From positions 3,156,481-3,220,480 of the forward strand of contig NZ_AP025591.1 of the NCBI RefSeq assembly GCF_023169945.1: a stretch of DNA of 64,000 nucleotides, given 5' to 3'. Below are positions 1-64,000 of the stretch, piece after piece (the stretch's first letter is position 1; the number at the start of each line of letters is the position of its first letter). This DNA comes from Anaeromyxobacter oryzae. GTDB lineage: Bacteria; Myxococcota; Myxococcia; Myxococcales; Anaeromyxobacteraceae. A model generated the notes under the pieces. It had not been told where the DNA came from, did no database searches, and saw only the letters and a program-made list of their open reading frames with translations. The position numbers and the translations under genes are program-made.

Positions 1-603
1 CCAGATCTCGACGCCGCTCTTGCCCGTGAACGACTTGGTCCCGTTCACGTCGACGAAGCCGGTGAAGAGGAACGGCACCGGGCCGACCGAGAAGGGCACC
101 GTCCAGAACGGGCTGATCTGCCACTGCTGGTGAGCGTACTGATCGTAGCGGTAGTAGACGTTCAGGCCGAGGACCCAGAACTGGGGGGCGACGAAGTCGA
201 ACCCGACGCCGCCGAGGTAGGCGTAGAAGTTGTTCCCCTGGTTCACCTCGCCCGCGACGCCCCAGTTCCTGATGAAGCCGAGGGCCGGCTCCTTCTGCCC
301 GAGGAGCTGGTTCACGAAGAGGCGCGGGTGCCACTCGAGGTAGACCGACGAGGTCTCGGCTCCGGCGTCGTCGCGACGCATGAGGTCGGCGAAGGCGAAG
401 CTGTCGCCGTACTCCCAGGTCGAGAACGTGTTGAGGGTGAGCGTGGTGATCTTCCCGTGCTCGGGATGACCGATCCAGTTGTCGTCGAAGCTGTAGCCCT
501 GCAGGAGCTGGACGTTCGTGGTCGAGAAGCCGCCGGCGCGCGCCGCGGGGGCGGCGAGCACGAGCGCGAGGAGGCTGGCGCGGAGGATGGAACGAAGGGT
601 CAT
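1..603 (-). CDS. outer-membrane beta-barrel protein (Tsx/porin-like), 5' partial in window (N-terminus present, C-terminus off the edge)
   Basis: minus-strand translation starts MTLRSILRASLLALVLAAPAARA (signal peptide) at 603 and reads open to position 1; alternating aromatic/hydrophilic pattern and a Gly/Tyr/Phe/Trp-rich mature region typical of OM barrels. Confidence 0.5.
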   Translation of the reverse strand, partial: MTLRSILRASLLALVLAAPAARAGGFSTTNVQLLQGYSFDDNWIGHPEHGKITTLTLNTFSTWEYGDSFAFADLMRRDDAGAETSSVYLEWHPRLFVNQLLGQKEPALGFIRNWGVAGEVNQGNNFYAYLGGVGFDFVAPQFWVLGLNVYYRYDQYAHQQWQISPFWTVPFSVGPVPFLFTGFVDVNGTKSFTGKSGVEIW

Positions 604-661
604 GGGCCCGCCTTCTAGCCCACCCTTCTGACGCTCCGAAAGGGTGCTGATTCGTCGGTCG

Positions 662-1687
662 CTACTCGAACGGGACGAGGTGCACCCGCTCACCCGGCTC
701 GGCACCCAGAACTTCGCGCGCTTTCTCGGGAATCCGGACGCTCTCGCCGTCGAGACGCACCGCGCAACGGACCGCCCGGAAGCGCACCTTTCCCTCGCTG
801 CGGGTGACTCCGACGAGGCGCTCCTCGCCGTCGCGCTCGAGCGGCTCCGGGAGGAGCTTCGCCCGGCGATACGCACGGACGAGCGTCACGTCGGCGAGCG
901 GCGCCTCGTAGTGCGGTCCGCCGTCGAACGGGTCGATCCGGCTCACGTAGCGGAAGCCGATCTTCTCGAGGAGGTGGCGGACCGGCTCCGTCTCCGGACC
1001 GACCTTCCCGAGCGCCCGGCGGACCGCGGGCGGGAAGAGGGTCGCGTAGACGTCGACCGGCGGGAAGAGCTGCTGGATGAACTCCTTGTTCTCGCGGCTC
1101 TTCTTGTCGGCCTCCTGGTAGTCGAGGCCGGTGAACCGCGCGCCGAACGCCTCCCAGAACTGGCTGCGCCCGTCGCGCGACAGCGGCGGCATCAGCTCCG
1201 CGAGCACGGTCTCCCGGAATCGCTCGCGGAAGATCGCCATGTAGAGGAAGCGCACGAACGCGAGCTGCTTCCCGGGCCGCTCCTCGCCGCCGCGCTCGTG
1301 CGGATCGACGACCAGCCCGCCGATCTCGGTGGGCCCGTCGAAGTGGAACCCGAGCGACAGGACCTGGTGCTTGAAGTGCCGGTCGAGCGTCGACGAGTAG
1401 TGCTCGCGCTCCGACACGTCGAAGAAGGTGCAAGGCGACTCGCGCGTGCCGTGCTGCGCGATCACCATCGACGTGCCGACGATCCGGCGCGACCGAGGCT
1501 CCTCCGCGACGAAGACGTACGTCCGCTCGAGCGGGTCGCGGATCTTGCCCGCGAAGCTCCGGACCGACCGGTCGATGATCTCGACCAGCGCCCGCTCGTC
1601 GTGCGGGAGGTTCACCGTGTTCAGCACCTTCGCGAGCGCGGCGAGGCTCGCGAGGTCCGACTTCTGGGCGTCCCGGAGGAGCAGCAT
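662..1687 (-). CDS. astA: arginine/ornithine N-succinyltransferase (AstA/AruF family)
   Basis: 341 aa; conserved blocks relative to E. coli AstA (..SPFW/SQFWEAFG.., EKIGFRYVSRIDPFDGGP vs EGFRYRNYIDIFDGGP). Confidence 0.7.
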   Translation of the reverse strand: MLLLRDAQKSDLASLAALAKVLNTVNLPHDERALVEIIDRSVRSFAGKIRDPLERTYVFVAEEPRSRRIVGTSMVIAQHGTRESPCTFFDVSEREHYSSTLDRHFKHQVLSLGFHFDGPTEIGGLVVDPHERGGEERPGKQLAFVRFLYMAIFRERFRETVLAELMPPLSRDGRSQFWEAFGARFTGLDYQEADKKSRENKEFIQQLFPPVDVYATLFPPAVRRALGKVGPETEPVRHLLEKIGFRYVSRIDPFDGGPHYEAPLADVTLVRAYRRAKLLPEPLERDGEERLVGVTRSEGKVRFRAVRCAVRLDGESVRIPEKAREVLGAEPGERVHLVPFE

Positions 1688-1856
1688 GGCGCGGTCTCGA
1701 GGAGGCTCCAGGCCTCAGGCCGACGCTCGATGGAGCCCCGGCCAGCGTCGGGCGGGGGCGAGGACGAGCCGGCGAGGGTCTGTAGCACGGCCCCCTGGGG
1801 CTGTCACCGTGCGTGGCGGCCGCGAACTCCGTTGAAACGGCGGCGACCCCGTGCCA

Positions 1857-2318
1857 ATGAAGGACGCCGTGCGAGCGGTCGTGCAGCGCGTGTCGCGCGC
1901 CGAGGTGCGCGTCGAGGGAAGGGTCACCGGCTCGATCGGCCGGGGGCTGCTCGTGCTCGTCGGCGTGTCGCGCGACGACGGGGACGAGGACGCGCGGCTC
2001 CTCGCCGACAAGGTGGCGAACCTCCGGATCTTCGAGGACGCCGCCGGCAAGATGAACCTCGCCGTCGGCGAGATCTCGGGCGGCGTTCTCCTGGTGTCGC
2101 AGTTCACCCTCCTCGGCGACGGCCGGAAGGGGAACCGCCCGAGCTTCATCGACGCGGCGGCGCCCGAGGCCGCGAACGCGCTCTACGAGCGGTGCTGCGC
2201 CCTCGTGCGCGAGAAGGGGCTGCCGGTCGCGACCGGCGTCTTCCGCGCCCACATGGACGTGGAGCTCGTGAACGACGGCCCGGTGACGATCCTGCTCGAT
2301 ACGAAGCGGCTCTTTTGA
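1857..2318 (+). CDS. dtd: D-aminoacyl-tRNA deacylase
   Basis: ~150 aa; [21 protein letters not shown]...SQFTLLGD...GNRPSF matches the Dtd family; ATG at 1857 (GTG at 1851 also possible). Confidence 0.85.
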
Positions 2319-2332
2319 CGCGAGGTGAACGA

Positions 2333-2677
2333 ATGTCCGACTGCCTGTTCTGCAAGATCGTGAAGGGCGAGATCCCCGCGAAGAAGGTCCACGAGGACGC
2401 CGACACGGTGGCCTTCCAGGACATCAACCCGCAGGCGCCCACGCACCTGCTCGTCGTCCCGCGGAAGCACATCCCGACGATGAACGACATCGGCGAGGCG
2501 GACGAGGCGCTCGTGGGGAAGCTCTTCCGCGTGGGCGCGAGGCTCGCCGAGGAGCGCGGCATCGCGGCGCCGGGGTGGCGCGCGGTGATGAACGCGAACC
2601 GCCTCGCCGGGCAGACCGTCTTCCACCTCCACCTGCACGTCCTCGGTGGCCGGGCGATGACCTGGCCGCCCGGGTAG
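2333..2677 (+). CDS. HIT (histidine triad) family hydrolase
   Basis: MSDCLFCKIVKGEIPAKKVHEDADTVAFQDINPQAPTHLLVVPRKH...HLHLHVLGG has the H-x-H-x-H triad. Confidence 0.85.
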   Translation: MSDCLFCKIVKGEIPAKKVHEDADTVAFQDINPQAPTHLLVVPRKHIPTMNDIGEADEALVGKLFRVGARLAEERGIAAPGWRAVMNANRLAGQTVFHLHLHVLGGRAMTWPPG

Positions 2678-2682
2678 CGGCG

Positions 2683-3741
2683 TCAGTAGCCGCTGCCCAT
2701 GGCGCCGCTCCCGGTGCCGCTCGCCTGCGCCGGGGCCGGCCCCGCGCCGGCCTGGCCCTGCGCGCCCTCCCGCGCGAGCGCGTTCGCGCTCGCTGCGGCC
2801 CGGGCCGCCATGCCGAGCGCGAGCCGCGCCTGGTACAGGTCCCCGCGCGCGAGGGCGTCGCGCGCCGTCTGCAGGTACGCCGCGCCGGCGCCGGCCTGGG
2901 AGGCCTCGGCCTGCGCGCCGCGCTGCCCTGCCTCCGCGCGCGCCGCCTCGAGCGCCGCGGCGTTCTGGTCGAGCACCGTCTGGAGGCCGGACGCGTCGCC
3001 CGCGGCGAGCGACTGCAGCGCGCCGTCCATGTCCCCGAGCGCCGCGCCGGTGGTCTCGGCGCGCTGCGCAGGCGACCGCGCCGCCGCGTCCGCCTCGGCC
3101 GCCCGCTGCGCGCGCTCCTGCTGGAGCTGCGCCTCGAGCTGATCGGCCCGCGCGCGATCGGCGGCCGCGCCCTGCTGCAGCCCCGAGACCTCCGTCTGCA
3201 GCGAGCTCACCTGCTGGCGGAGCTGATCCATCTCGGCGCGCGCGGCGCCGTCGGTCCGGGCCTGCTCGTCGAGCCGCGCCTGCTCGTCCCGGATCGCCGC
3301 GGCGCGGTCCTCGTCCGCGGTCGACGGGCGCGTCGCGTTCGGCGCCCGGCGCCGCGCCGTGGAGCTGGAGGCGGCCCCGCCGCCGCCCTCGGCCGGGGAC
3401 GGCGTCGGCGTGGCGCTCGCGGCCGCGTTCGGGGCGCCGTTCGGGGTCGCGGACGAGCTCCCCGTCCCGCCCGCGCTCGCGTTCGCCGTCGCGCTCGGCG
3501 CCGCGCTGGCGTTCGGAGCGTTCCCTCCGCTCGCGCTCCCCCCCGCCGCGCTCTCCACCTCCCGCTGTGTCGGTGCCGCTCCCTGGGTCGGCGCGGGCTG
3601 CGGCGTGGGCGATGCCCCCACGGTCGGCGCGGGAGAGGTCGGCCCGATCGGTCCGGCGTCGCCGCTCGTGCTGGCATCCGTGGGGCCGGCGGGCGACTGG
3701 GCGAGCGCGAGGGGCAGCGCGAGGGCGAGGGCGGAGAGCAT
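2683..3741 (-). CDS. secreted low-complexity / coiled-coil protein (hypothetical)
   Basis: signal peptide MLSALALALPLALAQSP; Ala/Gly/Ser/Thr/Pro-rich N-terminal region then a Q/E/R-rich heptad-like segment; the competing plus-strand ORF is Arg-rich nonsense. Confidence 0.5.
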   Translation of the reverse strand: MLSALALALPLALAQSPAGPTDASTSGDAGPIGPTSPAPTVGASPTPQPAPTQGAAPTQREVESAAGGSASGGNAPNASAAPSATANASAGGTGSSSATPNGAPNAAASATPTPSPAEGGGGAASSSTARRRAPNATRPSTADEDRAAAIRDEQARLDEQARTDGAARAEMDQLRQQVSSLQTEVSGLQQGAAADRARADQLEAQLQQERAQRAAEADAAARSPAQRAETTGAALGDMDGALQSLAAGDASGLQTVLDQNAAALEAARAEAGQRGAQAEASQAGAGAAYLQTARDALARGDLYQARLALGMAARAAASANALAREGAQGQAGAGPAPAQASGTGSGAMGSGY

Positions 3742-3842
3742 GATGTGACGATCCGTTCGACGGGGCCGACCGACAAGCGGGCTTCGCAGGCGCCGTGCGC
3801 TCTGGCAGGCTGCCGGGCGCCCGATCCCGAGGAGGTCTCCCG

Positions 3843-4712
3843 ATGCCCGCCATCCGCCCGCGCCGCAGCGTCCTCTACCTCCCCGGCTCGAACGCCCGCG
3901 CGCTCGAGAAGGCCCGCACCCTCGATGCCGACGCGCTCATCCTCGATCTCGAGGACGCGGTGGCGCCCGCCGCGAAGGACGAGGCACGCGCCCAGGTGAT
4001 CGCGGCGGTGTCGGCGGGCGGCTTCGGGGGCCGGGAGGTGATCGTGCGCGTGAACGGCGGCGCGACGCCCTGGGGGGCGGCCGACCTCGCCGCGGTCGCC
4101 GGGGCGGGCGCGGACGCCGTCTGTCTGCCGAAGGTCGAGCGCCCGGACGACGTGCACGCCGCCGAGCGGGCGCTCGCCGCCGCCGGAGCGCCCGACCTCG
4201 ACCTCTGGTGCATGATCGAGACGCCGCGCGGCGTCCTCGCGGTCGCCGACATCGCCGCCGCGAGCCCGCGTGTCGCGGCCCTCGTCGCCGGCACGAGCGA
4301 CCTCGTGAAGGACCTCGGCGCGCGCCACACGCCCGGGCGCGCGGAGGTGCTCCCGAGCCTCGGCCTCATCCTGCTCGCGGCGCGCGCCAGCGGGCTCGCC
4401 GCGCTCGACGGCGTCCACCTCGACCTCTCGGACGAGGCCGGGTTCGAGGCGGCCTGCCGGCAGGGCCGCGATCTCGGCTTCGATGGCAAGACGCTCATCC
4501 ATCCGAAGCAGCTCGCGGCGGCGAACCGGATCTTCGCGCCGACCAGCGCGGAGGTGGAGGCGGCGCGCCGGATCATCGCCGCCCACGCGGAGGCCGAGGC
4601 GGAGGGGAAGGGCGTCACCGTGGTCGATGGGCGGCTCGTGGAGGCGCTGCACGTCGAGGCGGCGCGCCGGACCGTGGCGCTCGCCGAGGCCGTCGCCGCC
4701 GGCCACGACTGA
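3843..4712 (+). CDS. CitE/HpcH-family CoA-ester lyase (citrate lyase beta-like)
   Basis: MPAIRPRRSVLYLPGSNARALEKARTLDADALILDLEDAV...CMIETPRGV...TLIHPKQL is the diagnostic citryl-CoA lyase signature. Confidence 0.75.
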   Translation: MPAIRPRRSVLYLPGSNARALEKARTLDADALILDLEDAVAPAAKDEARAQVIAAVSAGGFGGREVIVRVNGGATPWGAADLAAVAGAGADAVCLPKVERPDDVHAAERALAAAGAPDLDLWCMIETPRGVLAVADIAAASPRVAALVAGTSDLVKDLGARHTPGRAEVLPSLGLILLAARASGLAALDGVHLDLSDEAGFEAACRQGRDLGFDGKTLIHPKQLAAANRIFAPTSAEVEAARRIIAAHAEAEAEGKGVTVVDGRLVEALHVEAARRTVALAEAVAAGHD

Positions 4713-4810
4713 CCGCGATCAAGTCTCAAGACGAGTGTTCTCGGGCATCTCCGGTTCGGCGCGAAAATCGCGCTGGCGTGGCTTGATCTGCGCCCGCGGG
4801 GGCCGGTACC

Positions 4811-5599
4811 GTGCCGGCCATGCTGAGAGTGAGTCGCAATCGCAACGCATGCGATCGGGAGTGCGGGTGCGCGTCGCGCGCCGTCCGGCGGGTGCGCTGG
4901 GTGATCGTCCTCCTGCTCCTCGCGGCCGCCGCGGCGGCGCCGCTCGTCGCGAGGCCGGACGATCTCGTCGCGGAGGCGACCTTCCTCGAGGACACCCTGC
5001 CGCCGGGCGGGCACGACCTGAACCTCTCCCTCGGCATGTCCCCGGCCGAGGACGGCGGCGGCGTCGACGCGGTCCCGCGGCTGCAGATCGCCTGGGCGCT
5101 CGGGCCGCGGACGGGGTTCACCGTCGACGCCGGCCTCGCCGTCGGCGCCGCGCGCCCGGCGCTCGCGACCCCGACCGCCTCCCTCAAGCTGCTGCTCCGG
5201 GACGCCGGACCGGACCGGACCGCGCTCGCCGCGAGCCTCGACCTCATCGGGACGCCCGACGCGTGGAGCCACAGCGAGGTCGGCGTCGGGCTCGGCGCGG
5301 CGCGGCCGCTCGCCGGCGTGACGGTGCGCGCCGCCGTCTGGGGCATGACCGACGCCGGCCGCTGGGATCCGCACGCCCACGCCGGCGTCTCCGCCGCGGT
5401 CCAGGCCGGCGTGCGCGTGCGGTTGCTCGCCGAGGCGGTCGCCGACGTTCGCGCCCACGGCGGCTCCCTCGGAGTGGGACCGACGGTGAAGATCGCGCTG
5501 AGCGAGGCGACGAGCCTCACCGGCGCGGTGCTCTTCGACGTCGCCGGAGGCGCCCCCGCGTTCTCCTCGGCGCTCATGCAGGTCGGGCGGGCGCTCTAG
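4811..5599 (+). CDS. hypothetical exported / possible beta-barrel protein
   Basis: hydrophobic N-terminus (VRWVIVLLLLAAAAAAPLVA), alternating pattern, GC3-biased; start uncertain; no family recognised. Confidence 0.4.
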   Translation: MPAMLRVSRNRNACDRECGCASRAVRRVRWVIVLLLLAAAAAAPLVARPDDLVAEATFLEDTLPPGGHDLNLSLGMSPAEDGGGVDAVPRLQIAWALGPRTGFTVDAGLAVGAARPALATPTASLKLLLRDAGPDRTALAASLDLIGTPDAWSHSEVGVGLGAARPLAGVTVRAAVWGMTDAGRWDPHAHAGVSAAVQAGVRVRLLAEAVADVRAHGGSLGVGPTVKIALSEATSLTGAVLFDVAGGAPAFSSALMQVGRAL

Positions 5600-5628
5600 G
5601 ACGGGCGGCCCGCCGCGTGCGAGGCTCG

Positions 5629-6375
5629 TCACCCGGGCGCGGCCGGATCGCGGCGCATCCGGTACTGCCGCTCGAGCTCGGAGAGACGCGCCACGAGCTC
5701 CGAGTGCCGCTGCACCCGGAAGATGTACCGCGGCACCTGCAGCTCCACCGTTCGCGACATGAACGGCTCTCCCCAGAAGCTGAGGAGCGCCTCCGTCCGG
5801 GCCTCGGGGCCGATGCCGGCCAGGATGAAGGACACGCTCTCGCGGAGCGTGCACCAGTGCGGCTCGCGCACCTTCCAGCCCCCGCGGCACGAGGCCACCT
5901 TCGGCGCGACGTGCTGCGCCCAGTTCTCGCGCTCGCCGTGGTCGAGGATGAACTGGATCGCGGCGACGGACTCGTTCTCGATCGCCGGCCCGAGCAGCTT
6001 GTCGAAGAGCGACTGGGGGCGGAACATCAGCAGGCACACGTTGAAGTAGGTGACCTCGCCGCGCGCCTGCCGGGCGAACCGCTCGCTCTCGTCGCGGAGG
6101 TGCCCCGGGCCGATGAGGAGCGCGTCCGGCGGGACGAGGGCCGACACCACGCGCGCGACGTCGCTCTCGACGCGCTGCACGGCCTCGAGGAGGCGCTCCT
6201 CGCGCGGCTCGCGGCGTAGATCCCGCACCAGGATGAGCGCCAGGATCGCCACGACCACGGCGGCGAGCACCGAGGGCTCCGCGACGTGGAGCAGCTCGAG
6301 GACGATCGCCACCACCGCCGCGACCACGCCCGCGATGGCGTCCCACTCGAGCCGGAGCAGCCCTCTCCTCGCCAC
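5629..6375 (-). CDS. hypothetical membrane-anchored protein
   Basis: two hydrophobic helices (AIAGVVAAVVAIVLELL, AAVVVAILALILV) followed by a soluble domain; the long ORF N-terminus is implausible so the start was trimmed and is uncertain. Confidence 0.4.
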   Translation of the reverse strand: MARRGLLRLEWDAIAGVVAAVVAIVLELLHVAEPSVLAAVVVAILALILVRDLRREPREERLLEAVQRVESDVARVVSALVPPDALLIGPGHLRDESERFARQARGEVTYFNVCLLMFRPQSLFDKLLGPAIENESVAAIQFILDHGERENWAQHVAPKVASCRGGWKVREPHWCTLRESVSFILAGIGPEARTEALLSFWGEPFMSRTVELQVPRYIFRVQRHSELVARLSELERQYRMRRDPAAPG

Positions 6376-6646
6376 GCGACGTCCCCCGTGGCCGGCCCGG
6401 GCGGACGCGCCGCCGGGGCGCCCGCCCACGCTGCACGTTGCGCAGGTCGGCTCGCCGCTGCACGAAGACCGTCGCGGCCGTGCCCGCGGCCGGCCCTCCC
6501 GGTGCCCGGCGCCGGCGGGATCGCGCCCGCCCGCCCGCGCTGCGAGCGCCCGCCTCTGGACCCGCGCGGGGTCGCCGGGCGTCGCGTCCGAGCAGCCCCC
6601 GCCTCGGTGGACAGGGGTAGGTCCATTCCATAGACTCCCCCTCCCT

Positions 6647-7000
6647 ATGCGCGGGCTCCGTGGGGCGACACAGGTCGCCGCGAACACCGTCGACGCCATC
6701 GAGGACGCCGTCGTCGAGCTGTGCGCGGAGATCACCCGCCGGAACGACCTCCAGCCCTCCCAGATCGTCTGGGCGATCTTCACGGTCACGCACGACCTCG
6801 ACGCCGACTTCCCGGCGCGGGCGGCGCGCGTGCAGGGCTGGAACGACGTCCCGATGATCTGCTCGCAGGAGATCCCGGTGCCGGGCTCGATGGCCCGCGT
6901 GATCCGCGTGCTCCTCCACGTCGACTCGGACGGCCCGCGGAACCACGTCTACCTCCGCGGCGCCCAGGCGCTCCGGCCCGACCTGCACAGGAAGCCTTGA
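6647..7000 (+). CDS. aroH: chorismate mutase, AroH class
   Basis: [22 protein letters not shown]...[46 protein letters not shown]...[14 protein letters not shown] aligns end-to-end with B. subtilis AroH. Confidence 0.85.
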
Positions 7001-7035
7001 GCCCGCCCGCGCGCGCCTGCAGAAGAGAGTCACCG

Positions 7036-8061
7036 GTGATCGTCGTCATGAAGAGGGGCTGCACCGACTTGGAGGTCGCGGGCGTCGCCGCGCGGATCGA
7101 GGCGCTCGGGCTGCGGCCCAGCGTCTCGCGCGGCGAGGAGCGGACGGTCGTCGGCGTGATCGGCGACGACCGGCTCGCGGACGCCGGGACCCTCGAGGCG
7201 CTCCCCGGCGTGTCCGGGTGCGTCCGCGTCCTCGCGCCGTACAAGCTCGCCTCGCGGGACTCCCACCCGTCGCGGACCGTCGTGACGATCGGGGAAGGGG
7301 AGGGCGCGGTGCGGGTCGGGGCGGACGCGGTCGCCGTGATCGCCGGGCCGTGCGCGGTGGAGAGCTGGGCGCAGCTGGAGGCCGTCGCGCGCGCGGCGAA
7401 GGCCGCCGGGGCGCGGCTGCTGCGCGGCGGCGCGTTCAAGCCGCGGACGTCGCCGTACGCGTTCCAGGGGCTCGGGGAGGAGGGGCTCCGGCTGCTCGCG
7501 CGGGCGCGCGGCGAGACCGGCCTCCCCGTCGTCACCGAGGTGATGACCGCGGAGATGGTGCCGCTCGTCGAGGAGCACGCCGACGCGCTCCAGGTCGGCG
7601 CGCGCAACATGCAGAACTTCGACCTGCTCCGCGCCTGCGGGAAGGCGCGGAAGCCGGTGCTGCTCAAGCGCGGGCTCTCCGCCACGCTCGAGGAGCTGCT
7701 CATGGCGGCGGAGTACGTGCTCGCCGGCGGGAACGCCCGGGTGATCCTCTGCGAGCGCGGCATCCGCACGTACGAGAAGGCGACGCGGAACACGCTCGAC
7801 CTCTCCGCGGTGCCGGCGCTGAAGGAGCTCTCGCACCTGCCGGTGATGGTCGACCCCTCGCACGGCACCGGGAAGCGCTCCCTGGTCACGCCGATGGCGC
7901 TCGCCGCGGTGGCCGCGGGGGCGGACGGCCTCCTCGTCGAGGTCCACCCCGACCCCGCGCACGCCCTCTCCGACGGCCCGCAGTCGCTCACGCCGGACGG
8001 GCTCGTGGACCTCATGGCGCGCGTCCGCGCGGTGGCGGCCGCGGTGGGACGGTCCGCGTGA
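7036..8061 (+). CDS. aroF: 3-deoxy-7-phosphoheptulonate (DAHP) synthase, type I-beta with N-terminal ferredoxin-like regulatory domain
   Basis: near collinear with Thermotoga DAHPS: IVVMK...[12 protein letters not shown]...IAGPCAVES...[23 protein letters not shown]...ILCERGIRT...VDPSH...LSDGPQSL. Confidence 0.9.
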
Positions 8062-8900
8062 GCGTCCCCGCCGAGATCGGCGTCGTCGGGCTCGGGCTCA
8101 TGGGCGCCTCGCTCGCCCGCGCGGCGCGCGCCGTCCGGCCCGACGTCCGCGTCGTCGCGGTGGAGCCGCGGGCGGACGTCCGCGCCCAGGCGCTCGCGGA
8201 CGGCGTGGCGCAGGTCGCGACCGCCGCTCCCGACGCCGCCCTCGCCCGCGCCGGGCTCGTCTTCCTCTGCACGCCGGTCGCGGCCATCGAGGCGCTCCTC
8301 GCGCCGGTCTCCGCGCTGCTCGCCGACGGGGCGGTGCTCACGGACGTGGGCGGCGCGAAGGAGCGGATCGTGCTCCTCGCCAGGGAGCGCGTCCGGTCCG
8401 CCGTCGCGTTCGTCGGCGCGCACCCGATGTTCGGGGGGCACGGCGGGTACGCAGGAGGCGCGGCCGCCGCGGAGAAGTGGAAGGGCGGGGCGGTGGCGGT
8501 CATCACCGACGCGCCTCCCGCCGCGGTCGACGCCGTGGCCGCGTTCCACGAGGCCCTCGGCGCGCGCGTCGTCCGCTGCACCGCCGCGGAGCACGACGGC
8601 GCCGTCGCGATGGTCTCGCACCTCCCGTACCTCGTCGCCTCCGCGCTCGCGACCGCGGCGAGGGAGGCCGGCCCGCTCGCGCGCGAGCTCGCCGGCCCGG
8701 GGCTCAAGGACATGACCCGGCTCGCGCAGTTCCCCTTCGACGTCCAGGGCGAGGTCGCGCGCCGGAACGCCCACGTCCCCGAGGCGGCGCGCCGGCTCCA
8801 GGGCCACCTCGCCCGGATCCTCGCCGCCATCCAGGACTCGCCAGAGGCGGCCCGGAACGCCCTCGAGGCCGCCCGCGCCGCACGGGAGGAGCTCTTTTGA
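8058..8900 (+). CDS. tyrA: prephenate dehydrogenase
   Basis: GTG start overlaps the aroF stop (GTGA); [11 protein letters not shown] Rossmann motif, HPMFGG, TyrA-type C-terminal domain. Confidence 0.8.
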
Positions 8901-10204
8901 CGACCCACACGAACGGCCCGCTCGCCTGCCGCCGCAAGGGCCCCCTCCGCGGCACCATCGAGGTCCCCGGCGACAAGTCGATCTCGCACCGGAGCCTCCT
9001 CTTCGGTGCCCTCGCCTCCGGCGAGACCCGCGTCCGCGGGCTCCTCGACGCGGAGGACGTCCACTCGACGCGCAAGGCGGTGGTGGCCCTCGGGGCGACC
9101 GTCCGCGAGGAGGGCGACGAGATCGTGGTCGTCGGCCCGGAGAAGCTCCGCGAGCCGGGCGACGTCATCGACTGCGGGAACTCCGGGACCAGCCTGCGCC
9201 TCCTCACCGGCGTCCTCTCCGGGATCCCCGGGCTCGCCGTCCTCACCGGCGACGCCTCGCTCCGCAAGCGCCCGGTCCGGCGCGTCATCGACCCGCTCCG
9301 GAAGATGGGCGCGAACCTGTCCGCGCGCGACGGCGACCGGCTGCCGCCGGTGGTGATCCGCGGCGGCCCGCTCCGGGGCGCCCGCCACGTCATGGAGGTC
9401 GCGAGCGCGCAGGTGAAGAGCGCGATCCTCCTCGCCGGCCTGTTCGCCGAGGGCGAGACGTCGGTGGTCGAGCCGGAGCGCTCGCGCGACCACACGGAGC
9501 GGATGCTCCGCGGGATGGGCGTGCCGGTCCGGGTGAACGGGCTGGAGGTGGCCGTCTCGGCCGCGCGGCCGCGCGGTACCCGGGTCGACGTGCCCGGCGA
9601 CATCTCCTCGGCTGCGTTCTTCCTCTGCGGTGCGGCGGCGCTCCCCGGCTCGAAGGTCACGGTCCGCAACCTCGGCGTCAACGAGACCCGGACCGGGCTC
9701 CTCGACGTGCTCCGGGCGATGGGCGCGAAGGTCACGCTCGAGGGCGCCCGCGAGATCGCGGGGGAGCCCCGCGCCGACGTGACGGTCGAGGCGGCGGAGC
9801 TCCGCGGCACCGAGATCCGCGGCGCGGTCATCCCGCGGCTCATCGACGAGCTGCCGGTCGTGATGGTGATGGCGACGCAGGCGCGGGGCCGGACGGTGAT
9901 CCGCGACGCGCGGGAGCTCAGGGTGAAGGAGTCCGACCGGCTCGCCGCCATGGGCGAGACGCTCGCCCGCGCCGGCGCGAAGATCGAGCTGTACGACGAC
10001 GGCTGCGCCATCGACGGCCCGACGCCGCTCCGGGGCGTCCCGGTCCAGACGCGGCTCGACCACCGGATCGCCATGTCGATGGCGATCGCCCAGCTCCTCA
10101 CCGGCGGCGACGAGGTCGTGCTCGACGACGTGGCGTGCGTCGCGACGAGCTTCCCCTCGTTCTTCCGGCTGCTCGATCAGGTCGCCGCGGGGGCAGCGCC
10201 GTGA
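8897..10204 (+). CDS. aroA: 3-phosphoshikimate 1-carboxyvinyltransferase (EPSP synthase)
   Basis: TTG start overlapping the tyrA stop; [65 protein letters not shown] signatures. Confidence 0.9.
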
Positions 10205-11097
10205 TCACCGGCCGCACCGCGCTCTACGGCGTCGTCGGGCACCCCGTCGCGCACAGCCGCTCGCCCGAGATGCAGAACGCGGCGTTCGCCGACGCCGGCC
10301 TCGACGCGGTGTACGTCGCGCTCCCGGTGCCGCCGGACGGGCTCGGCGACGCGCTCCGCGGCGCCCACGCGCTCGGGTTCCAGGGGCTGAACGTCACCGT
10401 GCCGCACAAGCAGCGCGCGGCCTCGGCGTGCGTCGCGCTCGACGCGGTCGCCGAGGAGGTGGGCGCGGTGAACACGCTGCGGCGCACCGCCGTCGGGTGG
10501 GAGGGCTTCAACACCGATGCGCCGGCGTGCCTCGGGCTCCTCGAGGCGTCGGGCATCGGCGCGGGCGCGCGGGCGCTCCTCGTCGGCGCGGGCGGCGCGG
10601 CGCGGGCCGCGGGGTGGGCGCTGCTCCGGCTCGGCGCCGAGGTCCGCGTCGTGGCGCGGCGGCTCGAGGCGGCCGCCGACCTCGTGCACGCGCTCGGCTC
10701 GGCGCCGGCGCGGAACGGGGGTCGCGCCCAGGCCGTCGCCTGGGGCGAGCTCGCCGCCGAGGCGGACGCGGCCGACGTGGTGGTGAACGGGACCAGCGTC
10801 GGCCTGGCCGGGCACGCGACGCGCCTCCCCGCCCTCCGGTTCCGCCCGGGCCAGGTCGCCCTCGACTTCGTGTACGGGGAGACCGAGTTCGTCCGCTCCG
10901 CGTCCGACGCGGGCGCCCGGCTCGTCACCGGCGAGCAGATCCTGGTCCGCCAGGGCGCGCTCGCCTTCACCCTCTGGACGGGGCGCGGCGCGCCCGAGGC
11001 GGTCATGACGGCCGCGCTCGCGCGCCCCGCCGCGCCCTCCCTCGCGTCCGCCCCCGCGCGCAGCGCCGCGGCCGGATCATCTGGAGCGAAGCGATGA
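10201..11097 (+). CDS. aroE: shikimate dehydrogenase
   Basis: GTG start overlapping the aroA stop; [49 protein letters not shown]. Confidence 0.85.
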
Positions 11098-12239
11098 CCC
11101 TCCGCTACCTCACCGCCGGCGAGTCGCACGGCCCCGGCCTCGTCGCCATCGCGGAGGGCTTCCCCGCCGGCCTCACCGTCGCCTTCGAGGCGGTGGATCG
11201 CGATCTCCGCCGCCGCCAGAAGGGCTACGGCCGCGGCGGCCGGATGAAGATCGAGACCGACCAGGCGCAGTTCCTCGCCGGCCTCCGCGGCGGCGTGACC
11301 ACCGGCGCGCCCATCGCGCTCGTGGTCTGGAACAAGGATCACGAGAACTGGAAGGAGCTCGTCTCGCCCTACGCGCGCGGCGGACGGAAGTTCACGCAGG
11401 TCCGCCCGGGCCACGCCGACCTCGCCGGCGCGCTCAAGTACGACCTCGACGACGCGCGCGACGTGCTCGAGCGCGCGAGCGCCCGCTCCACGGCCACCAT
11501 CGTCGCGCTCGGCGCCCTCGCGAAGGCGCTGCTCGGGCGCTTCGGGATCCAGGTCTCGTCGCGCGTCGTCGCCATCGGGCCGAGGGCGCGGCTCGCCGAC
11601 GCGCCGCCCGACGGCGCGCAGAAGCTCGCCATCGAGGCCTCGGATCTGCACGTCGACGACGAGGCGGTCGCGGCGGAGTGGCGGGCCCTCATCGACGCCG
11701 AGAAGGCGCGCGGCGGCTCCATCGGCGGCGCGTTCGACGTGTACGCCGAGGGGCTCCCCATCGGCCTCGGCAGCCACGTGCACCCCGACCGCCGCCTCGA
11801 CTCGCGCCTCGTCGGCGCGCTGTGCGGGATCCAGGCGATCCGCGCCGCGGAGGTCGGCGACGGCACGCAGGTGGGCCGCCCCGGGTACGAGTTCCACGAT
11901 CCCATCCACTACGACCCGGCGCGCGGGTTCCACCGTCCGTCGAACCGTGCCGGCGGCCTCGAGGGTGGCATGACCGACGGGATGCCGCTCCGGGTCCGCG
12001 CGTACATGAAGCCCATCCCGACCATGCTCCACCCGCTCGACACCGTGGACCTCGCGACCCGCGAGGCGACCCAGGCCCGCTATGAGCGCAGCGACGTCTG
12101 CGCGGTCCCGGCCGCGGCGATCGTGGGCGAGGCCGTGGTGGCGTGGGAGCTCGCGAACGCGTTCCTCGAGAAGTTCGGCGGGGACGCGATCGCCGACGTG
12201 GAGAAGGCCGTGGAGGCGTATGCCGCTCGGATCCGGTGA
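11094..12239 (+). CDS. aroC: chorismate synthase
   Basis: ATGA overlap with aroE; [52 protein letters not shown]. Confidence 0.9.
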
Positions 12240-12708
12240 GACCGTCGCAGTCACGGGGATGATGGGCGCCGGGAAGTCCACGGTCGCCCGCGCCCTCGGG
12301 CGGCTCCTCGGGCGGCCCGTCGTCTCGCTCGACGCGGAGATCGCCGCCCGCGCGGGGAAGTCGATCCCGGCCATCTTCGCCGAGGACGGCGAGCCCGCCT
12401 TCCGGGCGCTGGAGCGGCACGCCGTGAGCGCGGTCCCGCCCGGCGCGGTGGTCGACCTCGGCGGCGGCGCGTTCTGCGATCCCGCGAGCGCGGCGCGGCT
12501 CCTCGCCATGGGGCGGGTGGTGTTCCTCGACGTCTCGCCGGCCGAGGCGGCGCGCCGGATCGGCGCCGGCGACGGCCGGCCCCTCGCCGCGACCTGGGAG
12601 GCGCTCCTGGCGCGGCGGCTCCCGCTGTACCGCCGCGCCCACCTCACCATCCGGGTGGACGGGCTCGCGCCCGACGCCATCGCGCGCCGCATCGTGGAGG
12701 CCCTGTGA
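12220..12708 (+). CDS. aroK: shikimate kinase
   Basis: Walker A motif [19 protein letters not shown]; ~160 aa; overlaps the aroC 3' end by ~20 nt (start could be slightly downstream). Confidence 0.8.
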
Positions 12709-13898
12709 CCCGCTCGAACCCGCCGCTCCCCGAGGAGACCGGCGCCGGCCCCGAGGTCGTCGAGCTGATCCCCGCACGCCAGGGCGGGCACGAGTACCCG
12801 GTCCGCGTGGGCGGGGGCGTGGCCGAGCTCCTCGCCGGGTTCGCCGAGGAGCACGATCGCCTCGCGCTCGTCAGCTCCGCGCCCGTGCTCCGGACCCGCC
12901 ACGGCAAGGCGGTCCGGGAGCGGCTCGCCGCCACCGGCCGGCTCGGGCTCGTCCACGTCCTGCCGGACGGCGAGCGCGGGAAGACGCTCGGCGAGCTCGA
13001 GCGCGCCGCGACGGCGCTCCTCCGCGCCGGGCTGACGCGCCGCTCGCTCGTCGTCGCCCTCGGCGGCGGCGCCGTCACCGACGCCGCGGGCTTCCTCGCC
13101 GCCACGTACATGCGGGGCCTCCCCTGGGTGGCGGTCCCGACGACGCTCCTCGCGATGGTCGACGCGGCGATCGGCGGGAAGACCGCGGTGAACCTGCCGC
13201 TGGCGAAGAACGCGGTCGGCGCGTTCCACCCGCCCGAGGCGGTGCTCGCCGATCCGGCGACGCTCGCGACGCTCCCCGCCCGCGAGCTCGCGAGCGGGAA
13301 GGGCGAGGTCATGAAGTACGGCGCGCTCCAGCCCGCGCTCCTCGCCTCCTTCGCCGAGCGGAGCGGCGGCGCGATCCCCGACCCCGCCGTGATCGCCGCC
13401 TGCGCGCGGATGAAGGTCGACGTGGTCGAGGCGGACCCGCGCGAGAAGGGACCGCGCAAGCTCCTGAACCTCGGGCACACCTTCGGCCACGGCGTGGAGG
13501 CGGCCGGCAAGCTCTCCCGCTACACGCACGGCGAGGCGGTCTCCATCGGCCTCGCCTTCGCCTTCCGCCTCGCCCGCCAGCTCGGGCGCGTCGGCGACGA
13601 CGCGGTCGCCGCCGTCGAGGCGGCGCTCTCCGGCGTCGGCCTCCCGACCCGCGTCCCCGCCGCGATCGCCCGCGCCGGCACGAAGCTCATGGCGTTCGAC
13701 AAGAAGAGGGGGGAGGATGGGCTCCTCTGGGTCCTGCCGCGGGCGGACGCGGGGAGCTGGGTGGTGGAGTGGGACGTCCGGGTCGAGCCGGGCGCGGTGG
13801 AGGCGACGGTCGCGGAGATCGTGGCGGCGCCCGGGCGCTCGGCGGCCCGTCCGGGCTCGCGGAGCCGCGCGAAGGCGCGGAGAAAGGCGGCGCGATGA
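12705..13898 (+). CDS. aroB: 3-dehydroquinate synthase
   Basis: GTG start (GTGA overlap with aroK); [67 protein letters not shown]. Confidence 0.9.
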
Positions 13899-14365
13899 TC
13901 CTCCTCGTGAACGGTCCGAACCTGAACCTGCTCGGCGAGCGCGAGCCGGAGATCTACGGGCGCACGACGCTCGCCGACATCGAGCAGATGGTCGTGGACG
14001 CGTGCGCCGGCTGGGCCGTCCAGGTGAAGGCCTTCCAGTCGAACCACGAGGGCGCGCTCCTCGACTTCATCCAGGAGCACCGGGCGAAGGCGCGGGGCCT
14101 CATCCTGAACCTCGGCGCGCTCACGCACACGAGCTACGCGCTGCACGACTGCCTGAAGGCGCTCTCGGTCCCGGCCGTCGAGGTGCACATCTCGAACATC
14201 CACGCGCGCGAGGGCTTCCGCCACACGAGCCTCACGGCGCCCGCGTGCCGAGGCGTGATCGCCGGGCTCGGGCCGCGCGGCTACATCCTCGCCGCCGAGT
14301 GGCTGTGCGCCGAGATCGGCGCGCTCCCGCGCGAGCAGGCGGAGCGGAAGGCCCGGACGACGTAG
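13895..14365 (+). CDS. aroQ: 3-dehydroquinate dehydratase, type II
   Basis: ATGA overlap with aroB; [22 protein letters not shown]...NHEGAL...[15 protein letters not shown] is the canonical type II DHQase. Confidence 0.9.
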
Positions 14366-14382
14366 CGTCGCCGGGCGCGCCC

Positions 14383-15387
14383 ATGCCGCGCGTCGCGGTC
14401 CTCATGCCGGTCCGGAACGCCGCCGCCACGGTGCGGGCGGCGGCCGCGTCGATCCTTCGCCAGACGGAGCGCGACCTCGCGCTCGTCTGCGTCGACGACG
14501 GCTCCAGCGACGGCACCGCGGAGGTCCTGGATCGGCTCGCCGCCCGCGATCGCCGCGTGTCCGTGGTGCGGGGCCCCGGCGAGGGCATCGCGCGCGCGCT
14601 GAACCGCGGGCTCGCGGCGTGCGACGCCGACGTGATCGCGCGGATGGACGCGGACGACGTGGCCCACCCGCGGCGCCTCGCGCTGACGCGCGCTGCGCTC
14701 GAGGCGGATCCGGCGCTGGTCGCGGTCGGCGGGCGGGTGCGCCTCTTCCCCCGCGCCACGGTGCGCGGCGGCATGCGGCGGTACGCGGCGTGGCTGAACG
14801 GGCTCGTCACGCCCGCGCTCGTCGCGCGGGACCTCCTCGTCGAGGCGCCACTCGTCCACCCCGCGACGGCGATCCGGAGCGCCGCGCTCGCGGCGGCAGG
14901 AGGCTGGCGCGACGGCGCGTTCCCGGAGGACTACGATCTCTGGCTGCGCCTCTCGGCGGCCGGCGGCCGGCTCACCAACGTCCCGGAGCTGGTCCTCGAC
15001 TGGCGCGAGTCGGCGGGCCGCGCGACGCGCACCGACCCGCGCTACGCGCTCGCCCGTCACGTGGCGCTCAAGTGCGCCCACCTCGCGGAGCACGTGCTCG
15101 CCGGCGTGTCCGAGGTGGCGCTCTGGGGTGCCGGGGAGACCGGCAAGGCCTTCTCCGACGCGCTCCGCGAGCGCGGCATCGCCACCTCGCTCTTCGTCGA
15201 GGTGGACCGCGCGAAGATTGGACGGACCATCCGGGGCGCGCGGGTGATCTCGCATGAGGACGTCGCCGTGGTCCGCGGGCTGCCGCTCCTCGTGGCGGTG
15301 GGCGCTCCGGGCGCGCGAGACCTCATCCGGGATGCGCTCTCGCGCGCGGGGTTCGCGGAGCTCCGGGACTATCGCTGCGTCGCATGA
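14383..15387 (+). CDS. family-2 glycosyltransferase
   Basis: VAVLMPVRNAAATV...LVCVDDGSSDGT...ARMDADDVAHPRRL is the GT-A DxD fold signature; only 17 nt after aroQ. Confidence 0.75.
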   Translation: MPRVAVLMPVRNAAATVRAAAASILRQTERDLALVCVDDGSSDGTAEVLDRLAARDRRVSVVRGPGEGIARALNRGLAACDADVIARMDADDVAHPRRLALTRAALEADPALVAVGGRVRLFPRATVRGGMRRYAAWLNGLVTPALVARDLLVEAPLVHPATAIRSAALAAAGGWRDGAFPEDYDLWLRLSAAGGRLTNVPELVLDWRESAGRATRTDPRYALARHVALKCAHLAEHVLAGVSEVALWGAGETGKAFSDALRERGIATSLFVEVDRAKIGRTIRGARVISHEDVAVVRGLPLLVAVGAPGARDLIRDALSRAGFAELRDYRCVA

Positions 15388-15495
15388 CCACGGGGGAGAG
15401 CCCGCGCGACCCCTACGCACCGTCGACGGAGCATGGTAGCGATGCAGCGCCGCGCCACGCGCGGGGGGAAACGATGACCGAGTCGCATCGCCATC

Positions 15496-16581
15496 ATGGA
15501 CGCGCCCGCGCCTGACCATCTGCGCGCGCGGATCCAGGCGCTCGAGGCCGAGCTCCGCGCGCTGCACGACGAGAACGATCGCCTCGCCGAGGCGCAGACG
15601 GACGCCGTCCTCCTCGGCTTCCTCGCCGAGCACGTGAGGGCGGAGTCGGAGCCGGACGGCATCCTCCGCGCCGGCCTCGAGCGGATGAGCGTCCTGAAGG
15701 ACCTGTCGCTCACGCTCGCCTGCGCGCGAGAAGGCGACCGGCTCGTGGCGCGTGCCGTCCACGTCGCGTCGGGCGATCCGGTGGCGGGCGAGGTCGCCCT
15801 CACGCCGGCGGCCGAGGTCCTCACCGCGCTCGGAGAGGGCGTCGTCGTGCCACTGTCCGGCGCGGAGGCGTGCGCCGACGCGGGCCTGGGCGCGGGCGCG
15901 CTGCCGGGCGGCGTCGCGCCGAGGGCCGTGCTCCTCCTGCCGTTCCAGTGCCGCGCCTTCGGGGCCGGCGTCTTCGTGCTCGCGGACGAACGCGGCGAGG
16001 CGCGCCTCGTCCAGGCCGCGGCGGTCCTCGAGCGCGCTGCCGAGATCGTCGTCGGGCGCCTCGACCTCGTCGCGCTCGAGGATGCGCTCCGGAGGGCGAG
16101 CGCCGCGCTCGAGCAGCGCCGCGCGGAGCCCGGCCTCGCGCCGCCCCCGGCCGCCGAGCCCGCCGCACGCGCGTCGGCGCCCGAGCCGGCGCGCGCAGAG
16201 CGGGGCCGCGGCGAGACCGTGCTCCTCGTCGACGACGAGCCGCTCGTCCGGCGCGCTCTCGGCCGGGTCCTCGAGGGGCGCGGCTACGTCGTCGTCCCGG
16301 CCGCCTCCGCGGAGGAGGCGCTCGGGATCCTGGCGGGCCGCGGCGGCGTCGACCTGCTCCTGACCGACGTCTCGATGCCGGGGATGCGCGGCCCGGAGCT
16401 CGTCCGCGCGTTCCAGGCGCGCTGCCCCGGGCGTCCCACCCTCCTCATGTCGGGTTACCCCGAAGCGGCCGCGGGCGAGAAGCTCGGGGGCACCATGCTC
16501 GAGAAGCCGATCTCTCCCGACGCCCTCGCGCGCGCGGTGCGCGACGCGCTCGACGCCGCGGTGGGCCGCGCGGCGGGGTGA
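15496..16581 (+). CDS. response regulator with N-terminal coiled-coil/GAF-like region and C-terminal receiver domain
   Basis: C-terminal TVLLVDDEPLVRRALGRVLEGRGYVV...LLLTDVSMPGMRGPEL...LLMSGY...KP is a CheY-like receiver. Confidence 0.7.
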   Translation: MDAPAPDHLRARIQALEAELRALHDENDRLAEAQTDAVLLGFLAEHVRAESEPDGILRAGLERMSVLKDLSLTLACAREGDRLVARAVHVASGDPVAGEVALTPAAEVLTALGEGVVVPLSGAEACADAGLGAGALPGGVAPRAVLLLPFQCRAFGAGVFVLADERGEARLVQAAAVLERAAEIVVGRLDLVALEDALRRASAALEQRRAEPGLAPPPAAEPAARASAPEPARAERGRGETVLLVDDEPLVRRALGRVLEGRGYVVVPAASAEEALGILAGRGGVDLLLTDVSMPGMRGPELVRAFQARCPGRPTLLMSGYPEAAAGEKLGGTMLEKPISPDALARAVRDALDAAVGRAAG

Positions 16582-16591
16582 TCGCCGACCG

Positions 16592-17791
16592 GTGCGGTCG
16601 ACGGCCGTGCGCGGCCGCGATTGTGCCTGCCCCGCCCGCCGATCTACGTTCGCCAGGACCGTGACGGATCACCGCCGACCCGCGGGCGCCTCGCCCGCCG
16701 CGCTCGCCGCGCCCCCGCCGGCGGCCTCGCCGCACGGGATCGCGTTCGATCTCGGCGCCTTCCGCCGCGAGCTCGTCTCCCGCACCGCGGCCGCCGTCCA
16801 GGCGCTCCGCGCGCGCGTCGGCTCCGAGACCCTCTACGCCTTCGCGCTCTTCCTCGACGCGGAGGCCACCCACACGACCGTGTCCGCCTCGGCGAACACC
16901 GAGGAGGCGCTCGCGCAGCGCGCCGCGGCGCGCGCGGAGATCGACCCGCGGTACCGCGGCGAGTCCGGGCGGCGGCTCCTGCGCTGGTCGACGCCGGACT
17001 GGGGCTACCACGACTTCTCGGCGGAGATGCGGGCCCTCGCGATCCCCCCGGTCGTGGACTGGAAGCCGGGGACGGACGTGGCGCTCTACGCGGCGCTCGC
17101 CGGCGCGCTCAAGGCGGTCGATCGCGCCGGCCTCTTCGGGCGCGGCGCGGAGCGGGCCTTCCTCACCGTGAACGTGCTCGCGCCCTCCGCCTCGCCCGCG
17201 TTCTTCCTGAAGGGGCTGAAGCTCCTGAACCCGCGGCCGACCGTGGAGCGGCACCTCCACGAGACCTCGATGGCGCCCTTCGTGCGGTGCGTGAACCGCG
17301 CCCCGCGCCGCGAGCGGATGCGCATCTGGCTCGCGCTCTACGAGGACCTGTACATGGAGTGGCGGACGCCCATCGCCGAGGAGGCGCGGGCGCGCGGGAT
17401 GAGCCCCTGGGACGTCGAGGTCGAGCTGGCGCGGTTCGGGCCGAAGGTGGTCCCGTCGCTCGTGGACCTGCTCGCGCACTACGGCTTCGCGTCGCCGTTC
17501 GATCACAACCGCGGGCTCGAGACCCGCGAGGTCTGGCTCGCCGGCAGCGCGCTGTTCCTCCTGCGCCGGATCGGCGGCGTGCAGGAGCGGGAGATCGCGC
17601 GGCTCCAGAAGCTCGTCGCCGACTTCGTGGAGCGCGACCGGCGCCTCAAGATCGCGCCGACCCTCGCGGAGAACACCGCCCGCGTGCTGTGGCAGCTCCG
17701 GCCCCGGCGGTTCCCGGAGCCGGTGATGGACCCGCAGACCTACAAGCTGCTGAATCCGGAGCCGTTCCTGCTCCGCAACACCGAGCGGTGA
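16592..17791 (+). CDS. hypothetical protein
   Basis: long ORF in the same direction, codon-biased, no recognised motifs; start uncertain (the first ~40 codons look non-coding). Confidence 0.45.
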   Translation: MRSTAVRGRDCACPARRSTFARTVTDHRRPAGASPAALAAPPPAASPHGIAFDLGAFRRELVSRTAAAVQALRARVGSETLYAFALFLDAEATHTTVSASANTEEALAQRAAARAEIDPRYRGESGRRLLRWSTPDWGYHDFSAEMRALAIPPVVDWKPGTDVALYAALAGALKAVDRAGLFGRGAERAFLTVNVLAPSASPAFFLKGLKLLNPRPTVERHLHETSMAPFVRCVNRAPRRERMRIWLALYEDLYMEWRTPIAEEARARGMSPWDVEVELARFGPKVVPSLVDLLAHYGFASPFDHNRGLETREVWLAGSALFLLRRIGGVQEREIARLQKLVADFVERDRRLKIAPTLAENTARVLWQLRPRRFPEPVMDPQTYKLLNPEPFLLRNTER

Positions 17792-17813
17792 GAGGCGCCG
17801 GCGGCCGTTTCCG

Positions 17814-18948
17814 CTACTTCGGAGCGGCGGTTGCCGCCGCCGTCGCCGGCTTCTTCACCGCGAGCAGCAGGTTCGACTCGTCCGCGTCCTTCCGGTAGCC
17901 GATCTTGAACGGCAGCGGGCGCGCCGGCTCCGCCGCGAACAGCTTGATGAGCGGCTTCTGGTAGGCGCGCTGGAACGGCGGCTTCGGCTGCAGGTAGGTC
18001 CCGAAGGTGGTGAGCTCCCACCCGCCCTTCTCGAACACCTTGAACGGGAGCCCCGAGTCGTCCTGGAGGACGGAGAGGCTCTGCTCGACGAGGAGCGCGC
18101 GCGGCTTCGAGAAGCGGTTGTCGTGGAGGATGAACGACGCCGCCTTGAGGAACGCGTTCGCGTTGCCGTAGGCGCGGGCGAAGGTGAGGAAGCCCGGCTT
18201 CTTCTGGAGCGCGGCGTCCCCGAGGTCGACCCGCACGTAGATCATCTCCTGCGGCGCGTGGCCCTCGCGCTGGAACCGGACGCGGACGCCGGGCGTGCCG
18301 GCGCCCCACTTCTCGCCGTCGGCCTTCGGCTTCGCGGCGCCGGTCGCGTCGATCTCGATGTGCTCGGCGCCGAGGATCTTCCCGCCCGAGCGGGCGATGA
18401 ACAGGTACAGGATCGGCTGGACGCCGTCGATCTCGTCGCCGCGGAGGTCGTGGCCCATCTCGTCGGTCCGGAAGAAGCTCGCCGGCACGACGGTGCGGAG
18501 CGCCTCGGCGAGGCCGGACAGCGCGTTCTCGAGGGCCTTCGGCTTCAGCTCCTCGGGCGGCGGCACGCGGCCGACCTTCTCGAGGCCGGCGAGCAGGTAC
18601 GCGGGAGCGTCCGGGTAGAGGCAGAGCGGCGTCACCGCGTCCGGACCGCCGAAGAGGTAGAGGAGCTTCGCGTTCGGCTGGATCCGGGGGGCGAGCTCCG
18701 CCTTCGCCCAGCCGTCCATCACCGCGAGGCGCTTCGACAGCTTCGCCCACGCGTCGTCCATCGCCTTCTGGTGCGCCTTCCACGACGCACCCTCCTCGAG
18801 CTTCGCGAGCGGGGACCCGGCGGGCACGGGCAGGCCGGCGAGGAAGCGGGCCTGCTCGTCCGGCGTCGACGCGGCGCGGGCGGCGGGCGCGGAGAGGATG
18901 GCGGCGAGGGTAGCGGCCGCGAGGAGGCGGGGAGCGGCGAGGCGCATC
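17814..18948 (-). CDS. secreted hypothetical protein
   Basis: MRLAAPRLLAAATLAAILSAPAARAAS signal peptide; Lys/Glu-containing normal composition unlike the antisense ORF. Confidence 0.6.
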
Positions 18949-19037
18949 GAGGGAGGTCTCCTGCTGCGCGCGGGGTGGTGAGGCGCGCGTCGGGGGCACA
19001 CGATACCGGATCTCCGTCCGGGGCCAAACCAGGGGGG

Positions 19038-20384
19038 TCAGCGGGCCCGGGATCGACGCGCCGCCCGCGTCGCGTATTCATCCACCGCCGCGCCGATCCG
19101 GGCGATCCGGCCCGAGACGCAGAGCCGCTCGGCGTCGCACGGGTGAAGCGGCGCCGCGGCGTTCTCCGGGTCCAGGTAGCGGCTCCCCGCGCTCGCGACG
19201 AGCACGATCACGTACCGCCGCGCCGGCTCGCCGGGCAGGCTCTCGACGATCCCGGCGTCCGCGGCGAAGTTCCAGGTGAGCCCGGTCTTGTGGAGGAACC
19301 GGACCTCCGCGGCCGCGTTGCACGGGCGGACGTCCCGGCCGTACGCGATCTCGCCGACCGTCTCGGCGCCCGTCGCGGGATCGACGAACCGCCCCGGCAC
19401 GCGGGCGGGGATCCCCTCGGGCCGGACCCCGCAGAGGCTCCCGGAGGAGAGCACGTCGTGCATGCCCTGGTCCCCGAGGAGCGTCAGCAGCCGCGCCCGC
19501 GCCTTCTCCGGGAGCGCCTTCCGCGTCACCGGGCGCCCGCCCGGCGCGTACCACAGGACGCCCGGACCGCCCGCGACGAGCCACAGCAGCCGCGCCGCGT
19601 CCATCGCGGTGACGTTCACCTCGCCCGGCGCCCAGCGGCCGCCGTCCTCGGGGCTCGTGCCCTCGACGCGGAGCGTGCCGAGCCCGAGCGCGGCGAGGTC
19701 CGCGTTCATGCGGTCCACCTCGCCCCGGGCGTGCAGGTAACGGAGCAGCGCGCGCGTGGCGCGGTTGTCGGAGCGGGTGATCATCGCGTCGAGCCACTCC
19801 TCGACGGGCCGGACCTCCGCGTCGGGTCCCGGGCCGTCCGCGACCGGCAGCCCGAGCGAGAGCGCGCTGTCCGCGGCGCGGCGGAGCACGTGGAAGGCGA
19901 CGACGAGCTTGAAGACCGACGCCGGGTACGGCGCCATGAAGTCCCGGCCGTTCCGCCTGCCCCCGACGTCGTCCTCGTCCCGGAACGGCGGCCCGGCGTC
20001 GGCCGCCTCGCGACGCGCGGGGCTCCACCGGCGGAACCGGACCCGAGCGGCGAGGTCGCGATCGAGCGGGACGATCACCCCGCCCGGCGCGTCCGGCGCG
20101 AGCTGGACGTCCGCCGCCTCGAGCGCCCGGCCCTCGGCGTCGAGGCGGATCACCGCGACGTCGAGGTTTGGCACCGCGCCGATGCGCGGAAGCGGGCGCG
20201 GGCAGCCCGGGCCCGTCGGGCAGCTGCCCTCGTCCGCGCCCGCGTCCGCGAGCTCGTCGAGCCCGGCGGCGTGGACGGCGTCGAGGAGCGCGTGCGCGAG
20301 GTCCCGCGGCGGCGGAGCCGGTCGCGCACGGGACGGCGCGGCGGCGAGGGCGAGCACGAGGAGGAGCGGTGCGGCGTGCATGGC
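19038..20384 (-). CDS. class A beta-lactamase-related serine hydrolase (exported)
   Basis: signal peptide MHAAPLLLVLALAAA; SVFK (SxxK), RSDN (SDN) and HKTG (KTG) motifs in correct order and spacing; no obvious ExxLN omega-loop Glu. Confidence 0.6.
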   Translation of the reverse strand, partial: AMHAAPLLLVLALAAAPSRARPAPPPRDLAHALLDAVHAAGLDELADAGADEGSCPTGPGCPRPLPRIGAVPNLDVAVIRLDAEGRALEAADVQLAPDAPGGVIVPLDRDLAARVRFRRWSPARREAADAGPPFRDEDDVGGRRNGRDFMAPYPASVFKLVVAFHVLRRAADSALSLGLPVADGPGPDAEVRPVEEWLDAMITRSDNRATRALLRYLHARGEVDRMNADLAALGLGTLRVEGTSPEDGGRWAPGEVNVTAMDAARLLWLVAGGPGVLWYAPGGRPVTRKALPEKARARLLTLLGDQGMHDVLSSGSLCGVRPEGIPARVPGRFVDPATGAETVGEIAYGRDVRPCNAAAEVRFLHKTGLTWNFAADAGIVESLPGEPARRYVIVLVASAGSRYLDPENAAAPLHPCDAERLCVSGRIARIGAAVDEYATRAARRSRAR

Positions 20385-20468
20385 TTCTGCGGCGGCGAGG
20401 AGACCACGGACGGCCGGGGCTGTCACGGGGCCCGGCCCGATGAGGCGCCGCGCCTCGGGCGTCACGCC

Positions 20469-21377
20469 TCAGGCGACCGGGAGGGGCGGCACGAGCGCCG
20501 CCTCGGCCGCGCGGAAATCTTCCGGCACGGGCGCCTCGAGCACCAGCGACGCGCCGGTGACCGGGTGCGCGAGCTCGAGCCGCGCGGCGTGCAGCATCAC
20601 GCGCGGGATCGCCACCTCGCCCACGCGGCGGGGGCCGCCGTAGCGCGGATCGCCGAGGAGCGGCGCGCCGAGGGCGGCGAGGTGCACCCGGATCTGGTGG
20701 GTCCGGCCGGTCTCGGGCCGGGCCTCCACGAGCGCGGCCAGGGCGGACGCGCGGAGGGTCCGGTAGCCGGTAGCGGCGGCCTCGCCGGCGGGATCGACGC
20801 GGCGGAGGCCAGCGCGGGCGGGGTCCTTCCCGAGCGCGAGGTCGACGCGCCCCTCGGGGGGCGCGGGCGGCCGCGCGGTCAGGGCGAGGTAGGTCTTCGA
20901 GGGCCCGCCGGTGCGGAAGGCCTCGGACAGCGCGGCGGCCGCCGCCTTCGTGCGAGCGAGGACCGTCACGCCGGACGTCTCGCGATCGAGCCGGTGGACG
21001 ATCGTCACGGGCGACCCGAGGAGCGCGCCGACCAGCTCCGGGAGCGTGCCCCGGTCCGTGGTGAGGGTGGGCTGCGCGGGGACGCCGGCCGGCTTGTCGA
21101 CCGCGACGAGCGCGGCGTCCGCGTAGAGGAGCCGGCTCCGCTCGAGGGCCGTCGCCGCTCCGGCGGCGCGACCGGCCTCCTCGAGGTTCACGGTGACCTG
21201 CTGGCCGGGGCGGAGCGTCTTGCCCGCCACCTTGCAGCGGCGGCCGTCCAGGAAGACGCCACCGGCGTCGAGGGCGCGGCGCGCGAGGCCGCGGGAGATG
21301 CCACCGCGCGCGGCGACGAAGCGGTCGAGCCGCTCGCCCTGGTCCGCCTCGGAGACGACGAGGTTCAGGCGGCGCAC
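20469..21377 (-). CDS. rluD: RluA-family pseudouridine synthase (RluD-like)
   Basis: S4-like N-terminus (RLDRFVA...), HRLDRETSGV catalytic Asp motif, TGRTHQIRVH. Confidence 0.85.
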   Translation of the reverse strand: MRRLNLVVSEADQGERLDRFVAARGGISRGLARRALDAGGVFLDGRRCKVAGKTLRPGQQVTVNLEEAGRAAGAATALERSRLLYADAALVAVDKPAGVPAQPTLTTDRGTLPELVGALLGSPVTIVHRLDRETSGVTVLARTKAAAAALSEAFRTGGPSKTYLALTARPPAPPEGRVDLALGKDPARAGLRRVDPAGEAAATGYRTLRASALAALVEARPETGRTHQIRVHLAALGAPLLGDPRYGGPRRVGEVAIPRVMLHAARLELAHPVTGASLVLEAPVPEDFRAAEAALVPPLPVA

Positions 21378-21381
21378 GCCG

Positions 21382-21651
21382 CTACGCCGCGGACTTGTTC
21401 GCGGGGCAGCTCGCGCACGGGCTGGGCTTCGACTCCGCCTTGTCCTTGCTCCGGTCGGTGATCGCGCCGGGGTTCTTGCCGCCGTAGTCGTTGATGTAGA
21501 AGCCGGAGCCCTTGAACGCGAACGAGCTCGCGCTCATGAGCTTCGTCACCTTCGAGCCGCAGACGTCGTGGACCTCGAGCGCCGGCGCCGACATCTTCTG
21601 CAGGACGTCGAACCGGCCGCACTTCGGGCACTCGTACTCGTAGATGGGCAT
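21382..21651 (-). CDS. FmdB-family zinc-ribbon protein
   Basis: MPIYEYECPKCGRFDV...CGS... is the CxxC...C FmdB/regulatory zinc-ribbon signature. Confidence 0.75.
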   Translation of the reverse strand: MPIYEYECPKCGRFDVLQKMSAPALEVHDVCGSKVTKLMSASSFAFKGSGFYINDYGGKNPGAITDRSKDKAESKPSPCASCPANKSAA

Positions 21652-21814
21652 ACCCGCGAATCTCCGTCGATCCCGAACCTAAAAGCCGCGGCAGCGCTGT
21701 CAAGCGACCGCCGCCCGGGGCGCTCGCCGCGCCGGTGAGCCGCGCGGCGGCGTGCTAAGTACCCGGGGCGCCGCGGTTCCCGGACGAACGCCCCCGGCGG
21801 GAGGAGCTTCTACC

Positions 21815-23188
21815 ATGGACGCGGTGGAGATCGAACTCGTCGCGCGGGAGGTGGACGCGCTCCTCCTCGACCTCGAGGCCGAGCGCGCCCGCCACGTCGC
21901 GGGGCTCGAGGCCGAGCCGGCGCTCGCCCGCCTGTTCGCCGCCCGCTCCCGCGCCGCCCACCGCGAGACCGTCGCCGCGCTCCGGGACGCGGGGCGCGAG
22001 GACCTCGCCGCGCGCGCCGCGGCGCTCCGGGCCGAGCGGGCGCAGGCCGCCGACGAGGAGGCCTGGCGCGCGGCCGAGTCGGTCGCCTCCGGTGCCGGCC
22101 CCGACGGCCTCGCGCCGCTCGCGGTCCTCGAGCGGGCGGCCCTCCACGAGCCGGACCGCGGCCGGCGGCTCGCCTTCGCCCGCGCGGCGGAGGCCGCCCT
22201 CGGGCCGGCGGCGAGCCTCCGCGAGGCGGCCGTCGAGCAGCGGGCCCGGGCCGGCGCGGAGGTCGGGGTCGCGCCGGACTGGCGGATCGTCGTGGAGGGC
22301 GACGCGGTGCTGGCGGCCTCCGACGACCCCTATCGCGACGTGCTCGCGTTCCGCGCCCGCCACGACCTCGCCCTCTCGCCCGCGCCCCAGGGCGACCTCC
22401 ACCGGGCGGACCTCCTCCACCTCGCGCGGCTCGCGCGCTGGGACGGACTCTTCCGCGCCGGGATGCTGCCGCTCGCGCTGAAGCTCACGCTCGAGCCGCT
22501 CGGGCTGGACGCGGGAAGGCTCCGGATCGACGACGCGGAGCGGCCGGCGAAGTGGCCCGGCGTCCACGTCCTCGGCGCGCGCATCATCTTCGGCGCGCGG
22601 GGTGGCGCCGGCGACTGGCAAGATCTGCTCGAGGGCGCCGGCCGCGCGCTCGCCGGCGCCTCGACGCCGCCGCACCGGCGCGACCCGGTGTTCGGCGCCG
22701 CGCTCGGGGAGCTGCTCGGCTCGCTCGTCCTCGAGCCGCGCTGGCTCGCGGAGCGCGCCGACGTCGACCGCCGCCACGCGCCCGACCTGATCCGCGACCT
22801 CGCGCTGCGGCGGCTCTTATCCCTCCGGGCCCGCGCCGCCGCGCTCCGCGTCGCGACCGAGGTGACGCGCGGCCTTTCCGGCGCGGCCTGGCGCGAGGGC
22901 TACCGCGACGCCCTCACCGCCGCGACCGGCGCGATCTGGGAGGGCGTCCGCGCGGCGCGCGACGCCGACGCGGCCGGCCACGCCTCGGCGCTCGTCGGCG
23001 CCGGCGCGGGCGAGAGGCTCCGCGACGAGGTGCGGGAGCGGTTCGACGAGGACTGGTGGCGGAACCCGCGGACGGCGAGCTTCCTCGCGGGGCTGCTCGC
23101 GGCGGGGCGGCTGCCGGACGCGGCGGGGGACGCGTCGCCGGCGCGCGCCGCGGCCGCGCTCGCGGCGCGGCTCGAGGGCAAGGCGTAG
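21815..23188 (+). CDS. hypothetical protein
   Basis: ATG at 21815 preceded by GGAGGAG; 457 aa, Ala/Arg/Leu-rich but codon-biased; no family recognised. Confidence 0.45.
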   Translation: MDAVEIELVAREVDALLLDLEAERARHVAGLEAEPALARLFAARSRAAHRETVAALRDAGREDLAARAAALRAERAQAADEEAWRAAESVASGAGPDGLAPLAVLERAALHEPDRGRRLAFARAAEAALGPAASLREAAVEQRARAGAEVGVAPDWRIVVEGDAVLAASDDPYRDVLAFRARHDLALSPAPQGDLHRADLLHLARLARWDGLFRAGMLPLALKLTLEPLGLDAGRLRIDDAERPAKWPGVHVLGARIIFGARGGAGDWQDLLEGAGRALAGASTPPHRRDPVFGAALGELLGSLVLEPRWLAERADVDRRHAPDLIRDLALRRLLSLRARAAALRVATEVTRGLSGAAWREGYRDALTAATGAIWEGVRAARDADAAGHASALVGAGAGERLRDEVRERFDEDWWRNPRTASFLAGLLAAGRLPDAAGDASPARAAAALAARLEGKA

Positions 23189-23231
23189 CAGGAAGGCTTC
23201 TGGCCGGGGCGAAGCGGCTCGGGCAGGTCTC

Positions 23232-23253
23232 CGTCCCGGGCGGACCCGGGACG
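23232..23253. terminator. GC hairpin between convergent genes
   Basis: CGTCCCGGG-cgga-CCCGGGACG perfect 9-bp stem. Confidence 0.4.
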
Positions 23254-23264
23254 GGCGAGGCGAG

Positions 23265-23603
23265 CTACGGCTTCTTGCGCAGCGCCCGGACGATCTTCTC
23301 CTTCGTCCGGGAGGGCATCGGGACCGGCGCGGCGCGGGCCGCGGGCGCGCGCTCCGCCTCGCGAGCGCGCCACTTCATGTACGCCTCGATCTCGTAGGAG
23401 AGCAGCTCGATCTCGAGGTCGGACCGCTCCGGCGCGGCGCGCTCGAGCGGCTCGGTCCGCGCCGGGGCGGCGCCGAGGCGCATCCGGAGCACGCGCTCCT
23501 CCTCGGGGGAGAGCGTCCGCGCGGCCCCGCGCCGGAGGGCGGCCTGCGCCGTCGCCTCCGTCACGACCGCGGTCGACTTCTTCTTCGTCTCCATGGCGGT
23601 CAT
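23265..23603 (-). CDS. small sigma-70 region-4-like HTH protein (hypothetical)
   Basis: MTAMETKKKSTAV...LSPEEERVLRMRLG resembles the sigma region 4 / HTH segment; ~112 aa. Confidence 0.45.
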   Translation of the reverse strand: MTAMETKKKSTAVVTEATAQAALRRGAARTLSPEEERVLRMRLGAAPARTEPLERAAPERSDLEIELLSYEIEAYMKWRAREAERAPAARAAPVPMPSRTKEKIVRALRKKP

Positions 23604-23787
23604 CGTAGGCGCGAGGCGCGGGCTGTCCATTTTTCTGGGAGCCCGCCCGGCCCCTGTGCGGCCCTGGGGGCAAGCACTCGATATCGCGGAGCAAACCAGC
23701 GAGCGAGCGATCCTACATCTGGGCTCTGACTCCCCCCTTGCGCGGAGGGGCTCCCACCGTGAAGAACACCCACCGAGGAGACCTGCG

Positions 23788-24234
23788 ATGGCCGACTGGA
23801 AGGCGAACCTGCTCGAGACGGACGACCGGATCCGCGACCTGCTCGCGACCGTGAAGCGCGTCGCGGTCCTCGGCATCAAGACCGAGGGGCAGGCCGACCA
23901 GGCCGCGTTCTACGTTCCGCAGGCGCTCGCTCGGGCGGGCGTCGAGATCGTCCCCGTACCGATCTACTACCCGGACGTGAAGACCATCCTCGGGAAGCCG
24001 GTGTTCCGGTCGATCGCCGAGATCCCGGGCCCGGTGGACCTCGTCGACGTCTTCCGCCGGCCCGCCGACGTGGCGAAGCACGTCGACGAACTCGTCGCGA
24101 AGAAGCCGCGGGCGGTGTGGCTCCAGAAGGGGATCCGCAATGACGCCGCCGCCGAGGCGCTCGCGAAGGCCGGGATCCTGGTCGTCCAGGATCGCTGCCT
24201 GATGGTCGAGTGGGGGCGGCTCGGTCCGGGTTAG
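23788..24234 (+). CDS. CoA-binding domain protein (YccU-like)
   Basis: RVAVLGIKTEGQ...PVPIYY...VDLVDVFRRPADV...VWLQKGI is the CoA-binding fold signature; GAGGAG RBS. Confidence 0.75.
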   Translation: MADWKANLLETDDRIRDLLATVKRVAVLGIKTEGQADQAAFYVPQALARAGVEIVPVPIYYPDVKTILGKPVFRSIAEIPGPVDLVDVFRRPADVAKHVDELVAKKPRAVWLQKGIRNDAAAEALAKAGILVVQDRCLMVEWGRLGPG

Positions 24235-24272
24235 CGCTCTGCCCCGGGCCGGTCCTGGACCTCCTCGCGTGC

Positions 24273-24440
24273 TCAGCGCACCGGGATCACGATGGTCGGG
24301 TGCACCGTCACGACGCGCGGTGCCGTCTGGGCCCGGAGCACGTCCGCCGGTGGCACCGACATCCGCAGCGTGAACGCCGCGAGCAGCGCGATCGCGAGGA
24401 CGAAGACGCCGACGCCTTCGAGAGCTTCGAGCTTCGCCAT
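24273..24440 (-). CDS. small hydrophobic protein (55 aa), hypothetical
   Basis: MAKLEALEGVGVFVLAIALLAAFTLRMSVPPADVL...; preceded by GGAGG at correct spacing; GC3-biased; below the ORF-track length cutoff. Confidence 0.3.
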   Translation of the reverse strand: MAKLEALEGVGVFVLAIALLAAFTLRMSVPPADVLRAQTAPRVVTVHPTIVIPVR

Positions 24441-24590
24441 GACGACCTCCTCGTGTGCCCTGCGAGGATCGTACGTCCGCGGTGCAAGCTCATTTCAGCC
24501 CCTTCCGGAGGGAGTCCTGCCGGACTCTGCGTGCGCGTCGGACGGGGGCGCTGCAGCGCCCACCCGCGCTGCGGGGAACCGTCGCAGGCG

Positions 24591-25544
24591 TCAGCCGTGC
24601 TGCACGGCCACGCCGCGGAGCCGGGTCTCCTCCGGCGCGCGCGCCGCGGGCGCGAACGTCGCCGCCCCGAGGAGGACGAGCAGGATCCAGACGAGGTCCG
24701 CGACGAGGAGGTGGACGAGCTGCAGCGGCACGGGGGCGAGCAGCCCGACGTTCGCGGCGCCGGCGACGAGCTCCACGCCGACGAGGACGAGCAGCGCGAC
24801 GGCGCGCCGACGGACGCGGGGCCCGGGCCTCGCCCGCAGCGCCGCCCGCGCGCACGCCGACACCGCGATCGCGGCGCCGATCGCAGCGAACGGGTGGAGA
24901 ACGCGGAGGCGGAGCAGCACGTGGCCGCCGCGCTCGAGGTCCTGGCGCAGCCCCTCGGCGAAGCTCACGGCGGGGAACAGCGTGTCGCCGAGCGCGGCGA
25001 TGGCGCCGGTCGCCCCGGCGAGGATCGTCGCGGCGAGGCCGAGGACGAACACCGCCGCGAGCGGGCCCCGGCCGCGGATCGCGAGGCCGCGCGGGGCCTC
25101 GGCGAACGCGCCGGTGAGCGCGATCGCGCCGAGGAGCAGGAACGTGTTCGTGAGGTGGATCGCGACCACCCAGCCGCGCGCGGCGGACGCGTCCTTCGCG
25201 ACCCACCCGAAGAGCACGAGACCGGCGCCGACCAGCGCCTCGACGACGATGAGCGCCGCCGTCGCGAAGGCCCCCGCCCGGGCGGCGTGCCCGCGCGGGA
25301 AGGCGCGGACCGCCCAGACGACGAGGCCGACCACGAGCAGGAGCGCGAGCCCGCTCGTGGCGCGGTGCGTGAACTCGATGGCGGTCTCGACGGTGTGGCC
25401 GCGCGGCACCACCTCGCCGTTGCAGAGGGGCCAGTGCGAGCCGCACCCTGCGCCGGACCCGGTGGCGCGGACGAACGCACCCCACGCGACCACCGCGAGG
25501 TTGTAGGCGAGCACGCCCCACGCGAAGCGCTGGAAGGACCTCAT
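24591..25544 (-). CDS. ctaA: heme A synthase (COX15/CtaA family)
   Basis: polytopic; conserved His-containing helices (HRATSGLALLL, HLTNTFLLLG, HPFAAIGAAIAV). Confidence 0.7.
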   Translation of the reverse strand: MRSFQRFAWGVLAYNLAVVAWGAFVRATGSGAGCGSHWPLCNGEVVPRGHTVETAIEFTHRATSGLALLLVVGLVVWAVRAFPRGHAARAGAFATAALIVVEALVGAGLVLFGWVAKDASAARGWVVAIHLTNTFLLLGAIALTGAFAEAPRGLAIRGRGPLAAVFVLGLAATILAGATGAIAALGDTLFPAVSFAEGLRQDLERGGHVLLRLRVLHPFAAIGAAIAVSACARAALRARPGPRVRRRAVALLVLVGVELVAGAANVGLLAPVPLQLVHLLVADLVWILLVLLGAATFAPAARAPEETRLRGVAVQHG

Positions 25545-25617
25545 CGCCGAACGGAAAACACGGCCGGTGCGCGGACGCAATCTCCTGGCGCGGGACGACC
25601 CGGCGGGGCCCGCCCGG

Positions 25618-26307
25618 TCAGCCGCGCTGGATCGGGCCCTGGGCGCGGGCCTGCCACCGCTGCTGGAGGGTCTGCCACGTCCCGAGCGCCTGCAGCGCCG
25701 CGTGATCCGCCTGCGACGCCCGGGTGCGCGCCTCGGCCGCCTCGCGCGTCCGCTGGGCGACGGTGGCGTCGAAGCGCGCGGGGTCGTACTTCGTCGCGGC
25801 CGGGATCTGCGCCTGCTCGAGCGCGGTGAGCTTCGCGCGCTCCAGCGCGGCCTCCGCGCGCGCCTGCTCGGCCTTGGCCGCCGCGACGCCCGCCTGGCGC
25901 GCCTGCACGAGCTGGTTCGCGTAGGCGGCGTGCGCTTCCGCCGCCTGCTGGTGCAGCTGCGCGGTCGACGCGAGCTCCTGCGCCCGCGCCGTGTCGCCGG
26001 GGTCCCCGCTCTCCTTCGCGGCCTTGGCGGCCGCCGCGGCGCGCTCCTGGTCGGCGCGGACGGCGGTCTGCTCGGCCTTCGCGTAGTCCGCCTCGTGCTG
26101 CGCCTCCTGCAGGTGGAGATCGGCGCGAGCGACGCCGTCCCGCGCGGCGTCCGATTCGGTCCGGGCGGCGTTCACGGGCTGCATCTCCGCGGGCGAGAGC
26201 CGGCCGAAGTCGGTCTCGGCGACGGTCTCCGGGCGGTGGCTGCCGCCGCCCATGCACGCCAGCGCCGCGGCGAGCGCCAGCGGCGCGCACGCGATCCCGA
26301 TCTTCAT
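25618..26307 (-). CDS. coiled-coil lipoprotein (hypothetical)
   Basis: MKIGIACAPLALAAALAC lipobox; Ala/Gln/Glu-rich coiled coil. Confidence 0.55.
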   Translation of the reverse strand: MKIGIACAPLALAAALACMGGGSHRPETVAETDFGRLSPAEMQPVNAARTESDAARDGVARADLHLQEAQHEADYAKAEQTAVRADQERAAAAAKAAKESGDPGDTARAQELASTAQLHQQAAEAHAAYANQLVQARQAGVAAAKAEQARAEAALERAKLTALEQAQIPAATKYDPARFDATVAQRTREAAEARTRASQADHAALQALGTWQTLQQRWQARAQGPIQRG

Positions 26308-26368
26308 GGAACCCCTCCCCCGAGCTAAAATCTAGGGCGTGGGCGGGGGCGCGGCAGGGTCGTGCGCG

Positions 26369-27340
26369 CTACTCCTGATCGTCCGCCGGCTCGCCGCCCG
26401 GCCCGCTCTCGCGCTTCTTGAGGCCCGCGGCCTCGAGCGCGGTGGAGGGGCCCGCGGGCTTCCGCTCGTCGGGCAGCGCCTTCGGCGCGACGACGGCGTG
26501 GACCGCGCCGCCGATGGCCTGGACCTTCGCGAGGAGCTCCACCGTCGCCCGCACGCCCGGCTGGTCCTTCACGCCGAACACGCCGGAGAGGCGGACCTCG
26601 AGCGGCGCGCCCGTCCGGGCGTCCGCGAGGAGCTCGCCGTCGACGGAGAGCGGCACGCGGCCGTCGAGGAAGGCGCGCCGGATCTTCGTGTCCGGGTCCG
26701 CGCTCGCGCCCGGCGCCGGGGCCGCGGCGGGCGCCGGGTCCGCTTTCGCGAGCAGGAAGCGATAGCGCCGCGCGGTGCGCCCGAGCGCGTTCGCCTCGCC
26801 GGCGGCCTCGAGGCGCAGGGCGGGCCCGTACAGCCGGGCGAGCGCCGCCACCATCCCGAAGCTCTCGTCGCGGAACCGTCGCGCGTCCCGGCCGTGATCG
26901 GTCGGGCGCTCGCGGAACGACGCGGGGAGGGCGCGGGCGTAGGTCATGCCCCCGGTCCAGACGACCTGCTTGCCGGTCTCGGCGCCGGGCCCGAGCCCGG
27001 GGTCGATCTCCGCCTTCACCTCGAAGTCGCCGGTTTCCGTCTGACGCACCGCGTGCCGCTCGATGGCGTGCACGCGCGCCGCGTCGTCGCCGGCGCGCGT
27101 CACGGTCCAGTCGACGGCGCCGGTCCACGCGAACGCGCCGAGCGCGCGCGCGACGGCGTCCGCGGACAGCGCGAGCGCCGCCTCGGGGTGGTCGGGGTCG
27201 AACGTGGGGACGCCGTCACCGTGCCCGGCCTCGCCGGGCGCGAACACCCGCGCGCGCGCGTCGGAGTCGCCGCGCGAGCAGGCGGAGAGGAGGATGGCGC
27301 AGGACAGAAGGAGGGCGAGGCGGCGCATCGATCCGCGCAT
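26369..27340 (-). CDS. lipoprotein (hypothetical)
   Basis: MRRLALLLSCAILLSAC lipobox; normal composition. Confidence 0.55.
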   Translation of the reverse strand: MRGSMRRLALLLSCAILLSACSRGDSDARARVFAPGEAGHGDGVPTFDPDHPEAALALSADAVARALGAFAWTGAVDWTVTRAGDDAARVHAIERHAVRQTETGDFEVKAEIDPGLGPGAETGKQVVWTGGMTYARALPASFRERPTDHGRDARRFRDESFGMVAALARLYGPALRLEAAGEANALGRTARRYRFLLAKADPAPAAAPAPGASADPDTKIRRAFLDGRVPLSVDGELLADARTGAPLEVRLSGVFGVKDQPGVRATVELLAKVQAIGGAVHAVVAPKALPDERKPAGPSTALEAAGLKKRESGPGGEPADDQE

Positions 27341-27344
27341 CCTC

Positions 27345-29147
<1,803 letters not shown>

Positions 29148-29245
29148 TCGCGCTCCCGGAATCTAGCCGTTCCGGGGCGAGGGAGCGACCCGATCTTCGA
29201 GCGGGCTCGCGCGCGGCCGGCGGCTCGCCCGCGCGGGGCGCCCCG

Positions 29246-29558
29246 TTACGCGGCCTCGATCGGGCGGTCGAGCTGGGCCGCCCCCGTCTCGATGCCGAGA
29301 TAGCGGAGCAGCCGGAGGTGGTGCTGGCGCAGTCCGCGGACCGCCACCCTCGCGCCGCGGCTCGCGAGCGCGCGGGCGAGCACCGTCACCCCGAAGTCGT
29401 GGAACTCGCGGACGTGAGTGAGATCGATCGCCACCTCGACGCCCTCGCCCGCCTCGGCGATGACGCGCGCGAGCGCCTCGGCCGCCGGCACGTCGAAGAC
29501 GCCGTCCATCCGGATGACGCGCGGGCCCGCCGTCGTCGTCGCGATCATGTCCACCTCC
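29246..29558 (-). CDS. STAS-domain protein (anti-sigma-factor antagonist-like)
   Basis: ~104 aa; DLTHVREFHDFGVTVLARAL pattern of SpoIIAA/STAS proteins. Confidence 0.55.
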
Positions 29559-29882
29559 GGCGACGAGCACCGTCCCGCGGCCGCTCGTCGACCTCGCGGC
29601 GAGAGCGTGGAAGATCCGTGCCGGGGGCCGCGTCCCGGATCGGGGTGCGACCAGCGCCGGGAAAGATCGCCGCCCGCCTCGGAGATCCCGCCGTCCGCGC
29701 GCGGGGATCGCACCCTGCGGTCCGGGCTCGCGTTCGACCCTGGGTGCAGGCAGACCGACGGTCCGGGCACCTGCGCCGCCGCGCCCGGCCTCACCTCGGT
29801 GCACGGGCGGGCCCGCCTCTCGAGCATGGCCGGCTCGCGCGGGGCGGGACCGGCTCGCCGCTCGCGGCGCGCCAGGCGTGCG

Positions 29883-30533
29883 CTAGGCGCGCCGCCCCGC
29901 GTCGCGCACCCGCGCGAACCAGCTCGCGAGGGCGGGGACGCGCTCCGCCACGAACCCGGGGATCGCGGCCTGCACCATGTGCAGCTGGCCGTACACCGCG
30001 GCGTCCGCGACCGACGGCGTGTCACCGAGGATCCACGGCCGCGTCGCCACCGCGCGCGCGATGGGCTCGAGCAGGTCCACGACCCGGTCGGCGAGCGCGC
30101 CGCGCTGCGTGCGCCAGGCGTCCAGGCAGCCCGGCCCGAACTTCCGCTCCTTCACGACGCGGAACATCGCCCGCGCGTCCTCGCGCCCGCCCTGCGCCGC
30201 CGCGAAGCCCGCCTCGAGCCCGGGCGACGCGAGCCGGAAGGCGACGTCCTCGAGCACGTGATCCGCCCAGCCCTCGAGCACGATAGCGAGCGGATCGACG
30301 CGGAGCGACGGCGGGTAGCGACCGTCGAGGTAGGCGGTGATCGCGGCGCTGTCGGAGACGACCGTTCCGCCGTCCTCGAGCACCGGGATCTGGACCGAGC
30401 CGCCGGTCACCGCGACGAGCGCGCGCCGGTCGAGGTACGGGACCTCGACCGTCTCGAAGGTGAGCCCCTTCAGCTCGAGGCACTTGCGGACCTTGGCGGC
30501 GAACGGGCTGTACGAGAACTGGAAGAGGCGCAT
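29883..30533 (-). CDS. glutathione S-transferase
   Basis: MRLFQFSYSPFAAKVRKCLELKGL...VPVLEDGGTVVSDSAAI is the thioredoxin-like GST N-domain. Confidence 0.8.
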   Translation of the reverse strand: MRLFQFSYSPFAAKVRKCLELKGLTFETVEVPYLDRRALVAVTGGSVQIPVLEDGGTVVSDSAAITAYLDGRYPPSLRVDPLAIVLEGWADHVLEDVAFRLASPGLEAGFAAAQGGREDARAMFRVVKERKFGPGCLDAWRTQRGALADRVVDLLEPIARAVATRPWILGDTPSVADAAVYGQLHMVQAAIPGFVAERVPALASWFARVRDAGRRA

Positions 30534-30708
30534 CTCCCCCGTCTAGCACGCCCGTTCAGCGGAGCGCGCCCGACCCACGCGCCGGCGCCGGACCCGCCCC
30601 ATCCGGTCGCGGCCGTCACCGCTGCGGTTTTCCGGTTGCGCTTTCCTTCGCCCGCGGCCGGCCCAATGCTCGGCGCCATCCACACGCTCCCACGAAAGGG
30701 GGAGCCCT

Positions 30709-32771
30709 ATGATCGACATCCTGCTCAGCTTCAGCGTCATCGCGTCCGTGGTCGGCGTCGCGCTGTTCGCGGTGCTCTTCTGGCTCTCGAACACGGTCCG
30801 GTACATCCCGAACAACCGCGTCGGCGTCATCGAGCGCCTCTGGAGCTTCAGAGGCTCGCTCGACCACGGCTTCATCGCGCTCGAGGGCGAGGCCGGCTTC
30901 CAGCCCGAGGTGCTCCGGGGCGGCTGGCACGTGTTCCCGCCGTTCCAGTACCGCGTCCACGTCGTCCCGCTCGTCACGATCCCGCAGGGCAAGATCGGCT
31001 ACGTCTTCGCTCGCGACGGGGAGACGCTCCCGCCCACGCAGACCCTCGCCTCGAACGCCCGCGCCGCGGACTTCACCGACGCGGCGGCGTTCCTGCGGAG
31101 CGGGGGCCGCAGCGCCGGGTCCTGCGCGAGGGCACCTACGCGATCAACCTCGCCCAGTTCGTCGTCATCGCCACCGACGGCCTCGCGTTCCTCTCGCTCT
31201 CCGAGGAAGAGGCCCGGCTCTTCGGCGGCATGGCCCAGCTCCTCCACGACCGGAACGGCTTCGAGCCGGTCGTCATCACCGACGACGCCGTGGGGATCGT
31301 GACCGTCCACGACGGCCCGTCGCTCCCGCAGGGCGAGGTGATCGCGCCCACGGTGGGCGACCGCCCCGAGGACGCGGAGCGCTATCACAACAACTTCCAG
31401 GACCCCGAGCGCTTCCTCGCCGCCGGCGGCCTGCGCGGGCGGCAGCTGCAGGTCCTCGTCGAAGGCACCTATTACCTGAACCGCCTCTTCGCCACGGTCG
31501 ATCTCATCCCGAAGACCGTCATCGAGGTGGGCCACGTCGGCGTGGTGGTCTCGTACACCGGCCACGCCGGCGTGGACCTGTCCGGCGACGGGTACCGCCA
31601 CGGCGAGATGGTCCGGAGCGGCGAGCGCGGCGTTTGGAGCGAGCCGCTCCTTCCGGGCAAGTACGCCTTCAACACGTACGCCGGGAAGGTCCTCACCGTG
31701 CCGACGACGAACTTCATCCTGAAGTGGGTGAAGGGCGAGACCGGCGTCCACCGCTACGACGAGAACCTCTCCGAGGTCGTCCTCATCACGAAGGACGCGT
31801 TCGAGCCGACCCTCCCGCTCTCGGTGGTGGTGCACATCGACTACAAGAAGGCGCCGCTCGTGATCCAGCAGTTCGGGGACGTGAAGCGGCTCGTGGAGCA
31901 GACCCTCGACCCGATGGTGTCGGCGTACTTCAAGAACGTCGGCCAGACCCGCACGCTGATCCAGCTCATCCAGGATCGCTCGGAGATCCAGCGCCTCGCC
32001 GGCGAGCAGATGAGGGGGAAGTTCGACGGCTACTCGCTCGAGCTGAAGGAGGTGCTCATCGGGACGCCGCAGTCGCAGCCCAACGACCGCGCCATCGAGT
32101 CCATCCTGACGCAGCTCCGGTCGCGGCAGATCGCGGAGGAGCAGGTCGAGACCTACTCCCGCCAGGAGAAGGCGGCGGTGAAGGAGCGCGAGCTCCGCGA
32201 GGCGGAGGCGCGCGCGAAGCAGCAGACCGCGATCACGGAGTCCGAGCTCTCGATCACGGTCCAGTCGAACACCGGCAAGGCGGACTACCAGCGCTCGGTG
32301 CAGCAGGCCTCGCAGATCCGCGCGCTCGCCGAGGCGGAGGCGGACAAGGTGAAGCTCATGGGCGGGGGCGAGGCCGAGCGCGTGAAGCGGCTCGCCGAGG
32401 CCGAGGCCGAGAAGGCGGCGAAGGTCGGCGTCGCGCAGGCCCTCGCGATCGAGGAGCAGGTCCGCGCCTACGGCGGCCCGCAGCTCCAGCTCACGCAGCA
32501 GGTGCTCTCGCGGTTCGCGGAGGCCGTCGAGACGTCGCGCGTCGACGTGGTGCCCAAGATCGTGGTCGGCGGCGCGGCGGGCACGGGCGGCGCCACGGGG
32601 TCGTCGGGCTCCTCGCTGTTCGAGTCGCTCCTCGCGCTGCTCCTGTCGGATCGGCTCGGCGCGAAGGTGGGCGAGCCCGCCGAGCCGCGTGACCCGGACA
32701 TGCAGGCGTACCGCGACCGGATCCGAAACGAGGTGGTCGGGAAGCTCCAGGGGAACGGGTCCGCGCGCTGA
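30709..32771 (+). pseudogene. flotillin / SPFH (band-7) family membrane protein, reading frame broken at a G5 run (31103-31107)
   Basis: N-terminal TM plus SPFH domain in frame 1 (30709-31302); the remainder of the same protein (coiled-coil flotillin C-terminus to 32771) continues in frame 0; the switch maps to AGCGGGGGCCGC. Confidence 0.7.
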
Positions 32772-32837
32772 TCGGGTCGGCCGGGTGGGGAGGTCCCGCC
32801 CGGCAGATCTGGAACGCGCCCTGCATCGACTCTGGTC

Positions 32838-33134
32838 ATGAGCCGCCTCAAGGTTCGACACCGCCCCGATGGAGTCATCCAGCTGAACCGCCGCCGCGTG
32901 TGGGAAGTGGTGGTGCACCCCGCGTTCGCGGTCCTCCTCGCGCTGTTCGCGTCGTTCGTCGTGGTGGTCGGCGCGCTCACGACCGCCGTGATCGAGTTCC
33001 CGGATCTCCCGGAAGGGATCGCGCTGATCCTGCCCTGCCTCGTCCTGGGGCTCTGGGGCGCTCAGATGGCGCGCAGCGCGGTGGCTGCGACCGTTCCGGT
33101 CGAGGACGATCCACCGCCGCGCAGCGTCGCCTGA
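32838..33134 (+). CDS. small membrane protein (hypothetical)
   Basis: two predicted TM helices; directly downstream of the flotillin gene. Confidence 0.45.
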   Translation: MSRLKVRHRPDGVIQLNRRRVWEVVVHPAFAVLLALFASFVVVVGALTTAVIEFPDLPEGIALILPCLVLGLWGAQMARSAVAATVPVEDDPPPRSVA

Positions 33135-33266
33135 CTCGAAAAACCGACGCTGGACGCAGGGGGCGCGACATTGGCGCCCGTGCGGCGGGCCGGCAGGCGA
33201 GCTGTTTGCGCATCGCCCGCTCGATCGCGCGTTCGTTGCGCACGGACTGACGGTGCGGGTGCGCGG

Positions 33267-34349
33267 CTACGGCGGCTCGGCCGCCGCGGCGGGGCTCCGG
33301 GCACACCCCTCGAACCACCGCTCCAGCCGGTCGGCCGGAAGCGCCAGGTCGATCGCGAACTCGTCGCCGCCCGGCCGGACGCGGGCGAACTCGAGCAGGT
33401 CGGCCGCCTGCCGGTCGTCGGTCGCCTGCGCCTCGACGCGTGCCACCGCGAGCGCGGCGCCGACGGCCTTCGCGAGGTCGCCGAGGCCGGCGCCGGCGTC
33501 CCCGCGGACGCGCACGACCGCGGCGACGTCGTTCATCGCGTCGACGTGCAGCTCGATCCGGCTCGCCGCCGCGGCGAGCCGCTCTCCGAGCTCGCGGTCC
33601 GCGCCCCGGAGGAGCTTCCGCGCCGCGTCGCCGGGCACCACCCCGTAGAGCTCGCCGTAGGCCATGTCCTCGGGGATGCCGGTCTCCGGAACGGGCGCGC
33701 GGCCCTCGAGCTGGTCGAGGGCGCGCCGGACGGCGGCGTCGCCGTTGCCGACGACGAGGAGCTGATCCCGCCAGACGCCGAGCGTCTCCTGGCGGCCGTC
33801 GCGCGGCGCGTAGATCCGTCCGGCGGCCCCGTACGCCTCCACCTTCGCGTCCTTCTCCATCTCCGACCAGCGCGCCCGGTCGAAGAACCCGGACACGACC
33901 ATGGTGTCCCCCACGAACGCAACGCGGTCGATGTCCTTCAGGGCGTCGATCCCGGTCTCCTCCTGGAACGAGGAGAACGTCCTCGGGTCCTTCGCGAGCA
34001 GGCAGCCGATGAACAGCTCGCCGAGCCGGGAGTGGCGGAGCGCGTTCGCCTCGAGCACCACGATGGGCTGCCCGGGCTCGACGGGGAGCGAGACGAGGAA
34101 CGGATCGCGGCGCGCCGGCGCGGCGGGGGCCTCGACGGTGGAGGTGGGCCGGGCCGGACCGGGCGGCGGGGCAGGCAGCTCGAGCGTCGCGCGCTGCTCG
34201 TGCCGTTCCCACTCCTCCGCGCGCATGTGGGTGGGGAAGTCGGGCTCGGCGCGGTCGACCCGGGTCGGCTCGTTCTCCCCGAAGGAGAGGAGGAACGCGG
34301 CCGCGCAGAGGAGCGCGGCGGCGACGGCGAGCCAGCGGCGGCGAGTCAT
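33267..34349 (-). CDS. secreted hypothetical protein (last gene of the ABC operon)
   Basis: MTRRRWLAVAAALLCAAAFLLSF signal peptide; ATGA overlap with the upstream permease stop. Confidence 0.55.
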   Translation of the reverse strand: MTRRRWLAVAAALLCAAAFLLSFGENEPTRVDRAEPDFPTHMRAEEWERHEQRATLELPAPPPGPARPTSTVEAPAAPARRDPFLVSLPVEPGQPIVVLEANALRHSRLGELFIGCLLAKDPRTFSSFQEETGIDALKDIDRVAFVGDTMVVSGFFDRARWSEMEKDAKVEAYGAAGRIYAPRDGRQETLGVWRDQLLVVGNGDAAVRRALDQLEGRAPVPETGIPEDMAYGELYGVVPGDAARKLLRGADRELGERLAAAASRIELHVDAMNDVAAVVRVRGDAGAGLGDLAKAVGAALAVARVEAQATDDRQAADLLEFARVRPGGDEFAIDLALPADRLERWFEGCARSPAAAAEPP

Positions 34350-35185
34350 CAGAAGTCCCTCCGCTCGAAGAGCGCGACGGCGAGGGCGAGCGCCGCGCCG
34401 GCGAACAGCGCGGTCCCGCCGAGCTGGACGACGAGCTGGCGGGCGTCGAGCGGCAGCGCGTTCGCGACGCGCGCCGCGTGGCGCGCGAGCTCGGAGATGC
34501 GCGGGAGCGGCGCCGTCAGGAGGAGGAAGGCGGCGCGCGAGAGGCCGCGCTCGAACATCGGCGCGAGGCTCGCGCGGAATCCCGCGACGATGCCGGCGAC
34601 GAAGACGACGGCCCCCGCGGCGGCGGACAGCGCCGCGCTCCGGACCACCATCGCCGTCGCGACCATCACGGCGTAGAGGCCGGCGAACGCCGCGGCGGCG
34701 AGCAGCGCCGCGACCACCGGCGCCCAGCCGAAGACCCCGGTCTTCGCGAGGACGATGAGCGACAGGCCGAGCCCGCCGTAGAGCGCGCCGCCGAGGACGA
34801 GCGCCTCGACGCCGAGGAAGGTCCCGACGACGAGCTCCGCCCGGCGCACCGGCAGCGAGAGCAGGTGCTCGATGCGCCCCGGCGCGAGGAGGGCCGGCGC
34901 GAAGTCGGCGCAAGCGAGGATCCCGAACCCGAGGCCGCCGTAGAAGACCGTGTAGCTCGTCGCCTCGAAGAGGGGCCGGAGCGCGACGTCCGCGGCGCGG
35001 ATCGCGCCGTACGGGGTCCGCCCGCCGAAGAAGCGCGTCGCGGCGAGGGCGCCGTCGACGACCTCGAGCTCGAGGCCGAAGCCGGCGAGGAGGAGCAGCC
35101 CGGTCGCGCCGGCGACGAGGGCGAGGATCCACTTCCGCGCCCGCGCCTCGCGGAGCAGGTCGCGCGTGACCGCGAGGACCCTCAC
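34349..35185 (-). CDS. ABC-2 type transporter permease
   Basis: six hydrophobic segments; GTG start overlapping the stop of the upstream ATPase gene. Confidence 0.6.
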   Translation of the reverse strand: MRVLAVTRDLLREARARKWILALVAGATGLLLLAGFGLELEVVDGALAATRFFGGRTPYGAIRAADVALRPLFEATSYTVFYGGLGFGILACADFAPALLAPGRIEHLLSLPVRRAELVVGTFLGVEALVLGGALYGGLGLSLIVLAKTGVFGWAPVVAALLAAAAFAGLYAVMVATAMVVRSAALSAAAGAVVFVAGIVAGFRASLAPMFERGLSRAAFLLLTAPLPRISELARHAARVANALPLDARQLVVQLGGTALFAGAALALAVALFERRDF

Positions 35186-36096
35186 GCCGCCTCCCGTCCG
35201 GCGCGGAGCGCCTCGGCGAGGACGACCTCGAGGTCCTTCCCGTCGGCCTGGAGCTCGACCACGAGCGCGCCGGCCGCGCGCGCCCGGTCGAGCGCGGCGT
35301 TGAGCGGCTCCGGCTCGCCGGCGAACCGCCACCGGCCGTCCCCGCCCGCCGTGAAGCCCGCCTCCGCGAGCGCCGGCGCGGGCGCGTCGCCCTCGAACCG
35401 CACGAGCCACTCCGCGGACGTGGCGGTGAGCGCCTCGAGCGGCCCCTCCCGCGCGAGGCGACCCTCCACCAGGATGCCGATGCGCCCGCAGATCCGCTCC
35501 GTCTCCGCGAGCAGGTGGGAGTTCAGGAAGAGCGTCGCGCCCGCCGCGAGCCGGCGCGCGAGGAGCGCCCGGACCTCGACGCGGCCGATGGGATCGAGCC
35601 CGTCGGTCGGCTCGTCGAGGACGAGCAGCTCCGGGTCGCCCACCAGCGCCGCGGCGAGCCCGACGCGCTGCCGCATGCCCTTCGAGAAGCCGCCCACCCG
35701 GCGCGCCGCGGCGTGCGCGATGCCGACCTCCTCGAGCAGCGCGAGCGCGCGCGGGCGCGGGAGCGGCGCGCCCTTGAGGCGCGCGACGCTCGCCAGGATC
35801 TCGAGGGGCGTCCAGGCGGGCGACAGCCGGAGGCGCTCCGGCATGTAGCCGACGCGGGCGCGGATGCGTGGATCCTCGGGGTCGCCGCCGAGCAGCCGGA
35901 CGGCGCCGGCGGTCGGCCGGACCACGCCGAGGAGCGTCTTCACGAACGTGGTCTTCCCCGCGCCGTTCGGTCCGATGAGGCCGAACGCGGTCCCCCGCGG
36001 CACCGCGAGGTCGACGCCACGCAGCGCGTCGTGGACCTTGCGGCCGAGCGGACCGGTGTAGCGCTTCGCGAGCCCCCGCGCCTCGATCGCCAGCAC
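35182..36096 (-). CDS. ABC transporter ATP-binding protein
   Basis: Walker A GPNGAGKTT, signature FSKGMRQRV, Walker B LLVLDEPT. Confidence 0.9.
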   Translation of the reverse strand: MLAIEARGLAKRYTGPLGRKVHDALRGVDLAVPRGTAFGLIGPNGAGKTTFVKTLLGVVRPTAGAVRLLGGDPEDPRIRARVGYMPERLRLSPAWTPLEILASVARLKGAPLPRPRALALLEEVGIAHAAARRVGGFSKGMRQRVGLAAALVGDPELLVLDEPTDGLDPIGRVEVRALLARRLAAGATLFLNSHLLAETERICGRIGILVEGRLAREGPLEALTATSAEWLVRFEGDAPAPALAEAGFTAGGDGRWRFAGEPEPLNAALDRARAAGALVVELQADGKDLEVVLAEALRAGREAA

Positions 36097-36216
36097 GCCC
36101 CGGATGGTAGACGATCCGGCGCGCCGGGCGACGGGCGATGCGCGCCGCTCGCTCCGGATCGTCCGGGCGTGGCGTCTCGACGCGGGGCGACCGGCGTGAT
36201 TATCTCGGCCTTCCCG

Positions 36217-37485
36217 ATGGAGACCGACACCTCGACCCTGGCCCGCACCGCCCCGGCGGTCCCCGCCGTGCGCTCCGTCCTGAACGCCGCCGTGATCGTC
36301 GCGGCGCTCGGGTACTTCGTCGACATCTACGACCTCATCCTGGTCTCGATCGTGCGACGCCCGAGCCTCACGGCCCTCGGCGTCTCCGGCGAGGCGCTCG
36401 TCTCGCAGGGCGTCGCGATCCTGAACTGGCAGATGTACGGGATGCTCCTCGGCGGCATCCTCTTCGGCGTCCTCGGCGACAAGAAGGGGCGGCTCCAGAT
36501 CCTGTTCGGTTCGATCACCCTCTACTCGCTAGCGACCCTCGCGAACGGGTTCGTCCACGACCTCGCGACGTACAAGGTGCTCCGGTTCGTCGCGGGCGTC
36601 GGGCTCGCGGGCGAGCTCGGCGCGGGCGTGACGCTCGTCTCGGAGATCCTGCCGGCCCGGCTCCGCGGCTACGGGACGATGATCGTGGCGTCGGTCGGGG
36701 TGTCCGGCGCCGTGGTCGGAAACCTCGTCGCGAAGCTCCTGGACTGGCGCGCCGCGTACTGGGTCGGCGGCGGCCTCGGGCTCCTCCTCCTCGTGCTCCG
36801 GATCGGCGTCCACGAGTCGGGCATGTTCCGGAAGCTCGAGACGGCGAGCGGCGTCTCGCGCGGCGACTTCCTCTCCCTCTTCACGCGGCGCGATCGCCTC
36901 GGGCGCTATCTCGCCTCGATCCTCATCGCGATGCCGATCTGGTTCGCGAACGCGATCCTGGTGTTCTTCGCGCCGGAGTTCGCGGTGAAGCTCGGCGTGA
37001 CCGGCCCCGTGTCCGCGGGCGACGCGGTGGCGTTCTTCTACGGCGGCCTCGTCGCCGGCGACGTCGCGAGCGGCGTCCTCTCGCAGGTGATCGGGAGCCG
37101 CCGGCGCGTCGTGCTGCTGTTCGTGACCCTCCTCGCTGCCGCGATCGGCGTCTACTTCGCCGTGGCGCCCGGCGCCTCGCCGCGCACCTTCCTCGTCCTC
37201 TGCGGCCTGCTCGGGCTCACGAGCGGCTACTGGGCGATCTTCGTCACCGTCGCCGCGGAGCAGTTCGGGACCAACATCCGCGCCACCGTCGCGACGACCG
37301 TGCCGAACTTCGTGCGCGGCCTCGTCGCGCTCGTCACGACCTCGTTCCTGTGGCTCCGCCCCGGGCTCGGGCTCGTGGGCGCGGCCCTCGCGGTGGGTGC
37401 GGTCTGGTTCGCGCTCGCCTTCGTCTCCGCGCTCTCGCTCCGCGAGACCTTCGGCGTCGACCTCGACTACCTCGAGCCGGACTAG
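36217..37485 (+). CDS. MFS transporter
   Basis: 12 hydrophobic helices; the conserved loop between predicted helices 2 and 3 reads GVLGDKKGR (MFS signature). Confidence 0.75.
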   Translation: METDTSTLARTAPAVPAVRSVLNAAVIVAALGYFVDIYDLILVSIVRRPSLTALGVSGEALVSQGVAILNWQMYGMLLGGILFGVLGDKKGRLQILFGSITLYSLATLANGFVHDLATYKVLRFVAGVGLAGELGAGVTLVSEILPARLRGYGTMIVASVGVSGAVVGNLVAKLLDWRAAYWVGGGLGLLLLVLRIGVHESGMFRKLETASGVSRGDFLSLFTRRDRLGRYLASILIAMPIWFANAILVFFAPEFAVKLGVTGPVSAGDAVAFFYGGLVAGDVASGVLSQVIGSRRRVVLLFVTLLAAAIGVYFAVAPGASPRTFLVLCGLLGLTSGYWAIFVTVAAEQFGTNIRATVATTVPNFVRGLVALVTTSFLWLRPGLGLVGAALAVGAVWFALAFVSALSLRETFGVDLDYLEPD

Positions 37486-37487
37486 CC

Positions 37488-38006
37488 ATGTCGCTCTACG
37501 TGGTGGACGTCGAGTCGGACGGCCCGATCCCGGGCAAGTACTCGATGGTCTCCTTCGGCGCGGTGGTCGTCGAGCCCGGCCTCGCCCGGACCTTCTACGG
37601 CCGGACGCGGCCGATCTCGGATCTCTGGCTCCCGGAGGCGCTCGCGATCTCCGGGGCGACGCGCGCAGAGCACCTCACGTACGACGAGCCCGGCGAGGTG
37701 ATGGAGCGGTTCGAGAAGTGGGTGCAGGAGACCTCGAAGGGCCGGCCGGTCTTCTTCTCGGACAACCTCGCGTACGACTGGCAGTTCATCAACTGGTACT
37801 TCCACACCTACCTCGGCCGGAACCCCTTCGGCTGGTCCGGCCGGCGCATCGGCGACCTCTACTGCGGCATGGTGAAGGACGCGTACGCCACGTGGAAGCA
37901 CCTCCGCTCGACCGCGCACGATCACCATCCGGTGAACGACGCGAAGGGGAACGCCGAGGTGATCCTCAAGCTCGTCGAGATGGGGCTGAAGCTGCAGGTT
38001 CGCTGA
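37488..38006 (+). CDS. DEDDh-family 3'-5' exonuclease (standalone DnaQ-like domain)
   Basis: VVDVESDG (Exo I), DNLAYDWQF (Exo II), HHPVNDAKGNAE (Exo III H-x4-D); start immediately after the MFS stop. Confidence 0.65.
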   Translation: MSLYVVDVESDGPIPGKYSMVSFGAVVVEPGLARTFYGRTRPISDLWLPEALAISGATRAEHLTYDEPGEVMERFEKWVQETSKGRPVFFSDNLAYDWQFINWYFHTYLGRNPFGWSGRRIGDLYCGMVKDAYATWKHLRSTAHDHHPVNDAKGNAEVILKLVEMGLKLQVR

Positions 38007-38147
38007 TCCGCCCCGGCGCGCGCGTGTGTGGCCGGGACGCACCGGCGCCCTCCGCCGCGCACATACTGACAGTAGACGTCCCGATCGGGTCTCTGGGATG
38101 ATGCCCGCCGATGCCCGGGCTCCACCGGGCAAGGGAGGGTTCACCCA

Positions 38148-38510
38148 GTGGAAAATGAAGTCGCAGCCGGCGTCGCGCAGGCGATGGCCGTCGTGCAGCT
38201 CGTCTCGCTCGCCGTCATGGTCCTCATGACGATCGGGATGTGGAAGATCTTCTCCAAGGCCGGCCAGCCTGGCTGGGCGTCGCTCATCCCCTTCTTCAAC
38301 ATGTACGTGCTGCTCAAGGTGGCTGGGCGGCCGGGCTGGTGGCTCGTCCTGCTGTTCATCCCGCTCGTGAACCTCGTGATCCTGATCCTCGTCGGGATCG
38401 ATCTCGCGAAGGCCTTCGGGAAGGGCGTCGGCTACGGCCTCGGCCTCACGTTCCTCTCGCCGATCTTCTACCCGCTCCTCGGATTCTCGGACGACCCGTA
38501 CCAGGGCTAG
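38148..38510 (+). CDS. small polytopic membrane protein (DUF5684-like)
   Basis: three TM helices, KIFSKAGQPGWASLIPFFNMYVLLKVAGRPGWW motif. Confidence 0.5.
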   Translation: MENEVAAGVAQAMAVVQLVSLAVMVLMTIGMWKIFSKAGQPGWASLIPFFNMYVLLKVAGRPGWWLVLLFIPLVNLVILILVGIDLAKAFGKGVGYGLGLTFLSPIFYPLLGFSDDPYQG

Positions 38511-38532
38511 GCTCGCGAGCATCCGGCGTGAA

Positions 38533-38577
38533 ACGACCCGGTCCGCCTGGCGCGGGCCGGGTCGTCGCGTCTCGCGG
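38533..38577. repeat. GC-rich hairpin element, copy A of a 4-member family
   Basis: GACCCGG-n15-CCGGGTC followed by GTCGTCGCGTCTCGCGG; family motif GGCCCGGTCC...GGGCCGGGCCGTCGTGTCTC. Confidence 0.45.
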
Positions 38578-38639
38578 GCGCGCCGCGCCGTGCCGACGCG
38601 CTCGACGCGCGGGCCGCGGGGTGCTTTCCTCCGCCTCCC

Positions 38640-39242
38640 GTGCGGCTCTTCCTCGAAGGCGCGCTCCTCGGCCTCTACGCCGCCCTCTCGCCCGGCCCGT
38701 TCCAGGCGTACCTGCTCGCGCAGTCGATCCGGAACGGCGCGGCGCGGACGCTGCCGGTCGCGCTCGTGCCGCTCACCTCCGACCCGCCGGTGATCGCGGT
38801 GGTGCTCGCGGCGCTCGCCCAGGTCCCGGCGGGCCTGCTCCGCGCGCTCCAGGTCGTGGGCGGCGCCATCGTGCTCTGGCTCGCGGTGACCACGCTCCAG
38901 GGCGCGCTCCGGCCGGAGCCGCCCGAGGCGCGCGTGCCGCCGCGCGGCTTCCTCCGCGCCGCGCTCCTCAACTTCACGAACCCGAACGCCTGGATCTTCT
39001 GGAGCGCCATCGGCGGCCCGGCGCTCGCGACGGCCTGGCGCGCGCGGCCCGCGGACGCGTTCGCGTTCCTCGCCGGCTTCTACGTCCTGCTCACGACCGG
39101 CAACGCGAGCTTCATCCTGCTCGCCGGCGGGGCCGGCCGCCTCGGGCCGCGGTTCCAGCGCGCGCTCGCGCTCGTCTCCGGCGCGGCCCTGCTCGGCTTC
39201 GGGATCTGGCAGGTCGGGAAGGCCGCGCGCGGGGCGGGGTAG
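38640..39242 (+). CDS. LysE/RhtB-family amino-acid exporter
   Basis: ~200 aa, six TM helices, N-terminal GxxLGxxxALSPGP motif. Confidence 0.65.
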   Translation: MRLFLEGALLGLYAALSPGPFQAYLLAQSIRNGAARTLPVALVPLTSDPPVIAVVLAALAQVPAGLLRALQVVGGAIVLWLAVTTLQGALRPEPPEARVPPRGFLRAALLNFTNPNAWIFWSAIGGPALATAWRARPADAFAFLAGFYVLLTTGNASFILLAGGAGRLGPRFQRALALVSGAALLGFGIWQVGKAARGAG

Positions 39243-39254
39243 GCTGCGCGCCGC

Positions 39255-40163
39255 CTACTTCCCGCCGCCCGGCGCAGGCTGCGTCCCACCCCCGGACGTG
39301 CCGCCGGGCGGCGTCTGCGTCTTGGGCTGCTCGGGCGGCGGCGGGATCGACTTGAGGCGCTCCTTCACCTTGGCGATCTCCGTGCTGCTCGTCCCTCCGG
39401 AGCCGGTCAGGTGGTTCTTCTGGATGTACGCCTCGATCTTCGTGATCCGGTCCGGCGTGAGCGGGTGCGTCGACAGGTAGCGCGCCCAACCCGGCTGCTT
39501 CCCCTCACCCTTCTCGAGCTTCTGGAAGAACGTCACGAGGCCGTGCGGATCGTAGCCGGCCGCGGACGCGTACCGCGCGCCGTACTCGTCCGCCTCCGAC
39601 TCGTCGGCGCGCGAGAACGCGAGCATCCCGGTCTGGCCGGCGAGGCCAGCGGCGAGCTTGGAGGCGGCGCCGGGGTCGTTGCCGAGCGCGATCGACGCGA
39701 GCGTCTCGAGGCCGAACTGGTCCACCATCTGCCGGGCCGAGTGGCGCGCGACCACGTGGCCGGACTCGTGGCCGAGCACGCCGGCGACCTCCGCGGTGTC
39801 GTCCGCCGCCTCGAGTAGCCCCGAGTACACGTACAGGTACCCGCCCGGCGTCGCGAACGCGTTCACCTGCTTCGGGTCGTTGATCACGCTCACCGTCCAC
39901 TGGACGTCCGGGCGGTCCTTCTTCGCCTGCGCGAGGATCTTCCCGGCGACGTCGTTCACGTAGGACGTGACGGTCGGGTCGTCGATGTACTGGACGTGCT
40001 GCTCCTGCTCGAGCTGCTGCTTCACCTGGACGCCGAGCTGCTTCTCCTGCTCCGGCGGGACGAGCACGTTCGCGAGCTCGGTCTCCGTCTTCGTGCGCTG
40101 CGCGCTGGAGCAGGCGAGCGCGGCGAGGATCGTGGCGAGGGCGAGCGGGCGAGAGGTGGGCAT
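39255..40163 (-). CDS. M48-family zinc metalloprotease lipoprotein
   Basis: lipobox LAALACSS; HESGH and downstream Glu (HExxH...E). Confidence 0.75.
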   Translation of the reverse strand: MPTSRPLALATILAALACSSAQRTKTETELANVLVPPEQEKQLGVQVKQQLEQEQHVQYIDDPTVTSYVNDVAGKILAQAKKDRPDVQWTVSVINDPKQVNAFATPGGYLYVYSGLLEAADDTAEVAGVLGHESGHVVARHSARQMVDQFGLETLASIALGNDPGAASKLAAGLAGQTGMLAFSRADESEADEYGARYASAAGYDPHGLVTFFQKLEKGEGKQPGWARYLSTHPLTPDRITKIEAYIQKNHLTGSGGTSSTEIAKVKERLKSIPPPPEQPKTQTPPGGTSGGGTQPAPGGGK

Positions 40164-40288
40164 TGCGGCGCTCTAGCCGCGCCGCCGCGCCCGGTCAGCA
40201 TCCGGGCGGGTGCGGCGACCGCGCGGACCCGCGTGTTTGAATCGCCGCGCCCCGCCGCGGTACAAGCGGGCATGCGCCGGAGCGCCCG

Positions 40289-41071
40289 ATGAAGCCGAAG
40301 CGCGTCGCCGCGGCTGCCTTCCTCGGCGCCGCCGTCCTGGGCGGCGTCGCATACGCGTTCCTCCGCGGCGACGTCGCCGCCGCGCACCCCGCGCCGCCGC
40401 ACGCCCCAGTCGCGCCGGAGCCGCCCGCGTCGCCGCCGCCCATCGACGCCTCGCGCATCCAGACCGGCCGGCTCTCCTTCTCGCGGATGCCGGAGGAGGT
40501 CACGGGCGCCCTCGAGGTGCACTCCGCCGAGATCGTGAAGACCGCCGAGGCGCTCGCGACCAAGCAGGCGCGCATCGTCGGTACGTGCGCGCCCGGCTCG
40601 GCGATCCGCGTCGTCGGCGAGGACGGGAGCGTCGTCTGCCAGAAGCTCCCGCGCGGCGTGGTGTCGGTGTCGGCGCTGAACGGCCTGCCGCGCGTCGCGA
40701 CCACGACCACCGCCCAGCAGAGCGTCCCGGGCGGCGTCGGACGCTACCAGTCCGGTGGCGAGGACGACTTCCTCGTCGTGCCGGTGACGCTCCCGGACGG
40801 TGCGATCGTGACCGGGTTCTCCTACGTGTTCTGGGACGCGGCCGCGAAGGTGGACGGCGGCGCGTACCTCTACCGGTCGGACGACACCGCCATGGCGGCG
40901 GTCGCGACCGAGGGCGCGAACGAGGAGGTCCGGATCGTCTCGACCGAGGAGATCCAGGCGCGCCGGGTGGACAACTCCGCGTACGCGTACTTCGTGTACA
41001 TGCAGATGTCCGCGCAGGCGGGGCAGAACCTGATGCCGATCGCGGCGTCGGTGGCGTACCGGCTGCCGTAG
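40289..41071 (+). CDS. secreted hypothetical protein
   Basis: N-terminal TM/signal; normal composition. Confidence 0.5.
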   Translation: MKPKRVAAAAFLGAAVLGGVAYAFLRGDVAAAHPAPPHAPVAPEPPASPPPIDASRIQTGRLSFSRMPEEVTGALEVHSAEIVKTAEALATKQARIVGTCAPGSAIRVVGEDGSVVCQKLPRGVVSVSALNGLPRVATTTTAQQSVPGGVGRYQSGGEDDFLVVPVTLPDGAIVTGFSYVFWDAAAKVDGGAYLYRSDDTAMAAVATEGANEEVRIVSTEEIQARRVDNSAYAYFVYMQMSAQAGQNLMPIAASVAYRLP

Positions 41072-41075
41072 GTTC

Positions 41076-41107
41076 CGGGCGTCGGGCGTCGGGCGTCGGG
41101 CGTCGTG
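41076..41107. repeat. tandem octamer repeat (GCGTCGGG)x4
   Basis: ggcgtcgggcgtcgggcgtcgggcgtcgtggg read directly. Confidence 0.7.
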
Positions 41108-41309
41108 GGCGCGCGGTGCCGAGCGTTCGCTCGGATCTGCACTGCGGGCGGGCTAGGGGCTTTCGAAGAGGGTGGAGGCCGGGGCGTCTCTGCGCGGGCG
41201 GAACGCCGTCTGCGTGATCGGCTCCGAGAGGCCTGAGCTGCGAAGGCGGCGATTCAGGCTGAGTTGGCGACTGACGTCGATCCGACGCAGATGTGTGCGC
41301 CGTCCGGGT

Positions 41310-41395
41310 CGAGTCCGGGTCCGGGTTCGGGGCGAGTCCGCGAGTCCGGGGTTCCGGGGTCCGGGGTCCGCGGGGTGGGGTCCGGCGGCTGCGCT
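41310..41395. repeat. G-rich degenerate tandem repeat (GTCCGGG/GTTCGGGG units)
   Basis: gagtccgggtccgggttcggggcgagtccgcgagtccggggttccggggtccggggtccgcggggtggggtccgg. Confidence 0.6.
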
Positions 41396-41455
41396 GGCTG
41401 GGGTCGCGATCAGGGTCGAGATCGAGGTCGCCCGGAGAGAACCTCCCTCTCCCCC

Positions 41456-41505
41456 CGCTCTCTGGTCGCCGGGAGCGTTCGAGAGCGGGGGGAGAGGGCC
41501 GGGGT
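41456..41505. repeat. perfect 16-bp inverted repeat (hairpin) with 18-nt loop
   Basis: CTCTCCCCCCGCTCTC ... GAGAGCGGGGGGAGAG. Confidence 0.7.
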
Positions 41506-41709
41506 GAGGGGGGCCCGCTTGCGCTTGGCCGGACAGGCCGCGCGCGCCACACCGAGCAGGGCGCGAACGAGGCGCGAGGCGAAGCACTGCCTCTCATGTT
41601 CGGATTCCCGGCCACGCGTACCGCGGCGCGCGCGAGGCCTCGCTCGTGGGCGCGCCACGCCAGCGGGCCCCAATCGGTCGGCAATCCAGACAATCGCGAA
41701 TTGCGCTCG

Positions 41710-43434
41710 ATGTCAGATCGGCGTGCTAATCGACTATGGATGCTCGACGGCGGCTTCAGCTCGATCGGCCTGTGCGCGGTAGCCGTCCCGGCTCCTCCGG
41801 ACGCGCTCGCGGCCGAGGCCTGGCTCCTCGCGCCGCCGATGCCGCACGAGCGCAAGGGCGTTCTCCGGGAGGAGGCGGCGCGGCTCATCGACGGCCTGCT
41901 CGCGCGCGTCGCGCGGGGGCGCGGCGCGCTCGACGTCGCGATCGGCGAAGGGCTCGATGCGCTATCGATTGGCGATCGGTTGCTGCAGCTCGGTTGCTCC
42001 GGCGTCGGCGACTACGCGCGCGAGCATCTGGGTATCCACGAACGCACGGGCCAGCAGATGGCGCGGCTCGCGCGGGAGCTGCGGGTGCGTCCGCTCCTGC
42101 GCGAGGCGGTCCGGAGCGGCGAGGTCACCGCCCGGAAGGCGACGGCGATCTTGCCCGTCGCGCGCGGCGCCGACGAGGCCGCGTGGGTAGCCCGTGCGCG
42201 GTCCGAGACCGTGCGGGCCCTCGACGCGGCGGTGAAGGCCGCGGGGCGACCGGAGCCGGAGCGCGAGGGCGCGGTCGAGCGTGTGGATCTCGAGGTCGGG
42301 CCCGAGGCGCGGGCCCGACTCGAGGAGGCGCTCGCGCTCGCGGGGCAGGTCCTGGGCGCAGGCGCGCCGCGCTGGCAGCGGCTCGAGGCGATCTGCCAGG
42401 AGTTCCTCGCGGCGCACCCGGTCGACGTGCGCGACGAGGAGGACGCCGTGGAGGTCGACGCGTCCGCCGCGGAGTGGCTCGAGGCCGCGCGCGCGGCGCT
42501 CGAGGATGAGACCGCGTGCTGGGCGGCGCTCGACGCCGTCGACCCGGTGATCGCGCCCGACCTCGGCGACGCCGTGGAGCGCGGTGACTCTGACGGGCTC
42601 GACGCGGAGCTCCGGGCGCTCGCGACGATGCGGGAGCGCTGGGACGAGCTCGTCGGGCATCTCGCGATGCTGCTGCGCATGCTCGGCCTGTGGCGAGAGC
42701 TCGGCTTCCTCTCGTCCGGTCACTACTCCGAGGAGCGGCTCGGGATGGCGGCGCGGACCGTCGAGCAGCGGGCCTCGCTCGCCCGACGGCTGCAGACGCT
42801 GCCGGGGCTTCGCGACGCGCTCCGGAGCGGGAGGGTGTCGTACGAGAAGGCGCGGCTGGTTGCCCGGGTCGCGGACGAGGACACGGTCGGCGAGTGGATC
42901 GCGAACGCCGAGCGGACGACCTGCATCGCGCTTCGCCGCGAGATCGAGGAGAACCAGGAGACGCAGATGTGTTCGGCGGGCGAGCTGACCGTCCGCGTTC
43001 CTCCCCGCGTGGCGCGGGTGCTCGATGCGGCGTTCCGCGCGGCGCGCTCCGCAGCCGGGCACTGGCTCACCCCGGAGGAGTGCGTCCTGCTCCTCGCGGA
43101 GCACTTCGTCGCGACCTGGGAGGACGTCCTGCGCACCCGCAGCACGCTGCATCGCATGGTCCTGGCTCGAGACCGCGGCTGGTGCCAGGTGCCGGGCTGC
43201 AGCCGGGCGGCGGCGCACGTCCATCACGTCTGGTACCGATCTCGGGGCGGCGGCGACGACGGCGAGAACCTCGTCTCCGTCTGCGCCGCGCATCACCTCC
43301 ACGCGATCCACGGCGGGTTCATCCGCGTACGGGGACGGGCGCCGGTCGGCCTCGTGTGGGAGGTCGTCCTGACGCGCTCGGCGTCGAGCGGGGGTGCGTG
43401 GGCGGCGTCCGGTGCGATCGAGTGCCGGGTCTGA
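41710..43434 (+). CDS. HNH endonuclease domain protein (DUF222/13E12-repeat-like architecture)
   Basis: C-terminal CQVPGC...HVHHVWYRSRGGGDDGENLVSVCAAHHLHAIHGG is an HNH/His-Me finger; long N-terminal helical region; ATG at 41710 chosen, upstream in-frame ORF through the repeats judged non-coding. Confidence 0.65.
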   Translation: MSDRRANRLWMLDGGFSSIGLCAVAVPAPPDALAAEAWLLAPPMPHERKGVLREEAARLIDGLLARVARGRGALDVAIGEGLDALSIGDRLLQLGCSGVGDYAREHLGIHERTGQQMARLARELRVRPLLREAVRSGEVTARKATAILPVARGADEAAWVARARSETVRALDAAVKAAGRPEPEREGAVERVDLEVGPEARARLEEALALAGQVLGAGAPRWQRLEAICQEFLAAHPVDVRDEEDAVEVDASAAEWLEAARAALEDETACWAALDAVDPVIAPDLGDAVERGDSDGLDAELRALATMRERWDELVGHLAMLLRMLGLWRELGFLSSGHYSEERLGMAARTVEQRASLARRLQTLPGLRDALRSGRVSYEKARLVARVADEDTVGEWIANAERTTCIALRREIEENQETQMCSAGELTVRVPPRVARVLDAAFRAARSAAGHWLTPEECVLLLAEHFVATWEDVLRTRSTLHRMVLARDRGWCQVPGCSRAAAHVHHVWYRSRGGGDDGENLVSVCAAHHLHAIHGGFIRVRGRAPVGLVWEVVLTRSASSGGAWAASGAIECRV

Positions 43435-43520
43435 GCGGAGCCCTCACCCCATGCGGTAGTGGTCAGCCCGTGGCTCGGGTTGGCCGCCGGTCTCGGCGCT
43501 GTCCGACAGGCGTCCAGCGG

Positions 43521-44405
43521 CTAGCGGCCGATGCGGATGGGGAGGACCACCCAGATCGACACGGGCTCCCCGCGGCAGGTCCCGGGCTCCCAGCGGCATG
43601 ACAGGACCGCGTTCGCGACCGCGACCTCCAGGTCGTCGGGCAGCGGGCGCGAGAAGCCGAACGCCGCGGGTCGTCCGTCGCGCCGGACGGCGAACTTCAC
43701 CTGGAACGTCGTGGGTGCGAAGGGTCGCAAGAGATCCGCGTCGAGCGCGCGCCCCACGCAGCCACGGTCGGCCACCCGCGGCTTCGTGCACTCCGTGACG
43801 GGCGTTGCGGTCGTGAGACGGCAGGCGTGGTCCACACAGCGCGGCGACGGCCCAGCCGCCATGAAGGCCGCCTCCTGAGGTGAGCAAGCATCGTCGTGGA
43901 CGTACGCCTCGCGGGCGAGCGCGGCCACGAGGGTCGTGGTGGCCGCGACCTCGGTCCCGTCCCGGAGGACGACCTTCGCGCATTGCCCGTCCGTCTCGCA
44001 GGCGTTCGGACCCGCGTCGAGCCGGGTGCGGTAAGCGCGTATCGCGTCCTCGCACCCGACGCGCGACGGCTGCCGGTATCCGCATCGCCCCTCGAGGCAG
44101 GCGGGGATCTTCCCCGGGCAGGAGAGCGCCCGCGCCGGGACGCCGCTGCACGCGTTCCAGAGCGCTTGCTCGACACCTTCCGGAGCCGCACCTCGGGCCA
44201 CCACGCCGTCGCACCCGAGCAAGAGCGTCGACCACGGCACGCAGTCCAGGTCCGCGCTGCACGCCTGGTACTTCGGGAGCCCGGCCCGAGCCTCGGCCTT
44301 CGCGCCCTTGCAGGCGGCGAGCTCGGCGGGTCCGTACATGGGGCGCGGCGCCGAGCGGCAGGCGAGGAGGAGCACGGCTCCGAGGAGCGGGGCGGCGCGG
44401 GTCAT
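43521..44405 (-). CDS. Cys-rich lipoprotein (hypothetical)
   Basis: lipobox LLLACRS; ~20 Cys in a 294-aa mature region. Confidence 0.5.
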   Translation of the reverse strand: MTRAAPLLGAVLLLACRSAPRPMYGPAELAACKGAKAEARAGLPKYQACSADLDCVPWSTLLLGCDGVVARGAAPEGVEQALWNACSGVPARALSCPGKIPACLEGRCGYRQPSRVGCEDAIRAYRTRLDAGPNACETDGQCAKVVLRDGTEVAATTTLVAALAREAYVHDDACSPQEAAFMAAGPSPRCVDHACRLTTATPVTECTKPRVADRGCVGRALDADLLRPFAPTTFQVKFAVRRDGRPAAFGFSRPLPDDLEVAVANAVLSCRWEPGTCRGEPVSIWVVLPIRIGR

Positions 44406-44495
44406 CCCGCGATGCTAGCACGGTCGGTGCGCCCCCTCGCGGCCGCCGGTGCCCCGGCGTGCCGCGGCCAGGGTTTCCGGTAAGATGCGCTCCCC

Positions 44496-45635
44496 ATGCC
44501 CCGCAGCACCCTGCACCGCGCGAAGCGGATCGTCGTGAAGGTCGGCACCGGCACGCTCACCGACCGGACGGGCCGGTTCGATCGCGAGAACTGCGCCCGC
44601 CTCGCCGCCGAGCTCGCCGACGTCGCGAAGGGCAGGCGGGTCGTCCTGGTGTCGTCCGGCGCCGTCGCGCTCGGCGCCGAGCGGCTCGGCCTCGTGAAGA
44701 CCAAGGGCAAGCCGTGGGACATCCCGACGAAGCAGGCCGCCGCCGCGACCGGCCAGCCGCACCTCATGGCGGCGTGGGGTGACGCGCTCGGCCGGCACGG
44801 GAAGGTGACGGCGCAGGTGCTCCTCACCGCCGACGACCTCGCCTCCCGCAAGCGCTTCCTCAACGCGCGGCGGACGTTCGAGAAGCTCCTCGAGGCGGGC
44901 GCCATCCCGGTCGTGAACGAGAACGACACCGTCGCGGTCGACGAGATCAAGGTCGGGGACAACGACACGCTCGCCGGCCTGGTCGCCGGCTGCGTCGAGG
45001 CCGAGCTCGTCGTGATGCTCACCGACGTCGAGGGGCTCTACGACCGGAACCCGGCCGAGCACGGCGCGACGCTGCTCCACGACGTCCCGCGGATCACCGC
45101 GGAGGTCGAGCGGATCGCCGGCGGCGCCGGGAGCGAGCGGAGCGTCGGCGGCATGGCGACCAAGGTGAAGGCCGCGCGCCGCCTCGCGGCGCAGGGCGTC
45201 GCGACCGCGCTCCTCTCCGGGCGCCGCGCCGGGGCGCTCGCGGCGCTCCTCGCGGGCGAGCGCATCGGCACCGTGTTCGCGCCGGGCGACGAGCGGCTCA
45301 GCTCGCGAAAGGGCTGGCTCGCCGCGGCCGCGAAGGGCAAGGGCCTCATCGTCGTGGACGCGGGCGCCCGCCGCGCCCTCGTCGAGCAGGGGCGGAGCCT
45401 CCTCCCGAGCGGGGTGCGGAGCGTCCTCGGCCACTTCCGGGTGGGTGATCCGGTGGACATCGCCATCGAGGCGGGCCGGCCGTTCGCGCGCGGGCTCGCG
45501 GGCTACGGCGCCGAGGAGGTCCGGCGGATCGCCGGCCTGAAGACGAGCGAGATCGAGCGCGCGCTCGGGTATAAGTACCTCGACGAGATCGTCCACCGGA
45601 ACGACCTGGTGGTCCTCGAGGCCAGCCGGGAGTGA
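44496..45635 (+). CDS. proB: glutamate 5-kinase
   Basis: [12 protein letters not shown], amino-acid kinase fold, C-terminal PUA domain. Confidence 0.9.
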
Positions 45636-46927
45636 GCGTCATGCAGAGCGAGAAGGTGCAGTCGCTGGCCGCCGACATGCGGCGGCTCGCGGAGGCGGCG
45701 AGGGACGCGTCTCGCGCGCTCGCCCGGGCCGACACGCGTGCGAAGGACCTCGCGCTCCGCGCCGCGGCCGACGCGATCCGCGGCCGGACGAAGCAGATCC
45801 TCGCCGCCAACGCCGAGGACCTCGAGTCCGCCCGGAAGGCTGGCCAGAACGCCGCCTACCTCGATCGGCTCGCCCTCGACGAGAAGCGGATCGAGGGGAT
45901 CGCGAAGGCGCTCCTCGACGTCGCCGCCCTCCCGGATCCCGTCGGCGAGGTGACGCAGAGCTGGCGACGGCCGAACGGGCTCGAGATCAGGAAGGTCCGC
46001 ATCCCGCTCGGCGTGGTGCTGATGGTCTACGAGGCCCGGCCGAACGTGACGGTGGACGCGGCCGGCCTGTGCCTCAAGAGCGGGAACGCGGCGATCCTCC
46101 GCCCCGGCTCGGACGCGCTCCGCTCGTCGCTCGCGCTCGCCGAGGCGTTCGCGGAGGGGCTCGAGAAGGCGGGGCTCCCGGCGGCGAGCGCGCAGGTGGT
46201 GCCGACGCCGGACCGCGAGGCCACCTTCGAGCTGCTCCAGCTCGACGACCTCATCGACCTCGCGATCCCGCGCGGCGGCCCTTCCCTCATCCGGGCGGTC
46301 GCGGAGCGCTCGCGCGTGCCGGTGGTGAAGCACTACCAGGGCGTCTGCCACCTCTACCTGGACGAGAGCGCGCCCTCGAAGCAGGCGGTCGACATCGCGC
46401 TGAACGGGAAGGTGCAGCGGCCGGGCGTCTGCAACGCCCTCGAGTGCCTCCTCCTCCACCGCGGCGCCGCGGCGAAGCTCCTCCCGGTCGTCGGGCGCGC
46501 GCTCGCCGAGGCGGGCGTCGAGCTGCGCTGCGACCCGACCGCGCTCACGATCCTGAAGCGCGCCGGGATCCGCGCGGTCCCGGCCGCACCCGAGGACTTC
46601 GGCAAGGAGTTCCTCGACAAGATCCTCGCGATCCGCGTCGTGCCGGATCTCGACGGCGCCCTGGACCACATCGCGCGCTACGGCTCGCTCCACACCGAGG
46701 CGATCGTCACGCGCGACCTCGCGAACGCCCGCCGCTTCCAGCGGGAGGTGATCGCGAGCGCGGTGATGGTGAACGCGAGCACGCGGTTCAACGACGGCGG
46801 CGAGCTGGGGCTCGGCGCCGAGATCGGCATCTCCACCACCAAGCTGCACGCCTTCGGCCCCATGGGGCTCGCCGAGCTCACCACCCAGAAGTACCTGGTG
46901 GAAGGCGAAGGGCACGTGCGGCAGTAG
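45632..46927 (+). CDS. proA: gamma-glutamyl phosphate reductase
   Basis: ALDH-like fold with catalytic Cys in [12 protein letters not shown]; starts at the proB stop. Confidence 0.9.
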
Positions 46928-46944
46928 CAGGCAAAGGGACCTGG

Positions 46945-47532
46945 ATGGCGACGAAGAAGAAGGTGATGAAGGCGACGACGGCGAAGAAGAAGACCGTGAA
47001 GAAGGGCCCCCCGGGCAAGCTCGGTCCGAGGAAGCTCGCCGCGAAGCGCGGCCCCCCCGTCAAGAAGCGGAAGCACTACCCGAAGCCCGCGGTCCCGGGC
47101 ACCGGCCGCCGCCCGAAGAGCGCCGCGACGCCCGTCGCCGGGGCCACTGCGCTCGCGGTCGAGGCGCCCGCCCGCGCCGCCGCGCCGGATCCCGCGCGGC
47201 CGACCGCGCTCGCCATCGCGCAGGCCGGCCTCGACAAGAAGGCGGAGGACGTCACCGTCCTCGACGTCCGCGGCCTCACGAGCTACGCCGACTACTTCGT
47301 CGTGATGACCGCCGACTCCGATCGCCAGGCCGGCGCCATCGCCGACTTCGTCGAGCAGACGATGAAGGCGAAGGGCGTCAGCAAGGTCGGCGTCGAGGGC
47401 TACGAGGGCGGGCGCTGGATCCTCGTCGACTACGGCGACGTCGTCGCGCACGTGATGAACCGCGAGTCGCGCGGGTTCTACGATCTCGAGGGGCTCTGGG
47501 CGGACGCGCCCCGGTTCACCGTCGAGGACTGA
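46945..47532 (+). CDS. rsfS: ribosome silencing factor RsfS (Iojap) with Lys-rich N-terminal extension
   Basis: C-terminal DVTVLDVRGLTSYADYFVVMTADSDRQ...GRWILVDYGDVVAHVM...YDLEGLW is the Iojap domain; N-terminal 60 aa KKKVMKATTAKKKTVKK. Confidence 0.8.
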   Translation: MATKKKVMKATTAKKKTVKKGPPGKLGPRKLAAKRGPPVKKRKHYPKPAVPGTGRRPKSAATPVAGATALAVEAPARAAAPDPARPTALAIAQAGLDKKAEDVTVLDVRGLTSYADYFVVMTADSDRQAGAIADFVEQTMKAKGVSKVGVEGYEGGRWILVDYGDVVAHVMNRESRGFYDLEGLWADAPRFTVED

Positions 47533-47868
47533 CTCGACGCACCATCGCTGCCTGCGACGGGCAGACTCGTCGCCGTGCTGCTCGGCGCACGGACCAGCGC
47601 GGCGCAGGCGCCGCTGCCAGAGGGATACGCCTGCGCTGCGCGCTCCTGCTGCGCGCTCCTCGTGTGCCCGTCTCTGCGACGCGCCCGTGCGTCTTGAACG
47701 GCGCGCGGCAGCGCGCGGCAACGTGCGTCCGCTGGGCACATGCGCGCAGGCACGCCCACCGCGCCATCCACCGAAACCACTTGCGGTGAAACCCGATCAG
47801 CGGGTACTCGTCCCTTGTTCGAGGTACGGGCGGCCCGGCGAGCGCCCGAGCTCCAGGAGAGCACACAC

Positions 47869-48783
47869 ATGAACGGACATCGCAGGAACAGCATCGTGGC
47901 GGGCGCCGCCGTGATCGTGGCCATCGCCACCGTCGCCGCGTGCAGCCAGCAGCGGGGCCCCGGCCAGCTCGCGGTGAAGCTCGTGGACGCGCCGAACCCG
48001 AACGTCACCGCGATCAACGTGAACGTCACCGCGGTGCGGACCCATGAGGCCGGGATCGGCTGGAGGACCGTGAGCGACGTGCCGGTCCGCGTCGACCTCA
48101 TGAAGCTCAAGGACTCCGTGCAGGATCTCGGGCTCGTGAACCTGCCCGCCGGCACGATCACGCAGATCCGCCTGCTCGTCTCGAAGGACGGGAACACCGC
48201 CGTCGTCGACGGGGTGGAGGTCCCGCTGGTGGTGCCGAGCGGCACCGAGTCCGGCATCAAGATCGGCGGCCCGTGGGAGATCGGGCCGTGCGCCCTCACC
48301 ACCGTGACCCTCGACTTCGACGGCGACAAGTCGATCTCGGTCCACCCGACGGGCAGCGGGGACGAGTGGATCCTGCGCCCGGTGGTCCGGACGAAGAAGA
48401 CCGAGCACGCGCCCGGGACGTGCAACGGCGACGAGGGCGGCACCGGCCCCGGCGGCACCGGCGCGGCGTGCACCGAGCCTCAGCAGTGCCTCTCCGGCGA
48501 GTGCAACGACGGCGCCTGCGCGCCGGGCGGCCCGGGCGTGCCGTGCAAGGCCGCGGCGGACTGCGCGAGCGGCACCTGCGGCCCGGACGACCTCTGCGCT
48601 CCGGGCGATGCGGGCGGCGCCGGCACGCCGTGCACGGCGGACACGCAGTGCCTGTCGAACGCCTGCGGCCAGGACGGCCTCTGCGCGCCCGGCGGCCAGG
48701 GCACGACCTGCCACGTGGACGCGGACTGCGCCGCCGCCTTCTTCTGCGCGGGCACCGTCTGCGCGGAGAGGACGAACCTCTAG
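47869..48783 (+). CDS. DUF4382-like lipoprotein with C-terminal Cys-rich repeats
   Basis: lipobox AIATVAAC; four repeats of C-x-S-G-x-C-x(4-5)-C-A-P-G. Confidence 0.6.
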   Translation: MNGHRRNSIVAGAAVIVAIATVAACSQQRGPGQLAVKLVDAPNPNVTAINVNVTAVRTHEAGIGWRTVSDVPVRVDLMKLKDSVQDLGLVNLPAGTITQIRLLVSKDGNTAVVDGVEVPLVVPSGTESGIKIGGPWEIGPCALTTVTLDFDGDKSISVHPTGSGDEWILRPVVRTKKTEHAPGTCNGDEGGTGPGGTGAACTEPQQCLSGECNDGACAPGGPGVPCKAAADCASGTCGPDDLCAPGDAGGAGTPCTADTQCLSNACGQDGLCAPGGQGTTCHVDADCAAAFFCAGTVCAERTNL

Positions 48784-48791
48784 AGCGAGGG

Positions 48792-48870
48792 AGGCGGCGC
48801 CGCGCACGGGCGGCGCGCCGCCCCGGAGGCGGCCCGGTGCCCTCGAGCGGGCGCCGGGCCGTTCCCGTTC
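48792..48870. repeat. two tandem GC hairpins between convergent genes; the second is family copy B
   Basis: GGCGGCGC-n13-GCGCCGCC, then GGCCCGG-n16-CCGGGCC-GTTCCCGTTC. Confidence 0.45.
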
Positions 48871-48891
48871 CTGGGCGACGGCGCCGGGCGC

Positions 48892-50616
48892 CTAGAACGG
48901 GTGACAACCCCTGCAGCTCTCGTAGCCGTTGTGCGGCGTCCCCCACACCACCTGCCTCTCCAGGAGGTGGCAGGCGACGTTCGAGCAGGTCTTGGTGGCG
49001 GGGTCGTACCCGGCGCCCTCGAGCCGCAGCGAGAGGGTCGCGCCGTCCATCACCGCGTCCGGGATGTCCGGGGTCGGGAAGACGATGCCGGTCGCCGCGT
49101 GCGTCACCCAGTACGGCCGCGTCGGCCGGTCGGGCGGCTGGGGCAGGAACGACAGGTCGGGCAGGTCCGGGCGGCGATCGAACGCCACCTCGCGCGCGCC
49201 GTCGACGTGGCGCAGCGGGAGGACGCGCCCCTTGCCCGTCGGCGAGCGGTCGCCGTCGCCGTGGCACCCCGCGGCGGCGCAGGAGATGGCCGAGTGGCCG
49301 CCCTCGAGCTGGTAGTCGCCGGTGGTGTCGAGCCAGTAGAAGCCCGACGGCCCGGTGGCGGTCGGGTCCACCGTGTCGGCGTGGCAGGTCTGGCAGGTGA
49401 TGGGCGCCGCGTCCTCGCCCGGCCCCCAGGTGCCGCCGCCGTGCTTGCTCGAGTGCCACGGTCCGGGGAGCCCGGTGAAGTGGCCCCACTCGTAGAGGAC
49501 GCCGTTGTCCGGCGCGAGCCCGATGTGCCCGTTCGCATCGGGCGCCCCCGCGCCGCCCGTGGCGTAGCGCGGCGGGTTGCCGTGACAGCCGCCGCAGCCG
49601 AGCGTGCCGGGCGGCGCGGTCCAGGCCGGCGTCGTCGCGTAGACCGGCGCCGCCTGTCCGCTCGAGTGGCAGTAGACGCCGGAGCACGTCGCGCCCGCGG
49701 CGTCCCACGCAGCGCCGGACGCGCCTCGCGCCTTCAACGATCCGTCCGGCGCGCCCGCGGGCGAGAGGTCCACCTCGATCGTGCCGTCCATGTGCTTCGC
49801 CGCGTCGAGCGGGTGGCAGTGGCCGCAGCCGAAGTAGTACGCGTCACCGGAGGTCGCGACGTCGGAGAGGCGCGCGAGGCTGCCGTAGGCGACGTCCTCG
49901 AGCGACGGCGGCGTCGCGTGGCGCGCGTGGGCGCCGGTCGCGGGCGGCGCGGCGTGGCAGGCGTTGCAGGCGCCGCCCGACGGGGCGTCGATCTTGCCGT
50001 CGACGTGGTGGCCCCCGGCGACGTCGATCGTCCCGTCCGGTCGGACCGTCGCCGAGTGGCAGCCGTAGCAGTTCCGGGCGACGTCGCCCTGCGGGTGGAA
50101 CTGCGTGGCGGGCGGATAGCCGTGGCAGGAGTCACAGGTGATCTGGCTCGCGTCGACCCGCGTCCAGATCGGCGCGGTGTGCTGGCCGCCGCTGTTCATC
50201 GTCGCGCCGTGGCAGTAGACGCCGCTGCAGCGCGGACCCTCGGGGTAGTCGGGCTCCCAGGCCGGCGTCGCGCCGGCGTGGCGGGCGAGGCCGTCGGGCG
50301 GGAACGTCACGATCGCGCGCCCGTCCGGCGAGGTCATGTGGTCCTTCACGTGATCGGGCACCACGTGGCACTCGCGGCACGACATCGCCGAGCGGATCGG
50401 GCCGTCGTCGACGTGGGCGCGGTGGGCGCCCACGCCGCGATCGGTGGTGGCGGTCTCGCCGTGCGCGGACCAGGGCGGGGCGGCGCTCCCGTTGCCGCCG
50501 TGGCACTGGTCGCAGGAGTCACCGCTGCTCGCGAGCGGCCGGGGGCGGTCGCACGCGAGCAGGAGCTGGAAGGCGGCGACCGCGGCGAGCGCGCGGGATC
50601 TGTGGAAGGGAGGCAT
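48892..50616 (-). CDS. multiheme c-type cytochrome-like lipoprotein of the CxxxxCH...CxxCH (Geobacter-type) family
   Basis: lipobox LLLAC; 9 CxxCH plus 4 CxxxxCH motifs (CDQCH, CRECH, CSGVYCH, CDSCH, CYGCH, CNACH, CGHCH, CSGVYCH, CGGCH, CQTCH, CAAAGCH, CSNVACH, CRGCH). Confidence 0.75.
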   Translation of the reverse strand: MPPFHRSRALAAVAAFQLLLACDRPRPLASSGDSCDQCHGGNGSAAPPWSAHGETATTDRGVGAHRAHVDDGPIRSAMSCRECHVVPDHVKDHMTSPDGRAIVTFPPDGLARHAGATPAWEPDYPEGPRCSGVYCHGATMNSGGQHTAPIWTRVDASQITCDSCHGYPPATQFHPQGDVARNCYGCHSATVRPDGTIDVAGGHHVDGKIDAPSGGACNACHAAPPATGAHARHATPPSLEDVAYGSLARLSDVATSGDAYYFGCGHCHPLDAAKHMDGTIEVDLSPAGAPDGSLKARGASGAAWDAAGATCSGVYCHSSGQAAPVYATTPAWTAPPGTLGCGGCHGNPPRYATGGAGAPDANGHIGLAPDNGVLYEWGHFTGLPGPWHSSKHGGGTWGPGEDAAPITCQTCHADTVDPTATGPSGFYWLDTTGDYQLEGGHSAISCAAAGCHGDGDRSPTGKGRVLPLRHVDGAREVAFDRRPDLPDLSFLPQPPDRPTRPYWVTHAATGIVFPTPDIPDAVMDGATLSLRLEGAGYDPATKTCSNVACHLLERQVVWGTPHNGYESCRGCHPF

Positions 50617-50749
50617 CGGAGCCCTCGATGCGGCGGTCGCCTGCCGTTCCGCACGGCGGCGGATCGTTCTCCGCGGAGTGAACCGCGGGCGAACGCGGCC
50701 CGCCTCCCCCGTAGGCGCGCCCCCAACGGCGGCCGCGCGCAGGCGCGCG

Positions 50750-51631
50750 CTACCCGGGCGTGTCGCGGGTCGCGAGCGCCGCGGCGGCGAGCACCATCCC
50801 GGCCCCGCCGGCCATGTTCCACGAGAGCGGCTCCCCGAGCACCACCGCGCCGAGGAAGACCGCGACCGTCGTGTCGAGGAGCGGGATCGCGCCGATCGCC
50901 GCGATGGGGACGCGGGGCACGAGCCAGTACAGGCCGAGGTAGGTGAGGGCGGTCCCGAACACCGCGAGGTAGAGCAGCGCGCCCCAGGCGCGCGGCGTGA
51001 ACGCGACCGGCGCGCCGCGCTCGAGGAGGGCGGCCGCGGCGAGCAGGACCGCGGACCCGACGATGGTCTGGCCGGCGGTGAGGGCGAGCGGCGTGAGGGT
51101 GACGAGGTGACGGCGCGCGAGGACGTTGGCGATCGCGACCACGATCGAGGCCAGGACGATGAGCGCGCTCCCGAGCGCGAGCGTGCGGGAGGTCTCGAGG
51201 TCCTGGAGGTGCGGCCACTGGAGCACCGCGACGCCGCCGACCCCCAGCACCGCCGAGAGGAGCTTCCCGGGCCCGAGCCGCTCGCCTGGGAGGAGCACCC
51301 GTGCGACGAGGGCGATCCAGACGGGGAAGGTCGCGAAGAGGACCGCCGAGAGGCCCGACGGGACCCACTGCTGGGCCGCGAACAGGAGGCCGTAGGGCAC
51401 CGCGATCTGGAAGAGGCCGACGAGCGCGACGCGGGCGCGGAGGGGGCCCACGACCTCGCGCCAGTGGCCGCCCCGGAGAGCGAACGGCGCGAGGATCGCC
51501 GCCGCGAGCGACATGCGGACGCCCGCGAAGAGGAGCGGCGGGAGATCCGCGAGCCCGAGCCGCACCACGAGCCAGGTCGAGCCCCAGAGGAACGCCACCG
51601 CGACGTAGACGAGGCCGATCCGGGTGCGCAT
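50750..51631 (-). CDS. EamA/DMT-family transporter
   Basis: 10 TM helices; two EamA-like halves. Confidence 0.7.
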   Translation of the reverse strand: MRTRIGLVYVAVAFLWGSTWLVVRLGLADLPPLLFAGVRMSLAAAILAPFALRGGHWREVVGPLRARVALVGLFQIAVPYGLLFAAQQWVPSGLSAVLFATFPVWIALVARVLLPGERLGPGKLLSAVLGVGGVAVLQWPHLQDLETSRTLALGSALIVLASIVVAIANVLARRHLVTLTPLALTAGQTIVGSAVLLAAAALLERGAPVAFTPRAWGALLYLAVFGTALTYLGLYWLVPRVPIAAIGAIPLLDTTVAVFLGAVVLGEPLSWNMAGGAGMVLAAAALATRDTPG

Positions 51632-51651
51632 CGCCGCCGATCCGGGCGCGA

Positions 51652-52719
51652 TCACGGCATGAGCGGCAGGTTCACGAACCAGACCGCGGCGCCCGCGGCG
51701 AGGGCGAGCGCCGCGAGGACCGCGAGCCGGGCCCGGCGCCGGCGGGCGACCGGGAACTCCACCGCCGTGCGCGTGCCGCGTGCGTCGGCGATCCGGGTCG
51801 CCTGCAGGGTCGCGAGGTCCATCTTCGAGAGCGCGATCTCCTCGGTGGCGAAGCCGCGGTGCGCGAGGAGCGCGACGAGGCGGGCGCGCGGGTGCGTCTT
51901 GCGGAGCCGGCGGGCCGCGGCGGCGGCGAGGGCGCGCGAGAGATCGCCGGCCGACTTCCACCGCCGGTCGGGCCGCCGGGCGAGGCAGCGCTCCACGATC
52001 CGCGCGATCCGGCGCGGGCAGTCCGGCGCGAGCGCGCGCAGGCGCCGGAACCGGCCCTTGCGGATCGCGCCGAAGAGCTGGTCGGCGTTCGCGCCGCGGA
52101 ACGGCTTCTCGCCCGCGACGAGCTCGTAGAGCGTGACCCCGAGCGCCCAGACGTCGGCGGCCGGTCCGGCCTCCTCGCCGCCGAGCACCTCCGGCGCCAT
52201 GTACGACGGGCTCCCGACGAGCATGCCGGCGCGGGTGAGCGCGGGATCGTCCTCGCCCTTGGCGATCCCGAAGTCCATGAGCTTCACCTCGCCGTCGCGC
52301 GAGACCATGACGTTCGCCGGCTTCACGTCGCGGTGGAGGAGCCCGTTGAAGTGGACGTAGTCGAGCGCCTCGCCGACGCGCGCGCCGATGATGGCGGCGC
52401 ACTCCGCGGGGACCGCGCCGCCCGCCTGGAGCAGCCGCGCGAGATCCGCGCCGTCCACGAAGTCGGTGACGAGGTAGAGCTGCTCGTCCTTCTCCACGAG
52501 GTCGTGCACGGCGACGATCGCCTCGTGCCGGAGCCGCGCGTAGGCCCGCCCCTCACGGCGGAAGCGCTCCACGACCTCCTTCGACCGCGCGATCTTCTGG
52601 TCGAGCGCCTTCACCGCCACGGGCCGGTCGAGACCTTCCTGGAAGGCCTCGTACACCACGCCCATGCCGCCGCGCCCGATCTCCCGGACGACCCGGCTCG
52701 TGCCGACCTTGCGGATCAT
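51652..52719 (-). CDS. serine/threonine protein kinase with C-terminal TM anchor
   Basis: GRGGMGVVYEA...AVK (G-loop/Lys), HRDVKPANV, DFG, APE motifs; C-terminal LAVLAALALAAGAAVWFV. Confidence 0.85.
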   Translation of the reverse strand: MIRKVGTSRVVREIGRGGMGVVYEAFQEGLDRPVAVKALDQKIARSKEVVERFRREGRAYARLRHEAIVAVHDLVEKDEQLYLVTDFVDGADLARLLQAGGAVPAECAAIIGARVGEALDYVHFNGLLHRDVKPANVMVSRDGEVKLMDFGIAKGEDDPALTRAGMLVGSPSYMAPEVLGGEEAGPAADVWALGVTLYELVAGEKPFRGANADQLFGAIRKGRFRRLRALAPDCPRRIARIVERCLARRPDRRWKSAGDLSRALAAAAARRLRKTHPRARLVALLAHRGFATEEIALSKMDLATLQATRIADARGTRTAVEFPVARRRRARLAVLAALALAAGAAVWFVNLPLMP

Positions 52720-52914
52720 GCGGGGCGGAGGATCGCCCGCCCGGCCGGTAGACCTCAAGGGGACGCCGCTCGTGCCGAGATCTGCACCGGTTGCGCGGAT
52801 GGAAGGGACTGACATCCGCATCGGTTGCAAAGCAGGTGATCGGATCTGCTACACTTCGCCGCTCCGACACTGGAACCGGCGGCGTCGCCAGGAAGGTCCG
52901 GTAGTTGGAGGGCC

Positions 52915-52950
52915 TTCATTGACTGGGATCATTTCTGCAAGGTTTGCGTT
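52915..52950 (+). promoter_or_regulatory. possible promoter upstream of PFOR (AT-richer island with TTGACT)
   Basis: ttgactgggatcatttctgcaaggtttgcg is the only AT-rich patch in the 285-bp intergenic region; no convincing -10. Confidence 0.2.
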
Positions 52951-53002
52951 CGGACGCACGTAGCGTCGAGACGCGCACTCCCTGCACCGACGAGGAGAAC
53001 AC

Positions 53003-56596
<3,594 letters not shown>

Positions 56597-56612
56597 GCGC
56601 ACCTGAAGGCTC

Positions 56613-56660
56613 GACGGCGGCCCGGTCCTGCTTCCTGCGGGGCCGGGCCGTCGTGTCTCG
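56613..56660. repeat. GC-rich hairpin element, family copy C (3' of PFOR)
   Basis: GACGGCGGCCCGGTCC-tgcttcctgc-GGGGCCGGGCCGTCGTGTCTCGG; about 90% identical to copy D. Confidence 0.55.
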
Positions 56661-56800
56661 GGGTGCTGGCAACGCCGTTCGCCCTGAGCCCGCCGAAGGG
56701 CCCGGCGAGGCCCCGCTCCCCTGCCCGAGGGCGGCGGTCCACCTGGGCCGGCGCGCGGCGCACGGCCCGCGTTTAGCAACCTCCGTCGAGGCCTTTCACG

Positions 56801-58306
56801 ATGGCGCTCGCCTCCATCGAACGGCTCGACGAGCTCCCGGGCGATCTCTGCGCCGCGCTGCGACGGCGGTTCGACGACGTCGGCTTCGATCGCCGCGTGC
56901 TATCCGTCGCGGCCGACGGGGCGGCGGCGCTGTTCGAGGGCCTCCGGTTCCCGCTCGCCCGGGCGATCCTGGAGACGCGGGAGGATCCGGGCTCGCGCCT
57001 CGCGCTGCTGTTCACGTTCGCGGGGGAGGTGCCGGAGGAGAGCGCGCGCGACGCGCTCGGGCCCGTCGCCGGCGACGCGCTCGTCGCGGCGGGGGTCCTC
57101 GTCCGGACGCCCGGCGGCGCCCTGCGCTCCGCGTACCGGGTGACGCCGTACGAGGGGCTCTGGATCTTCACGGACCACCTCGTCTCCGGCAGCGACACGG
57201 TCATGGTGCCCGGCGCGACGACCGGCCGGCTCGTCGACCTCATGCCTCCCGCCCTGACGGGCGGGATGCTCGACCTCGGGTGCGGGCACGGCCTGATCGC
57301 GCTGGTCGCCGCGCGGCGCGGGGCGGCGCCCGTGATCGGGACCGACATCAACGCGCGCGCGATCGGCCTCGCCCGGTTCAACGCACGGTTCAACGGGGTC
57401 GCCGCGGAGTTCCACGTCGGTGATCGGGCCGCGCCCGTCCAGGGTCGGCGGTTCGAGCTGGTGATGGCGCAGCCGCCGTACGTCGCTCGCCCGGCGGACT
57501 CCGTCGCGGCGACGTACATGCACGGCGGGGCGCTCGGAGACGAGCTGGCGCTGCGGTTCGTGGCCGCGATCCCGCCGGTGCTCGCCGAGGGCGGCCGCGC
57601 CCTGGTGTGCTTCGACTCGGCCGTCCGTCCGGGCACGGCGCCCACGACGCTCGTGCGGGACGCGATGGGCGACCCGCTGGTGGACCTCGTCCTGCTGCTC
57701 GAGCCGGGGTTGCCGCCGGAGCAGCAGGCGGTCGCGTACGCCTCGGTGGAGGCTCCCGACCTCGGCCCGGCCTACGCCGCCGCCGTCCGCCGGTATCACC
57801 GCCACTTCCTCGCGGTCGGCGCCGCCGCGTTCCACCACGTCGTCGCGATCCTGCGACGCCGCCCGCCGGGCGCGGGGGGCGCGGCGCCGTTCGTGCACGG
57901 CCTGTCGACGGCGTTCCTCGCCGGTGGCACCTCCGCGACGATCGACGCGCTCCTCGAGTCCCTCGACCTCGCCGCCTCCGGCGACGACGCGCTGCTCGCG
58001 GCCGCGGTGCGATGCTCCCCCTGCACGCGCTGGGTCGACGAGCGGCCACGGCCCGACGCGCGGCTCGCGCCGGCTCACGCGGTCCGGTTCGGCGCCGGGA
58101 CCGTGGGCACCAACCGCTCCTTCGAGGAGCAGGAGTACGCGCTGCTGTCCCTGCTCGACGGCTGCGACTCGGTGGCCTTCGCGATCGAGCGGTTCGCGGG
58201 CACGGCCGCGGCGCCCTCCGACGGGCTGCGCGCGAGCGTGCTCGGGTTCGTCCGGCAGGGGCTCACGAGCGGTCTGCTCGAGCCGCGGAGCACCGCAGGG
58301 CGCTGA
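56801..58306 (+). CDS. HemK-like SAM-dependent methyltransferase fused to a C-terminal PqqD-like RiPP recognition element (candidate RiPP-modifying enzyme)
   Basis: motif I LDLGCGHGLIAL, GTDIN, motif IV QPPY (NPPY-class amino-MTase); residues ~445-480 SFEEQEYALLSLLDGCDSVAFAIERF resemble the PqqD [29 protein letters not shown] core. Confidence 0.6.
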   Translation: MALASIERLDELPGDLCAALRRRFDDVGFDRRVLSVAADGAAALFEGLRFPLARAILETREDPGSRLALLFTFAGEVPEESARDALGPVAGDALVAAGVLVRTPGGALRSAYRVTPYEGLWIFTDHLVSGSDTVMVPGATTGRLVDLMPPALTGGMLDLGCGHGLIALVAARRGAAPVIGTDINARAIGLARFNARFNGVAAEFHVGDRAAPVQGRRFELVMAQPPYVARPADSVAATYMHGGALGDELALRFVAAIPPVLAEGGRALVCFDSAVRPGTAPTTLVRDAMGDPLVDLVLLLEPGLPPEQQAVAYASVEAPDLGPAYAAAVRRYHRHFLAVGAAAFHHVVAILRRRPPGAGGAAPFVHGLSTAFLAGGTSATIDALLESLDLAASGDDALLAAAVRCSPCTRWVDERPRPDARLAPAHAVRFGAGTVGTNRSFEEQEYALLSLLDGCDSVAFAIERFAGTAAAPSDGLRASVLGFVRQGLTSGLLEPRSTAGR

Positions 58307-58417
58307 CCCTCGCGGGGCGGGCGACGCCCCGCGACGTCAGGTTCGGCCGGTCTCGCCGTCCACCCACCCGAGCAGCCGCCACGTCGCGGCACACACACTC
58401 GAAAGGGAATTCGTTCA

Positions 58418-58608
58418 TGGACGACAGGAAGCCGAAGGTGCTGAACGACGACGAGCTCCGGGTCGCGGCCGGCGGCGCGCGCATCTTCCGGGAGCCGGGC
58501 CTCGACGTCTCCGGGTACAAGTTCGCCCCGATCGCCGGACACAAGTTCGCGCCGATCGGCGGGGTCGACCTCCCCCCGGTCCTCTACAAGTTCTCGCCGC
58601 TGGTCTGA
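58418..58608 (+). CDS. candidate RiPP precursor peptide (63 aa) with double-glycine/NHLP-like leader
   Basis: AAGGGA RBS 8 nt upstream of ATG; all-G/C third positions; leader MDDRKPKVLNDDELRVAAGG; core ARIFREPGLDVSGYKFAPIAGHKFAPIGGVDLPPVLYKFSPLV with three [Y/H]KF[A/S]P[I/L] repeats. Confidence 0.55.
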
Positions 58609-58637
58609 TCGGCGGCCGGCGCCCGCGGCGCGACCGC

Positions 58638-58690
58638 GACGGGCGGCCCGGTCCCGCGCTCCGCGGGGCCGGGCCGTCGTGTCTCCGGAT
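58638..58690. repeat. GC-rich hairpin element, family copy D (between the convergent peptide and EEP genes)
   Basis: GACGGGCGGCCCGGTCC-cgcgctccgc-GGGGCCGGGCCGTCGTGTCTCCGG. Confidence 0.55.
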
Positions 58691-59841
58691 CACCGCGCCG
58701 CCTGCAGCTCCGCACCTGGCGACGCGATCCGCAGCTCGGCGACGAGGCCGGCGTGGTCGCTCGGCCAGAGGCCCGACACCTGCGCGGTGCCGACGACCTC
58801 GGCGTCGGCCGGCGTGAACGGCCCCCGGAACAGCGCGTAGTCGATCCGCGTCTCGAGCGTGTCCGGCAGCGTGAGGTCCTCGAGGTAGCAGCAGGTGAGG
58901 CCGGCGGCGGCCGGGTAGAGCGCCGCCCAGGTGTCGGTGAAGCCGCCCTCGTCCACGAGCACGGCCGCGCCCTGCGTTCCCGGCTCGGAGTTCAGGTCGC
59001 CGACCACCACGACGGGCCGGGTCTCTCCCGCGAGCGCCTGGACGAGCTCGCCGGCCTGCACGGTCCGCACCGTCTCGTCGAACGCCTCCAGGTGCGTCGA
59101 GACGAACCGGATCCACTGCCCGCGCTCCTTCGCGAGGACGGTCGCCCAGCCGCGGGGCACCGGGAGCTGCCGGCCGAGCACGCCGACCGAGAGCAGCGTC
59201 GGGTACACGTGACCCTCCGGGCTCGCGGTCGGGACGTCCTCGCGGGCGAGGACGACGCCGTGGTCCGTGAGCCGCACGTCGTCGAAGACGCCCGGGGACG
59301 CGGTCGCCACCGGCGCCTCGAAGTCGAACAGCGTCACCGACGCGGCGACGCGGTAGTGGAGGCTCCGGGCGCGGAGCGCGTCGAGGAGCTCCTGCACGTA
59401 GTCGTAGACCACCTCCGTCGCCGGCGTGGTGCCACCGGCGATGGCGTCACCGGGCGACTGGATCCGCCAGAGGTACGCCTCCTGGAGCCCGACCAGCTCC
59501 GGCCGCGACGCGGCGATCTCGTCGGCGACCGCCTCGGCGCGGACGTGGAACGAGTTCCGGTTCACCATCGCCCAGACCACCGTCGTCGCCCCGAGGAACG
59601 CCTCCGGCGTCGTGGCCGCCATCACCGGGCCGAGATCCGCGCCGAGGTAGAGGTTCCGCGACATGACGGTGAGCTCGCGGCCGACGTGGCGGCCGGCGTC
59701 GGCGATCGCGGCGCCGGCGCTCGAGGGCGGCGCGGCGGCCCCCGCGCGCTCGGTGGCGGCCGGGGAGGCGCCGCCGCTGCACGCGAGGGAGAGGACGAGG
59801 GAGAGGCCGAGGGTGGGGGCGACGATCCGGGGGACGCGCAT
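58690..59841 (-). CDS. endonuclease/exonuclease/phosphatase (EEP) family lipoprotein
   Basis: lipobox LVLSLACSGG; MSRNLYLGADL...ELVGLQEA...VVVGDLNSEP...WPSDHAGL are EEP catalytic motifs. Confidence 0.7.
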   Translation of the reverse strand: MRVPRIVAPTLGLSLVLSLACSGGASPAATERAGAAAPPSSAGAAIADAGRHVGRELTVMSRNLYLGADLGPVMAATTPEAFLGATTVVWAMVNRNSFHVRAEAVADEIAASRPELVGLQEAYLWRIQSPGDAIAGGTTPATEVVYDYVQELLDALRARSLHYRVAASVTLFDFEAPVATASPGVFDDVRLTDHGVVLAREDVPTASPEGHVYPTLLSVGVLGRQLPVPRGWATVLAKERGQWIRFVSTHLEAFDETVRTVQAGELVQALAGETRPVVVVGDLNSEPGTQGAAVLVDEGGFTDTWAALYPAAAGLTCCYLEDLTLPDTLETRIDYALFRGPFTPADAEVVGTAQVSGLWPSDHAGLVAELRIASPGAELQAAR

Positions 59842-60051
59842 GTGGACCTCTGGTCGGGGGATGGAGGAGCGCGGCTTCCGTAGGCCGCTCGCCTCCCCGG
59901 CGCCAGCCCGGATCGGGCGCGTCGCGGCTCCCCGCGCGGGCTCGCGCAACTGCCAAGCGGGGTGTCCTGCGCGGCCCCACGAGGTCACCGCGCGGGGGCT
60001 TCGCTCGGCGGATAATCGGCGATTCGAAGTGAACCGAAGGGGCACGACGGC

Positions 60052-61212
60052 ATGGGTCGCGGCGACAACCCGAACGTCTCGCGCGCGCTGGCGGCGATCG
60101 CAGTCCTCGCCCTGGTCGTCGGTTGCCGGGGCGGCGGCGCCAAGCAGGACGACGCGGCGGCCACGCCACCGCCCGATCGACAGCCCGTCATGCTCGGGCC
60201 CGAGAACGTCGCGGTCGTCGCGGAGCGGACGCTGCAGGCCGGCCCCGAGATCTCCGGCACGCTCCGGGCGAAGCGCGCCGCGAGCATCCGCGCGGAGGTC
60301 GGCGGAGCGGTCCACGACGTCGCGGTGGACGCCGGGGAGCGCGTGAAGGAGGGTCAGCTCCTCGCGCGGATCGACGCCCCGGCGCTCGCGGACGCGGTGA
60401 ACGCGGCGCGGTCGGGCATCGTCGCGGCGCAGAACAACCTGCGGGTCGCCGAGGCGGGTGCCCGGCGGGCCCGGACGCTGGCCGACGCGGGCGCGATGGC
60501 GGCCCAGGACGCGGAGCGCGCGGAGGCCCAGGTCGAGGCGGCGCGCGCCCAGCTCGCCGACGCGCAGTCCCGCGCGGCGGCCGCCGAGCAGCAGGCGGGG
60601 AAGACCCGCATCCGCGCGCCGTTCGCCGGTGTCGTGTCCGAGCGGGCCGTCTCCGCGGGCGACGTCGTCGCCTCCGGCGCGGCGCTGTACACCGTGATCG
60701 ACCCCCGGCGCCTCCAGTTCGACGCGTCCGTCCCCGCGGCGCGCATCGGCGACGTGAGGCCCGGCGCGGACGTGGACTTCACCGTCACCGGCTTCGGCGA
60801 CCGGGTGTTCACCGGGCGCATCGAGCGCGTCAACCCCGCGGTGGACCCGGCCACCGGGCAGGTCCGCGTCTACGTCGACGTGCCGAACGACGAAGGGCGG
60901 CTGATCTCCGGGCTGTACGCGCAGGGACGCGTCACGACCGAGAGCAGCACCGCGCCTGCGGCGCCGGTGAGCGCGGTGGACGCGACCTCGTCGCCGCCCA
61001 CGGTGATGCGCGTCTCGGGCGGCACCGTCGAGAAGGTGCCGGTCACGCTCGGTCTGCGCGACGAGGTGGCGGGCGCGGTCGGGTTCCGGTCGGGCGTGAA
61101 GCCCGGGGACGTGCTCGTCCTCGGGTCGGCACGGGGGATGCTCTCCGCCGGCACCCCGGTCCGGCTCGCGGAGGAGGTCGGCGCGCGCGGCGAGGAGAAG
61201 ACGCCGAACTGA
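60052..61212 (+). CDS. RND efflux periplasmic adaptor (membrane fusion protein)
   Basis: lipobox LALVVGC; biotin-lipoyl-like and coiled-coil hairpin segments; the barrel region reads GDRVFTGRIERVNPAVDPATGQVRVYVDVPNDEGRLISGLYAQGRV. Confidence 0.8.
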   Translation: MGRGDNPNVSRALAAIAVLALVVGCRGGGAKQDDAAATPPPDRQPVMLGPENVAVVAERTLQAGPEISGTLRAKRAASIRAEVGGAVHDVAVDAGERVKEGQLLARIDAPALADAVNAARSGIVAAQNNLRVAEAGARRARTLADAGAMAAQDAERAEAQVEAARAQLADAQSRAAAAEQQAGKTRIRAPFAGVVSERAVSAGDVVASGAALYTVIDPRRLQFDASVPAARIGDVRPGADVDFTVTGFGDRVFTGRIERVNPAVDPATGQVRVYVDVPNDEGRLISGLYAQGRVTTESSTAPAAPVSAVDATSSPPTVMRVSGGTVEKVPVTLGLRDEVAGAVGFRSGVKPGDVLVLGSARGMLSAGTPVRLAEEVGARGEEKTPN

Positions 61213-61262
61213 GGAAGTGATGGATCCTCGAGAGCCAGCGAGCGTAGCGAGCCTGCCGGGGC

Positions 61263-61297
61263 GCCACCGCGGAAACGGCGAAGCCGTTCGCGGTGGC
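61263..61297. other. perfect 9-bp hairpin in the MFP-RND intergenic region
   Basis: GCCACCGCG-n17-CGCGGTGGC. Confidence 0.4.
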
Positions 61298-61373
61298 GCA
61301 TGGGACCCGGCGAGCCGGGGTGGGGCCCCGACGAGCTTCGCTCGGCGGGGCGGGGGCGCAGCCCCCGATTAGA

Positions 61374-64000
61374 ATGTTCATCTCCGACTTCGCCATCAAG
61401 CGGCCCATCGTCACGGTCACCGTGATGCTCGCCCTCGTCCTGTTCGGCGTGATCTCCCTCGCCGCGCTGAAGACGGACGAGTTCCCGGACGTGCAGCCGC
61501 CCATCGTCGCGGTGACGATCGTCTACCCCGGCGCGTCGCCGGAGACCGTCGAGCGGGAGCTGATCGATCCCATCGAGGACGCGATCTTCTCCATCAGCGG
61601 CGTGGACGGGAAGCAGACCACCGCCTCCGCCATCGACGGGCTCGCGCAGTTCATCGTCTTCTTCGACTTCGAGAAGAACCTGCAGGAGGCGACGCAGGAC
61701 ATCCGCGACGCGATCAGCTCGAAGCGGCAGGACCTGCCGACCGAGATGGAGGAGCCGGTCATCACCCGGTTCGACCCGTCGCAGGAGCCCATCGTCACCC
61801 TCACGCTCACGTCGAAGCAGCTGCCCGTGCCGGTCCTCACGCGGCTCGCGGACGAGATCGTCTCGCGCGACCTCCGGAGCGTCCAGGGCGTCGCCGACGT
61901 GCGGCTCGTCGGCGGGCAGAAGCGCGAGCTCACCGTGGAGCTCCGGCCGGAAGCGCTCGCCGCTGCGGGGGTGTCCACCGCGGAGGTCGTCGTGGCGCTC
62001 CAGGCGCAGAACCTCGCCGCGCCGGTCGGGCGCGTGAACGGTCCGCTCACGGAGCAGAGCATCCGCCTCCGCGGCCGGCTCCAGACGCCGGCCGAGTTCG
62101 AGGGCATCGCCGTCGCGAGCCGGGGCGGGCAGGTCGTCCGCCTCGGCCAGCTCGCGCGCGTCTATGACGGCGCGGAGGAGCAGCGGACGCTCGCGCTCTT
62201 CGACTCGGGCGAGGCGGTGGGGCTCGAGGTCCTGAAGACGAAGGGCTACTCGACGACGTCGGTGTCCGACCAGGTGAAGGCGCGCGCGCGGGCCCTGGAG
62301 CCGCGCCTCCAGGGCGCGAAGCTCGAGATCGTCCAGGACGCCGGGGAGCGGGTGCGCCGGTCGGTGCGGGAGGTCCAGACGACCCTCGTCGAGGGCGCGC
62401 TCCTCACGGTGCTGGTGGTCTTCTTCTTCCTCAACTCCTGGCGCTCGACCGTGATCACCGGCCTCGCGCTGCCGGTCTCCGCCCTCGCGGCGTTCATCAG
62501 CGTCTGGGCGTTCGGCTTCACGCTCAACACGATGTCGCTCCTCGGCCTCTCGCTCGCCATCGGCATCCTCATCGACGATGCGATCGTCGTCCGCGAGAAC
62601 ATCGTCCGGCACATCGAGCTCGGCGAGGATCACACCGTCGCGTCGCACCACGGCACGGACGAGATCGGGCTCGCGGTCGCGGCGACGACCTTCTCCATCG
62701 TCGCCGTCTTCGTGCCCGTGGCGTTCATGTACGGGCTCGCCGGGCAGTGGTTCAAGCCATTCGCCCTCACCATCGCGGCCGCGGTCCTCGTCTCGCTGTT
62801 CGTCTCGTTCTCCCTCGACCCGATGATGTCCGCGTACTGGCCGGACCCGCAGGTCGAGCAGGGCCAGCGGCGCGGGCCCGTCGGGCGCGTCCTCGGCGCG
62901 TTCAATCGCTGGTTCGATCGGCAGGCGGATCGCTACAAGGGCATCATCTCGTGGTCGCTCGACCACCGGCTCGCGATGCTCGTCATCGCCGGTGGCCTGT
63001 TCTTCGGCGCGATGTTCCTGCAGGCGAAGGTGGGCGGCGCCGGGTTCGTCCCGGTGTCGGACCGGAGCGAGGTGAACCTCATCATCCAGACGCCGCCGGG
63101 CTCGTCCCTCGACTACACCCGCCGCAAGGTCGAGGAGGCGGATCGGATCCTCCGCGCCCACCGCGAGGTCGCGTACACGTACGCGTCGATCGGCACGCCC
63201 ATCCCGCTCCAGGCGCCCGGCGTCGACCAGGCGCTCGTCTACGTACGGCTCGTGCCCAAGGCGAACCGGTCGATCTCGCAGGACCGGCTCGGCGCCGTGC
63301 TCCGCCGCGAGCTGTCCCGGATCGCGGGCGCGGACGTCTCGGTCTTCACGAGCGGGTTCGGCGGCGCCTTCAAGTCGATCCAGGTGCAGCTCCGCGGCGA
63401 GGACGCGAGGACGCTGGACGCGCTCGGGGAGCGGGCGAAGAAGCTCATCCAGACGGTGCCCGGCGCGGTCGACGTGGGCCTCTCCACCCGCGGCCAGAAG
63501 CCCGAGCTCGCCGTCGAGGTCGATCGCGGCCTAGCCGGGAACCTCGGCGTCACGGTGGGCCAGATCGCCCAGTCCCTCCGGATCGCGTTCGCGGGGCTCC
63601 ACTCGGGCGACTGGGTGGATCCCTCCGGCGAGACGCGGAAGGTGATGGTGCGCCTCGCGCCGGAGGCCCGCCGCCGCGCCGGCGACCTCCGCCAGCTGCC
63701 GCTCGTGGTGCCGGGCCCGGGCGGCCGGCCCCAGGTCCTGCCGCTCGGGCAGGTTGCGCACGTCGAGGACGGGTTCGGGCCCGGCGAGATCTCGCACCTC
63801 GACCGGAAGAAGGTCGTGAACGTGCAGGGCAACGTCTCGGGCCGCTCGCTCTCCGAGGTGATCTCCGACATCCAGCCGAAGCTCGCGGCCGAGCTGCGGC
63901 TCCCCCCCGGCTACACGATCCGCCAGGGCGGCGAGACCGCCGACCAGGCCGAGGTGTTCGGGCGGGTGGGGCTCGCGCTGCTCATGGCCATCCTGCTCAT
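61374..64000 (+). CDS. RND efflux transporter permease (AcrB/HAE1-like), 3' partial
   Basis: MFISDFAIKRPIVTVTVMLALVLFGVISLAALKTDEFPDVQPPIVAVTIVYPGASPE is the canonical AcrB N-terminus; open to the window end. Confidence 0.9.
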   Translation, partial: MFISDFAIKRPIVTVTVMLALVLFGVISLAALKTDEFPDVQPPIVAVTIVYPGASPETVERELIDPIEDAIFSISGVDGKQTTASAIDGLAQFIVFFDFEKNLQEATQDIRDAISSKRQDLPTEMEEPVITRFDPSQEPIVTLTLTSKQLPVPVLTRLADEIVSRDLRSVQGVADVRLVGGQKRELTVELRPEALAAAGVSTAEVVVALQAQNLAAPVGRVNGPLTEQSIRLRGRLQTPAEFEGIAVASRGGQVVRLGQLARVYDGAEEQRTLALFDSGEAVGLEVLKTKGYSTTSVSDQVKARARALEPRLQGAKLEIVQDAGERVRRSVREVQTTLVEGALLTVLVVFFFLNSWRSTVITGLALPVSALAAFISVWAFGFTLNTMSLLGLSLAIGILIDDAIVVRENIVRHIELGEDHTVASHHGTDEIGLAVAATTFSIVAVFVPVAFMYGLAGQWFKPFALTIAAAVLVSLFVSFSLDPMMSAYWPDPQVEQGQRRGPVGRVLGAFNRWFDRQADRYKGIISWSLDHRLAMLVIAGGLFFGAMFLQAKVGGAGFVPVSDRSEVNLIIQTPPGSSLDYTRRKVEEADRILRAHREVAYTYASIGTPIPLQAPGVDQALVYVRLVPKANRSISQDRLGAVLRRELSRIAGADVSVFTSGFGGAFKSIQVQLRGEDARTLDALGERAKKLIQTVPGAVDVGLSTRGQKPELAVEVDRGLAGNLGVTVGQIAQSLRIAFAGLHSGDWVDPSGETRKVMVRLAPEARRRAGDLRQLPLVVPGPGGRPQVLPLGQVAHVEDGFGPGEISHLDRKKVVNVQGNVSGRSLSEVISDIQPKLAAELRLPPGYTIRQGGETADQAEVFGRVGLALLMAILL

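What the first reader, a model, noticed from the sequence alone, without database searches (positions are those of the whole stretch)
58418..58608. 63-aa ORF with NHLP/double-glycine-type leader and triple YKF-AP-I repeat core
The leader LNDDELRVAAGG matches the ELxxVAGG cleavage motif of Nif11/NHLP and class II bacteriocin leaders. The core contains three near-identical hexapeptide repeats (GYKFAPIAG, HKFAPIGG, LYKFSPLV), is Pro-rich and has no Cys. No C39-peptidase ABC exporter is present in the window, although an RND pump lies ~1.4 kb downstream.
Basis: seen in the sequence. Interest (0 to 1): 0.75.

Follow-up and report, generated by a model that had tools for sequence, protein, structure and literature searches.

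The report
Repeat-core peptide with dedicated N-methyltransferase
The 63-codon ORF is a real, conserved gene for a secreted-type precursor peptide with KFAP(I/L) repeats, always paired with an upstream N-methyltransferase carrying a peptide-binding domain; this looks like a small, undescribed modified-peptide (RiPP-like) system.

Summary
The ORF exists at 58417-58608 (+), one base upstream of the stated start, in Anaeromyxobacter oryzae. It encodes a 20-aa double-glycine leader, an invariant R-x-F-x-E-P box and three K-F-(A/S)-P-(I/L) units.

About 16 distinct relatives exist in metagenomes, with 2-5 repeat units. They represent 6-7 independent lineages. Wherever DNA is available, the peptide gene lies about 100 nt downstream of a 67-82% identical copy of the 501-aa gene at 56801-58306, while the other neighbours differ.

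That upstream protein is a class I N-methyltransferase. Its closest solved relatives are GenN and the RiPP Asn N-methyltransferase AerE. Its C-terminal domain has the fold of a RiPP recognition element (RRE), with lasso-peptide B1 proteins and PqqD as best structural matches.

Best reading: a two-gene RiPP-like module. The enzyme binds the precursor and N-methylates its core, most plausibly the repeat lysines. A peptidase-exporter encoded elsewhere then cleaves and exports the peptide.

The leader is a class II bacteriocin type, not NHLP or Nif11. The downstream RND pump is probably unrelated.

Caveats:
- No modification has been shown.
- More distant homologues of the methyltransferase lack any adjacent peptide.
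- The target residue is inferred.

I found no description in Pfam, NCBIfam or the searchable literature.

The parts
56616..56662 (+). GC-rich hairpin followed by GTCGTGTCTC, just after the stop of the upstream pyruvate:ferredoxin oxidoreductase gene. Terminator-like; marks the left boundary of the module.
   Evidence: 47-nt direct repeat, 87% identical to 58642-58688. The core motif recurs after three + strand genes in the window, against 0.06 expected by chance.
56801..58306 (+). 501-aa SAM-dependent N-methyltransferase with an N-terminal helical subdomain, a Rossmann domain and a C-terminal RRE-fold domain.
57269..57292 (+). SAM-binding motif I, LDLGCGHG (residues 157-164).
   Evidence: D158, G160 and G162 are invariant in 32 homologues. 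Coordinates.
57470..57481 (+). Motif IV, QPPY (residues 224-227), the counterpart of the (N/D)PP(Y/F) motif of amino-group methyltransferases.
   Evidence: Q224 and P225 are invariant. The motif aligns with NPPF (N231-F234) of AerE, which are catalytic residues in AerE according to PMC9060474.
57914..58303 (+). C-terminal winged-helix domain with the RiPP recognition element (PqqD-like) fold, residues 372-501.
58310..58334 (+). 10-bp GC-rich stem-loop right after the methyltransferase stop codon, within the 110-nt intergenic spacer.
   Evidence: RNAfold of the spacer. A comparable hairpin is predicted in L083 and L087; function not tested.
58403..58408 (+). Shine-Dalgarno-like AAGGGA, 8 nt before the ATG.
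   Evidence: Read from the sequence. The homologous spacers carry AAGGAG, GGGAG or GAGGAG at the same place.
58417..58608 (+). 63-aa precursor-peptide gene (stop codon included).
   Evidence: GC by codon position 0.70/0.41/0.98. This is the only frame open in all six lineages. About 16 distinct homologues.
58417..58476 (+). Double-glycine-type leader, MDDRKPKVLNDDELRVAAGG (residues 1-20).
   Evidence: Family consensus M-D/E-x-K-K-x-P-K-V/I-L-T-x-x-E-L-x-x-V-x-G-G/A. Weak TIGR01847 hits.
58480..58497 (+). Invariant R-x-F-x-E-P box (RIFREP, residues 22-27), directly after the GG site.
   Evidence: R22, E26 and P27 are invariant in alignment A2 and are kept in all members listed. Their codons vary synonymously: CGC/CGT/CGG and CCG/CCC.
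58519..58533 (+). Repeat unit 1, KFAPI (residues 35-39).
   Evidence: Lys is invariant in all 49 units of 16 peptides.
58543..58557 (+). Repeat unit 2, KFAPI (residues 43-47).
58588..58602 (+). Repeat unit 3, KFSPL (residues 58-62), followed by one C-terminal residue.
   Evidence: A C-terminal KF(A/S/E)PL plus 0-1 residue is found in 13 of 16 members, and one further member ends KIEPL.
58642..58688 (+). Terminator-like GC-rich hairpin after the peptide stop codon; right boundary of the module.
   Evidence: A strong hairpin is predicted downstream of the peptide gene in every lineage.

Best explanation
The ORF and the gene upstream form a two-gene, RiPP-like module that is probably transcribed on its own.

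The 63-aa product is a precursor peptide. It has a 20-aa double-glycine leader, an invariant R-x-F-x-E-P box, and a core made of K-F-A-P-(L/I) pentapeptide units.

The partner is a cytoplasmic 501-aa methyltransferase of the GenN/AerE/PrmC clade of amino-group N-methyltransferases. It carries a C-terminal RRE-fold domain.

Proposed mechanism:
1. The RRE-fold domain holds the unprocessed precursor, through the leader, the RxFxEP box or the proline-containing repeats.
2. The catalytic domain transfers methyl groups from SAM to nitrogen atoms in the core. It does this iteratively, most plausibly on the epsilon-amino group of the one invariant lysine in each repeat.
3. A C39-peptidase ABC exporter encoded elsewhere in the genome cleaves after Gly-Gly and exports a cationic, proline-rich, protease-resistant peptide. 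Its role would be antimicrobial or signalling.

Shown here: the gene is real and conserved, the pairing with the methyltransferase is strict, the enzyme has the N-methyltransferase fold and motif, and its C-terminal domain has the RRE fold.

Inferred: that the enzyme acts on this peptide, which atom it methylates, the export route, and the biological activity.
For: Gene reality:
- The sense frame is the only frame open in all six lineages.
- GC by codon position is 0.70/0.41/0.98, and a ribosome-binding site is conserved.
- Invariant residues are encoded by varying synonymous codons.
- Differences between relatives are whole pentapeptide units.

Pairing:
- In the window, L001, L002 (with L092-L096), L083, L084, L087-L091 and the P0008 contig, a small ORF follows the methyltransferase by about 100 nt. 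Its sequence could be read in all but the P0008 contig, for which no DNA was available.
- The flanking genes differ: oxidoreductase, helicase-nuclease, MFS transporter, GrpB, YceI, aminotransferase, sigma factor, hydrolase.

Enzyme:
- QPPY aligns with the catalytic NPPF of AerE.
- AerE is an iterative peptide side-chain N-methyltransferase (PMC9060474).

Target:
- Lys is invariant in 49 of 49 units, and almost every core Lys lies in a unit.
- Asn and Gln are not conserved, and Cys, Ser and Thr are not conserved.
- The overall architecture of catalytic domain plus C-terminal winged helix also matches the protein-lysine methyltransferases Rv2067c and PKMT1/2.
Against: - No chemistry has been observed.
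- The methyltransferase family is much wider: 192 genomic matches, mostly Myxococcota and Eisenbacteria. Outside the 67-100% identity clade it keeps the C-terminal domain but has no adjacent peptide and no conserved neighbour. The ancestral substrate is therefore something else.
- Only 6-7 independent lineages, all close relatives, carry the pair. Contigs within two of the groups are DNA-identical, so inherited synteny is not fully excluded.
- Pairwise dN/dS is only moderately below 1, at 0.37-1.09.
- The AerE catalytic residues Tyr137 and Asp141 align with Val and Thr here, so the chemistry is not AerE's.
- Winged-helix domains on methyltransferases were treated as false-positive RREs by the RRE-Finder authors.
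- No peptidase-exporter is linked in the window or on any contig.
Confidence: 0.5

Rival explanations
1. The peptide is an unmodified double-glycine-leader peptide, a class II bacteriocin-like toxin or a pheromone. The methyltransferase next to it acts on another substrate, and the adjacency is inherited synteny within one narrow clade.
For: - Most homologues of the methyltransferase have no adjacent peptide.
- The peptide-bearing lineages are all close relatives.
- Other, unrelated GG-leader peptides are scattered in these genomes, so such peptides need no dedicated enzyme.
Against: - The pair stays together with a constant spacer of about 100 nt while both flanks change in every lineage.
- The enzyme carries an RRE-fold domain, and one of its two closest solved relatives is a RiPP peptide methyltransferase.
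- The module is bracketed by its own terminator-like hairpins.
Confidence: 0.25
2. The methyltransferase does modify the peptide, but not on the repeat lysines. The target is the invariant Arg of the R-x-F-x-E-P box, whose planar guanidino nitrogen resembles the substrates of (N/D)PPY enzymes, or else a backbone amide or a His. The KFAPL repeats then serve as RRE docking sites or as the bioactive part.
For: - The RxFxEP box is the most conserved part of the core.
- (N/D)PPY-type enzymes usually methylate conjugated amino groups (established knowledge; AerE and PrmC).
- The best RRE matches are lasso-peptide B1 proteins. From my own knowledge, not tested here, these bind a Y-x-x-P-x-L leader motif that resembles Y-K-F-A-P-L.
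Against: - The closest solved relative, GenN, methylates an aliphatic amine.
- A single Arg does not explain the expansion of the repeat array from 2 to 5 units.
- The overall architecture resembles protein-lysine methyltransferases.
Confidence: 0.15
3. It is a proteusin-like (NHLP or Nif11 leader) precursor, modified as polytheonamide and aeronamide are.
For: The methyltransferase is homologous to AerE. The leader ends in GG.
Against: - No NHLP or Nif11 model hit at E<=10, and the leader is 20 aa.
- There is no conserved Asn in the core.
- The AerE Tyr137/Asp141 dyad is not conserved.
- No radical-SAM epimerase was found among the neighbours on any contig.
Confidence: 0.02
4. It is not a gene: either a chance ORF in GC-rich DNA, or the antisense shadow of a decayed pentapeptide-repeat gene, since KFAP(L/I) read on the opposite strand gives (L/I)GANL.
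For: The antisense, wobble-sharing frame reads IGANL twice. All 120 metagenome matches to the repeat DNA pattern are antisense readings of ordinary pentapeptide-repeat proteins.
Against: - The antisense frame contains stops in 5 of 6 lineages, while the sense frame is open in all six.
- The start codon, ribosome-binding site and leader motif are conserved.
- GC1 is higher than GC2 in the sense frame only.
- Gene callers predicted it independently in many assemblies.
Confidence: 0.03

Closest known systems
AerE / PoyE, the proteusin Asn N-gamma-methyltransferases (aeronamide, polytheonamide)
   Different: - AerE has no RRE and works independently of the leader.
- Its Tyr137/Asp141 dyad is replaced here, and its NPPF is QPPY.
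- The substrate here has no conserved Asn.
- The leader is short rather than NHLP or Nif11.
- No epimerase or other proteusin enzymes are present.
GenN, the gentamicin 3''-N-methyltransferase
   Different: GenN acts on an aminoglycoside. It has no RRE-fold domain and is not paired with a peptide gene.
RRE-dependent RiPP enzymes (lasso-peptide B1 proteins TfuB1 and TbiB1, PqqD, LanB, MccB, LynD)
   Different: The RRE is fused to a GenN/AerE-type methyltransferase. I found no description of this combination in the RiPP methyltransferase review or the RRE papers I read. Binding has not been tested.
Class II bacteriocin / double-glycine leader peptides with C39-peptidase ABC exporters
   Same: The leader length and consensus match (L-12, E-8, L-7, V-4, GG or GA).
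   Different: No exporter, immunity gene or accessory gene is linked. The core is a pentapeptide-repeat array without Cys, and it is paired with a tailoring enzyme.
Bacterial protein-lysine methyltransferases Rv2067c (M. tuberculosis) and PKMT1/2 (Rickettsia)
   Different: Their catalytic domains are much more distant (Foldseek E about 1e-8, against 1e-18 for GenN and AerE). Their substrates are folded proteins (histone H3, OmpB) rather than an adjacent small peptide.
Epichloecyclins (fungal RiPPs with dimethyl-lysine installed by GigC)
   Same: In the 2024 review this is the only RiPP family listed with a dedicated lysine side-chain N-methylation. Its precursor is also repeat-containing.
   Different: It is fungal, with unrelated enzymes and precursor, and the products are cyclic.

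Membership tests
Double-glycine (class II bacteriocin-type) leader peptides | An N-terminal leader of 15-30 aa ending in GG, GA or GS, with hydrophobic residues at -4, -7 and -12 and an acidic residue at -8. | tested here: met
   The family consensus is L-12, E-8, L-7, V-4, G-2, G/A-1. The window copy has A at -4 and V at -5.
Double-glycine (class II bacteriocin-type) leader peptides | A match to the curated bacteriocin-type signal model (TIGR01847). | tested here: inconclusive
   2 of 6 members hit at E 0.019 or weaker. The window peptide has no hit.
Double-glycine (class II bacteriocin-type) leader peptides | A cognate C39-peptidase ABC exporter. | tested here: not met
   None among the long ORFs of the window, and none on any related contig. 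The rest of the genome could not be searched with these tools.
NHLP (TIGR03793) / Nif11 (TIGR03798) leader precursors | A long (about 70-100 aa) leader homologous to nitrile hydratase alpha or Nif11, detected by the NCBIfam models. | tested here: not met
   No hit at E<=1 for the window peptide or E<=10 for six members. The leader is 20 aa.
RRE-dependent RiPP systems | A short precursor gene adjacent to a tailoring enzyme, with the adjacency conserved. | tested here: met
   6-7 lineages have the pair, with differing flanks.
RRE-dependent RiPP systems | A PqqD-like winged-helix RRE fold in the enzyme or a partner protein. | tested here: met
   [not shown]
RRE-dependent RiPP systems | The RRE binds the precursor, and the core is post-translationally modified. 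| not testable with these tools
There are no mass-spectrometry data.
Proteusin-type Asn N-methylation (AerE / PoyE) | Homology of the methyltransferase to AerE. | tested here: met
   [not shown]
Proteusin-type Asn N-methylation (AerE / PoyE) | The catalytic residues Tyr137, Asp141, Asn231 and Phe234 of AerE. | tested here: not met
   In the profile alignment these align with Val136, Thr140, Gln224 and Tyr227. Their roles in AerE are taken from PMC9060474. The alignment is sequence-based, not a structural superposition.
Proteusin-type Asn N-methylation (AerE / PoyE) | A core with regularly spaced Asn (D-Asn) acceptors and an accompanying radical-SAM epimerase. | tested here: not met
   The window core has no Asn or Gln, and none is conserved in the family. 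No radical-SAM gene is listed among the neighbours.
PrmC/HemK release-factor glutamine methyltransferases | A score above the curated cut-off of the equivalog models, and an NPPY motif. | tested here: not met
   TIGR03534 scores 56 bits against a cut-off of 199, and TIGR00536 scores 35 against 115. The motif is QPPY.
Pentapeptide-repeat proteins (A[D/N]LXX) | Tandem A(D/N)LXX units in the coding frame that match Pfam pentapeptide models. | tested here: not met
   The peptide has no Pfam hit. The GANL reading exists only on the antisense strand and is interrupted by a stop.

The most novel reading that the evidence does not exclude
This would be a bacterial RiPP class defined by iterative N-epsilon-methylation of lysines in a tandem K-F-A-P-L array. 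I found no such class described. The modification would be installed by an RRE-guided methyltransferase of the GenN/AerE lineage, making a minimal two-gene pathway. A more radical variant: the array is a multi-core cassette, and each methylated pentapeptide is released as a separate small signal.
Probability: 0.3. Interest if true: 0.75.

Novelty: new variant of a known kind. Interest (0 to 1): 0.6.

Why it matters
If the methyltransferase modifies the peptide, this adds a new precursor family and a new enzyme architecture (RRE fused to a GenN/AerE-type N-methyltransferase) to RiPP biosynthesis.

It would also be a compact two-gene system. It could be used to install side-chain N-methyl groups on repeat peptides, which is useful for protease resistance and for tuning cationic peptides.

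It further suggests that some of the roughly 1,000 methyltransferases that RRE-Finder discarded as false positives are genuine peptide-modifying enzymes. The much larger orphan family in Myxococcota and Eisenbacteria may have peptide or protein substrates encoded elsewhere in the genome.

Tried and rejected
- **Word-index and exhaustive HMMER searches with the single peptide** found only itself and one relative. A profile of six members was needed to reach about 16.
- **The search for related loci with the peptide alignment** failed because no stretch was conserved enough.
- **The one metagenome DNA scan**, for the back-translated KFAP(L/I)KFAP pattern, returned 120 loci. All are antisense readings of ordinary pentapeptide-repeat genes and none has the leader, so no new members were gained.
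- **Peptide searches in 80 genomic loci of distant methyltransferase homologues.** Searches for a KFAPL-type or GG-leader peptide, and all-against-all clustering of flanking ORFs, found no conserved precursor. Apart from one 4-locus family of about 171 aa directly downstream of the methyltransferase (not precursor-like), the small clusters are alternative-frame artefacts.
- **Comparison of contigs carrying identical peptides**, done to look for synonymous change, was uninformative because the DNA is identical.
- **Rfam** gave only sub-threshold noise in 56400-59000. The sigma-70 promoter and U-tract terminator scans found nothing.
- **The 47-nt direct repeat bracketing the module** was considered as an insertion scar. 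I rejected this because the same motif follows a third, unrelated gene.
- **Literature searches** for KFAPL, DUF7059, DUF7782 and Anaeromyxobacter RiPPs found nothing relevant.

Full report
**1. The observation**

The sequence shows an ATG at 58417, so the finding's start is one base late, and a TGA ending at 58608. Translation gives MDDRKPKVLNDDELRVAAGGARIFREPGLDVSGYKFAPIAGHKFAPIGGVDLPPVLYKFSPLV, 63 aa. An AAGGGA ribosome-binding site lies 8 nt upstream.

The three K-F-(A/S)-P-(I/L) units are at residues 35, 43 and 58. Shuffling the peptide 200,000 times never gave three such units. At DNA level they are three 24-nt copies. The core has 14% Pro and no Cys. The protein is already annotated as a hypothetical protein of Anaeromyxobacter oryzae.

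**2. Is it a gene?**

GC content by codon position is 0.70/0.41/0.98. In a GC-rich genome one antisense frame shares the wobble position, so GC3 alone does not settle the strand. In that antisense frame the repeats read (L/I)GANL, the canonical pentapeptide-repeat unit. I therefore tested the strand directly.

- Across six independent lineages only the sense frame is always open. The wobble-sharing antisense frame has stops in five of six.
- The start codon, ribosome-binding site and a downstream hairpin are conserved.
- Invariant residues use different synonymous codons: Arg CGC/CGT/CGG, Gly GGC/GGA/GGG/GGT, Leu CTG/CTC/CTT, Pro27 CCG/CCC.
- Length differences between relatives are whole pentapeptide units.

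Pairwise dN/dS is only moderately below 1, at 0.37-1.09. This fits a fast-evolving peptide whose constraint is concentrated in motifs, and I report it as a weakness.

**3. The family**

A profile of six members retrieved 15 proteins. With the copies read from contigs this makes about 16 distinct sequences. All share three features:
- a leader M-D/E-x-K-K-x-P-K-V/I-L-T-x-x-E-L-x-x-V-x-G-G/A;
- an invariant R-x-F/Y-x-E-P box directly after the GG site;
- 2 to 5 K-F-A-P-(L/I) units, often strictly tandem, for example ...YKFAPIKFAPIKFAPLKFGPLKFEPL.

The peptide usually ends one residue after the last unit. Lys is invariant in 49 of 49 units, and nearly every core Lys lies in a unit. Asn and Gln are not conserved, and Cys is almost absent.

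Neither Pfam nor NCBIfam has a model for the family. The only weak hits are to GG-leader families such as TIGR01847, and none is to NHLP or Nif11.

**4. The partner**

Immediately upstream, at 56801-58306, is a 501-aa methyltransferase. Every contig that carries a family member and extends far enough has a 67-82% identical copy of this enzyme, ending about 100 nt before the peptide gene. The outer neighbours differ between lineages:
- oxidoreductase and endonuclease-family genes in the window;
- helicase-nuclease and aminotransferase in the L002 lineage;
- GrpB and a sigma factor in L001;
- an MFS transporter in L083;
- YceI and a hydrolase in L089 and L090.

Contigs within two of these groups are DNA-identical. 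I therefore count 6-7 independent lineages, not dozens.

In the window the pair is bracketed by two copies of a terminator-like hairpin. One follows the oxidoreductase gene and one follows the peptide gene. A third, diverged copy follows an unrelated gene, so this is a generic terminator rather than an insertion scar. This suggests the pair is its own transcription unit.

**5. What the enzyme is**

The AF2 model is confident, with pLDDT 91.4.

- Foldseek agrees.
- A sequence profile also agrees: GenN E 5e-28 and AerE E 2e-14.

AerE is the aeronamide D-Asn N-gamma-methyltransferase, an iterative RiPP enzyme (PMC9060474).

The family's invariant QPPY aligns with AerE's catalytic NPPF. AerE's Tyr137/Asp141 dyad, however, aligns with Val and Thr. 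The enzyme is therefore an amino-group N-methyltransferase of this lineage without AerE's amide-activating apparatus.

The last 130 residues were modelled separately, with pLDDT 91.3. They have the beta-3/alpha-3 winged-helix fold. Their best matches are RiPP recognition elements: TfuB1 9.3, TbiB1 8.9, TigE 8.2, PqqD 7.8, then MibB, ThcOx, MccB, PbtF, NisB, TbtB, TglI and LynD. Pfam PqqD hits 14 of 19 family fragments.

The same domain also matches the C-terminal domains of the protein-lysine methyltransferases Rv2067c and PKMT2. Foldseek aligns the whole protein to Rv2067c and PKMT1 over 427-445 columns, at a much weaker level than GenN and AerE.

**6. Mechanism proposed**

The enzyme has no signal peptide (read), so it would act in the cytoplasm, before the leader is removed. 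This argues against methylation of the new N-terminus.

The nitrogen-bearing side chains conserved in the core are the repeat lysines and the single Arg of the RxFxEP box. Three things favour iterative Lys N-epsilon-methylation:
- the iterative precedent of AerE;
- the amine chemistry of GenN;
- the resemblance in architecture to lysine methyltransferases, together with the expansion of the Lys-containing unit.

Arg methylation is the main alternative. Export and cleavage would need a C39-peptidase ABC exporter. None is in the window or on any related contig.

All steps from "the enzyme acts on this peptide" onward are inference.

**7. What speaks against it**

The methyltransferase family is far wider than the peptide family. 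There were 192 genomic matches, 80 of them fetched, mostly Myxococcota and Eisenbacteria. These homologues keep the C-terminal domain. Outside the 67-100% identity clade, however, there is no KFAPL or GG-leader peptide within 6 kb and no conserved neighbour at all.

The peptide is therefore a recent acquisition by one branch of an enzyme family whose ancestral substrate is unknown, and inherited synteny cannot be fully excluded. The RRE-Finder authors also warned that methyltransferases retrieved by their exploratory mode were presumed false positives.

**8. Comparison and novelty**

- The leader meets the double-glycine consensus but fails the NHLP and Nif11 tests.
- The system shares its enzyme lineage with proteusins but fails three of their defining features.
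- It meets the two testable criteria of RRE-dependent RiPP systems.

I found no description of this peptide motif, of DUF7059 or DUF7782, or of an RRE-fused GenN/AerE-type enzyme in the searchable literature. The 2024 review of RiPP methyltransferases lists dedicated Lys side-chain methylation only for the fungal epichloecyclins.

I rate it a new variant of a known kind: a candidate new RiPP family. Interest is 0.6. Confidence is 0.5 that the enzyme modifies the peptide, and about 0.3 for lysine specifically.

The RND adaptor and pump downstream are real but are not conserved with the module, so they are probably unrelated.

Noticed in passing
window 58519-58602 (antisense); L097-L216: The repeat DNA (AAG TTC GCN CCG CTN), read on the opposite strand in the wobble-sharing frame, gives (L/I)GANL, the canonical pentapeptide-repeat unit. 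All 120 metagenome matches to the back-translated pattern are antisense readings of ordinary pentapeptide-repeat proteins. Whether the KFAPL core arose from the antisense strand of such a gene is open.
   Followed up: partly
window 56616-56662, 58642-58688, 38553-38573: A terminator-like hairpin ending in GGGGCCGGGCCGTCGTGTCTC recurs just after the stop codons of three + strand genes: the oxidoreductase gene, the peptide gene, and the gene at 38148-38510. The stems are conserved and the loops differ. It has no U-tract and was missed by the standard terminator scan.
   Followed up: partly
L002 2844-3023 (-), also L092-L096; L001 5550-5762 (-) and 8996-9238 (+): Unrelated double-glycine-leader peptides lie next to the module in two lineages. 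A 59-aa and a 70-aa peptide are divergently transcribed just upstream of the methyltransferase; the 70-aa one has a Pfam T6SS_HCP hit on its core. An 80-aa peptide lies downstream. They could be further substrates of the methyltransferase or simply co-located secreted peptides.
   Followed up: no
L003-L082, L085, L086: A large family of about 500-aa methyltransferases with the same three-domain layout, including the RRE-fold C-terminus, occurs in Myxococcota, Eisenbacteria and others with no conserved neighbour. Their substrate is unknown. In four Nannocystaceae or related loci (L027, L038, L055, L073) a protein of about 171 aa follows directly; three of the copies are lipoprotein-like.
   Followed up: partly
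[not shown]
   Followed up: partly
window 58310-58334: A 10-bp all-GC stem-loop lies directly after the methyltransferase stop codon, inside the spacer before the peptide gene. Similar hairpins are predicted in L083 and L087. It may set the expression ratio of enzyme to peptide.
   Followed up: no
window 48892-50616 (-), 51652-52758 (-), 53003-56596 (+): The neighbourhood includes a multihaem cytochrome with Geobacter-type CxxCH motifs, a Ser/Thr protein kinase, and a 1197-aa pyruvate:ferredoxin/flavodoxin oxidoreductase-like gene. The oxidoreductase assignment rests on reading its translation only; no family search was run on it. None of these is conserved with the module.
   Followed up: no
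window 41293-43434 (+): A 713-aa ORF with coding-like GC3 (0.88) has no Pfam hit at E<=1e-5.
   Followed up: no
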